Source: Lama glama (taxonomy: Eukaryota). Taken from it: 64,000 nt of DNA. Positions 1-64,000 of the stretch are shown piece by piece. The stretch covers positions 1,240,001-1,304,000 of the forward strand of contig CM052850.1 of the NCBI GenBank assembly GCA_028534125.1, written 5' to 3'. Within the stretch, counting starts at the first letter, position 1, and every line of letters begins with the position of its first letter. Under the pieces are notes generated by a model. The model saw nothing but the letters and a program-made list of their open reading frames with translations. It searched no databases and was not told where the DNA came from. Position numbers and translations under genes: made by a program.

Positions 1-318
1 AGCATTGCTGTCTCTGGTGACTTTCCTATTAGGTATCAAACACATTAAAACCTGAAGTAAGTGGAAGTTTCTAATTTAGTGCTTCTCTGGTAACTTTTTG
101 AAAAGTCTAATCCGTTATCACATCTAAGACAGAAACCAGTAATAAGATGGCTAAATCCTACATTCGCTCTTACCTCCGATCACTTCCCAATGCTGACTTT
201 TCCCTGTGGCACAACTGGCGGTGGAGAAGGTCTGGCAAAAGGTCTGGTAAACGATCCAGATGAGGTCACTTTCCTATATACGGGATTTGAAATCAATGTG
301 TACTTTTCCTTTTATCAG

Positions 319-425
319 TGAATGAAGAATGGCTGGAAGGGGAGTGCAAAGGGAAGGTTGGCATCTTCCCCAAAGCTTTCGTTGAAGAACGCGCAGACTT
401 GGAAAGCAGTCCCAGGCGAGTCTAG
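319..425 (+). CDS. NCF2: NCF2 (p67phox) last coding exon, end of C-terminal SH3 domain
   Basis: Acceptor ttttatcag at 317-318; translates (V)[34 protein letters not shown], with the SH3 WxxG...G.FP motif and matching the recalled p67phox C-terminus; NCF2 is the known tail-to-tail neighbour of SMG7. Confidence 0.95.
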
Positions 426-654
426 GAGGTTTCACAGGAAAAGGAAGCACCACCACGTGCAAGACGCAGCACGGCTCTGCAGCATACTGCACAGACGTCA
501 CCGTGTTGAGGTGCTAGCTCGCCTACTTCTCCCGGCTAACACTTGACCCATCAGACAATGACGTGAGATTCCCCTGGGGGCAGGGAGGGGTGGTGGCTGG
601 AAGAGTCTGGAAGGGCATCAGGGAGCCCCGGGGGTGCTGATAATCTGCTTCCTG

Positions 655-760
655 CTCTGAGTGCTGGCTACCAGATGGGTGCAGTTCGTGAAAATTCACC
701 GAGTTGTACCCTGATAATTGGTACACTTCTCTGTATGTGATGCCTCAATAAAAAATTTAC
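655..760 (+). mobile_element. Ancient L1 (L1M-type) 3' terminus inside the NCF2 3'UTR
   Basis: gtgaaaattcaccgagttgtac...ttctctgtatgtgatgcctcaataaaaa resembles L1MC/L1ME 3' ends. Confidence 0.55.
747..752 (+). promoter_or_regulatory. NCF2: Candidate NCF2 polyadenylation signal AATAAA
   Basis: First AATAAA about 320 nt after the NCF2 stop codon. Confidence 0.55.
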
Positions 761-1583
761 AAAAACAAGACACCCCGAGTGCAGGCCCCAGACCTAAGTG
801 TAAGTGCCCCTACTCCTGCACCATCACTGTCCCAGACACCCAGGGCCTGAGGGAACTTTAGGGGTGATTCAGAAGGTGTGCACACACACACAATTTTTTT
901 TTTTTTTTTTTAGTTAAAATCCTCAATGCTTAAACAGAACCTACACTGGGTTAGGTGCCCCCGGAACATAGCTGCTAACCCCACAGAGAAGTAAAATACT
1001 AGAATCCCAGGCCCTCATGCCTCCTCAGGGAGGGACATTTGTTCAGGGCTCAATACTGAATCCACGCCACTGACAGGTAAGTGCGCCCATCCTGTCAGAT
1101 GACGTTTATAATACGTACTATAACGATGTACATAATAGATTGCTACGGCTTTATTTTGGTTATCATTTACCCAAACTACCTGGTTTTTCAGGGTTACCTT
1201 GGGTAAAAGATTCCATTAAATACTAGACCTTCAAAGACGTGGCCGCACTCCCCCTTTCTCTTACAGAATACACGAGGCATTGTGAACAGTGTGTCAAGGG
1301 TGTAGGTGCTTGTGGAAAGCAGAGCTAGGAAGTGAAGTGCAGGCTCAGTCAACATCAGGCGACAGGACAGCTGGTCGTCGTGCTGAACACGGACAGGCGG
1401 GCCGTGCCACTGGCTCCAGGCGCACCGCCAAGGCCCAGCGGGCTGCTGCTGGAAATTTGGGACACAACTCAAAGGAAACACAGCCCCAAAGCTAGGAACA
1501 CTAGTTACTACCTCTGAGTTGCCTTATTAACAGCAACAAAGGGGATAAAAACGCTGGGTTAGCCCACCTGCATAAGCCATCTA

Positions 1584-1589
1584 TTTATT
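1584..1589 (-). promoter_or_regulatory. SMG7: Candidate SMG7 polyadenylation signal (AATAAA on - strand)
   Basis: tttatt at 1584-1589 gives a 3'UTR of about 2.5 kb; a second candidate lies at 1150-1155. Confidence 0.55.
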
Positions 1590-2769
1590 AAAAGAATTTT
1601 GCCAGTTTCTACCCACCCCTTTCCATAGTCATGCACACTGGTTTAGAATGCGACTAAAAGCAAAAACAACCCCGAAGTGTGTTCGATTCTTGACCATCTT
1701 TGCTTCCCCTAGATGACTCGTGAGCAGTTCAGGCTTTCATTTGGCTGGATTTTCTTTTAGGACAGAAGAACAACCTATACACAGGGCTGGTTGGAGAACG
1801 TGGTTTAATTAAAGGCAAAGCCGATTTCAGCAGCTGCAGGGCTTGCACAGACAGACCGAAACAAAACAAAAAACAAAAACAGAAACAAAGCACAGAAGAA
1901 AGTTTACTACACAAAACCAGCTTCCAGTGAAGAGCCTCCTCTCCTCCCCACTGCTCCACGCTGAAGGCTGCAGGGCGAGGGCTCCCGCCCCGAGCGTCAG
2001 GGAGCATTCCACACACCGAATTCTCATGCAGAAACGGGGCTGTGGGTGGGACGTGGGCACTTCGGGGAGCGAGACGACGAACCTGGTCAGCCTGTCGAGG
2101 GCGCAAGAACCGGTGACAGTTCAAACACTGGAATGTCGCAGCTGCCTGAATGCAGAGCTCAAACACACGATGTGGGCGGAGGCGGCAGGGAAGGAGGCTC
2201 GGGAGGGAGGGAATGGGGGGAGAGGTGGCACGGGGAAGGGGCTGGAGAGAAGCACAGAGGATTTCATGTTGCCATTGGGTGGGGGACTTCACCCATTCAG
2301 ACCTTTCAAAAAACAAAACAAAAACAAAAAACCCAAACACCATGTCAAACTAAAAGAGCAATCATGTAAGCACACGGGACTCCAACCGCTCTAGCAAGAG
2401 CAGTGAGTGTTCCCCTCGCCCCTTGTCACTGCCGGGGCTGCCCGGACTCCAGTGACACCCGGGCTCCTGGATGTGCTTGGCTCTGCAGCCGCTCTCCAGC
2501 TGGGGTCCCACACTAACCCCACACACGCACACACCCCGCCCCTCCCCTGGGGGGCAGCTGGGCATGCGCACCTGCACACGGACACGCACACGTACACGAG
2601 AGACCTCCCAGGAAACAGACCCTACCACTAGCACAGCAACTGGACATTCATCAGATTGTTTCCATAATTTCCCCTTAAAATATTACTTTTCTAGGAAATA
2701 ACTATCAGAAATGCTGTCCTTCTGTTTCTACACAAGAACATTTTCAGTCCTCTTTCCTTCTAATAAATA

Positions 2770-2994
2770 TCAAATAAAAGTTGATTTTCCTTTCTTTCGC
2801 CTTTTCCAGAAGGGACTTCGTTGCGCTTTCTTCTGTGCGGGACGCACACGTGTCCGTGCTGCCCTGGGTCTCACTCTGGAGGCGGAGGCTGGGAGGCCGT
2901 GGCGGACGGCCCCTCGGTGGGCTCAGCAGACGCCACTGCTTCCTTTCTCTCAGACTGTCTTTGGGCCCCCCTCCTGGCCCCGTGCTGCTGCTCC
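2770..2994 (-). pseudogene. SMG7: Disrupted homologue of the human SMG7 alternative C-terminal coding exon
   Basis: One frame reads GSSGVC*AHRG...LPASASRVRPRAARTRVRPAQKKAQRSPFWKRRKKGKSTFI*, resembling the recalled human alternative tail ending PFWKRRKKGK; in-frame TGA at 2923-2925; acceptor-like gccag at 2995-2996. Confidence 0.6.
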
Positions 2995-4042
2995 CTGGCG
3001 AGATGTTGTACACATTAGGAGTAAACACAATTACCAGCACACAGCGTAGGGCAGAAAGGGGGATGGAGGTAGGGACAGCAGGAGGTGGGTGGTAGGTAGG
3101 ATGGGGGCACAAAAACCAACCAAACGAAAAATAATCACACTGAAAGCTTCTACCTATTAAAATGTGTCAGGCCGCGAGTGGACTAGCCTGCCTTCCATAG
3201 ACGGCTTGCTATGCTACCGTAAAATGTACAGGAATCGAAAACGTTCATTTAAAATCCTACAGCAGTCGTCAGCTAGTCCAGACCAGCACCACCACCCACA
3301 CTGCGTCCTCCACTGGGGCTCGAGCACCGACAGAGAGAGGGGTGCTTCCTGCTGGAGTCTCCAGGCCAGAGGAGGGCACACCAGAACCTTCTGGGTGAAA
3401 GTGGAGGCCTCTGTCCTCTCCCTTCTGGAACACTCCCCTGGCGGAAGAGGTCAGTCCCCCCTCCGGTCACCGCCAGCCTCACACAGGAGCAGCGCATGGG
3501 GCTTTCCTTGCTACACACTGACTAGAAGCACGTCTGTGTATGGAAGAGTTCAGTGTGATGTTTCACTACTGAGAGTAATAACAATAATAAAAGATGTTCA
3601 GGAGTAATTTCAACTACATTCTCAGTCAGCAAAGCAATCATTAATGGATTCCTATTTTATTCCCCAAAGAGGAAAAAAAGGACTGAGACGTTCCCACTGG
3701 CTTCTCCCATCTGCCTTCCCTTCTCAGCTTTCACTGCCCGTGTGGCTGGGGACATGCACGACGGAGAAGGGGGGAGGCGGTGATGTCAGGTAACTGAGTG
3801 AGACGAGCAGCAGCTCCTTCCCCTCCGCAAGGCCCCGGGGGACGGACAGTTCCTGGTGGTTTTTCTTTTTGTTGCACTGCGGACATTTCGTGCACACTCA
3901 GCGGGCTGGTGGACGCTTACACCCTCTCAACAGCAAGGAACAGAAAAGAGGGCTGCCACCTGCAGGGGACTGCGTGGGCCAGTCCTGCACGCCCAGCATG
4001 CCATGGTTTATGGAGCCTTCGTTCCCAGGGCTGCCCCTCGGC

Positions 4043-4156
4043 TCAGTGTGGAGGGTTCATGGTGCCGTGTCCCCGCTGCTGCTTCTGCTTCTGCTGCATT
4101 AACAGCTGCTCCAGAGCGGAAGGTCCAGGATGCATCATGGAGCTGGACCAGATAGA
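4043..4156 (-). CDS. SMG7: SMG7 last coding exon (exon 22)
   Basis: ttttcag|SIWSSSMMHPGPSALEQLLMQQKQKQQRGHGTMNPPH*; 114 nt, phase 0. Confidence 0.96.
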   Translation of the reverse strand, partial: SIWSSSMMHPGPSALEQLLMQQKQKQQRGHGTMNPPH

Positions 4157-4777
4157 CTGAAAAACAGTCCAGAGCTTGTCAGCAGAGGTCAAGTGCCTGG
4201 TTGTCTGAAAGGGATTTCCTTTTTAATCCCAGCCAAACACAAAGGCATTTATGTCCCAAGATTTCCCACCCCTAAAAAAATCCAGCTATGAGCAAAAGTT
4301 GTTGTAGACCAGGTCTCCCAGACTGACCAGTCCTCATGAAGATCATTTTAAACCAGAAAAGCTGAAAGGATGTTTCAAACGAAGTCTTTTTTTTTTTTTA
4401 ACTAAAACTCAGCTCCATGTGAGACCACAGAGCATTTACTAGAAAGGTTTTAGGCAAACAACACATGTCTAAAATTAGATATCCTTCTTCTACTTATTCA
4501 GAAAAGGCTTAAATAAAATATTCCAAGATGAGTCAGAATTTTCTTAATCTTAGACTCCAGCTAAAGACTTCATGCCCGTCCCAAAGATACTGCTTCATCA
4601 CTAGCAAATTCACAAATTAAAAAAAAAAAATAGCAATCCTATTCAAGAATTTTATAAGGCAGGTAAAGGTAAGGGAAGTGCCATGAATCAGTCAGTTCGA
4701 AGGGCTTTAGGAGTGAGACTAGCCCTGTGAACAGAAGCAGAGACGTCTCCTGTGGTTCTTGCTCCCGGCCCACTCAC

Positions 4778-4923
4778 CTTTAAGCTTTCCATGAGCACAG
4801 CAGAGGAATCCTCCATGGAGGGACCATGGCCTGCCCAGGAGCCACCCGGAGTGCTGGCCTGATGCCAACTGCTCTCAGAAGATGACGTTGCTGAGAGGTA
4901 ATCAATGCCAAACCCCCCCATGG
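4778..4923 (-). CDS. SMG7: SMG7 exon 21
   Basis: cctag|(A)MGGFGIDYLSATSSSESSWHQ...AVLMESLK|gtgagt; 146 nt. Confidence 0.96.
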
Positions 4924-5025
4924 CTAGGAATGAAGAGAGATAAGAATAACTCAAGATGACGTGCTACCAGTGTCAAATGCCCGAAGCCAGGGAAGGATCG
5001 CTAAGCAGTGAAGTCCGGACCTCAC

Positions 5026-5196
5026 CTGGCTTATCAGTTTTCCATCGATCTGCAGTTCTCCTGTCCCTGTTATCTGGAGTCCCAATGGGTCCAAAATTGG
5101 AGAACGGGACAGAATTATGGTTGTGTGTTGGAGGGGAGCTCGGCAGGCTGCTTGGGTTCGAGGAATGAGGAGATTGGCTGGCTGGTGTTGAATGGT
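5026..5196 (-). CDS. SMG7: SMG7 exon 20
   Basis: atag|(D)HSTPASQSPHSSNPSSLPSSPP...RWKTDKP|gtgag; 171 nt. Confidence 0.96.
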
Positions 5197-5888
5197 CTAT
5201 TAAAGAACAGCAATACAGGACATTAAATAGAGGAAGATGCTCCACAGACATCCCAAGAATGAAGGTTTCCTGTAGTTCTGATCCCTTGAATTCTGCTACA
5301 AATAACCATACAGCTTTGGGGGAAAGGCAAAACGAAGGCCCCAAAAGGGAGCCTGCCAGATGTGCTGTCTCACTGTACACATCTAAGGCACGCTCCTTGC
5401 CTTAAAACAGAACAGCAGACAATTTTTCCAAGTGCACGCACTGTTTTGGTATGCCTGTTTCAGGTAAGTATATACTCGTCTTCTCTGTCAGAAAGAACTG
5501 CCTAACCTTAAGAACTACTACTAATTTTTTCTAAAAAGTGCCAACTTTTCCTGCAAAGAATGAGTTATCTACAAATAAAACTAAAAAACAGCTGGAACCC
5601 TCTAGATAAAACCCCATATCTTTCTCCCTTCACAACTCTGCTAGTTAAACAGAGGATGCAGACAGAGCAGCTTTTTTAGTGGCATTTATTATGTGAACCA
5701 GCTCATCAGGCATTCCCCCTCTATTTTCTTTCAGAAATTACTTTAAAAACAAACAAAAAAACCCCAAATAGAAATGAACAAAACCCACCAAAGCACCAAT
5801 ATACTTATAATCTCAAAACCACACTCTCCCCTAATCAGTGTCCGTGCACGGGAGGCGTACAGCCTGCGGCGCAGAGACCGGGCAGCAC

Positions 5889-6048
5889 CTGAGCTGGCCG
5901 GGAGTGACGGCGACCACGGGGTTCCTTCAAACAGGGAGTACAGCGACGCTTCCTGCGGGGCCGCCGAGGGGCGCGGTTCCGCTTTGGAGCTAGTGGTGAG
6001 GCTTTTCCCATACACCTCGTTGAACACGCTGTTATTTGGGTATCTTTC
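5889..6048 (-). CDS. SMG7: SMG7 exon 19
   Basis: ttcag|ERYPNNSVFNEVYGK...LYSLFEGTPWSPSLPASS|gtgctg; 160 nt. Confidence 0.95.
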
Positions 6049-6551
6049 CTGAAAGAAAATAACCACCAAGTTAACAAACTCACACCTAAGAAGGAGATTT
6101 AAGAAAACGCAGTGTTCATGCTTATGGATGCTTGATACATCCTCAGCTTTTCTTAGCAAACAAACTTTTAAAGGCTTTTATTTCTGTTTCTTTCAGCTTT
6201 CCTATTTAATTCATTTCACCTTTGCTCCTCCCTCGCTCACCCTTTTGCTCTATGTAAACCACCCTGATTAAAAAGTAGGAATAATTTTGGGGCTGAACAA
6301 CAGAGCCCCCAAGGATTTTCACATTAATGAGAAGTTAAAGGGTTCACACTTATATAACACACAAGTTTCTAGTACACCTTCATCAGAGAGGGGAGGGCTG
6401 TGGGAGGGCGGGGAATAAAATCAAATACCTGGAAGATACCAATATACGTAAGAGAAAGAAAAGAGAAAAACAGGCACATTGCAACAGAGCAGGAGAGAAA
6501 ACACCAGCCCACAATAAAAGCACAAAGCAGGATTTCCCACTGTTTACGCAC

Positions 6552-6632
6552 CTGGTTGAGAGAGAATCCGGTGAGGGACAGAAAAGAGGATGAATGTGAC
6601 ATGAGCTCTGAGGGCTTCTCCAATAAGGATTT
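6552..6632 (-). CDS. SMG7: SMG7 exon 18
   Basis: gtgaag|KSLLEKPSELMSHSSSFLSLTGFSLNQ|gtgcgt; 81 nt, phase 0-0; atypical acceptor. Confidence 0.9.
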
Positions 6633-8602
6633 CTTCACGGTCCCGGAAAAAAAGGTAGTTAAATTATGCCTTCCATTTTCTTCATATTAATTTTAAGACA
6701 CCATACAACCGAAGTAAAGGACCACAATGTAATAAGCACACTTGTACTCACCTCTCCTGTACAATGTAAAGTTCTGAAGATGAAAATGCAAATCTGTTAA
6801 TACCGTGCCGCCAGCTAATAAGTGCCAGCTGCCACAGGCACGCCAGGGAGAACGCTCCTTGATCGGTGCCTCTAGTCTCGCACAGAGACCCCGGCAGGAA
6901 GCAGACACACCTTGGCAACTGGCACTTCTGAGTGTCCACTAGGCAAGAACCTCAGGGATCCCTTTGTCAACAGTTCAGTTCGAAACATTCTCAAAACAAG
7001 ATGCTGAACTGGTCTGGCACTGTTTTCTATCCAAATTTTTAAAACACTGACATTAATGACTTTAAAGAAGCCTTTAAATCCACTTGACAACGGGTTTCTA
7101 AGCAGCTCTACCTGTGGTATGTACTAAATAGTCGCTAAAGTCAACCTCAGCCCTAAGAAAGCGACTAAATTAAAAAAAAAAAAGCTGACCCTCTGATGCT
7201 CGCTGTTACTGAATAGTTGGTCACAAAGCATTTATTAACACCTGCTACATGCACGGCACTGTCACACGTGACATTACATCATTAACAATGTTAAATACAG
7301 GAAGGGCTACAGTCAAGGTTTTTTTTAAAACATGAAAAAAAAAAAACCCCACTAAAAAGCCCCCACTTCCCTCACACCCCTGCCACCCCCAGCTTGTTCT
7401 ACCACCATCTTCACTTCCAGCGTAAGGGCAAGCACGGCAGGGACGGAGGGATCAGGAAACCAGTGGACAGACAGGCGCCCCCCCCAGCCCCTCAAGTCCC
7501 CCAGCAAAAAGGTAGCAAGAAAGAAAAGCAGCAGGAAACGCAGAGGCAGCAGGTGGCACCTGGGCTTCCTGCAGTCCCTGGGCGTTTGCGTGTCCAGGGG
7601 AGCTTTTATTTTTGCTAATTTGGGGGTGGGGGTGGGAGGTGTCTATGGCCACTCACTCAGTAAAATTTTTTAAGAGAACTTCACGTGCCAGGGACAGCAG
7701 CTTCTGTCATGAGAGCCATTAAGCTTTTACTTCTCCTAATACTAAAATCAATGCACTTTAATCTTATGAATGTATTTTTCCCCCTTGTGTTTATGGGGAA
7801 AAAACAGCAAAAAGGTGGAATTCAGATTTGTTTTATGATTTATTAAGATGGTGTGAAGGGAGGAGGGAAAAAAAACTCACAACACATCTTTCTTACAGTC
7901 CTCTACCTTCGTAAAATAAAACATGTAAACGGTGGCAGACTGGGTTACAGAAGACTATTTTAAAAAGCTACCACTAATCAATTCTCAGACTTCATTTCCT
8001 GCCATTCTAGTTATTTGCCTCTGTGCTCACTCACTGACGGTCCTCCGGTGTTTGTAAACAGAATCCTCTTCATTCTCACTCATTCTGTTTATGAATCTGG
8101 CTCTGAATTTAGATCAGGGCTCTTAGTTTAACCCAACAGAAAAGAACCACATACTGTTTGGTAAAACCATTCTAGAATCTTTTTATTCAGTAGAACATCT
8201 AGAACATTATTTCATTTCATACTCTGAGTACATGAGGAAAAATCTCACTGTTCCTAAACAAGATTCAATGACACCCGGAGTTCCTGGATCCGGACGGCAG
8301 TGCCACCTGAAAGGAGAGCTAGTGCGCCAGCATCACATCGGTGTGTGAGCAGCTCTGCAGGGTGCTTTCTGGGGAACACGCATAACAAAGCTCTGGTTGA
8401 GATCTGGGGAAGCTATGGAGTCAGAAATGTTTTGCCATATTCTACCAACACTTGAAGGTTAGTCTGGGCAGTCAGGAAGTAAGTTTTAAAATTCTGTCAA
8501 GGAGGAAAGCCCTAGAAAGAAGACACCACCTTTATAAGGACTACAGAATCTCAGAAAAGCAGCTGGGTTAGAGCAAGAAGAAGAATCACGTCAAATACAT
8601 AC

Positions 8603-8752
8603 AAAGAGGCTTCGTCCAGGAAGGGAGGCGAGAGGCCCCAGCAGAGCTGGGTAAAGATCAGGAGGGTTAGAAAAAATCAGCTCTTCCTCCTCCTCCAAGG
8701 CAGCCAGACTCTTTAACAGGTCCGGAGGGAGCAGAGGGGAGCCCTTGGGGTC
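8603..8752 (-). CDS. SMG7: SMG7 alternative cassette exon (50 aa)
   Basis: cactag|DPKGSPLLPPDLLKSLAALEEEEELIFSNPPDLYPALLGPLASLPGRSLF|gtatgt; 150 nt, phase 0-0, open; matches a recalled SMG7 isoform insert. Confidence 0.88.
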
Positions 8753-9527
8753 CTAGTGACAGAAAGGATCACAGTGAGACGCTGTAAGACAAAGGCACAA
8801 AGGAGCAGTAGTACGATTAGGGGGATGAAGGCAACTTTAGTCCAGGAGGAAGAAGTGATGAACAGGGAGACAGCATTAAGCAAAGAGGAAGAGGCTCTGA
8901 AACCCCAAAGCACAGCGACACAAGGACAATGGCAGAGGACGGCCAAGGCAACAGAAAGCAGCCAGAACAGTGGCAAACACAGAGCAGGACAGGAAAGGGC
9001 AACGTGGGCAGTGAGTAAAGCAATGCAGCGGAGCAACGTGATCAGCACACCTTGTGCTAAAAACCAGAGAAACAGCTTTTTTGAAAGTTACAAACACACA
9101 CCTGTTTCTCACGAATAAAAGGGTCAATAAAAGACAGCTCCACTATCAAACATAACTGGCTGACTTGGTTCCCCTCAGAAAGCAATTTGCTCAAATATGC
9201 AGCAAACCTATTTTTAACTTAGATGATTCAGCCTGACTGCGAGGAGCTTTGCCTCAGAATTCTCTAACGCGCTATGTTAGAGACTTCTGCACGCTGTCTC
9301 TCTGCCAGACCAGCATCCCAGTTCACAGTCAGGAACAGAACTCTCCAGCTGCCCCAAACCAGGCGCGGGGCGCCCCTGTGCAGGAGACCCAGCGCCGCGC
9401 TGCGCACCCAGCAGCACTCTGCAGCCTAATGGGTCGGAGCGACCTTTACAGACACCTAGTTGAGAGTCAAAAGACACGCAGCCCAGACCTATCTGCGGAG
9501 GGCCTGGTGACGGGAAAGGACACACAC

Positions 9528-9899
9528 CTCGAACGGCATCCCGGGCGCAGGGTCCTGCTCTGGACGGAAGGCTCCTGGGGACCGCTTGCCCCTGCGGTCC
9601 ACGTTCGCTGGCTGCGCCATGACAGCCCTGTTGTCGGCCANNNNNNNNNNNNNNNNNNNNNNNNNNNNNNNNNNNNNNNNNNNNNNNNNNNNNNNNNNNN
9701 NNNNNNNNNNNNNNNNNNNNNNNNNNNNNNNNNNNNNNNNNNNNNNNNNNNNNNNNNNNNNNNNNNNNNNNNNNNNNNNNNNNNNNNNNNNNNNNNNNNN
9801 NNNNNNNNNNNNNNNNNNNNNNNNNNNNNNNNNNNNNNNNNNNNNNNNNNNNNNNNNNNNNNNNNNNNNNNNNNNNNNNNNNNNNNNNNNNNNNNNNNN
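9528..9899 (-). CDS. SMG7: SMG7 exon 17 (5' part masked by N)
   Basis: Visible part ADNRAVMAQPANVDRRGKRSPGAFRPEQDPAPGMPFE|gtgtgt; the pyrimidine tract ctctttttta abuts the N-run at 9901; inferred length 372 nt. Confidence 0.88.
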
Positions 9900-10533
9900 N
9901 TAAAAAAGAGACGCTTGTCACCAACGCGAGGATGAAACGCAATGCCACTTACACTCAGTGCCCAGGAATCAGTGAGCCTCGGAGGCTTTGCCACCAACAG
10001 AGCTCTAGGCAACGCAGTTCCCTTTACCCTTCAGGCTTTCCAATACACAGAGCTTTCTGGGAACAGATTAAGGGCACTAAACTCATATTCTCTTTCAATT
10101 TCATTAGTTATGAGCCTTAATAAATGAGCGTGAGTGTGGTGCACGCGCACTTCCCCGGCTGCTTCAAGTGCTGTGGGGATGACAATGTTGAAGACTGGTT
10201 GAAGACTTAACAATCTCATCAAGATTATGATTCTATTCCCTTTCTTTAGTTTAGCTGTCTAATAGGAGAAATTATTTACAGAAAATCGTTTTCTATAAAG
10301 CTGACAAGCAGTAGCATCAAAGAACGGCAGTTAAGATCTATTATCCTTTACAAAAGTGAAACACTTGAACTTCCTCAACCAGCAAAGAGGAGACAAGTAT
10401 TCCCATAGCCATTACAAGTCTAAGCGGGAAGCAGCTGCATCTTAACCAGCAGTCTTAGTCAACCCAACACTGAGCACGCCCAGCCTCCCTCCCGCCTCTC
10501 CTCAGCCGGGCAGCGCGCGAGACTGCACCTTAC

Positions 10534-10916
10534 CTGCTGGAATCCAGAGTGGTGAGGAGGGCTCTTCCCCAAAGCTGGCACAGCTTTTGCAGGGGACTGC
10601 TGTTGCTGAGCGAGAGCTTGAACCTGCAACTGGCTTGTGGACTGGGCTGCTGGCTGAGCTGGTAGAGACGTAAGGGGCTGCTGGGCAGGTGGCTGTGGCT
10701 GTTGAGGTCCCTGGTTCACTGGCCCNNNNNNNNNNNNNNNNNNNNNNNNNNNNNNNNNNNNNNNNNNNNNNNNNNNNNNNNNNNNNNNNNNNNNNNNNNN
10801 NNNNNNNNNNNNNNNNNNNNNNNNNNNNNNNNNNNNNNNNNNNNNNNNNNNNNNNNNNNNNNNNNNNNNNNNNNNNNNNNNNNNNNNNNNNNNNNNNTAC
10901 GTTGGGGGCGGGAACC
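10534..10916 (-). CDS. SMG7: SMG7 exon 16 (Pro/Gln-rich, partly masked)
   Basis: ttgaag|(G)FPPPT...GPVNQGPQQPQPPAQQ...KSPPHHSGFQQ|gtaagg; 383 nt, frame preserved across the N-run. Confidence 0.93.
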
Positions 10917-11396
10917 CTTCAAAAGAGAGTAACACAGCTTTAGTTCTAAGGAAACTTAGCAAAAGAAAGGCAAAAATAAGTCATTTTGGGGTGGGACGGA
11001 GAAGAGGTCTTCTAATAACTTATAAAAGGCAGGGGTAAACCATCACATAAGATTGGTCAAGTGTCCATCTTTAACCCGATTTCAAGAATTAAATATAGAC
11101 TGTTGGCTGCTACTTCCATGCACTGAAGTGACTGGAGTGCACAAAAGGCAGTTTTGTAGATGTCATGTTTAGTGACAAGAATTCTTCATAATAACAAGCC
11201 CGCACTTATACACAGACTAAGAGAAATGGCTCAAAAATGATTCCATAAACATTCAGGAAAAGAGAACTTTCTTCTACCTTTTAACATTACGGTTTAGCAA
11301 TGTCATTCAGAGTATAAAATTATTCAGTGGGTGAACAGAAACTCCTACACATACTGAATTCAGTAAAAAAAAAAAATGACAGAACGTATTATTTAC

Positions 11397-11541
11397 CTGG
11401 CCGGCTGGGAAGAGGGGGGAAGGCTCCAGGGTGATGGATGGGGATGAACTGGGAGTTACTTGCTTGACTTGGGGTTTGAGTGACAGGTGTTTTCCTGGCT
11501 TCAGACACTGGAGTCTTTCTTAACTCTGTCTGGGACTTTAC
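11397..11541 (-). CDS. SMG7: SMG7 exon 15
   Basis: catag|VKSQTELRKTPVSEARKTPVTQTPSQASNSQFIPIHHPGAFPPLPSRP|gtaaat; 145 nt. Confidence 0.95.
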
Positions 11542-13398
11542 CTATGACCAACCAGAAGCAAAACTACCTATAATACTCTGAAGCTCGAATGTGTCAAAAA
11601 GAAGCACCCACTCTAAGTGTTTAAAACACCATTATGTCAAAAAAAAAAAAAAAAAAGAAAAAGTATATGCTGAAGATATTTAATTTCACCTAAATACAAG
11701 ATGGGAAAATCAAAACAAATTACTTAATTGCCAATAAAAGATACAATGGCTCAGTTTTACTTATATAATTATTTTGCTTTCACAAAATCATAAAAGTACG
11801 AAGCATGGAAAAGACCTGGGAACTCATCTGCTTCACCAATGAGGCACCTGATGCCAACAGTGTAAAAAGCCCGCCTGTGATCCAAAGCCATGCGCTATGG
11901 GCCCCAGGACCCGGCGTGCTCTAACTCACTAAGCCATGTGCATGAATCATGGATTAAGAGTGACCACTAGCCCACAGATGAGACACTCTGGCCCTCAGTT
12001 TAACTTCACCTGGGCAGCCTTAATGGTCCCAGTCAGACATCCACCTTCCACCCTGCAACTCTACCACCCTTCTGAATAAACGAGGCCAGTTTCAGCAGTA
12101 AGGAACAGCCTAAGATCCCACACATGGAGCTGGAGGGGAGCAGACGCCATGTGCACTGCTCAAGTGAAGGTGAGTAAAACAAGGGAAAACAGGCAGCATT
12201 TACAGAGAACTCAGGATGAGGTACAGAGGCTGGTGATACACTGACTACTGTCAGGCTTTCCGTAATCGTCACCAGGCAGACCTAAAAGGGATGAGAAACT
12301 GGAAAAGAGATTTTATTTTCCACCTGAACATTTTTGGGAGGCAGCTGCAGAGAATGGCGGCCGAGCAGGCAGGAAACGCTGAACTCTTTATCCCGAAAAC
12401 ACTGGTCCTTGGGCTTCACAGTTCTTTGGATTTTTCCCCTTGCCTTTCCCCAGCACCTCTCTCTCTCTCTGTGCTCCTCTCAGTTTTTGCCATGTTTTTC
12501 TCTCTGCTTCTCCCTCTACTATTAATCTTAAAATGGAACTATTATGTTCTTATTTCTCTTTCCTCCCTAAAAACCCTACTATTTATTTGCAAGCAGCCTG
12601 CAAAAATGTAAGATTCTTTTGCCTACTGCAAATACATTTGCCAAACTGTGTTAACGAATCAAATGGCTACTTAGGTATTTATGCAAACATTAGTGGTATT
12701 AATAAAGCAGTACAGAGTAAAGACCCTTTTCTGTTTATATGAAATCATCTGTATCGCTTTGGAAAGGTATTAAAAAAAAAAAACAGTCACAAATAACCGA
12801 GTAGTGTTTATCTTTTCCTAGCAAGAGACTTGGGCTCTCGCTCTGAGACAAATTCCTATGAGCCCAAACAACACTGAAATCATATGATGCTACTGCTGGC
12901 CGGGGACAGGCATAAATGTCAAGGAAAAGAGCGGTAGCTTTTCCCAAAAATGTAATTTATTTTGTATAGTGGATCTGAAAAAAACAAAAACAACAACAAC
13001 AATCTGTGTGCAAGCCGTAACACACTCGTCCTGTGGGCTGCGAAAGACCCCACGCTTCCCAGGGCAGCACCGTCAAACGGCAGTTACGCCTTCCAGAGGA
13101 AATGTCTCTCTCTGTGGAGCTGACGGCTCTGCACCGGGTCACTTCCAGCCACCTCAACTAAAGAGAACTGACAAAAATGTCAAAGTAGGTTGAGAGTTTT
13201 GCACTCCCATTACAATTCCTGAGAGGTGGCGGAGTTCGCATCTCCCACAGCCCTTGACATGGCTCTACTGTGCAGCCTTTGGAGAATGCATTCAAGCTCC
13301 CAGAGCAGCCAGTTCGCAAGGCTTCAGGAACAAAATGCNNNNNNNNNNNNNNNNNNNNNNNNNNNNNNNNNNNNNNNNNNNNNNNNNNNNNNNNNNNN

Positions 13399-13825
13399 NN
13401 NNNNNNNNNNNNNNNNNNNNNNNNNNNNNNNNNNNNNNNNNNNNNNNNNNNNNNNNNNNNNNNNNNNNNNCTTGTTGTTGTCTTTCATTCCATCACTCTT
13501 AGTTACAGTTACTCCTTTGCTACAGTCCCTTCTCACCTCTTTGGGAGGAAAGCTTCTTCCTTGGTCTCTGTTCACTTCTCGCGGCTTGATGTTCTCTTTG
13601 AAGGTGACCATGGGCTTCTCTGCTGGGTCACAGCTGCTGCTTACACTCCGGCCCGTAGACAGCACTGACTTCAGCCCCGGGTTCCCGTCCGCAGCTAATG
13701 ACTCTATCACGGACGTTTCTTGCAGAATGAGGTTCTCTTTGGCTTCACTGGGGTCTTCCAGTATTAACTCTGGGATTTCTGTGATAAATAACAATTTCCC
13801 TACCTCATTTTCACACTGAATCAGC
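13399..13825 (-). CDS. SMG7: SMG7 exon 14 (long form; the short form ends at 13537 via an internal donor)
   Basis: tttag|LIQCENEVGKLLFITEIPELILEDP...SFPPKE|gtgaga (short donor), continuing VRRDCSKGVTVTKSDGMKDNNK into the N-run; the long-form end at 13399 is inferred from the recalled 46-aa extension. Confidence 0.88.
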
Positions 13826-14678
13826 CTAAAAAAGTAAAAATAAATCCATATATGAAAAACATAAATCTAAGAAACAGTAACAACTGAACTGTGTATAGGT
13901 CCCACAGCCAATACATTCCCAGCCTAAAAACGTCAGAAACAGCGGGATGTAACAGTGCGGATTCAGGTGACAAAAAGGAGTTACGGAGAAACTCAGACTC
14001 ACTGTCCCACTTAACATTACCACAACATACTCCCATGACCTCTTGATGTTTCCTAAAAATTACAACCACATTTACTGAGCATGTCTGAAGCACAAGACAC
14101 GAGACTAGACACCTGAAGTAGCTAGAAGTCTGCAGGTGTGAATCCCGAAGCTCAGAGGTATTAAGTCCACCCAATATACAACCATGTAAGCGCTTACAGA
14201 AATGTTACTGACTCTGGAAAGGTTATAATCAACTGGATACACACCTGGGTAAGAGGCAGAGCCAGACACTGAACTCAAACCTATCTGACTCTAAAACCTC
14301 TGCTTTTCCATTACATCAACAGCCACACCTGCTCTGTATTTAACTGGCCACTAGCACCATCCTGGTCTGTCTGGACTGAAACTGACCACAGTGCCCCCGT
14401 CAACACAAATCACTGTAACTATGAACGCGCAGTGTAGCTAGCCTGACGTAGATGTTTATAAATCAGAGCAGACGCTCCTGATGCTCAAGGGAGACAAGGC
14501 CAGTGCCTCTACAACAGGCAGTGTAATGGAGAGAACGGAGGTGAGAGATACTACGATCACTAGGGACAGAATCTGATGCTGTGTTACCGACATTCTGATG
14601 TAAGAGTTTATAATCAACAGCATCACATCAAAGCCTTACGCCCACGTGGGTGGTGCGTGTGTGTCGGGCGAGGGCTAC

Positions 14679-14798
14679 CTCGGCTGATTGTCTGCGATCC
14701 ATTTGCCTATGGAGATCAAACGCTGCTGCCGAATCTGCCGCTGCTGGCCCTCTTTGTCTCCTGTGATACCCTGGTGGCCTTTGGAAAAATCCAAGTTC
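14679..14798 (-). CDS. SMG7: SMG7 exon 13
   Basis: ttcag|NLDFSKGHQGITGDKEGQQRQIRQQRLISIGKWIADNQP|gtagcc; 120 nt. Confidence 0.95.
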
Positions 14799-15339
14799 CT
14801 GAAATTGAGAAAAGCAAATTACAGAAAATTAAACTGCTAAAGTTATTTTCCAGGCAACCAAGTTCACCTAATTAATTGTGATGGCTTCAGATTTTCCCAT
14901 ATAGGCCAGCCATGTGAGGCAATCAGTTGCATTTTTCAGAATTTATACTCCCAAAGATTTTAAATGCAATAAAACAATGCGGAAAAGACAGTATTAAAAT
15001 TCACTACATGAATGTGTTATTTTTTACTTGTACTTCAGTTTCTAATTAAGGCGCTCAAGTCACAACCGTTTGTTAGGGAAGATTCTTTTATTATAAGAAT
15101 AAATGTTTCATTAGTACTTACCTTGCATTCTAAGTAATTTACTTCAAATGACCATGGCAATGCTAAGGGTCTCTGAGATGCCTATTCTAACAAATAACAT
15201 TAAGTCACCCATGCTCCTGTGGCCCAATCGAAATTGGAAAAATGCATAAATATCACAAGGTATATAGAGCAGAAGACTCACTGACATTAGAAAGTCAACC
15301 CAAAAAATTTTTCAGATTTCTCATTAAACTATCTGTTTA

Positions 15340-15950
15340 AAACAAAACAAAAAAAAAGCATCCAGGAACTGCTAGGCAGTAGGCCAGGTGCTGAGGACAC
15401 AGAGATGAATGAGGAATAGGCCCTATTTCAAGGAACAAATAGCTATGATTTAATCTGAAGAAATAAAAACTATGCAAAGAATAGGAGAAGCATAATAAAG
15501 AAGGGCTAGTTTCTTCTGATAAGCCTTTAAGTTTCACAGGAAGTGATACCTGAGCTTGGACAGGTAAGGGCAAGCGCTTATAGGTTGGTTAGGGAAGGGC
15601 AGAAGAGGAAACAGGAGTGCTCTAGGCTTAGCAGAACAAAGTTCTGGAGGAATAAAAATAGAGAGCTATTCAAGAATGGACAGAGAGTATGTATGCAGTA
15701 TGTGTAGTACGGGGGAGGGGGAGCAGGGAGAGGGGGTGACAGTGGCAGAAACTGTGGCTGAAAAACTAACCTTCTGGACATTAAGCCAAAAAAGACACTG
15801 TAACAACTGAGGGTGAGTAAACTGAACTTTTTATATTAGTAATGGGACATCATCAAGTCTAAACTCTGAAAATACAACTGTGGAAGCAGAGCAGGGCTAC
15901 ACAAGGAGAGGAACTTTAAGTGGCGTGGCTGATTAGGAAGCTTTTTGGTT
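15340..15950 (+). mobile_element. L2 fragment (degraded, approximate bounds)
   Basis: Purine-rich L2-like motifs (ccaggtgctgaggacacagagatgaatgag; ctgaacttttta...gtaatgggac). Confidence 0.5.
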
Positions 15951-16630
15951 TTTAAGTGTAAAGGTTTTTTTTTTTTATTGTGTAACATAAGCAAAATTAT
16001 TTAAGTTAATAAATCTTTAAAGAACTTCACATGTTCTGATTCCTTCCACTGCCCATCACCCTCACTGCTCCAATGTGTGAGTCGTAATCTTCAGGATAGC
16101 CCTTCCAAAAAGAACTTTTGCTCAGTCAAGTTGTCATGTCAGTCAGTCCATGATTCTTTTAGTTGGGCTTCTCTGATCTCCAGTGGAACACGGACACACT
16201 TCAAAAGCTCCTCACCTCTAATCTTTGGGATCCAGTTTCCTCAAGCAATTTACTTTAGGAGTATTACGTATTTGGGGTTGGGGAAGACGGATCTCCCTGG
16301 TTCTGAGTTCTAGACACTCTTTAAGCAAGCCTCAAGTTTACAGTGTATTTACTCCTAAACTTATCACACCCTGGAACAGGACTGATCGCTGGGGTACGCC
16401 AACACCGACGGTAAAAAGCGCGACCGTCAGCTTTTTCAGTTTATCTAGCAGCTCTGTCTCGTAGTCCTTTCCCACAGATCTATCATGCAGTTCCGTGAGT
16501 AAGGGAAACCACACAGCCACTCTGTGAGGCAGTTCCCACAACGCAGGTCTATGGAAAAAGCCCCATCGGGATAGACCTCAACCAGGAAGCTTTTTTAAAC
16601 TCTAGGTAAGTGGTGACAGAAGCCACCTAC

Positions 16631-16691
16631 CTGAAAGAAGGTCTCAAAGCCAAGAATCCTTGTAACTCAAACTCCTCTGGAAGTGGTGTAG
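16631..16691 (-). CDS. SMG7: SMG7 exon 12
   Basis: ctag|(A)TPLPEEFELQGFLALRPSF|gtaggt; 61 nt; contains the LPE(E/D)xELxGF motif of EST1/SMG5-7 proteins. Confidence 0.95.
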
Positions 16692-17014
16692 CTAGAGAAG
16701 GGTAGAAATCAAACTCTGTAAACATTTTAATTAAAATATTGCTGTTCAGTAGAACACTGCTTCCTAAATTAAAAAATTTTTTTCTATATAGAAGAAAAAC
16801 TATAATGTTCATAGCTCTGTGCTCTTCTTTACAGTACCCTGGTCAAACAGCTTACCTGCCCAGCCCCTGCATGCTGCCTTTGGGCCCTAAACAGGGCCCA
16901 TACCCGCCAGTGCTCAATGCTGGGGACAACGGGTATGATGGACTTGCCCCCCTCTGCAGGCTTAAAAATCCACAGCCTCAGACCCAATCATCACAACGTT
17001 TAGACCATCTCCTT

Positions 17015-17172
17015 GTTAACTCAAGTTTTAAATATCAACACTGACATCACCTGGGAGCTTGTCATAAATGCAGAATCTCCGGCATTATCCTAAACCTACT
17101 GAATCATAAACTGCATTTGAACAAGATCCCAGGTGATTCATTTGCAAATCTGATGCTTGAGGGGCACTGATC
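17015..17172. mobile_element. MER5-type hAT-Charlie DNA transposon remnant
   Basis: atcacctgggagcttgt...aaatgcagaatctcc...aacaagatcccaggtgattc. Confidence 0.7.
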
Positions 17173-17877
17173 TAATGGAAGAAGAATCATCAGAAAGGAG
17201 TCAACTACAGCCTGTTCAGTGCAGGATTATTTATGCTGGGGAAAAATTTTTGGCAAACAGACAATGATTAAATAAATTATGGCATATCCACAGGATGGAA
17301 TATTAAGCAGTCTGTAAAAACTATGTTTCAAAATGCAAAGGAAAATGCTAACAATATAACGTTAAACTTAAAAAGCAGGCACAAAGCTGTATGATACCAA
17401 TCAATGCAGGTATGTGTGTGTACACACAGGTGAAAGTCTTAAAGAAAATACACTGCCATGTGAACAGCATACAAAATACTTCTGCATGAGGGAACTAAGG
17501 GTGATGCGTTCTTTATATTTTACGTCCCAAATGTTCTATGGTAAGTACTACTTTGACAGAGTAATGTTGTTTATATTAGTTCTTTAAAAAAAAAAGTACA
17601 AATGAGGAGGAGGAGACGACGGAAAGCACTTGAAGGCACTGCCCTCTCCGGACTCCTATTCAAATGCAGCGACACAGAGAGCAAGCTGCTGAAAGAACAG
17701 AGCAGCCTCAGCTCCCTGTGTCTCCACGTCCTGAACCAATGCAGAGTTCAAAGTCGCTTCTGAGACACTGAATTTAAAGTCAAACACTTAAGGACAAAAC
17801 CTGGTTTTCCCTGGCCTTACGCCCACCGTGTGTGCTGGCGAACCACGTGAGCAACACAAGGTCAGGGCAACCCTCAC

Positions 17878-17948
17878 CGTTAGTGCTTGAAAGATCCTCT
17901 TCATGGGGGTGGAAGCTGTTCAGAAGAGAAATCAGCCAGGGCCAAATG
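17878..17948 (-). CDS. SMG7: SMG7 exon 11
   Basis: tgcag|IWPWLISLLNSFHPHEEDLSSTN|gtgagg; 71 nt. Confidence 0.95.
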
Positions 17949-20552
17949 CTGCAAATTAAATAGTTCAGACTTTACTTTTGCATAAGAGAAACCAGAACAC
18001 TAAGAAGCCATGAAAATGCTACCTGAGGGGCCTAGACTTTATGAATCTTCCCCTTGCATCAGCATTTTAAAGGCTGTATGGTTTCCTAAAACGTATTTCC
18101 AAATATGTCCATGTAAAAGGTACACCAGCAGGGCCAAGTTCCTGATAGGGACCTACTGCTGCGCGTCATTTCCCAGGCTAATTTAACAGGTAGCAAAATT
18201 AATTCATCAGTCCTACACATTGAAAATTGGTATTTACTGAGAAAACTCTGACCAGAGAGTATTATGACCAGCGTATTATGCTTTTGCACTTTTCACGTAT
18301 ATTATCAGTTGTGGAGCCTGTTACTAGTTCTTAATCTGTAATGGGGGGGGTGGGGGGGTGGTTACATTATAGCCAAATCACATTCTCTGTCCAAAGTGAT
18401 GAACATGCCTTTGATGTTAAAAAATCCACACATTGTTATAATATCCTTCTCTCTAAGCTCTGGTTCCTAATACAAAATTTTTGCAAAAGTTTGCAAAATA
18501 TTAAACAATATTTCAAGTATTTAATTAAAATGTTAGAAATAATCACAATCTACTTCAGGTAATACTAAGGTTTTCTTGGAAATAGTAACAACCAATGTTG
18601 GTGAAAAGTGTGGTTAAAAAAAGAGCCCAGGGTGAGGTGCCCGGGATAGAGAAACTGGGTGTAAATAATCACATCACAGAAAAAAACTGGAGGTTGACAA
18701 CTATTTCTGACAATTGTACACTTTGAAATATGGGAACATGCTACTTAAAAAATATAAATGAAATATACAGAAAAACGTATAAGGAAGTAAACAGTGAAGA
18801 ATAAACACTATGAGCCTTTCAGGGATGCAACAAATTAGGAGACAGCTGGAAAAGAAGATTAATAACAATGTTGGACTAGAACAACCATGTCCTTATGCAA
18901 CAAATATGAGATCTCAAGAAGCAGACTGCAGAAGAGTGTGAGAAATGACTTAATGATACCGCTTTACCCTACTCTGGGTTACTTAATCTAACTTTGCTTT
19001 CTACAAAGGACAAAAATACATCACTATTTCACAAATTTATTACCTTAAGATAACGTGTTCTTAGAAAAGTACAGGAGAAAACAAATTCTAGAACTTGAAA
19101 AGGTCCGAAAGCAAGAAACTGAAGGTTATTTGAATATGTATAACATTTTGAGTTCACAAAGGGAAGAGGAATAGTTTTTTCATTATTTAAAAGATATAAA
19201 TGACAATTATTAACCTTGATGTATCAGACACATAAAGAAAATCTCCAGTTTTAAAGAAATACTCCACACTAGTCTAAAATGAGTAGTAACACAATTGAAG
19301 ATGGAATGAAATACCTGCAAGGTATTCATTATATTATAATTCTAAAGATCCTAACAAATCTGAGAGAAAGAAGGGGGAAGCGTAAATGACAGGGAACAAA
19401 AAGGAATAAAGTTTGTAAAAAGGTATTCCTTCTGTCTGAATGAATATCCTTCGCAATGATAAGAAATGGGAATGCACAGAGTGGGCCTAAAAGATAATTG
19501 TGCAGGAACAAAAACCCAAATAAAAATATCAATGCTTCTTTCATAGCATTACTGATACAACTTACTGAACCAAACACAAGTTCTAAAGTACACATAGGAA
19601 GGAAAAATGTACAGCCTCTGGTCAAGAAGTGAAAATTCTGTGCAACAAAGCAATGTCTAAAATTATGCATTACTCACCGATAGCTACACATTGGCACAAA
19701 AAGGAGCTGTGTAGCGTGCTGTGCTATGTTGCTGAGCCCTATTCAGGACGATGTCAAAAATGAAGGCACTTCAAGTAAGGTTTGAGGGAAAAAGAGGAGA
19801 GAGGTGTGAAGTAAGAGGGACCCCAGGGTCTTAAATGTGGCCAGGACAGTTTCTAGGCTGCGACCTCAGTCAGTGTGTGGACGCTGGGCCACAGAGCAGG
19901 AATTTCAGAGGCTCTCCTTACACCCACCAGCAGCACACGCAGGGGAGGAACTTTCTGCTCACTGCAAAGCCTTCCTGGAAATTTTTATTTCTGTAAGCAA
20001 AGGTAAGCTGAAAGCTTTCACTTGTCACTACAGAATGAGTAGTTCCTACGAACTGTCAGAACTGTTCTGAGCAGAGATGGTGAGAGCCAAGATAACGTCC
20101 AATCTTCAATGCTTAAAACAAATATAACTCAAATCAGGTGTTACTAAAAGGCAGCTTACGTATCTACACAGCTTACGTACAGAAAATAGCGGAAGAAGTA
20201 AAAATCTCTTTCCTTCAACTCCTAAACAGAAAAGGGACACAACGTAATGAATGAGAAACAAAATGGTTTTATTTCAATTTCATTTTGAAATATGAAAAAT
20301 GCCTTTTCCCCAGGATGTCAAACAGCAACAGGGGGAGCAAACAGGGAGGGATCCTTATGACTGTGCCTCACGTGAAGAATTCAAACAAATGAATGAAAAG
20401 CATACAAAGAAGTCTTCAGTTCAATTTCCAAAAAGTTAGGTGGAAAATACAGTCTTCCATTGTTCCAATACTGTGTTTTAGAAGGTCGTTTCTACGTTAT
20501 CTATGAAATCAAACGAAGCACACAAGCTAACGTGAAACGCCAAGACACTTAC

Positions 20553-20709
20553 TACTGTCTTTCATCCACCACCGCCTCCTGGAAGACCCTGGGCCTGAGC
20601 CTCAGCCAGTCCATGGAGACCTTCACTGCAGGGAGGGGGTAGGCGTTGTAGGACTCCTCCTGAGACTTGTTCTGGAGAGGACATTTGCACAGGATGCCAA
20701 GAAAAGACA
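20553..20709 (-). CDS. SMG7: SMG7 exon 10
   Basis: ttaag|(M)SFLGILCKCPLQNKSQEESYNAYPLPAVKVSMDWLRLRPRVFQEAVVDERQ|gtaagt; 157 nt. Confidence 0.95.
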
Positions 20710-21057
20710 CTTAAAGAGAAAACGTGTTTAGAAAGTGTAAGATATCTGAAATTGTGTACTAGTCCAAATTACAATATTATTATGAACCTTCTGCAAATGC
20801 TACTTAACACTTAAATATCTCGCAGCTCCTTTCTAAAAAGGTACTTTCTCTCCCATTTTAAAAATGTTACAGATACAGTTGATGAGGGGGGGTCAGTATG
20901 TAAAAAGACAGGAGTTAGAGTTTAGGCCTTCTGATTCAAGATTAAGAAATATAGGACACTTTGTAATGTTACTAATGCTTTATTACAATGATGAAAACGC
21001 CCAAGATTATGCTTTCCAAAGAAGACGGCACAGGAAGTTAAACGATTTAATACTCAC

Positions 21058-21220
21058 TAAAGAGGGCTAGCAACTGTGTCCAACACAGCTGCTCATCTTG
21101 GCTATAACTATGCTGTTCCGTTTCGTTGCTAAAGTCACGAAGGTGATGAAGTTGAAACAGGTTAATGACAGTGACGTGAACTAACTGCTGAGAGTTGAAA
21201 GCTTTTTGGAATAGCAGCCT
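21058..21220 (-). CDS. SMG7: SMG7 exon 9
   Basis: tgcag|RLLFQKAFNSQQLVHVTVINLFQLHHLRDFSNETEQHSYSQDEQLCWTQLLALF|gtgagt; 163 nt. Confidence 0.95.
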
Positions 21221-24200
21221 CTGCAAAAGAAGACAGGAACACTGCTATATTATCAAGAACAGAAGCCACCTTCAACACAAGATTACACCGGCAGTCTGCA
21301 TTTAGAGTCCACACTATTTTAATGAGTCTGATGTGGTCTGATGTTTCTCATGCTGCCTTTTTTTACCTCGAAAGGGTTTAACTCAGACACCACAGAGCTG
21401 TTTGAGCTCTTTTCATTATACTTTTTTCCACAAGAAATGATATATCTTTCAAAATGATCTGAGAAAAAATGTTTTGGGAGACCATCAAATATTTATACAT
21501 CTTAATCCGTTAGAAGCTGTTTTATAGGAGATGCAAACATACTAAAATATTAAACTGGAACCAATGAGTAGAAAATAGATGCACACACTAAGAAACAAAA
21601 TTTCAAACAAAAAGACTCAAAAAAATACATTTTTGAACTCTTGATACATAACAGATGGCTTCCAAAATTTGTCATAAAATTTACTCTTTCAAAGGCTTGA
21701 TGCATTTAAAGAAACTTATTTATAAATGGGAGATAAAGCAAGAATGTATCTGGAACACAGGGTCATTAACGTGTCCTAGGCACTTCTACAAATCGTTATG
21801 CTGATGTTTCCCCGATTGGAGAAGCATGGTCTTCATTACGGAGTTTCCCTGACTCAGTAACTGTGGGGTCAAGGGACCCGCTAACTGGCACTCCGAGGAA
21901 AACCTCATCCACGTGCTCTCCGCTGCTGCTCTCACCTCAACCATGCCGCCACCTCAGTGTTTGCAGCAGTTCGGGTCACTCCATGTGACATGCTTTTCAA
22001 ACACAAGCCCCTAACAAAGTTGACAGCTACTAGAGATGAATGATATCCTGGCTTCAGCCTACACTTTAGCCGTAGCCAACTACTCTCCCTCCCCAGGGGA
22101 GATTTTTGGAGAAAGTGGGGATTCACTGTCACTAGCCTGATGGTGGGAAATAGAGAATGTTACTTACAGTTCTATCAACAGCGACAAGAGATCCCACCAC
22201 CTCAGAAATTTATAGCTGCCTTTGTTCATCCTGTTCTGAGATTTTTTTCTATTTGCACTGTTAAAGAATCTGAAATATTCAAAGTTCTGTCATTCTATTA
22301 ATGGCATCATCACTGGAGAAATAGAAATCCACTCCACTTCATTCTCCCCGTCCTCTCTCTTCCGTCTCCTCGCCATTCCAGGCTATACGTCAAGAATGCT
22401 TACTCCTTTCCTAAAGGCATCAAGCATTTTTCTCTGTTACTCCAAATGTCCCAAAATGCTCTCTCTTCTCCAGAGTTCTGCCACAAAACTTCTCCTTCAT
22501 CCAACTTCTACATCTAACCTTCTAGATAAGCTGATCATTTACACAAATGCATAATACTAGCATAAAATGAGAATACTAATTTGTATTTTTCAAAAAGCAT
22601 TTTTCTCGTAAGTACAATTTACAGCAACGTACCCCTTGTATCTACAAAACCACTAGCCTTTGTTTTAGAGGGCAACGCCCTACAGAGCAGAACCACTACC
22701 CTTTAAAAATGTTTCTAGCGCAGGCACAGCGACAGGACAGCACGTGCACGCAGCCTAGTAGTACCAGCAAACGGTAGCAGCGGCTCAGGCTCAGGGAGGC
22801 GCAGACTTTGTCCTGTTCTCCCCTGTATCTCGGAGGGCTTAGAGAAGCGCCCAGTACATAGCAGGCGCTCACTCAGTGAAGGAATAACCCACACTTCTAG
22901 GAGTAAATGTGTAATTATTCAGTTGTAATTTGTAAAATTTAGATTGTATTTTAGTAAACAGAGGGGCTCCCTGGGAACAAAATCGGACCGGAACTGACTT
23001 TTTGTTACTCAAAGACACTTTCAGCAGTGGATTGAGGAATATACTGAACTAAATACCATTAAGAAACAGGACACATTTAACAGATATAAAGTCTTATATC
23101 TCAGTTCCTAAACCCCAGGCCTTAAGCCCTTCCATGAATCTCAATTTGATATACATTTCTGCTTAGCAGCGACAAGACTACTAGTGAGACAGGCACACTG
23201 ACATTCACATGTGGATAATATGAATTATCTCTAAATGCTTCAGAAATACTCACTCAACTGTGCTAAAATTTCATTCTGACAATGTTCTTCTGATATTTCA
23301 GTACTGAGTAAGGTTTAAAATAGATCTGCCTCATGCTATGTTTAACTTCAGAGCATTGGAATGATACTTCAAAGTGTATTTTAGCAATTGCCCACATATA
23401 CCCACTGAACTTCACATTCAGAAATATGTATCCGAAGAGAATATTAGTGTTTGAGGTTGAACCAAATACAAAACTGACTACATTTTAGACTAGGATAATT
23501 TATACAGAGAAAACCTCATTAAGGTAGGATCCCGCCCCTCAGCCCCACTTTACAGAGTATCTTTCATAGAACCAGAGCTGGAAGCAATCTCAAAACGCCA
23601 TCTGGTCCAATCCCCCCGCTATTTAATGGGACTGCACATAAACCATCCAAGAAAGATGGCTGTCAGTCTGACTTTTAAGCTCTCAAAAGAGAGACCCCTC
23701 AGCAGCTATACGGATCTCTATTTAAATTTAAAGATTTTATTTCTGACTTCAGGAAGACAAAGATGTGTTTTTACATATATATAACAAGTTTCACATATCC
23801 CTAATATATACATATATGAAAACATATAATGAAACTATTCAGACACGTTTGTTCTCTCTAGGCTGGGTTTTAAAAAGTTAGCTGTTTCCTTCATAACCCA
23901 ACTCTATAAATCTTGGGCTAAGTTTAAATAGGTCACTAAAAGAAGCGGAGAACAGCAGGGGACTCTAGGAGTTTACTTTAAAACAAACTATTTCTATTAC
24001 AGTTATTCAGTATAATCTCTTACACACAAAAAGTATCAACTAAAAAAATGATTATCTGTTAAAAGCTATTTCACAACGACTATATCTGGCTAACTTATTG
24101 TCTCTTAAGTGTCTAAGTTCTACAGTCTCTGGAATGTGAAACTTCTGTAATACTTATAAAGCTCCAAAGCAGTGACAGACAATGCCCCAAGTGTGCAGAC

Positions 24201-24255
24201 ACCCAGAAGTAACCAGGAAATACAAAATGTTGTTGGAGACTGTCTTATCCACCGT

Positions 24256-24295
24256 TGACTAAAACAGTGACTAAACAGTGACTAAAACAGTGACT
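24256..24295. repeat. Short tandem repeat, about 3 copies of tgactaaaacag
   Basis: tgactaaaacag tgactaaacag tgactaaaacag tgact. Confidence 0.85.
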
Positions 24296-24938
24296 GACAC
24301 ATACTATTCAAATATTTGTTGAATAAGAGAACAAAAAATAAAGTTAATACTTAATTTTGACTCCTCCAGTATTATATATACTATACATTTAAACTGTTAA
24401 TATACTAATAAAAGATTATTTTCATATATAGGAACAGAACAAAGGTCACTTAATTTTATTTTCTTATACAAATTAGTGGAATCTATTCCCATTACGTTCC
24501 GCCGAACACCCACAGACCCTGACGGACCCAAGCCCAGGAAGAACGAGCTCGGTCTGCAGAATGGAAACACGACCTACAGGGCAAATGCCAGAGTCTCGCC
24601 TAAACAGAGAAAGCATCAAAAGCAGGGCTTCCAAAACAGAGAAGAGAAAGCGCTTGGTCTGAGAAGGACCGAGGAGGAGTTCTTCTTTCCCTTTATGATA
24701 TTTTCTCCCAAATGCCAGCTACCAGGTGAAAACACTGCTGCTGTATTTCTTTATGCAGACAGCACCCTCAGTTTTAACTGACGGAATGCTATATGCAAGA
24801 ATTTCTTATGTTTCAAATTTACTTTTTACCAACAGTTCACAGTTAAGTAATGACATAAAAACCGGGAGTAAGCCTCCTCCAAATCTTATGCTTCTTCATT
24901 AGACAAGACAAAAAAATTCTCTATNNNNNNNNNNNNNN

Positions 24939-25074
24939 NNNNNNNNNNNNNNNNNNNNNNNNNNNNNNNNNNNNNNNNNNNNNNNNNNNNNNNNNNNNNN
25001 NNNNNNNNNNNNNNNNNNNNNNNNNNNNNNNNNNNNNNNNNNNNNNNNNNNNNNNNNNNNNNNNCTCATCCCGG
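24939..25074 (-). CDS. SMG7: SMG7 exon 8 (mostly masked)
   Basis: tttcag|C CGG GAT GAG ((S)RDE) then N; the 3' end is inferred from the recalled 136-nt human exon. Confidence 0.8.
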
Positions 25075-25440
25075 CTGAAATGAAAGAAAAATGTCCATGA
25101 ATCTTGAGCAGAACGGCCAGAACCTCTTACAGGAGGGCTTCTCGGACAAAAGCACATGATTGGAGCACCTGATCCCCAAAGGCAGTCAGCTGACTAACTT
25201 TCTGACTCAACACACTCGGTGAGTCAGTACCGCACAGCCTACGCTCCTGCGCTGGGAACAGAGCAGGGGCTGGCTGGCTGAACCCAGGGAGAACGATGTG
25301 CAAAACTACTACACAGGTTCAGAAACTGGGCAAATGTAAGAGAAGAGATGCACAGGGAACCATCTGTTGCTTGTTTGCCCACTTTTGAGAGGGCAAGGCC
25401 ACCAGGTTACAAAACTCTCTCGGAAAAGGCAACCGTATAC

Positions 25441-25591
25441 CTTTCCAGTGCTTTAGAAAGTGCTTTCTGTAGATTAGTCGAGGCAGCTGGGAAAGGGAAC
25501 TTCACAGCGATGCTTCTGCAGTAGTAGAAAATGGTGGTCAGATGGTCTCCTTTGGAGGAAGCTAAGATAGCCAACTGATTGTAAGGCTGAC
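25441..25591 (-). CDS. SMG7: SMG7 exon 7 (TPR / 14-3-3-like domain)
   Basis: ccag|(G)QPYNQLAILASSKGDHLTTIFYYCRSIAVKFPFPAASTNLQKALSKALE|gtatac; 151 nt; contains the GxPYNQLA motif of the EST1/SMG family. Confidence 0.97.
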
Positions 25592-25834
25592 CTGGAGGAG
25601 AAAGTTAAGATTCCAAAGTAACACAAGATGCACAAAGTCTTGCTATCAGCATACAGAAGATCAGCTTTCAAACCTTTATATGAATGAGGAGTATTTTATA
25701 AAATAAATCTCATGACTACCTCATCACAAATGGGCATAACGTAAAGCAGCAGACTTCAGTGATGGTACATCTTATGTTTAGGTTCAGAAGTCACACGATT
25801 CGGGTGGAGAGCACTGTAAGTTCAAGTAAGACTT

Positions 25835-25970
25835 CAGAAAGGGCTAGGCAGTAAATATTTTTGGCTTTGTAGGCCAACGTTGTCTCCATCACAACTACTC
25901 AACTCTGCCACTGCAGTGGGAAAGAGCCACAGACAACAGGAAATGCAAGTGTGTCCGACTGCCATCCCTG
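25835..25970. mobile_element. MER58-type DNA transposon remnant
   Basis: gtaaatatttttggctttgtaggcca...caactactcaactctgccactgcag. Confidence 0.65.
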
Positions 25971-26462
25971 CTTGAGACTCTTGAAAGCGGCTCTTTCAGA
26001 ATTTAAAGGAATTTCAACATGGTTTAACAAGAATGTACATCACCAAACATCTGCTGTAGTTTAATTCAAGAACCACTGCTAACACCTGTTTTGGGAGCCA
26101 TCAAAAGATAAAAAGACTATCTTTTAGGTAATAAGAGATAATACTTTTTCTAGGAGGGAAATAATGGTATTAAAGAGAAAATTATTCTATAAGTAATTAA
26201 GGAAGCCAGAGTTGTTGAAACAATTTTAGATCACAGTAGGGGATATTCTGTTTACACTGTTTTACTGACAATAGCACTATTACTTTAAAATTTCTTTTCA
26301 GCTATATAGAATACATAGTTAAAAGAAAAAAAAATCAATACCAAAACTCAACATCTTTTGGCTCCATAAAACTAGAAAGATAAGCCTTGAACTAGTCTCT
26401 GTATTTCTATCAAGGACAAAGTGTCACTGTCAACCGCAGGTTGACATGGGAGGCCCACTCAC

Positions 26463-26534
26463 CATTAGAGGGGACAAGCTGAGCTGCATGTCGATAGTAG
26501 GACTCTGCCTGGCTGGTCTGGTTTCTGTATCGAG
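26463..26534 (-). CDS. SMG7: SMG7 exon 6 (contains R163 of the phospho-UPF1 binding pocket)
   Basis: ctcag|(A)RYRNQTSQAESYYRHAAQLVPSN|gtgagt; 72 nt. Confidence 0.96.
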
Positions 26535-26701
26535 CTGAGAGGGGGAAAAAGAAAGTTTAGTTTAAAAACAAACAAGCAAGCAAGCAAACAAACAGATAAA
26601 ACAGCCAGCAGGGTAATTTTTCCAAAACAGCTATAGTTTTAAGTTTTAAAGTTAATAAACACATTGAAGTTAATTTAAGATGATTAAGACAGAATATATC
26701 C

Positions 26702-27236
26702 TAAAACAAATTAACTATAGGATTATGTGTGAAGTGTCCCTCCANNNNNNNNNNNNNNNNNNNNNNNNNNNNNNNNNNNNNNNNNNNNNNNNNNNNNNNN
26801 NNNNNNNNNNNNNNNNNNNNNNNNNNNNNNNNNNNNNNNNNNNNNNNNNNNNNNNNNNNNNNNNNNNNNNNNNNNNNNNNNNNNNNNNNNNNNNNNNNNN
26901 NNNNNNNNNNNNNNNNNNNNNNNNNNNNNNNNNNNNNNNNNNNAATTTATGTATTTCTTCAATATCTTATAAAGTGATTTTGAAAAACGCCTTATACATA
27001 TTACAATATTAATTATGTATGTGTGCAAAGAATACACTGAAAGCAAAAACCACCTAAATAAACTATTCACTGAATTGCCTCGCAGAACTTGGTGCTTACT
27101 TTGATGTGACCTCTCATGGAGTCAATGATTTCTGACACCAAGAAATCTAAAATCTTTGAACTTTAAAACAGTAATGTTCTCCACTCCTTGTTACTTGGGG
27201 ACAGTCAAAACATAATCCTATAGTTAATTTGTTTTA
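26702..27236. repeat. Perfect 27-bp inverted repeat pair (26702-26728 and 27210-27236) in SMG7 intron 5
   Basis: taaaacaaattaactataggattatgt is the exact reverse complement of acataatcctatagttaatttgtttta; pairing continues inward via tgtccc/gggaca. Confidence 0.95.
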
Positions 27237-27747
27237 TAACCCTTTAGGTCACCTTAAAGGAATGAACAAGAAATAAGTAAGTTATATAACATTCGCAGAT
27301 AAAATCTATAAAATGGAAGTACAACTTTAACTGTAAAAAGGGAACAGTTAAAAATGAACTTTTAATGCACTGGTAGGAAGGAAAGAAGGCAATCTAGTTT
27401 CAGAAGGAGTACTTTTTATAAACCCTACCATTCCAAAAGAGTACAGATTCAATTCAGAAAATATTATGACACCACTTTGAAAAATTTAGCTTTGATTACA
27501 TTTTTGCTGTTTATTACTTGCCTATATCTGCATAAAGTTTGAATAAAATTTAAATCTTAATATGAAAGTTACTTCCTTAAAGATCTTTTGCCAATCACAA
27601 AACATTGAGAAAATCTAAGTTCCTTAAAATACATTTTACAGGTTTCCTCTTATGACAATCTAAGTTATGTGTGGATGGTCAGCTCAAAGTGACTACTGCA
27701 AAGAAAAGCATGAATATATTATCAATCCCTTCACACTAAAGGCTCAC

Positions 27748-27919
27748 CAATGTCTCCGAGGTGGACGAGGCAGTGCTGGCAGATGTAGGAACAGGAGCTG
27801 GACTGTGGCTTCACAATGGCGCTGGTGTGCGTCTGTTTATTGCTGATAATCCCCAGCTGGGAAGACTTCACACGGCATGGTAAATCTACGTTAAACACTG
27901 TACACAGTTCTTGTAATAA
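27748..27919 (-). CDS. SMG7: SMG7 exon 5
   Basis: tttag|LLQELCTVFNVDLPCRVKSSQLGIISNKQTHTSAIVKPQSSSCSYICQHCLVHLGDI|gtgagc; 172 nt. Confidence 0.96.
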
Positions 27920-30719
27920 CTAAAAGGCAAACACGAGCAAGCTTTAGTATTAAGTCAGAACTGGTAAGTCAGAGGTGCGCCAACAGGGAAGTCTGTATAC
28001 GTTAATGTGTGTAGCTAGTATGCACACTGCTGAGACCGGACAGAGAGGGGAGCCTTTCATAGGATACCTAGTGACAGTCATTACAAATCATATCTTTTGA
28101 TTTCTGAAGTATTAGAACAATCTAGGATACACATCTAAAAGGAATAGCGTTAAAAAAAAAAAGACTACCTGAACAGGGTATTCAGACTCACTCAGCATGC
28201 AACTCCATGAAATTTATCTATGTATCTATCTATCTAGAAACACAAAAACCATTAAAGTTGGTTGGCTACAAACTGACTGAAGTGCAAACCCACACATTTG
28301 TTAGACAGCAGGAGTTTCACGTGCTCTGTTTTCTTAAGCCTGAGGTCAACCTGTGCCTTTGCATACAAAAAGATCTCATGTATTACAGACCTGGAAGGGG
28401 CTTCTGAGGTTATGTGGGCCACTGCTCTTTCCTCCTTTCTTCTCTGTTCTGCAGTATGAGGGGGTTCCTCTCCCTGGTGAGAGTGAACGTCTCTGCCTGA
28501 GCATGCCTATTTCATTCTTTTCTGCCTCCTGCCTGTCATCCCCTCATTTTTTAAATCTACTTTCAAATTCTCATGACTATTTGCTGTGGCCTATCAAGTG
28601 TTGTCCACAGAAAAACAGTAATAATAATAACAATAACTATTATTATAAAAAAACAAAAACAAAACCACCAAAGCACCCTCCCTTGTCCCTAGATTTCTCC
28701 TCTAGCAACCTTCTAACGTCTCCTCCTCTTCTCAGCCAAACTCCTTCAAAGGAGGCTCATGTGTCACATCTGCTTTCTCAATCCCTCCTCACTCCTTGAT
28801 CCATCATGATCTGGCCACTCCACAACCCCTGCTCCTCTCCCAGCCCACCATCCACCACTCCACTGAAACTGTGGTAAATACGACAAAGGGTTAGCAACAG
28901 CAAACACAATGGACATTTTCCAGTCATCATTGTACTGGACTTCTGCTACATTCAGAACAGCTGATCTTATGGTTGATAACCGAGCTTCTCTAGATCTTTG
29001 TATCTTGCCAAACATTTCAGTGTTCTTCAAAGGCTTTTCTCTCCCCACCCTGCTCCACGCTCAATGGGTGTCATTCCTGGGCCCCACACAGTTCTTCATG
29101 CTCCGTTCTTACTCATTCAAATATTTACTCATAAATACATTATATCTGGTTATTATAGCACCCACCATGGTAAGTGACAGAAAGAGAGACGAATAAGAAA
29201 ACCTGTGTTCTTACAGAACGCACAGCCAAATGAGCAAGACAGGCACATAAAGCAGTGGGCAAGAGAAGGATGGAGGGAGGAGGGTGGGGAGAGATATCAG
29301 CCAGGATGGCATAAGCCCACAGAACACTCTACATTTAAAATAAACTTCATTCCCTAGGTCACTTGATACACATGTCTTACTTTATCCTTGAGATAAACTA
29401 GTAGCAATACAGTATGTAGGCATGAAGCTCCACTTTTTCAGATAAGGCTAAGAAAAGTGACAGAGATAGCAAGTGTAATAAGGTTACAGAATTAGAAATA
29501 CATTGATTCTATCACCACTCTGCCATATGCAAAATTCACAATACAAAATAAGACACCCTCAGGACCCAACTCAGAAGGATATGAAAGGTCCCCTTTTTCC
29601 TAAAATAATAACCACCTCCATAATCGAATATAAAATCTGTACTCCCTTCGCACGACACGCAGGAATTACCTGCATCTTCACTTAGACCTGTACATTTGGA
29701 ACGAGCAGGAAATTTTCTGACTTAAAACTGAGTAAACAAAATTAGTGCCCAGAGTGGCTAGAGTCTAGAAATACAAAAAGCAAGAAGTACAAGAAAGGAA
29801 CAAAAAATAGGAAAAAAAAAACCCCACGAATAAATGACTGTGGAAGATGGCAAGAAGAAACATGCCAGAAAATAAAGAATTAAGTTCGGCAGGTGCTGAA
29901 AGAACAGACTGGAAAACGAGGCAAGGCTGAGTGTCTACCAAGAAGAAAAAAGAACGTTCACGAAAAGTAAGTCACACATGGCTGGAAACTCATGTGACTG
30001 TCTTACGGTTGAGTTTCTGCCTTAAAGCAGGAATTGCGGGCATACCAGGAAGTTCCTGCTGGTTCAAGGATTCTGGGTGAGAGAGCACCGGTGAGCTTGG
30101 GGGCAGAAACAAGGTGGAACTAAGGAGGAGAAACAGATGTCTAATTCGTTGAGGAAAACCAGATGGCAGTTACTCTGTGAAAACTCCGCTCCAGGGCTCC
30201 TTAGCGCTTCACTCTACATGAAGCATGGAAAACCGACTATAAACATACAATCACCTTTTAACTGTCCACTACAGAAACGTAATGCTATCTTCTTTGGTTC
30301 CCATTTTCTTAGAATAAGGACTATTGTTCTGTTCTTCGATGTTTTAAAAAAAAACAACCCTACAAGCATAATGTTACATTCTTACATTGACTAGGAATTT
30401 GGTTCTGGCTTGAGGGACCATGCTTTAAATAGTTAAACAAAATGATATCTAAGTCAGGATCATCTTCGCAGAAAATATGACAGAGGATAATCGTGCATCA
30501 GCCTCTTCTCAATCTACTCCAAACGGATCTCTATCTCCACTGCTCTAGAGAAGTCACCTTCAAGTCCAAGATACCATAAACTATAAAATGAACTAGTATT
30601 TTATGTAACATTGAGGAAAAAAAAAAAAACAACTCCCAATTAAATGGCGACTGAGCATCCTTTGTAATCGTATCCCTACCTCACAGATGTTAAAATACAA
30701 AAAATTAAGAAATGAGGAA

Positions 30720-31440
30720 ATACGGTATTCATTAATTTCACCAATGACTTCCACATTGTCCAATCTAATGGGCCACTTTTTAATCCTCTTACATGACTTC
30801 TTTGTGGCCCTGAACAGGGTTGATCACTCCTTCTCCTTATTGAAATGCTTTTCTCTTAGTTTCCAAGGCACTACTCTCTGATTTTCTCCTATTGCAATGT
30901 GGCTCCTCCTGTGCTAAACCTATTCCCACCTAGTCCTGTGGTTTAAATACCAAACACTAACGTCTAAGTCAGGGTGCTTCATTGCAGTTGTAAATTTTAC
31001 TCTGGCCCTGACCTTTTCACTGAGCTCCAAGCTTATTTATCCAATTACCTATTTAACCTCTCCACAGAGATGTCAAACAGGTATCTAACTTAACATGGAC
31101 ACAGTTGTTTTCTCCTCAGTAAATGGTACAACCAGTCAATCTGATAACTCAAGTCATCTTTGACTCTCTCCTTACCCTGATCCCACACATTCAATCCAAT
31201 TCATCAGGAAGTCCTACTGGTTAAAAATCCATCAACATCTTCCCAAAACTATCGTAGCACGCTACCTAGCTTCTGTTCCTGACTCCTGCTAATTCATTCT
31301 CCATACAACATCCAAGGTAATCTTTTAAAAATACAAATCTTATGTTACTTCCTTGCCTACTTTCCAATGATTTGCAACTACACTTAAGATTAAAATTCAA
31401 AACTCATCTTAGTCTGTGAAGTTGTACAATGATTTGGACT
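30720..31440 (-). mobile_element. L2 fragment (approximate bounds)
   Basis: L2-like motifs gttgatcactccttctcc, ttccaaggcactactctc, ctccaagcttatttatccaattacc. Confidence 0.55.
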
Positions 31441-32306
31441 TGGTATACTTCCTCAGTCTGGTAGCTTAATCTGCACCGCATGTAATCAAGAAAGATGTAT
31501 AGAATATTATTGTTAGCAACATCATTAACTGTTTCAATGATCAAACCAAGATAACAACAAAAATGTACGTAAAAAGTCCTTTTAATGTTGAGATCGGGAA
31601 AAAAAGTTTATTGCTGCTCATTCTACAATTGTAATTGCTCAGCCGCTGCCTGTGGAATGCAGTGGGGAAAATCAATGCTTACTATAAACATTTCAAAACG
31701 TAAATTTCAAAATTAGATTACCCACATATTTTTCCTTATAAAACAATGTTTTGAGACATTTGAATGATTCTATTATTTACTTACTTATAAAATGTTTTTG
31801 CAAGTACTATGCCCCCTTAACAAAAGTGGTGATTCCTGCTTTACTCCCTTGCAGATCTGTTCTGATTTATCAGTGTCTAATTTAAACCCTGGGGATGTAC
31901 TGCAGAAGATGGATGCTTTCCTTCGACCGCCACCAGGGCCAGCTGCATCGAGTTCCTACAGCCCCTCCCTACCTCAGCTGTGTGCACAGTTTAAATTTCT
32001 ACTGCATAAAGGAAGGAAAAGAGATTTAAGTCGGAAATGAGACTGGAGTTTTAAAACTGGACTATGTTTAAAAGCCAAAGAGCAATCAGAATGTTATGAA
32101 ATTTGTTCAGGATGTTATAATGGGTACCTGGAATTCAACAAAGTAGAGTTGAAAGTAATGACTGGGGGAAAGAAAGATACTATTTTTGTTAATATCCCAC
32201 TGAACTGAGACTAATTAACACTTAGAGTCAAACTGTATACACAATTTTATATCATGGTTTTTCACTTAATAATAACACAATTTTCTCATCTTAAAAAAAC
32301 TGTATA

Positions 32307-33398
32307 AACAGGACCTAATTAAGCTTAAAAGCTTTTGCATAGCAAAGGAAACTGTTGACAAAATGAAGACAAAGCTACTGAACAGAAAGTATCTGCAAAT
32401 GATATGACTGATACGGGGTTAACAGCCACAATATATAAAGTACTCATAAACCTCAACATCAAAAACCAAGCAACCAGATTAAAAAATCAGCANNNNNNNN
32501 NNNNNNNNNNNNNNNNNNNNNNNNNNNNNNNNNNNNNNNNNNNNNNNNNNNNNNNNNNNNNNNNNNNNNNNNNNNNNNNNNNNNNNNNNNNNNNNNNNNN
32601 NNNNNNNNNNNNNNNNNNNNNTCAGATGGCTATCATCAAAAAAGATAACAAATGATGGCGAGGATGTGGAGAGAAGGGAACCCTGTACACTGCCAGTGGG
32701 AATGTAAATTGGTGCACCACTGTGGAAAACAGCATAGAGATTCCTCAAAAAAACTAAAAGTAGAACTGCCATATGACGCAGCAATTTCACTCTTGGGTAT
32801 ATATCTGAAAAAAACAAAAACACTAATTCAAAAAGATATATACACTCCAATGTTCATAGCAGCACTATTTACAATAGCCAAGATATGGACACAAATTAAG
32901 TGTCAACAGATGAATGGATAAAGAAAATGGGGTGTGTGTGTGTACACCCACATGCATACATAAACAATGGAATACTACTCAGCCATAAAAAAGAATGAAA
33001 TTTTGCCATCTGCAACAACATGGACGGATCTGAAGAGTATTATATTTAGTGAAATAAGTCAAATACTGTATGTTATTACTTATATATGGAATCTAAAAAG
33101 TAAACAAACTATATATATAAAACAACAAAAAAAAACCAGACTCAGATATAGAGAACAAACTAGTCATTACCAGTAGAGAGAAAAAAGGGGGGAGGGGCAA
33201 AATAGGGGTAGGGGCATGAGAAGTATAAACTACTGTCTATAAAATAAATAACCTACAAGGATATAGTGCACAGCACAGGGAATGTAGCCAACATGTGTAG
33301 TAACCACAAATACAGTATAATTTTTAAAAAATTGTAACTCATTATGTTGTACACCTGAAACATAATATTGTACACCAACTATACCTCAATAAAAAAAT
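32307..33398 (+). mobile_element. 5'-truncated L1 (end of ORF2, 3'UTR, polyA)
   Basis: ggacctaattaagcttaaaagcttttgcatagcaaagg; ORF2 remnants (PMFIAALFTIAKIW; MEYYSAIKKNEIL); ends with ctatacctcaataaaaaaa. Confidence 0.92.
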
Positions 33399-33588
33399 CT
33401 TCACAAATATCATTTATAATAATTTCACAATTCCACTTTACAGATAAACTATAATTTCTTTAACCATTACTCTATTGCAGGATACTGGTGTTTTCAAATT
33501 TTAATACTTGAATTACAGTAGCTATTTCTTCCTTTAAATATAATAATTACTATTAAACATCCACTGATCTACAAACAAACAGGCAAAG

Positions 33589-33878
33589 AAAAAACTGTAC
33601 TATAAAAACTAGCAAACAAAACCAATCTGATAATTCCCGTATTTCAAAACTTTTAACACGCTGATCCTCCCACTCTGGATTGGATGCCCCTAAGGAAAGA
33701 CAACTGTTACCCAAATTTGGGTGACATGGCAATAAAAAACTGTACTATAAAAACTAGCAAACAAAACCAATCTGATAATTCCCGTATTTCAAAACTTTTA
33801 ACACGCTGATCCTCCCACTCTGGATTGGATGCCCCTAAGGAAAGACAACTGTTACCCAAATTTGGGTGACATGGCAAT
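33589..33878. repeat. Perfect tandem duplication, 2 x 145 bp
   Basis: 33589-33733 is identical to 33734-33878. Confidence 0.92.
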
Positions 33879-35447
33879 CAACATTAAATAAGTGAAAGGA
33901 CAAAAGAAGAAACTGGAAAAAAAGATGTTTGTCAAAAAACCTTTTTTTTAAATTAATATCTTTTTATATAGAAAGAGCTCAGACAAATCAACAAGGAAAA
34001 AATTCCATACATTAGAGAAAACGCTTTATACACAAACAGGCTTATCAAACCATTTAACAATACAAGGAAAAATGTACATTTTGTTTATAAAGCTGATACA
34101 AGAATGGATATGTACAACCATTACAAAAACACTACAGCATATAGATTAAAAGTGGTAATTTATCTTGAATGAGAGAATAATGAACAATTTTTAACTTTAT
34201 AATTTTCAAATCTCTTGAAATTAGTATGCATGTTTTTATAATCAGAAAGCCAAAAAAACCCTACATCTATTAATGTATCCATCTCCTCAGTCTGAATAGT
34301 CTCTTGAAAGTTAAAGACGGTCCCTTTTTCCTCCAATCCTCAGTGTCTAGTATTGTGCTTTACAAATAGTAGGCTTTTAATAGCTACTTGTAGAATGAAT
34401 TAATCGTTAAAATTCACTGTAAGGATTAATTAGTGGCACACCATGATCCCTCACTCCAAAAGTATCAACTCTAGCTAAAAGTCAGCCTCAATTTAAATGA
34501 ATTTTGAGAGTAAGGACCATACTTGAGTTCTTTCAGCGATGAACTGTGATGAATGTTTTAGCCTAAGTAAAACAAATAAATCTCTGTAAGATGACGGCTA
34601 CTTGGCATCTTCCAACAGTCTTTTCTTATTCTTACCATTCTAAGAAATGGTAAAACCAAAACAGAGCCAAAGTACAGGCAGCAATGGTCAAGCAGCAGCA
34701 CAGAAAAAGAACCAGCCAAAAACTTGTTTCAGTGCAAGATCCTCAAGACAAGACTGTCTTGTCATTGTAAGGTGAGAATTTAAGTACATTTTATTAATTA
34801 AATTATGAATGCTATTACAAATGGATGAAATGTTCTAAAGAATTCTGCTTATAGTAAAGAAAATTCACTGTTTGAAGAAAAGATGCGTTTATTCTTTTAC
34901 CTTGCCTGACTTAGAAGTTATATCAGGATGTGACTAAGGACAAGGAAGGGCTCTGAGGATGAGAATAGCTTATTACTCAAACTGAGGAAAAACTACTCCA
35001 TTTCTTAGCTAGTTTAACAGCACTTCCAGCCCCAGATAAATTCTATGTTTATATAACACTATGAAGACTCCCTTGATGTCACACATTTTGACTCTTTCTT
35101 ACCTGACACAATACAGCTGACAGCTCGTAACTGCTATGCCCAGACCCACACAATGACATTTGCTCTAACCCCACCAGTAACCGACTACCTAATGTTTCAC
35201 TAATACACTGCTCTCATCACCCTTTTTTCATTCACACAATTATACCCCCAACCTTTAAGCTGAACAATCACCTTTTTAAGAGCGGAGTCTTTACTGTTTT
35301 AAAAGTCTTACAGAAAACAACTTGGGACATTTTTATTCCTTTGAGATTACAGGTGACCAACTCCTGGACTGACCACACAGTGGGTACACAAGTGCTTCTA
35401 TGAACAAGATGTACAGAAAGAGAACATTCACCACCAATTCTACGAAA

Positions 35448-35699
35448 NNNNNNNNNNNNNNNNNNNNNNNNNNNNNNNNNNNNNNNNNNNNNNNNNNNNN
35501 NNNNNNNNNNNNNNNNNNNNNNNNNNNNNNNNNNNNNNNNNNNNNNNNNNNNNNNNNNNNNNNNNNNNNNNNNNNNNNNNNNNNNNNNNNNNNNNNNNNN
35601 NNNNNNNNNNNNNNNNNNNNNNNNNNNNNNNNNNNNNNNNNNNNNNNNNNNNNNNNNNNNNNNNNNNNNNNNNNNNNNNNNNNNNNNNNNNNNNNNNNN
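35448..35699 (-). CDS. SMG7: SMG7 exon 4 (about 133 nt, including K66) inferred to lie somewhere inside this N-run
   Basis: The expected WNHAFKNQ...GFYTQ exon was not found elsewhere between exons 3 and 5; phase 2 to phase 0 requires an intervening exon; exact boundaries are not visible. Confidence 0.7.
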
Positions 35700-37395
35700 A
35701 ACACACTAGACAGTAAGCTTGCATTAAAGTTATTCACTTATTTAAATAACTTTATGCTCCCCTTTGAACAAGAATAGACAAGCCGTAGAAGGCATCTGAC
35801 CTTGGTAAACACTTACCAAATATTCGAATAACCAGACTGTGGCTTCAGTTACTAATCTTTTAGTGCTACTAGAGTTAAGCCCTATTTAGGGATCCCAGTA
35901 TAAAATCAAAACCTCAGGGGCAACCAAAGTAAAAATAAGCTATTAATAAACTTCCATACATTGTACAGCTGTGCCGAAAAATGACTGACTGTTCTTTATG
36001 AAGTGACATGTCTGGATCTGGGGAAAAAGACTGTTTTTTTGGGTCAATATTAAGCCATATCTCTTACTTCTCTAAAACCTATTTCCCACAGTACTCCATT
36101 CTTTTTCTGTTTAATAATTTGTTTATTTCTCTTAGGGCTAATATTTTCTTTCAAGCTTGAAATATAAGCTCATTTTTGATATTTCAATTTTGGCTATTCA
36201 CTAATTTTGGCTATAAACTAAGAAACAACACAATGCTGAAATATGGCATACCAAAGTCTATTATAAACTGTCTTTCATTAATAAGTTGTATGGAAAATCA
36301 CTTAAAATTCAGTTATGGTAAAATATAGTCACTCCCTAATTTGGAAATTACAGAGGGGAAAAAGATACAAACAAATAAAAATACCCAGAACCAGGATGGA
36401 GGAAAGGAAGATATTACTGGCTTGACTAAAGGAAGCAACATGGATGAAAAGGGTTTACAACCTACCTGGAAAGTACCTAATTCTTTATCAACAGCAGCTT
36501 TTCAGGCTCTTTTGAGGCACTGGGGTTTTTAATGTCTTATGAGGGCAATCACTCCCTCAGCACTTTTGATGCCATCTTATCCTTGACTCTAATATCAAAA
36601 ATATGGATTTTGAGTGGTTGTGATTAAGCTCTATTACTAGACCTCCTAACAACATAAAGGTTAGGTGTGGAGGACAGGAAAAACTCATCTTCACCACAAC
36701 TTAGCATAATGGGCATTATTAAATCGAATATTCTTGATTTTTAATTTTCCACCAGGCTAACATCCTTGTTCCAACTTATAATGTAAGGCCTTCCATGAAT
36801 GGCATTCATTTACTCACTAGGGAATCTGACATCTGCCATTTCACCTCTCATAGAAAGAATGAGTAGAGCAGCCTAAACATACAAAATCCTTCTTTAGCTG
36901 TATTTTTGGGTGAAAAAAGGAAGTATTTATTTATTTGATTAAAAGGAAGAACTTTCCTTCTAATGCAAACACATTTTCTTTTGGGAGAAATTTATAGAAT
37001 CACATTTATCAAAGAAAGATTTGTCTAAAGTCTACCCTTCAATTTCTTTTTTTTAATCATATACTGAAGACAATACAGAGAATCCAAACACTGTCTCTCA
37101 GTACTTGAAATATACACAGATTTGTTTTTACGATACGCCCTAAAGTCCTCAATAAGGCTCAACTCTAAACATTTCTCTTCTTGCCAACTAAGACTAGTCT
37201 GAAGAAAAACCAGTGGTCAAAAATTTTGCTAAAAAAATCACAAGTATTAGAATTTTTCTTTTCTTTCTTTTTTTTTTCACTGAAAAAGCTTACTCTGACA
37301 CCGGTTAAAAAGGAACAACCAAATTGTTCTCTTCTATTCTAAAGCCTTGGTGAGACTCTTGATATTACAGGGACATCCCAAGTGATAATACTTAC

Positions 37396-37513
37396 AGATC
37401 CTGTTCTACTTTCTTGTCTAAAGCGTATTCCAAATCAGTAACTAGCATTTTCTGGTACAGGTCCTGCAGAGCCTGCCTGGATGTCCAGACCTCAGCTGGA
37501 CCCAGCTTGGAAT
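37396..37513 (-). CDS. SMG7: SMG7 exon 3
   Basis: ctcag|(D)SKLGPAEVWTSRQALQDLYQKMLVTDLEYALDKKVEQD|gtaagt; 118 nt. Confidence 0.96.
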
Positions 37514-39680
37514 CTGAGTAATGAAACAAAAACAGAACAGCAGATAGATGAACAGATAGTTAAGACCATTATACCATACCAGTGACTCCTTCACCCTCCT
37601 TTCCCCAGAGCAAAAGCTGCTTTCAGGACACACCACAGACTGCTGGGGAAGCTTTATACTGCCACGTTTCAAATGACTGTCACGTTCTGGCGAATGACTA
37701 AGTCCTGTTTAAAATGCTTCTTCATTTGTCTTTGAGTTTTGAAATAACACTATGAAGTGAAAAAGGCTTAAAAAAAAAGACTCATTTGCCCTTTGCTCCT
37801 AACTTGGACTTCTATGTATTCACACCACAGCAAGCCATGTGCCCAACAGTAAGTCACCCCGTTTGAAATGATGGACTGCCCAAATTGGTCTGTTTACTCG
37901 CATATCTCTTTGTCCAAATGTCTCTTCATTCTGAATCATTTTCACAGTTGTCCTTATAGAAGCCTCCTGCCGGCTCACAGTCCAGCAGGTGTTTGGGCAT
38001 TCTGCTATTACTCCTACTCTCCAAGGCCAATAAAGCCTTGACAGTAAGTGTTATTTTAACGATTGGCAGACTGCTTGCCAAGACACTTTTGTGAGCAATA
38101 CATACTTGCTATTTAATATAAATGAAGACCAGCAGCAGACAGTGATTAAACTGCTCAAGAGGCCAAATGAGAGACTGGGTTCAAGATGAAATCAGCAAGC
38201 CAGGCTATGCCCATACGTAGTACCAAACTGGGGCCACACTGTCTGCCAGAGTCCCGCAAGGCACATCAGCCTTTCTGATTACTAGGCTTACGAGTGCAGT
38301 AACTGACAGAAGAACTGAACAGTGGACTTCTCAGTGACAGATTTCTGCCTGCCAGTTAGCCTGGCTGGCTGGCTGCAGTCAGTATTTGCTGCTGCACAAC
38401 GGCATGAGCCTCATTCTTCTTCAGGTCTGATGTCAGTATCTACAGCCACTGTCACCCTACTCTGCACACAGAATCTCCCAGCTATCTGAGCTAGTCCTCA
38501 CAAGAGTTTCCTGGCTAATAAAAATAGGGTATTTTTTGGGGGGGTTTTTTTTTTGGTATCAGGTTCTTAGTCCCTTACTAAGTTTTTAATAACTAAATAA
38601 AGAGATTTACAGACTTATTCAACCCTGCTTCAACTCACTGATGGCAGGGGAGGGATTATAAGGGATCGTTAACTCTGACCTGTCAGACAGAATATCATTT
38701 AAATGAATGGATTTAATAACTTGGTTAATGTTTCTGGGCAGTCAGATGTCCTCTATAAAAGTCAAACCCTAAGTCTACCTACTGAGGGTGTTTAACACTT
38801 GAGAAAATGTAAAAGGTATACAGATAGCTTAGCATTACCTGATGTACAACTTCTGTCAGACAGTGCAAATTTACGCTTACAATGACGGCACAAGGGCGTC
38901 ATACAGCAGCTTAGAGCCGACACTGACATGAGCATGATGACAGCTATAAGGTGCTATGCGAAGTAAATCTACGAAAAGTGTTTTTGGCTTTTTTTTTTTT
39001 TTTTTGCCTTGAACAAGATGTCGATGAGATTAGCCACAAATTCTCAGAACACTAGCCTGTAATTCTAGAAGTTGAGAAAAAGAGATCTAAACAGCCCATT
39101 TCCTCTTGGTTGCAAGTTTTGGCAGGTGTACTGGTTATAACAACAGTTTAATTCTTTGTGGGTCTAACTGCAGAATTAAATTCTTCAAAAATCAGAGTAA
39201 GTTGCTCTATGCCCTGTCTCTTTTACAGTTTCAGACAGTGACACAGAGCAAAGTGCTACTATGCTGTCACTCAGATCATATTCATCGCTGCACAACTACT
39301 GTCATATATTCCCTAAGTTTGGAGTTAAAATCATCTGCTGCTTTTACTGACTTAAGTTCAGTTATTCTTTCAAAATCACCCTGGCGGCTATTAATCAAAA
39401 TGAAAAAGAGAAAAGAAGGCAAAGTGGCAAGGTAGCTCAATTTCAAGGACTTCCAATTTGCAGGAGTTTTCCTGCAAATGTTCTTTCTTTTTCTGAAGGT
39501 TTACTTACTATTCAACTATAACCAGAAAGATATGAGCCTAACACCACAAGATACTTACTTGTGTTTATATGGTGTATGAATTATTTTTTCTGTATCTCTT
39601 AAGTCGCTGATAGTTTGTAAAAATTAAACAATTATATGCATTAAATTAGGTAATATTTGACTCAACATAGTGCAGATTAT

Positions 39681-39755
39681 ATAAAATTCTTGAGAAGCCA
39701 TCTAAGAATTCAAAACATAAAATTCTTGAGACGCCATCTAAGTAAGAACTCAAAG
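39681..39755. repeat. Imperfect tandem duplication, period about 36 bp
   Basis: ataaaattcttgagaagccatctaag... followed by ataaaattcttgagacgccatctaag... Confidence 0.85.
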
Positions 39756-39914
39756 TATAAAGACAATAAATACTTAAAACAAATAGTAAGTTATCATCCC
39801 CTTGTACTGCAGTGCAACCAGGACAGAACTATACGTAGCACACAAAAGCAGATATACTCCCTTTAATTTAATGGTATAAAATAAGCTGTGGAAAACAAAT
39901 GAGCCAGCCAGTAC

Positions 39915-39946
39915 CTGTCATGTCAGCCTTCAGGACTTCTGCCTGC
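39915..39946 (-). CDS. SMG7: SMG7 exon 2
   Basis: ttttttcag|(R)QAEVLKADMT|gtactg; 32 nt. Confidence 0.93.
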
Positions 39947-40499
39947 CTGAAAAAAGGAAAAAGAACATCAGTTAGAAACAAACTAGGCCCACCCAACATA
40001 GTAACACTACAGGTTTGAAGTTCAGTGGAATCAGACACTACAGGAAGGATGCACGGCGCTGCAGACAGCGCTCCCGTTTAACTTCCAGAGGACCGTGAGG
40101 TCTTGGCAAACCGATGCTATTACTGAAACGTTCACAGGGGCATCAGGAACTCTTCTCCTGAGTTCACTTTCTTACAGTTAGCTTCCAAATTGGATATATT
40201 TAAGGTAACATTAAATGATAATCATCAAATAAAGTTTTCCTTCAACGAGGTCAGAAAACCCTGTTTCTCAATTCACCAGCCGCTGTAACTATTTCAAATC
40301 TCCACTCTTGTCAAGCTACTGATTTCCGCCCCTTCCTCAGCCCCAGCCCTCTTCAGCAAGGGCAGCCCACACCTCAGGGAGAGCAATGCCCAGTTACCAA
40401 ACACTGCATTCACATGGCCTTCTTCTTTCTCACCCTTTTTAAAACACTAGCGGTACTGCACCTCTTACTTAAGACTAGGAATTCCACTCAGGTATGCTC

Positions 40500-41505
40500 T
40501 TTCTAGCCTTTCGTAAGGGCTTCTGGTCCTATAATTTCAATAATTTAAAAACCTGCCTCTCTATTGGGTCCTTCTCATCAGTATTTAAATATGCCCCAGT
40601 CTCTCAGATTTTTGAAACTTCCTACCCTACATTCTCCTCTAGCTGCTGCTCCTTCTCTCTCTTCCAAATTCTTCAAGAATTGCCTGTGTTCAAGGGGTTG
40701 AAAACTGAACTCATGGTTCATCCCCACCCCACCTGGTTCTCTTTCTCTTAGCATTTGCATCTAAGCTTGCTGGCTGTGAGAAGCAGACACCTGGAAGTCA
40801 CTCACGGCAACTGCCTCTCAAATCCCTGGTAATCTGTAACTCCAGAGGACTTCACCAGCCTGAGCACATCCTGAGGCTACTGCGCTCCCTTTACCGGCCC
40901 TTCAGCCACTCTCGCCCAGGTCACAGCCGCCCCCTGCCTGGTCTACTGCAAAGCCCCCAAACCACTCTCCCCACTTCACTCTTGCCTCATTTCATTCTGT
41001 CCTCTTTACTGCTGCCAGAGGGAGCTTTTAAAAATGCAAATCTGACCTTACCAATTGCCCACTTAAAAATCTTTAATGATTTCCCACTGCACTTAGGGTA
41101 AAAAAGCAGAACCTTCATGAAAGTGCTCTACAGAGCACTCTGCACTCCAGCCCTTACTCCCTCTCTCCGGAGCTCTGTGCTCTAAGCCCCCGGGCTCTGG
41201 AGTCCCCCGAGTGCTCTGCTCCTTTCCCACTCAGGGCCATCGTAAAGAAGAGTCCCCCTGCTAGGGATACCTCTTCCCTCTTTGTCTGGCTCGCCACTCA
41301 TCTTTCGTCTCAATCAGAGACACGACTTCCTCAGGAAGCCTTACTTAAACCCTACATACAAGAAGGATACTGCTGTTTTATGCTCTCAAAGCACTCGTAT
41401 TTTTTCTTCACAGTACATATCTCAGATTTTAAGAATGCTCACCATCACAACCCCCATGCCTGCTAGCACACTGCCTAGCATGCAGTGTGCTTTCAATAAA
41501 TATTT
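40500..41505 (-). mobile_element. L2 fragments (approximate bounds)
   Basis: ctggtctactgcaaagccccc; aaaatgcaaatctgacc; cttcctcaggaagcctt; ends gtgctttcaataaatatt. Confidence 0.55.
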
Positions 41506-43100
41506 TTTAAGTGTAGAAAGGAAAAAGGTTAAATTATGTTCATATCTTCTATTTAAGAAGTATATAAACTTAAGAGATCTCCATTTTTAAAAAAAAATTT
41601 GACATAAAAGCTAGAGAATACTGAGATTCTAAAATTCTAAATTTAAATGTTTTACATAATTTATTAAGTATTTAATATCAGTTGTGAAGTTTAGTTTCAT
41701 CAAAACGTAACATGAATCTTTTCATTTTTCTACCTTTTAAAAAGATAACATGCTTTTCAAAAATTAGGCTTTCAAACAGAATCACAATAGGATGCTATAG
41801 AAACCATGAGCTGTATGAGAACTACCAGTATAAACAAACAATACTAAACAAACAGCTACACTCAGTCCTAAAATGTAACATCACGTCAAATTCCATCATC
41901 CATACAGCCTAGTTTCACTGTTTGCTTTGAATGTTAAACTTCTGCCATTAAAAAAAAAATCGTAACAAGGTTATTGGTTTATGCCTTTAAAGCCTAAGAT
42001 TATACAACTTAAGAATACCATGTATCCTACCCTACCAACGTCACAACCCACCCCCACCCCCAGCCCCAGGCCTTCCCAGAGCACTACTAACTGAAGAACC
42101 TCATACTGAGACAGCCAGCTCTGATCATGCATTGCCACATGATTCAATAACCTTTCATTCTGAGCTGCAAAGTTGCGAAGGATATACTTCACTATGCTTC
42201 CATATCTTAGCTAAAAATCCATACTTTGGTATATACAAGATATACTTAGGATCATGTGCCTACACGGTGTCTCCTCATCCCAGACAAGATTTGCTTGTAA
42301 AGATGAACAAATACCATTTTGGTACATGAACACCTGCCTAATGAGGATACCAATTTCTAGTCAAATGAAGATTAAATTGAACATATGACAGGAACTATCT
42401 CCAAATAATCTGCTTCTCTGATAGGCCATCATTAAGAGAAGAACTATAATTGTAGCAGATTCTGGAGCAGGTTTCCACTGATAAATAAAGATCAAAATTT
42501 TGCTCTATTTTTATATACTATAGCCTCTCTAAGAAAACTGTAAAACAGAAAATCCAAACACTAACAAAAATGCAAACTCCTAAGAACCACCTGATGTGAA
42601 ATGTTCAAGCATTCTGAAGTTCCAGGAGTTCTGATTCCTCAGTATGACAAGGGAAGAGGTGCTCACCTCTGCGCACAGTTCCCTCCCAGGCTCCAAAAGA
42701 GACACGTCAGTGACTAAAACAGCCTTGCTAAACTGAACTGGTGAAAAGACAGCTCAATGGAAAATAAAACAGCTACCATGATTCCCATTTTATAAACAAG
42801 GAAACTGGAGCTCAGAAAGAATTTGTCCATAGTCACAAGCAATTAGATATGATTAAGTACAAATTTAGTTCTTTCTGACTCCAAAATCCAATTTATTTCT
42901 ATTTCTTTCAAATTAGAATAAAAATACTCTATGACATAAAAAGCTAACATAGATCTATCTAGGTTCAGTTTTGTTCTCTGTCAATCAAATGCTAACATTT
43001 AAGTCCACTAGCCTAAATTAAAAATCTGTTCATATTATGGAAGAAATAATATGAGATTTTTATCAGGAAGAACACAAGGAGTAAAATTCATATTCTAATG

Positions 43101-43320
43101 CAGTGGTCAGCCGTGGGCGAAAGTCCCTGCCTTTCACACTGAGTCAGTTTTTGTAAATCAGTTTCACTAGAAGAGTCATGCCCATTCATTTACTGCTTGT
43201 CTACAGCTGCTCTCTGCTACAAGGGCAGAGGACGGTAGCTGGGACACGACCACGTGTCTCACCAAGCCTAAAATATTTACTATCTGGCCCCTTTTCAGAA
43301 AGATTGGCTCTCCTGCTTTA
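43101..43320. mobile_element. MER58A-like DNA transposon
   Basis: gtttttgtaaatcagtttcactag...aagcctaaaatatttactatctggccccttttcagaaa. Confidence 0.75.
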
Positions 43321-44409
43321 GGGAGTACTTGATCCAAAAACTGAGAAGTCTGTATCTACATATATATATATATAACTATAAATTCCCAAACCAGTTTTCC
43401 CATATGAGGAATTATCAACAATAGTTTCCTCAGAGTAAAGATCTATTTTTATTCATTAATATCATAATCTTGTCACAAAGAGGACTACATTAAAAAGTGG
43501 TCTCATGGAATTGCAAAGTTAGTACCTGTAGGCGACACTATGTTTTTGATGGAATTTATTTGCAAACGTTTTAAAAAGGGCTGTTTATATATTATCCACT
43601 AATTCTTCCTTTTTCCTGTGTACCAAAAATACACATTTACATAGATGAGAGGGTTAAACTGAAGATTACTACCTCACCAGAAGAAGAATCCCCATCCTCC
43701 TACCACTACACAATCATTAGGCTTTTTTATATAGTGCATAATATACAAGAAATCGAATCAATAGACAGTGATCTTATACCAACTGCTTTCATAAAGATTA
43801 GCACAAAATTGGCTATTGGATGATTTTCTTTTTTTTATAAAGAAAAAATACTACAACTCAGCTGATCTACTGGTTTTGTTTTGTTTTATTCCTGGTTTTG
43901 TTAAAGACTAATATTGTTAAAAGATTAATGTTACAGTTTATAGCCCATGCTCATATAGAGAAAAGAGTTTAAAAATGTTTCCCCTTGGTTTCTAGAAGGT
44001 GTGGCAACATGAGTTCCTTTTTATTCTTACTTTTAGCGGAAGGAATTATTGAAAAGAGTGAACAAACCAAGAACTCAAGAATTAATGTCATCATGCCTTC
44101 AGTAACAAAATAGCACTACTAAACAATTACATAAAGCTTTGAAAACAGCCAATATATTGTTTCATTTAATGAATAAGAGAAATTAAGCACTTCTATCAAA
44201 CAATAAAAAAGAAAAAGTCATTAAAAGGCTGAATAAAATCTGAAACATTCAGTGATAATCAAATGTTTAGAGCTAACAATCTGAAACAACACTCTTGGAG
44301 ACAACACGGTCGCCAGGGCCTGCACGTGCAGGTGGCGCATTCTGACACACGAGGCGTACTGAAACAGCCAGCACTGCATTCAGCACCCACTGTCCTACAA
44401 TCAGGGCCT

Positions 44410-44575
44410 TCCACGAAGTCAGTCATTTAATCCACAGTACGTGCTATCATTACCTGCACTTTATGAAGAAACCCAAGGTGACAGAGGTTAAGTAACAAGG
44501 TTGTCAAGTTAGTAAGTAGTAGACGCAGCACTTTAACACACTGATTTCAGAACCTAACTCCTAACTGTTGTATCA
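44410..44575 (-). mobile_element. MIR SINE fragment
   Basis: tcatttaatccacag...acagaggttaagtaac core. Confidence 0.55.
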
Positions 44576-45482
44576 TAGTTCCTCTCTTATACACGATTTT
44601 AAGGAAAAAAAATCTGGAATGTTTAATAGTAAGTAGCCCCCCCAGAATCGGGGCCTTCAATAATTAAACATTTTATGGTAACGTTTTTATAATGTCACTA
44701 GAGGAAAAAAGCTAATTAACGCTTATCTTCTTTAACAAATAGCTTGCTTACACACAGCACTGATACAACAATGCAAGGCACCCAATATAGGCTACTCTCT
44801 CTTAAGAACACACATTAAGATCCATGGCTTAAAAACAGAAGATATTTCCAAATCAGGGACAGAGTCAACGGAAGACTCCTTCTACCTGGACTCCCAACCC
44901 CCTCCCTCCTATAAGCAGAACATAAGAATATAAGCCAGTATCTCCTAAACTCAGCTGTGAAGGAAAGGTCAATCGGCCTCTTCTGTTTTGGAAGACAAGG
45001 CTAGAGTAATTTTTTTTTGAAATTTAAATAAAAGCCACAACGGGTTTTATTTCAAGATAATTTGGTTATTTACTTATTTCCACAAAGTACTAAGGAATAT
45101 TTAGGATGACAGTAGCCATCAATTATAATCATAAACATAGTATCTAATGATAACTATTTGTGCTAAATAACAGGCCAGACCTAGAAACTGTACTAAAGTG
45201 AGCTGGCCCGGGCAGACGTGACTACGCACCCCAGATCTTAGAGACACCACCGAGTCTCGTGGCAGTGATGAGAAAAAAGGAAACCATACTGTCCGCTGCT
45301 GAGTCCCACACATGAGCATCTAGGGAAGACGCTGCTCCCAAAGGAGCTCCTCTCAGTGAGAGAACAGAACGCAAACTTGCTGTCTACGCTCCCTGCCGTC
45401 TGTCACAGGTTTACAGACCGCCCAGCACTCCAATGGCCTACATCACAACCTTCACTTGACAATCTGCATTATTTGAGTATGT

Positions 45483-45679
45483 GAGTATTATCTGAGTATT
45501 TAGTTAATGAGCATAGGTGTTTTTAAGGGCCAGTTCAGGTCTGGGAATCTCAAAGCGTAAGGAGTCGTTCTTCCTGGCAGAGTATTATCTGAGTATTTAG
45601 TTAATGAGCATAGGTGTTTTTAAGGGCCAGTTCAGGTCTGGGAATCTCAAAGCGTAAGGAGTCGTTCTTCCTGGCAGAG
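45483..45679. repeat. Perfect tandem duplication, 2 x 97 bp
   Basis: 45483-45579 is identical to 45580-45676, with GAG microhomology at the junction. Confidence 0.92.
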
Positions 45680-45699
45680 AAAGCAGCACAACAATAAAG

Positions 45700-46900
45700 A
45701 CACAGGCGAGCCAGTGAGAGAGGCAGCCTGCCACATCAAACGCAAGGTAGGAAGCTTCAGAAGATGAGCTGGAGAATCAAGGCGCGCGGCAGGCTGTGAG
45801 GCCTCACATGACATGTGAAGGAGCTCAGATTTTGTCTTTTAACTAACAGGAAACCAGTACTGAACTTTAAGCACGAACACAGTATTGTCAGAATTGCACT
45901 TTTAAAAGATTACAACAAGATGCGTGGAAGATGGATTTTAACGAGGCAAAACTGGAAGACTCCAAAGCAAGGAAGTGACAATACAGATGGATGGAAAAGC
46001 CTAGACTCAAGAAATATCTGTAAGTAAAATCAGTAGGAGAGACAAAGCAGAGGAAATAGTCTAAAATCATTCCCAGACTGTTGGCTTGGACATCTGGGTG
46101 TACAAGAAGTGGAGGCATGTAAGCAGACACTCAGAGCTGAGTGTCAAGGACGGGGCAGACATGAGACTGGGGACACAGTGCTGCAGTGAACAGCACAGCA
46201 GTGTAGTTAAAACCGTGAGAGTATGGGTAACTGCTCAGAAAGGCAGAAGGGTGGTGCTACGTCCTCACCTTCACTTTTAAGGGGCAGTTAAAGGAAAGAT
46301 CAAGAATACCAAGAAGGAACAGGTATGTGAGGGCAACAGAAGAGCGGTGTACGGAAAAAAGAGGATAAAAGGGAAGAGGAGTCAACAACACTAAAGGCAG
46401 CGTAAGGACTGGAAAGTGCGCTGGATTTGGTAGAACAAGGGTCAACGACAGCCTTGTCAGAGAAAGAAAAAAAGGTCAAACTGCAGGGAAAATGAGGAAC
46501 AAATGAGAGGGAGAAGTTTAAATCAACTCTTTAAGACACTGGCTGCGAAAAGAAAGAGAAGGGGGCCATGGGTCAAGAGAAGTTTCTGCTTTTCAATGGG
46601 AGCGACTCGGGCATGTTTGGAATGTAGAAAAGAACCTAGGAGAAAGGTCTAGGCTAAGACAGGGAAATGAGAATAAAACTGACAGAGCAGGGCACTGGAA
46701 GAGATGGAAGGACCTGAGAACGCGCGTACAAGCCAGGAAGCACAGCTGGCGTTAAAAAGGGGCAGGGTGAAATTGGAGGGAGGAAGAAGAGACAGAAATG
46801 TGCTAGGAAAATCTGGGAGTAATGCAGGGTGGAGAGATGTCAAGAGAATTCACTGCTACACTGCCTCAAATTCAGAGATAAAGTAGATCAGATCAGTGTC
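45700..46900 (+). mobile_element. L2 fragments (approximate bounds)
   Basis: Purine-rich L2-like sequence (gtgaaggagctcagattttgtc; ctggatttggtagaacaagg). Confidence 0.5.
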
Positions 46901-48986
46901 TGCAAGTAAGAGGGAGATTAACTGAGGAGAATGATGGATCTCTGGGATAATTGCAAAATGAATAGGAAACTTACGGCAAAGAAAAGAACTGAGAAAAGTG
47001 AATGGTGCCATATGACTTAGACACAATGAAAAATATGAAAACAGATCAAGATATAAGCAGATAAATAGGGCAGAGGACCAAACTGATTGTTCAAAAAAGG
47101 AGATATAACTAGCAAGTACAAATGAAAACAGGTAAATATTTTTACTCTAAATAATCAAGAAAATAATATACATGCTAGCCTTAAAGACAGTGGGCATCTC
47201 ATACCTCTAAGGAACTCGAGGCAGAGTAGAAGCCACAAAGACATATACAATAATTTGATAATTTCAATAAAACATGATTGAGAATAGGATGGGAATGCAT
47301 ACCTAGAGTACAAACAGAGAAAGAGAAGAGCCCCTGGAGTGAGGGAGAAGGCGGCATTCAGGGCTACATTCCTAACACCTAGAAGAAGGCCTGGAGCGCC
47401 ACAGCTGCTCACTAAACTTTCGCTGAATTAATACAACGTGTATCATACAGAAGGCAATTTTATGTAACAGACAATGACACAGAATAAAAAAGACTTAGGT
47501 CTGAATCTGCGTTTCTTACATACTAGTAGTGCTACCTTGGAGTTTGTTTCCAAGAAACCTCAATTTCCTCGTCTATGAAACTGATACAAACTCCCTTTCA
47601 GTGTTGCTATGAGGAATAAATAAGACAACAAGTAAGTTGCATAAAAGAACTGGACTGATAACTCCAGAAGGGAGGGGTAATCCGACTGTGACATGAATAC
47701 CTCAGTGACCACCAAATTACTTTTCCTAATCTGGTCACTGGCACAGGATCCCTTCTGAAGTAGCACCCCAGGCTGAAGGAGACAACATTCCAAGGTGGAG
47801 GTCAAAAATCCTAGGCCATCTACTACCACATCATGCTAAGTCACAAAAGAAAGAGACACTATTTGAATGTCACCATGACCACATTCTAGCATGCACAGAA
47901 AATAAAGCTGAAGGTAGACAGACAAAAATTACAAACAATTTCTAGTATTTTATTTTTGCTTCTTCCCAAACATCAGTTTTGATTACATAACTTAAGCAAA
48001 TACATTTTAAAAATTGGACCTGATAATAATCAAGCCTAGAAATGTCATGGTAATTGATTAGACTCTAAACTAATCTGCTAAGAATTAACTAATAACCTAA
48101 ATAGTAATACAGTTTGATCACGTACTATTTATTTGTCAGGTCCTATTTACATGCTTTCATATGTTACCAAATCTTTAATTCTCACATTAAATCTATCAGG
48201 TAAGTAATAACATTATCCCCGTTTTTCTGATGGGGAAACGTTTACCCTGCCCAGTCATACAGCTACGAAGGGTCAGCGCCTGGGCTCCAGAGCTCATAAG
48301 CATTATACAGCACTGCAGGTCTTCTGGAATATTCTGGCCATAAGTGTCACTGTCATGGTATCAACTTCTAGGGGCAACTATCACTTCTCGTTTAAAACCC
48401 ACAATTCCAAGTCAAGCACCTTCACATTCTGTCATTTCCACTGACGCAAGTTGATATGACAAGAGCTGCTAGCTCACCACGTGGTTGGAGAGGCTTCTCT
48501 TGCACACCATCACATGCCTATTTCTATAGGCGCCTAGGAGGCATGACTGCATCCAGGCTGGCATACAGAACCAAGAACTGATGATCCCGCACTCCAATGA
48601 GTGCCATATACGTAACCCAGCACACAGGCATTTTCATTTTAAAGGATAATCTGTAAGACAGATCACACGTCCCTCTGCTGATCATAAATAGTCACAGCAT
48701 ATATAAACATAAAAATTTCTTGAATTTACTTTAGTAAATGTTTAAAAAGTTTCCTTGGACTACAAGATATAAATGCTCATGACAAAGTAAACATGACAAA
48801 TCTCTCATGAAGCCACATAAATAAAAGAAATTTTTTTAGCACTCCCCACCCCCCCATCCTGGCCAATATTAAATGCTTTAGAAAGCCTCTAATTCTTCTA
48901 TTAGTGTTCGTAGTATATGAATATTTTAACATATATCTCTAAAAGAAATACAAACATGTAGAAACCCCTTGTAATTTTTATCCTAC

Positions 48987-49039
48987 CTAATATTACTTGA
49001 TTTCAGATGCTCCTCTGATTTCAAGTTTCCGGTCCTCAT
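48987..49039 (-). CDS. SMG7: SMG7 alternative N-terminal coding exon in intron 1 (MRTGNLKSEEHLKSSNIR)
   Basis: ATG at 49039; donor AG|gtagga is phase 2 and splices in frame to exon 2; resembles a recalled SMG7 isoform N-terminus (MRTENLKSEEHLKSSNIR). Confidence 0.7.
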
Positions 49040-49999
49040 CTGGGACTTAAATGAAACGTTTTCTCCCACAACGACTATCTGCAAGAACATCCAAGCTCTC
49101 ACAAGGTAGAATGGGTTAAGACATTCTAGACAGAGGAGAGGAGGAAAACATGAGTTAACCCACAACAACAGAGAATCCCCTTGAAGAAAGTTAAATTATT
49201 TTCTCTTTATTTAAAATGATTCAATGTCAAAGGTAAAGGAAAAATATCAAAGCTTTTTTTCCTTTTTATATTTAGTTTCCTAGAACACACATTTAAAATT
49301 TGTAAATTCCTCAAATATATTTGATTTGTATATTTCTAAAAATTCTAGTTTGGGATTGAAGTGTTATTCTAATCTCACTCCCTGTCTGAAAGCTGAGTGA
49401 TTTTTACAAGCAAGCAGACACCAGTTACCCAGCAGGGTTCTTGTAGTACCAAGGTGACAGCACCCTGCAGAACACAGGAGCAGATGGCTGGTGCAAACTG
49501 GATTGCTTATAGAAGGAAACACATGTAAAGCAACTAAATCACAATTATAGATGGTATAAATAATGCTTAAGTTCTAAGATAATCTGAAAATGGCCAGTTT
49601 TTAGATCTTCATTCCCTCACTGAGCAGTGATTTGGTCACTCCTATGTGCTAGATTATAGTATTTGGACTAGGTATACAATAATGAACGAAACAGATTACA
49701 GTCCCTACACAGATTTAAACTCTAATGTGGAGACAGACCAACGAGGACAGCGAAGGCAGCAGAAGGCGGTGGTTAAAGGCATGAACGTGGGTGCACACTG
49801 CACTCAACAGCATGCTGGGAGTAATTCAAGACACAGGAAAAAATATAGCACGATTTCTTAGGGACATCAATTTAACTCAAAGATTTGGACAAGATAAAAT
49901 AAGTTAAGGAATTATTACTGGATACCGATAATTGCTTCCATTTACATTACACTGTGGCAGATTCTATGCTAAATGTTCTAAACATCTGATCTCACAGAA

Positions 50000-50255
50000 C
50001 GGGAGTGTAACGTAGTAGTTATGTATTTTATACCCCAGACTGCCTGCGTTCAAACCAAGCTCTGCCACTTATGCACTGTGTCACCTTAGAAAAATTACTT
50101 CTCTGTGTCCCAGTTTTGTCAGAAGTAAGAAGGAGATAATAAAAGCATCTATCCCACTGAGATGTTTTGAGGATTAAATGAGGTACAGAAATAAAACACC
50201 TAGGACTGTTCCTCGGTAAGTAAGCCCTCAAAAAATGTTAGCTATTATTGTCATT
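50000..50255 (+). mobile_element. MIR SINE
   Basis: ccagactgcctgcgttcaaacc...ctctgccactta...ttgaggattaaatgag...aaatgttagctattatt. Confidence 0.8.
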
Positions 50256-51827
50256 ATTACCTTTATAGTTATCATTACTCTTCCCAACAATCCTAAAATG
50301 TAAATGCTACTATTACCCTCATTCTAAAATTAGGAAATTGAAGCTAAGAACACACACTAATTCTAGAAAAGAAAACAAAGTTATTCATAATTTTTAACAA
50401 TACAACATCAGTCTTAAGAGAAACTTCAAACATGCAGGAGGCCTTTGTGGACTTTGTCTCCATACTTCCAAAACCTGTATTCAATCTCCTGTGCTCTAGT
50501 CGTACTTTAGAGGAAAGGCTAGAAGAAAATAACCTCACGATAAAACCCAAGCATGTTAGTACAGCACGTAAGGCCCCACACAGTTCCCCACCATATACCT
50601 TATGACCCAATAAAACTAGATTCCTTTAGTTCCTTGCTATTTTGCCCCTTAGTATCTTCATTCATGCTTTTTCACTGACCAGGAATGCCTGCCCTCTTCT
50701 CTCCTTGCTTGGTTAACCCCTTCTCATATTACTCCGTAACTCCTATAACAGGGACTTGGCTTGGCCAAGCACGTCCAGAGCATCTTAATGCCTGCTTCTA
50801 CTACAGCACTCACAGTACTGTGATGAACTTATCTGTTCAGATTTCCTCCACCAGAGACTACCCTTAGACGACATATGCCAGAACAAAGGTTTTCAACACT
50901 ATTGGACTCAACGCCTTAAAAAAAAAAATGCATTATTTGCAATAACTCTTGTACCTTCCTGAAATAAAATACAAGGTAATATAAGCTACGTACTTAACAC
51001 ATTAAAAATAAATAACTAAATGCCTTATAAGTAACAGGAAAAATAAAAGGAAAGCAATTTTTAATGAAAACTATTGTCTCTTTATATAAATGGTCAGGTA
51101 AGACTACCCTTAAAGACACATGAAGTAATCAATGCCTGCATATACTCATAATTTTAAGAGATTAACAGAATCCCAAAGATAAGAATATGAAAGCAAAAAT
51201 ACGAACAGACACCAGAATTAAAATGTGTGTTAACATAACAACAGACAGACCTACTGGAAATGTAAGAATAAGAGAGAAACAAGGGACACAGGGACAGCAT
51301 GACAAGACAAAGCATAAAGAGCTGATGTGCGGAAACAGGGGTGTCACTATACCCTTTGATGGGTAACAGGGAGCAAAAATCAGACTGGAAAAAGATACAG
51401 CAAACAGTCCTATATATAATGTAAAACACCACATAAATTTAAGTTAGGAAAAAAATAAAGTACAACTTGCCAATTTGGAGTAGGAGGATAGCATGGGACA
51501 TAGACAGGTTAATTAGCTCAGCTAGTAACAATATTTAAGATACTGTCTGATTTAACTAAATAAAAGAATCTATAAATTATTACGGTACATAAAGTATTCT
51601 CTACCTCTGGTCTAGGTGGTCTCTGAAATTACAAATAAAAGATATGCAAAAATCAAATCTGATTTTCCCACCCAAGAACCATTATTCAGCCCATACTTTC
51701 AGACACCAGTTTTACCTAGTCACATTCCTTTCTTCTTTCTTATTTTTCTATCTGATGAAAGTAAGGGGTGCTGTATTATAATCAAATAATCTAACAAATT
51801 AAACTTGATACAGATCATAGAGGGCCT

Positions 51828-52160
51828 ATGGAAGATTGCCGTGTTAATGGCCTCAATGAATCACATACCTCCAGGCATCTGCACCATTGTGGACCCTCTT
51901 CACACAGTGACCCTGGGTTTGGCCATGTGACTTACTTTGGCCAATTAAACCTCAGGAAGTGTGACAAAAACAGAGGCTTGATAAACACTTGTCCACTTGG
52001 GCTTGCCCTTTTGTAGGCATCAGGATGTTACAAAGCCAGCGCGATAAGTCCCTTGGAAAGAGGGAACTCAGTTTTCCCACCTACCCCAGTTGAGGGTCTA
52101 GATGTTTGAATAAGGCCATCTTGGACTACTCAGGTCAGGCTGAGCCGCCAGATGACTAAG
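51828..52160. mobile_element. MLT1-type MaLR LTR fragment
   Basis: ctgggtttggccatgtgacttactttggccaat motif typical of MLT1 LTRs. Confidence 0.6.
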
Positions 52161-52169
52161 TTATTTAAC

Positions 52170-53000
52170 TTGACTTAGATGGTCTAAAAGATGGGACACC
52201 TTTGGAGATTTTGAGCAAAAGGTGCTAGATTTTAACAGGTTCCACCTGGCCACTATGTTGAGCCCTGACCAGCTTGGACAGAAGACAGCAGTAGAGATGG
52301 TAAGATGTGATCAGACTCTGACCAACAGCATTTGTTGAGTGAAATATAAAAAAAAAAGAGAGAGAGAGAGGAATCAAAAATAATTCACGGTTTTCAGCCT
52401 AAGCGAATGGAACAGTGGACTTGTCATCTACTAGCAAGAGAAAGATAATATAAGCAGGTGTAGGAGAGGAGTTCACTGTGGACAACAGTGCTCGGCACAC
52501 GGTGTTACATAGCCACTTACTGTTATTTTTTATAACGATGATAACTTTGAAATTTTATACATCCACATGAATGTATACTGGCAGTTAAAGAATCTGAGGT
52601 TTAAAGAAAAAGTCTGGACTACAGATATTCATTTGGGAGTCATCAGCACATAGACGTTAGAGATGTAAACAGAGTTAATGGCCAGAGAGGAGGGAGGAAA
52701 ACATGTTGAACGTGGTGCCCTGGAATCCAAATGAAGAAAAAGCTTCAAAAAAGAGGGGAGAACCAATACATGCTGCTGATACATCAAGTAAAATGAGGCC
52801 TGAGAAGTGAGTACTGGATTTAGTAACATGGAAGTCACTGAGGACCTTTTTAAGAAGAATCTGGGCAGAGAAGCGGTGGTATCAGTCCATGAGATGAATT
52901 CAACAGAAAATGACAGGAAAGAAACTGAGACCAAAGCTGAGCTTAGACACCTTCATCTGGGAAGGAGAGGCAGTAGAGAGAAGTGTGAGAGTCAAAGAGT
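52170..53000 (+). mobile_element. L2 fragments (approximate bounds)
   Basis: atttgggagtcatcagcacatag; ctggatttagtaacatggaagtcactg. Confidence 0.6.
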
Positions 53001-54264
53001 TTTTAAGAAAGAGTACATAATATTTTTTGGAATGGAATAAATAACAACATGGAAAAGATTCAATGGAGGGAAAACAGGATGAAAACAGTCTCATGAATGC
53101 CACAGGGGCTTGTTTCAATATTGCACATGTTTAAAAGGTAAAAAGGTGCTTGAATGAAAGAATAAAATTTAAAGTGCATATATAAAGAAAGAGAAGTAAT
53201 AGTTATCGGGGGGCCTAGTAAATGACAAATGGATTACGTAAGCCATTTCTGATTTAATTTTCATACCAACCGAAGCTAACTACTATTTTTCCAATTTTAC
53301 AAAAAAAAAAAAAAAGGCTCAGAGATTTTAGGAAACTTGCCCAAGTTCACAAATATAGTAAGTGCTAGGACTGGCATTCAAAGCCAGGTGTATCAGAATG
53401 CCATGGTTTAAACTCCGTTTATTTATTATTCCATGATGCAATACAGACCTCAATTTTCAACAATCCACATATTCAAAGCTAAATTGTGAATATTTTATTG
53501 CTTATGATTTTATTCAGAATTTGCCTTTTGAATAGTGTAAGGCCCACCCACATCCCCTTTCACCTAAACCTGAAAAACCCTACTCCAGGAACTCTTCCTG
53601 ATTTTAGCATCTCACATAGATTCTGTCCTGGGGTCTCATAAGCTGTTCTTCCCACCCTCTCTTTCTCCTTAACACAACACAAAACAAAAATCCTAACTTC
53701 TAAAAAATTGTGTTAATAAGACATTTACCAGATGACACAGGTCTACTGTATCATTTTCTTGCACAAACTATACAGGAGAAACAAACACACACAGACTTCA
53801 GTAGCAACAGCAGAACATTCCTTGGAGTGACTCTAAGTCATCCCTTCAAATAATTTGTACCAGGGCTTAGGGCCAAAGTTATTCATTGAAAGAGTTCTTG
53901 AATATATGATTTAAAAAAAAAAGGTAGGTGGTATCATGTGGACAGACCGTCACACTATACCACTTCCTTAGATAGCATCAGTAATAAAGATCAAACAAAT
54001 TTTACTATACTCTCCCATAATGCTCCTCAAAGCAAAAATACAGCCTAGCCTCAATGTGATTCCAACATCACTCAGTTTTTAAGTTCTTTGTTACTATAAA
54101 TAAGGGGGAAAACCCTCTTTAGTTGCTAAATGTGAAGTAAATAACATATACAATTCTATACCATATTAACAAAATCAAATTGCTAGTTCTCTTAGGCAAG
54201 AGACTCCCCCCCACAATTAAGAGTTTATACCAAATCTGGCTCATATTAATTGCACAAAAAAATT

Positions 54265-57200
54265 CCCTGAAGAAACAATGCTGGAATATTTTCCAAATTT
54301 GATGAAAGTTATAAGCCCAGAGATCTAAGAAACACAATAAACTCTGAGCATTGAACACAAAGGAAAGCTTTCAAAGGCATTATAACCAAATGGTTGAAAA
54401 GCAATGATAAACAGAAAATCTTCAGAGCAGGCAGAGAAAAAAATAAAGAAAGAATAATGGCAAAATTCTTACCAGAAAAAAATGCAAGCCAGAAGATAAC
54501 AGAATAGTATCTTTAAAGTACTGAAAGGAAAAAAAAAAACTGTCAATTTATAGTTTTATTTCCAGCAAAAATATCCTTTAAAACTGGAGCTGAAATAAAG
54601 ACATTTTCAGAAACACAAAAGCTGAGAAAATTTGATGCCAACAGATCAATGCCATGAGGAATATTAAAAAGGAAGTTCTTGAGGCTGGAAGAAAAGGGTA
54701 CCAGTTGGAAACCTGGAACTACACAAAGAGATGAGAAGTGTCAGAAATGATAAATAAGTGGGTAAACATAAAATAACTTTTTTCTCCTTGTTTTGAAACT
54801 TACTTAAAATTTAACTGACTTTTAAGTAGAAATAGTAACATTGCAGTCTGGGGTTTAAAACAAATGTAGAAGTTTGACAATAACAGTACAAACAGAAGGA
54901 GAAGAAAATGGAAGTATTCCACTGTAAGATTTTATATTATATGTAAGATGGTAGCTAGAGTAATCCCCTCCCCCGAAAAGGGACATGGTTAATATACCAG
55001 CAGAAGAGATAAAACAAAAATAGAAACAGAGAAAAAAATAAATAAATCTACAATGATTTGAAGACTTCAAAACTCCTTTCATTGCTAGAACAAGTGGGCA
55101 GAAAACTAGTAAAGTTAGACTAACACTATCAGCCAAACGGAGCTAACTGGCATTTATAGATTTTACCCAAGAGAAGAATACACGTTCTTTCAAGTGCACG
55201 TGGAACATTCAGCAGGACAGACCATATGCTGAACCACAAAATAAGCCTCTAGGAATTAAAAAAACCTAAAATCACAGAACTATAAATCAATACAGAAAGA
55301 ATTGGAAAATTCCTCAAATACTCAGAAATGAAATAATACATCTTTTAATAATTAGAAGGTTAAAAAATAAATCACAAAGGCAATTAGAAAACATTTTAAA
55401 TTGAACAAAAATGAAAACAAAGAGTGTTCAGAGAGATTCTACTTTAAACGTTTATATTAAGACAGACCTAAAAGCACTGACCTAAGCATCTATCTTAAGC
55501 TATAAAAAAGAACATACTACGCCAAAAATAGAGGAAAATAAGGAAAAGGAGAACACAAAGACATCGAAAACAAAAGCCAAAAGCTGATTCTTTAAAAAGA
55601 TCAATATAATTCTCCCCAACATGATCTATAACACAATTACAATCAAAATTCTAGCAGACTGTTTGGGTAAAAACTGACAAGCTAGTTTTAAAACTTATCT
55701 ACAAGTGGAAGAACCTAGAACAGCCAAAACAATTTTCAAAAAGAATAAAGTTGGAAAACATACATTACCTGATTTCAGAACTTAACTACAGAGCTTTGAT
55801 AATCAAAACAGTATAGTACTGGTATAAAGACAGATACATAGACCAATGAAACAGAACAGAGTCCAGAAATAGACATATGTATTTACAGCTGACTTGAACA
55901 ATGTGAGGAATTCGGGGCGCTGACCTGACCACCCTCTACGGTCCAAAATCCACATCCACATATGACTTTACAGTCAGCCCTCCGTATCTGCAATTCCTCA
56001 CCTGCGGATTCAACCAACAGCAGATCATGCAGTACTGTAGTATATGCTTATTGGAAGAAAAATCCACACACAAGTGGACTGGGAAGTTCAAACCCATGTT
56101 GCTAGAAGTCAGCTATACATATATATGTGTATATGCACACGATGTGTGTGTTTGTGTGTAGAGCCAACTGGACTTTTTACAAAGGTGCCAAGGCAACTGA
56201 ATGGGGAAAAAATGATATTTTTCAACAAGTGGTTTTATCCAGAACAACTGGATAAAAATGTAAAAACTGGAAAAATTTAACCTAAATAATACATCACTAC
56301 ATATACAAAAATAAATTCAATATGGACCATACACTTAAATCTATAAAATTTCTATCTAGAAGAAAATTTAGGAGAAAAATTGTACTACCTCAGGGTAAAT
56401 AAAGAATTCAATAAAATACAAGATTCAATAAAAGAAAAGAATTGATAAAATGGATTCACTAAAACCTAAACCTTCTGCTCCTCAACAAACATCATTTAAG
56501 AAAATGCAAAGGCAAGCCAGAGTGGGAGATACATATGTACACATATACGCAGAGTTTACATTCAAAATATAGAGAGAACTCAGTAACAAGACAATCCAGT
56601 TTTTAAAATGGACTAATGACTTTAGACACTAGAAAAGAAGATACACAAATGGCCAATAAGCACATGAAAAGATGCCCAACATCTTTAGTCACCTGGGAAG
56701 TGCAAATTGACAATGAGATACCAGTTCATTCCCACTGGAATGGGGAAAATCAAAAGGACTATCAAAACCAAGCACTGCAGGAGAGGATGTGCAATAACTG
56801 GAACCCTCATACACTGCTAGTAGGAGTACATAATGTTACAACTGCTTTGGAAAACAGCTTGGTAATTTCTTGTAAAGTTATACATGCACTTACTGTATGA
56901 TCCAGCAATTCCATTCCTAGGTATTTACCAAGAGACAAAAAACCAAAAAGACTTTTACAGAATGATCCTAGAAGCTTTATTCACAGTAGCAAAAAAGTAG
57001 AAACAACTCAAAGGTTCATAAAAAGGTGAATGGATAAACAAATCTGTGGTATAGTCATATAATGGAATAGTATCCAGCAATAAATAGGAGCAAACCAACT
57101 GACACATGCAACAAAGTGGATTATGCTCAAAAAATATTATGTCAAGCAAAAGAATTTGGATACAAAGGGTATATAGCTTATTATTCCACTTATGAAGGTC

Positions 57201-57450
57201 TGGAAGAAGCAGAAGTAATCTGTAGCAATAAAAATCAGAACAATGATTGCCTGAGACATAAAGGAACAAATAGGGGAAGGTTAGGACTCATTAACAAAGG
57301 GGCTTGAGAGAACTTTTTCAGGATTTGGAAATGTTCTATATCTTAATTAGGGCAGTGGTTACAGGGGTATGTGGTCATCAAAATTCACAGCTGTACACTT
57401 AAAATGAGTGCATTTTATTACATATGATCACCTCAACGTGATTTAAAACA
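54265..57450 (+). mobile_element. Old, internally deleted L1 (ORF1 remnant, ORF2 pieces, 3'UTR)
   Basis: ORF1-like ttccaaatttgatgaaa...atatcctttaaaa; endonuclease-region caagtgcacgtggaacattc; ORF2 end (MANKHMKRCPTSL); L1M-type 3'UTR ending gtacacttaaaatgagtgcattttatt. Confidence 0.85.
55886..56115. mobile_element. Tigger2-like MITE nested in the L1, flanked by TA
   Basis: Ends ta|cagctgacttgaacaa ... ttcaaacccatgttgctagaagtcagcta|ta resemble the Tigger2 TIR cagttgacccttgaacaaca. Confidence 0.7.
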
Positions 57451-58029
57451 GTATATGCCATACGACCATAACCTGATTAAAATGCAGTATCTGTATAAGC
57501 ATAAAATGCATGTTCTACGTTCATAAAAAGACAGGAAAGTATGAACAGTGCTGGCGGCAATTTAATACTACAATTCTTTCGTTGTAACAGCCTAATTTTA
57601 TTCAATGTACATATACCTTTGTAACATTAAAGGGACAGTAAATACATTAGGGCTCTAAGAAGCCAATTTTAAAATACTTTGTAGTCAGAATGCTTTCTGC
57701 ATAGGAAGCTTTCACAGGTCAGACTTAAATAATTTCTACAAAATAAATGTCCTTTTCCATTAGGTCTAAATGTACTTCAGTCCTTCCAGTCTAAGGAAGT
57801 TTCCTTTAATCCTGCTATCCCTCTCAAGCATACATCTTTCTCCTTGCCTCTAAACTTTGCAAAAACAAAATATATAGGGGCTGAGTTCACTTTCTGATCA
57901 CCTAGTCACTTCTAAACTTGCAATTAGGTAACAGATTTTCTCAAGAGTTAACACCGACTTTGCCCAATCTAAGAGCTTTTTCTCAGTCCTCATGCTTCCT
58001 GAACTCTTAGTAGTATTATTCAGCACTAT

Positions 58030-58256
58030 AGTGTATAAGCATTGTTTTTAAACTTAAGCCCACATTAGAATCACTCAGAGCTTTTGGAAAGGACTGCTTG
58101 AGGGGAAGGAAGAAGGGGAGGGGGAGAAAAGAAAATGACTGCTGGACCTCATCCCAGAGCAGGTCCGAGGTGGGGCACCAGAATCTGTACCTCTAGCAAG
58201 ATCCCAGGTGCTGCTGATGCTGTTGGTCTGGGAACCACACTTTAAGAACCACCGCA
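58030..58256. mobile_element. MER5A-like DNA transposon remnant
   Basis: cattagaatcac...caagatcccaggtgctgctgatgctgttggtctgggaaccacactttaagaacc. Confidence 0.7.
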
Positions 58257-58443
58257 ACAGAGCAAGCTTTCGTTAAAATTTTGTGCACACGTAGCTTTTC
58301 CTGGCCCTTCGTTTCTTGCTTCTTTCTGCTTCCACCTATCTAGAGTAACAAAATCATTAAGAACAAAACTTAACTTTTATTATCATCTGGTACCTGTTCC
58401 CTAAGGATCTAACTCTGAGACCCTTATACTTCTCTAATTCCTT

Positions 58444-58583
58444 CCCATAGCTAACATCACACTCGACAGGAAAAAGCTGAAAGCATTTCCTCTAAGCTCA
58501 GGAACAAGACAAGGATGCCCACTCTCATCACTTTTACCAACACAGTAACGGAAGTCCTAGCCACAGCAACCAGACGAGAAATG
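58444..58583 (+). mobile_element. Isolated internal L1 ORF2 (reverse transcriptase) fragment
   Basis: Encodes a [18 protein letters not shown]-like L1 RT motif. Confidence 0.85.
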
Positions 58584-58784
58584 AATGTATCACATGGACT
58601 CTACTGCTGTAGTTTAATTTTCTCTTTTTCTTAGGATTGCAGGATTTTGCTCTTATTTTATTTTTGTTTCACTTATATGTGTATTACACAACATAATTAT
58701 ATAAAACATATACATAAATATTTTCTATGTATAGATGGTCTCAACAAACTTTTCTCATCAACCTTGGCTTCCTAATGTATATGA

Positions 58785-59005
58785 TACACAGTTAAAAGCA
58801 TGAATTCTGGAGCCTGATTCCTGCGTTCAACTCATGGCTCTGCTATTCTGTGTATGACCCTGAACTTAACTATTCTGCCTCTGTTGGCTATTCTATAAAA
58901 GAAAGCCAATGATAAATACCTCAGGGGCTTGCTACGAGGATTCAGAGTTAATGAACAATGTCTGGAATAATGTCTGGCATAAACTAAAATTGTTGGCTTA
59001 TTATT
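58785..59005 (+). mobile_element. MIR SINE fragment
   Basis: gttaaaagcatgaattctggagcc...tgcgttcaac...acctcaggggcttgctacgaggatt. Confidence 0.65.
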
Positions 59006-62000
59006 AATCATGCCAAAAGCACAAACCAGCAGTCTCTCTCTCTATCAATTTATCCAACCTCACTGCTACTCTATGCAAGCCTCAAAGTTGGAACTGAAAA
59101 AACAAAAGGTATGTTAGCATTGCCAGATTATAAGTGACTGGAAGCTAATCCAGGACCCCTGAGGCAGAGGATCTAGAACATAATCATTAAGAAGCCCTTC
59201 AAACAACAAACAGGTCAAAATGATTCCTAAAAACATTTTTATAAAATCATAAAATGACATACTGAAACAATTTAAGATAAAGGGTATTAACTGAAGATTC
59301 TCTTTTAAAGTCTCACGAAGACACATTAAAGGGTATACCTGTGTGATCACAAAATGCAGAAAAACCCAATCCTCACACAAAAGAAAGCAACTAAGCAACT
59401 CCCTGTTAGCATTTAAAATGAGAGAGAATTACTCATGGTGACACATTTTTGAGCACTGCCATCACTTGCAGCTTCACACTAGCTGCCAACAGTAGTGGAG
59501 AGGAAACACTGTCATCTCAGGCATGAAGAGACAGTGGAGGTAAGAAGCACAGGAAAGCAGGGCACTTGGAGGCTGTTTCACCAGCTTGGTACTGTATTGT
59601 ATCATTTTCAAACTCATGGCTGTAATTCCCAGATTCTAAACTGCTCTCTCATTTTCATTTTACCTTACTTGGGAATGTGAAATGAGTAACCCACATGAAG
59701 AAAGAAATTATTTCCACATTTAGGCTTAAGGAAAGCACCTACTTCAACCACTTCTTCTCAGAAGATGAAATACACACATTAGTTACTCAGTCTAGCCCTC
59801 CCCCATTTCTTACCTGGAACCCCCTAATTAATCACCTCCTCTAACTCACTAGTGTGGTCTTTCTCCCTCTGTTTAAAGCACTTATATGACTTGCCACAGC
59901 TTTTGGGATCAAATTCAAACCACGATGAATCTGATAATCCTTCACCTGATCACCTCTATAGCCCATGTCCTGCCACTCCTCCACACACACACACCCTTCA
60001 TACTAACGTGCAGGTCACCATACCTCTCGCAAAACAACTGTGCCTTTTACTGGAAGTGATCCTATAGATAGAATAGTCTTCAAAGGCTCTTGGAATTGTT
60101 TCCCTTAAGACAGTTTACAACATCCATCATGGCATCCTCAGTATCCCAATTCCCTTAAAACTAACATCTAAATAAATTGTACAGTAAGTTCTGTTTCTGG
60201 TTCTCAGAGAAGATTAAAAATAAAATGGACCTTAAGTCAAATGCACTTGTATTCACAGGACTGTCCCTGATCCAGTGATCTATCACAGTCTCAGAACTTG
60301 CTAAATGTAAGTTCAAATAAAGAAAAAAAAACTATAAAGAAATACATTACAGATAATATAGGACAACTGCTTCATAAGAATGTGAGGTTTTTATATACAA
60401 AATAGTATACTCTACAAATAATTAATAACAATAACTCAATTTACTGTTGTTTTTTTTAAACCAGGTACAGGGCACCATGCTATGAACTTTTACTCTGTTA
60501 ACTAATTTATTCTCTGTCAAGTTCTAAGAAACATATTATCTCCATTTTACCATTGAGTAAACTGGAATCAAAAAATAGATTAGGTAACTTACCCAAGACC
60601 ACACACCCAGTATTCAAATCCAGGGCTGTCAGAAAGTTGAGGCCTTGTTCTTGAATCACGGTATCTTTAAGTGCTATACTTGGCCAATGCTTTATTGGGA
60701 GTATCAGTCTAAACTTTCTGATAACATAGCTCCACTACCAGAAGGAAAGTAACACACTGACAAGGTAAATCCCATGAGAGAATAGCTGTCAATGTAAGAA
60801 TTATTCTGAACACAACAAGAAAAAGACAAGTAGAAAAAGTATCAAACTCAAGAGTTAAAAAATAAAACAAAAACAAACAAACAAAACCCAAGGAAAACAT
60901 GAAGACATAAACAAGGCCAGAGCAAAGAATTATAACAGACAATAGGAACTGAGGTACATTCACACATTCACTGAATGAATATTCATCAAACACGCGCAAA
61001 AATTCCACTAGGTGTCAGGCACTGTAGAGGCCTCAGGAATGCAACTGTTAGCAAAAGAGTCCCTGTGCTCAATTAATAAAAAGAGTCTATGGAGTTACAA
61101 ATAGAGAAGACTGGTGATGCGAGCAAGTACCGTTTCAGTGGAAAGGTAGGGGCAGAAACAAGAGAACGATGGTTTGAGGAAGCAGAGTTGGTAGAGACCA
61201 TGTTTTCAAGGTGATAAATGGGGAAGATAAATGACAGAACATTGCTAGGGAAGGACAGGTTAAGGGGAGCTTGCTTAAATGTTTATGACAAAGCTGCAAT
61301 AAAGGAAAAAAGGCTGAATATATTTTTAAAAAAAAGTCGCAATCCAGACCAAACACAAAGAAAACAACCTTTATAAGGAGGATGAGAACTTCTTTCTGAA
61401 AAGAGTGACAAAGGCAAAGACTAGTAGAGGAAGGAACAGGATCAGTCCCACCAAAAGGTTTTTGTTTTTATTTTTGCATAAATACCATCTGCTAAGAGTA
61501 GCAAAACTTCAAGAAAACAGTAAAAGTTTAAATTGACAACTGTAAAGAAGTGGGCAAAACAGGGGCGGGAAAAAGAACAGGCAGTGGAAGACTATGCGTT
61601 TAAACAGCAGTTGGCCAGTTTGTAACTTTTTTTTTCCTAGCAAGGTTATCTATAATACCCAAAGAAGCATGTTGTCAGAATCATTTAGAGTGGACCTTCC
61701 CAGACAAGTGAGCTGGAAGGACAACAGGACAAGGGGACTGAGGATACTGGTAAGACAACAGGTTACAGTGGTGCCTAAAGATGTCTGAAGAGCAAATACA
61801 GGAGGAGGAAGAAAAAAAGCAGGAAGTGACTAGTAACAGCAGTTGGATTAATGCAGATGAGGCTACGGTTAAATGGAATGGCTGAATGTAAGATTTTAGA
61901 GGTAGAAAGAATTCTTAAGAATCACAAGTCTAAGATATAATATGGGCATACATGAAGGTCGATACATTAAAAAGAAAGGCGAAGAGATAAAAGAACAGAA

Positions 62001-62421
62001 AAAAGAGAGCTGCATTTTCAAATGAGCGAGCATCAGTCCTATGCAATGTGACACAGCTTTGGGGACATCAAACTCTACCTCCCTCTGGCAGGTTTGCAAT
62101 AGACATTAGACATTAGCATATTATAAGTTATGAGAAGAAATAAAGAATCCACTTTAACCTAGTATTCTTAAATTCATTTTGCCTTAGAAATATTGAAAAT
62201 CCCAACACACATGAATTTCCCAGAGAATTCGTGTTCAGCGGAACACACAGACTTGTCCACGTGTGACTCATGTAAACACATCAAGGAGTCTGCTTCAAAA
62301 AACAGCAAGAGGCACGAGACCTTCAGTATTGGTGAGAATGTAGGGAAACAGGTGCTTTTTAAGCATTGCTAGGGCCCAAATAAACAGGATAGATTTTCCA
62401 GTACTTCTGGCAGCATCTACC

Positions 62422-62885
62422 ATGTATTATTCCCCTATTGCCGTTGTAACAGATTACCACAAACTTAGTGGCTTAAAACAACACAAATTTTATTTTCTTA
62501 AAGGTCTGAAAGTCAAAAGCCAAAATGGGTCTCAGTAAACTAAAATCAGGGTATCACCATGGCTGTGCTGCTTTCTGGAGGCTGTAGGGAAGAATCCCAG
62601 TTTTTGCCTTTTCCTGGTGCTTGAGATGCCCTGCACTCCTTGGCTGTGAGCCCCCTCCATTCCAACAGAATGTTCTCTCTCTACTTCTGATTCTTCTGCC
62701 TCCCTCATCCACACTTAAAGCATCCCTGTGACTGCCCTGGGCCCACCAAATAATTTATGATAATCTCTTTATTTTAAAGGCAGCAGATTAGCAACCTTAA
62801 TTCCCTCTTGCCATGTAACACAATATATTCATAGGTTCTGGGGTCAGAATGTAGACGTCTTTTGGGAGGCATTCTGACTACCACA
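62422..62885. mobile_element. MLT1 (MaLR) solo LTR
   Basis: tgtatta...gtaacagattaccacaaacttagtggcttaaaacaacacaaatt...ttctggaggctgtagggaagaatcc...ctgactaccaca. Confidence 0.85.
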
Positions 62886-63699
62886 CTTAACAAAATATTT
62901 TTAAATGTGCACACTCTGTCATTCAAATAAGCATACACAAAAATGTGTGTACAATGATGTTCATTATGGCATTTTTTTAGTAATAAAAAGTATTAAAAAC
63001 AACATGAATTTCCATTGTTAGGGAATCAGTTTAGAAAATTACAGTATTCCCCACACAACAGAACAGTAGGCTGGTGTCTCTAACGATGCCGTAGATATAG
63101 AATTATGGACGCTGAGAGGGAAAAGAAGAAGATTACAAAACTACATGATTTAGCCCAACCCCAGTTGTTGGAAGTATATACATGCTTACGTACACACACG
63201 CACGTGACTATGTTAACACATACACTGGAAGGCTATGACGGCAAGGGGGACCGTAAGCTCCTGTGTGCCTGGGGCAGTCCTGCTGTCCCAGCATCAGTTA
63301 GTACCCTCTTTCACTGTCATGTGATCATTCTTAAAGTTTTCTGAGTTTTGTTTTGTTTGTAAACAAATACGTATTAGTTGGCTGGATGCTGAAAGTGGCA
63401 AGAACCAGATCTACATTACACTTGAAGTTTTAAAAAAAACAAAAGTAACTTTTAAGAAATATGCCTTCTAACATATGAATTTGTAACCACTAATTGTGAA
63501 CCATCTACATTACATATATTACACCACTGGGCAGTGTCAATGGCAATCAGATACTAAAAGGGAAATTCTTCATATTTAAGAGCACAGCCCAAGTGTATGC
63601 AGACGACAAAGAGGGAGCCGATCAAGGCCAATGCCAATTCTGCTGCTAGTTAGGTACTCTGAGTCTCCTTTTCCTTCTCCACAAAATGCCAGCCCAGCT

Positions 63700-64000
63700 C
63701 TACAAGGTTCCTATACAGAAACGCTTATGAAGAAATAAACAACCCAATCCAAAAATGGACAGAAGNNNNNNNNNNNNNNNNNNNNNNNNNNNNNNNNNNN
63801 NNNNNNNNNNNNNNNNNNNNNNNNNNNNNNNNNNNNNNNNNNNNNNNNNNNNNNNNNNNNNNNNNNNNNNNNNNNNNNNNNNNNNNNNNNNNNNNNNNNN
63901 NNNNNNNNNNNNNNTCCACAAATGACAAATGCTGGAGAGGCTGTGGAGAAAAGGGAACCCTCCTTCACTGCTGGTGGGAATGCAGTTTGGTGCAGCCACT
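63700..64000 (+). mobile_element. Younger L1, 3' part of ORF2 (runs off the window)
   Basis: aacaacccaatccaaaaatggacagaag...aaatgctggagaggctgtggagaaaagggaaccctccttcactgctggtgggaatg. Confidence 0.9.

Follow-up and report, generated by a model that had tools for sequence, protein, structure and literature searches.

A predicted long-range intronic duplex around a candidate poison exon of SMG7 in the llama

Introduction

The closest described systems are BRD2 exon 3b (complementary regions R1/R2) and BRD3 exon 5b (R3/R4), in which PCCR loop-out represses the poison exons (Petrova 2024, PMC10789245). On a wider scale, a PCCR catalogue sorts its pairs into stability groups that start at -15 kcal/mol (Kalmykova 2021, PMC8052449), RIC-seq-supported loop-outs are described in PHF20L1 and CASK (Margasyuk 2023, PMC10573301), and poison exons tend to have the stronger pairs (PMC8052449, PMC10573301). 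Several RIC-seq-supported pairs were without splicing effect when blocked (Margasyuk 2023, PMC10573301).

Here we describe a stem in an intron of llama SMG7, a gene whose product is required together with SMG5 for efficient NMD (PMC8233366). As in BRD2 and BRD3, one complementary arm is present in each intron flanking a putative PTC exon of a gene-regulatory factor, and as in the PCCR catalogue, PHF20L1 and CASK, a long-range intronic duplex is predicted around a cassette exon. We consider it likely, with a probability of roughly 70%, that pairing of the arms puts an SMG7 poison exon into a loop and so leads to its skipping and to full-length SMG7; pairing in the cell, inclusion of the exon and any regulation are at the stage of prediction.

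Results

All positions refer to the window, that is, the whole 64-kb stretch of llama DNA analysed, in which SMG7 lies on the minus strand (Table 1). The translation of 27919-27748 matches PDB 1ya0 chain A (SMG-7) in 57 of 57 residues, and the intron with the stem (1,213 nt) follows directly after this exon. Together with the splice sites and the reading frame, this supports SMG7 as the gene, as in the initial annotation, which had placed the stem between its exons 5 and 6. The number of the upstream exon follows the human annotation, and residues 105-161 presumably fall within the 14-3-3-like, phospho-UPF1-binding domain. The complementary regions lie wholly inside the two introns flanking the cassette, R1 upstream and R2 downstream. 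Elsewhere in the gene, a full-length SNORA18 match (107.7 bits against a gathering threshold of 70) was found at 16452-16582 of the minus strand, in sense orientation and about 50 nt past an SMG7 exon donor; it may be a retroposed copy, since TAF1D is the usual host of SNORA18.

Table 1. Positions in the window of the SMG7 exons, the complementary arms and the candidate cassette.
Feature	Position	Strand	Remarks and basis
SMG7 coding exon ('exon 5')	27748..27919	-	172 nt, residues 105-161; PDB 1ya0 identity, splice sites, frame
5' arm R1	27198..27236 (perfect part 27236-27210)	-	intron upstream of cassette, ~300 nt before cassette acceptor
Candidate poison cassette exon	26793..26898	-	106 nt; donor/acceptor scores, stop, GC contrast
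3' arm R2	26702..26740 (perfect part 26728-26702)	-	from 52 nt past cassette donor to 167 nt before exon 6 acceptor
SMG7 coding exon ('exon 6')	26463..26534	-	72 nt, strong acceptor, outside stem; splice sites, frame

The perfect inverted repeat, earlier described as 27 of 27 pairs enclosing about 480 nt, was recomputed with the same pairing (26702-26728 with 27210-27236) and a spacing of 481 nt. None in the window is longer, and the runner-up outside poly-A/T runs has 16 bp. A stem of about 36 bp had also been proposed, and the inner helices of 3 bp and 6 bp that it needs do exist, giving arms of 39 nt that are 90% complementary with a spacing of 457 nt; only the 27 bp are firm when the whole loop is folded. 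The duplex energy is -33.7 kcal/mol for the 27 bp and -44.6 kcal/mol for the 39-nt arms with inner helices, which exceeds the -15 kcal/mol where the PCCR catalogue groups begin. After removal of N, none of 60 shuffles of the window and none of 1000 shuffles of the intron reached 27 bp, the top values being 20 bp and 16 bp respectively. The stem is real, single-copy and far beyond chance. All of its 27 pairs are Watson-Crick, so that no pair shows the sense RNA to be the strand that folds, and folding with flanks gave -56.6 kcal/mol for sense vs -53.6 kcal/mol for antisense.

To place the stem among other inverted repeats we used a sample of 664 kb (600 kb of control stretches and the window) with spacing limited to 5 kb, in which 20 perfect inverted repeats of at least 18 bp were left after a complexity filter. 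Six have at least 27 bp. Besides the SMG7 stem, these are three in repeats with many copies within the sample and two that form part of a single 169-nt inverted duplication. Outside sample-repeated sequence only the SMG7 stem and one other locus therefore carry such a repeat in the 664 kb, and because there are so few of them a chance landing around the cassette is unlikely, roughly 1 in 1000 by our own estimate. The 169-nt pair (control locus L046, G000:C5, 2958-3126 and 4078-4246) is GC-rich, with 92% identity, 951 nt apart, and has no further copies within the 664-kb sample.

This pair also tells us that inverted micro-duplications occur in the genome, and the SMG7 arms start and finish with TA, which can be read as a TSD. 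On these grounds the stem could be a neutral, lineage-limited micro-duplication, or else a solitary remnant of a transposon, flanking an exon by accident. We hold this reading to be highly improbable: in 2.35 Gb no second copy turned up of the arm, of the 316-nt right part or of the loop (DNA searches giving lower bounds), what lies inside is exon-like and single-copy, and the placement of the stem is precise. With up to two mismatches, the arm matched the 2.35 Gb genome at two sites, which are the two arms themselves, and the right part and the loop had one match each within the sensitivity of the search. By these sequence comparisons a multi-copy MITE, which the initial annotation had kept as an alternative, is excluded. 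The same annotation had also allowed for an assembly fold-back, and the assembly is indeed fragmented (1,072,352 contigs). Yet the arms differ at 4 of 39 positions and their flanks are unrelated, 13 of the 24 listed runs contain all sampled words of 26944-27950, a region with one arm only, and one of those 13 is not flagged as a possible source. Since frame and splice sites continue intact into the exons on both sides, a fold-back artefact is very unlikely, to the point of being negligible.

The sequence of the loop was taken from genome locus L001, which agrees with the window at every unmasked position. It contains the candidate cassette, whose length of 3n+1 causes a frameshift, with an in-frame stop 68 nt in and 35 nt before the end of the cassette. 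Its inclusion is predicted to end the protein after residue 184 (161 native and 23 new residues), and the stop, preceding exon 6 and further junctions, counts as premature by the >50-nt criterion. The cassette has a GC content of 56% vs 27% in the flanks (contrast 0.29). Its donor (first intron base 26792) scores 5.72, higher than any other of the intron's 75 GT sites, and the true SMG7 donors score 2.77 (exon 5, weak) and 5.83 with the same matrices, which are our own and use textbook frequencies. The acceptor at 26898 has a score of 4.99, the top inside the loop, with a U-rich tract upstream; it is outscored by three cryptic acceptors that precede the stem. One motif at 26827, in the cassette, we take to be of RBFOX type.

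For comparison, tiles of 457 nt were scored after dropping those with N. Both splice scores were reached in none of 71 SMG7 intronic tiles and in 34 of 2,484 genomic tiles, and by the summed splice score 140 of the 2,484 qualify, with a GC contrast of 0.1 in 14 of them and of at least 0.2 in none; as the thresholds derive from the candidate itself, these counts serve as a guide only. The 106-nt form is the best among the seven listed acceptors and was chosen before the human 106-nt exon came to light. Joining one of six further acceptors (27695, 27692, 27369, 27330, 27305 or 27252), five of them ahead of the 5' arm or close to it, to a donor at 27099 always gave an exon with stops, though none of 106 nt and with a weaker donor (4.07), and a second acceptor in the loop at 26860 (68-nt exon) scored -0.19; these were rejected. 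Rfam gave one match in the loop at E<=1 (15.7 bits vs a gathering threshold of 40.5) and no curated family. Two RNA runs contain 0.66 of the words from 26944-27950, a share above what the exon by itself would account for, but these runs consist of contigs, possibly of DNA origin, and carry no weight here.

Human SMG7 exons 5 and 6 probably bracket chr1:183527626-183527731 at similar distances. This interval on the plus strand is the only SMG7 row that we found in eight supplementary files of Lim 2020, where it is an EI_NMD event of 106 nt with NMD on inclusion (PMC7347940). The events listed there come from RNA-seq of human material and from the NMD annotation of GENCODE v28 or RefSeq, with hg38 as the assembly (PMC7347940). 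The human exon thus shares with the llama cassette the gene, NMD as the predicted outcome of inclusion and the length of 106 nt. It is a table row given with neither structure nor function, and we infer its orthology to the llama cassette; a match is likely by gene, event type, exact length and the probable position of the flanking exons. Because the human NMD exon has the same 106 nt, the poison exon is most likely already annotated in human, its length being unchanged between two mammalian lineages. The covered parts of the mouse AS-NMD supplements PMC7726792 and PMC11188260 (12 of 13 files of the latter) hold no Smg7 row. Of the NMD splicing switch proposed at the outset, the anatomy has thus held up, with a stop-containing 106-nt cassette in the loop and a human NMD exon of equal length, while regulation of the switch, conservation or editing of the arms and NMD feedback through the cassette are not supported yet.

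Folding of the 1,457 nt that span exons 5 and 6 gave the 27-bp helix a mean pair probability of 0.94. In the same whole-loop fold the inner 6-bp helix is displaced by rival pairings with a probability of 0.55-0.57, namely a local hairpin at 26763-26735 and a pairing of 27202-27196 with 26802-26796 (the 3' end of the cassette, beside the donor); these predicted alternatives may reflect either a local switch or noise in the folding model. On blocking an arm in silico, the accessibility of the cassette donor moved from 0.34 to 0.42-0.44 and that of the acceptor from 0.50 to 0.54-0.56, and the branch region of exon 6 is accessible in the predicted fold (0.74). Splice-site accessibility hardly depends on the stem, so any effect must come from the geometry of loop-out and not from covering of the sites. 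The visible part of the loop folds like its own shuffles (z -1.19).

Other structures were seen around the stem. An outer helix between 27531-27479 and 26622-26568 is not special, as the same U-rich tract finds a better partner in at least 11 of 952 windows. The region 27270-27485 of the minus strand has a predicted local structure (z -3.04) whose helices cover three cryptic acceptors that precede the 5' arm, one of them (27330) lying under a 10-bp hairpin; the structure was picked post hoc, and 3 of 63 fixed control windows reach z -3, for which reason we do not regard it as special. Further intronic windows of the minus strand with a folding z of -3 or below are 31150-30935, 25450-25235 and 24550-24335.

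For the proposed loop-out, R1 and R2 would pair in the pre-mRNA. R2 would be transcribed 52-90 nt past the cassette donor, and because this is 167 nt ahead of the exon 6 acceptor the duplex could close before exon 6 emerges, favouring the joining of exon 5 to exon 6. Looping geometry rather than masking of splice sites would exclude the cassette. Without a functioning duplex, splicing would include the cassette, translation would stop after residue 184, and NMD would follow. The stem may be a fixed silencer rather than a regulated one. That it is instead a conserved and regulated gate on NMD capacity, with ADAR editing, helicase action or polymerase speed as the trigger that opens the AU-rich helix, so that the cassette enters and SMG7 and NMD go down, we regard as doubtful.

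The duplex may also form and act otherwise, by shortening the intron, promoting the cassette, retaining the intron or yielding a circRNA of the cassette. The small dependence of cassette site accessibility on the stem and the weak donor of exon 5 (2.77) would agree with such a role, as would the circRNA reported for the BRD2 poison exon (PMC10789245), but looped exons are on average less included, and more so with stronger pairs (PMC8052449), and we find this reading unlikely. Its 27 uninterrupted pairs, many of them A-U (19% GC), would also suit the duplex as mainly a substrate of ADAR or dsRNA-binding proteins, and strong enrichment of editing sites is reported for pairs below -30 kcal/mol (PMC8052449); editing of A-U pairs would open the stem, and the idea can be combined with loop-out. 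Against it, SMG7 has 0 occurrences in the covered main text of Pinto 2014 with its 59 conserved editing sites (PMC4053846), and our literature search gave no paper joining SMG7, A-to-I, non-repetitive and dsRNA. As the main function of the duplex this appears quite unlikely.

Discussion

The exclusion of a poison exon by an intronic duplex, which we favour for SMG7, appears to be of a known type at a new place: the stem is likely newly described, and the poison exon itself likely stands already in human annotation. A literature search returned no paper on the SMG7 stem and no study of the cassette; the full PCCR and RIC-seq tables may well include the pair, and the supplements of PMC10573301 and PMC13399680 could list the pair or the exon. 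The SMG7 pair may thus be an unremarked entry of the PCCR catalogues. In the covered parts of PMC11632617, PMC8052449, PMC4174434, PMC4053846, PMC11346455, PMC13399680, PMC11703147 and 10.64898/2026.06.30.735642 (12 of 15 places), SMG7 is absent or only a knockdown target.

If the duplex sets the share of SMG7 mRNA that is discarded, it would give the cell a structure-based handle on NMD strength. If the regulated gate were true, it would be a rheostat of NMD at the level of splicing, separate from 3'UTR feedback and drivable by a single arm-blocking ASO. In practice the locus offers an exact ASO target, where blocking an arm would be expected to lower SMG7 and blocking the cassette to raise it.

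The known NMD autoregulation of SMG7 acts through its long 3'UTR and uORF (PMC7354994), and like the cassette proposed here it ties the SMG7 mRNA level to NMD. The two differ in their response to a fall in NMD: the 3'UTR/uORF loop then yields more productive mRNA, whereas a poison exon, being set at splicing, does not. Feedback of NMD through the cassette does not follow, because less NMD would merely stabilise the truncated isoform and give no extra functional SMG7; the 3'UTR/uORF autoregulation is a separate matter.

As to stability, the first tested pair in the earlier loop-out work (Kalmykova 2021, Margasyuk 2023) has -23.6 kcal/mol and the second -21.6 kcal/mol, computed with another program, vs -44.6 kcal/mol for SMG7. 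By analogy, a loop-out in SMG7 would fit the reported trends of lower inclusion for looped exons and of stronger pairing for poison exons. The BRD2 and BRD3 cases were established with ASOs and compensatory minigenes and have conserved arms, whereas the SMG7 stem is predicted from sequence. It differs from them also by its place in the gene of a core NMD factor and by its uninterrupted, AU-rich helix of 27 bp, and it adds an unusually strong and clean predicted case to the few validated loop-outs of poison exons.
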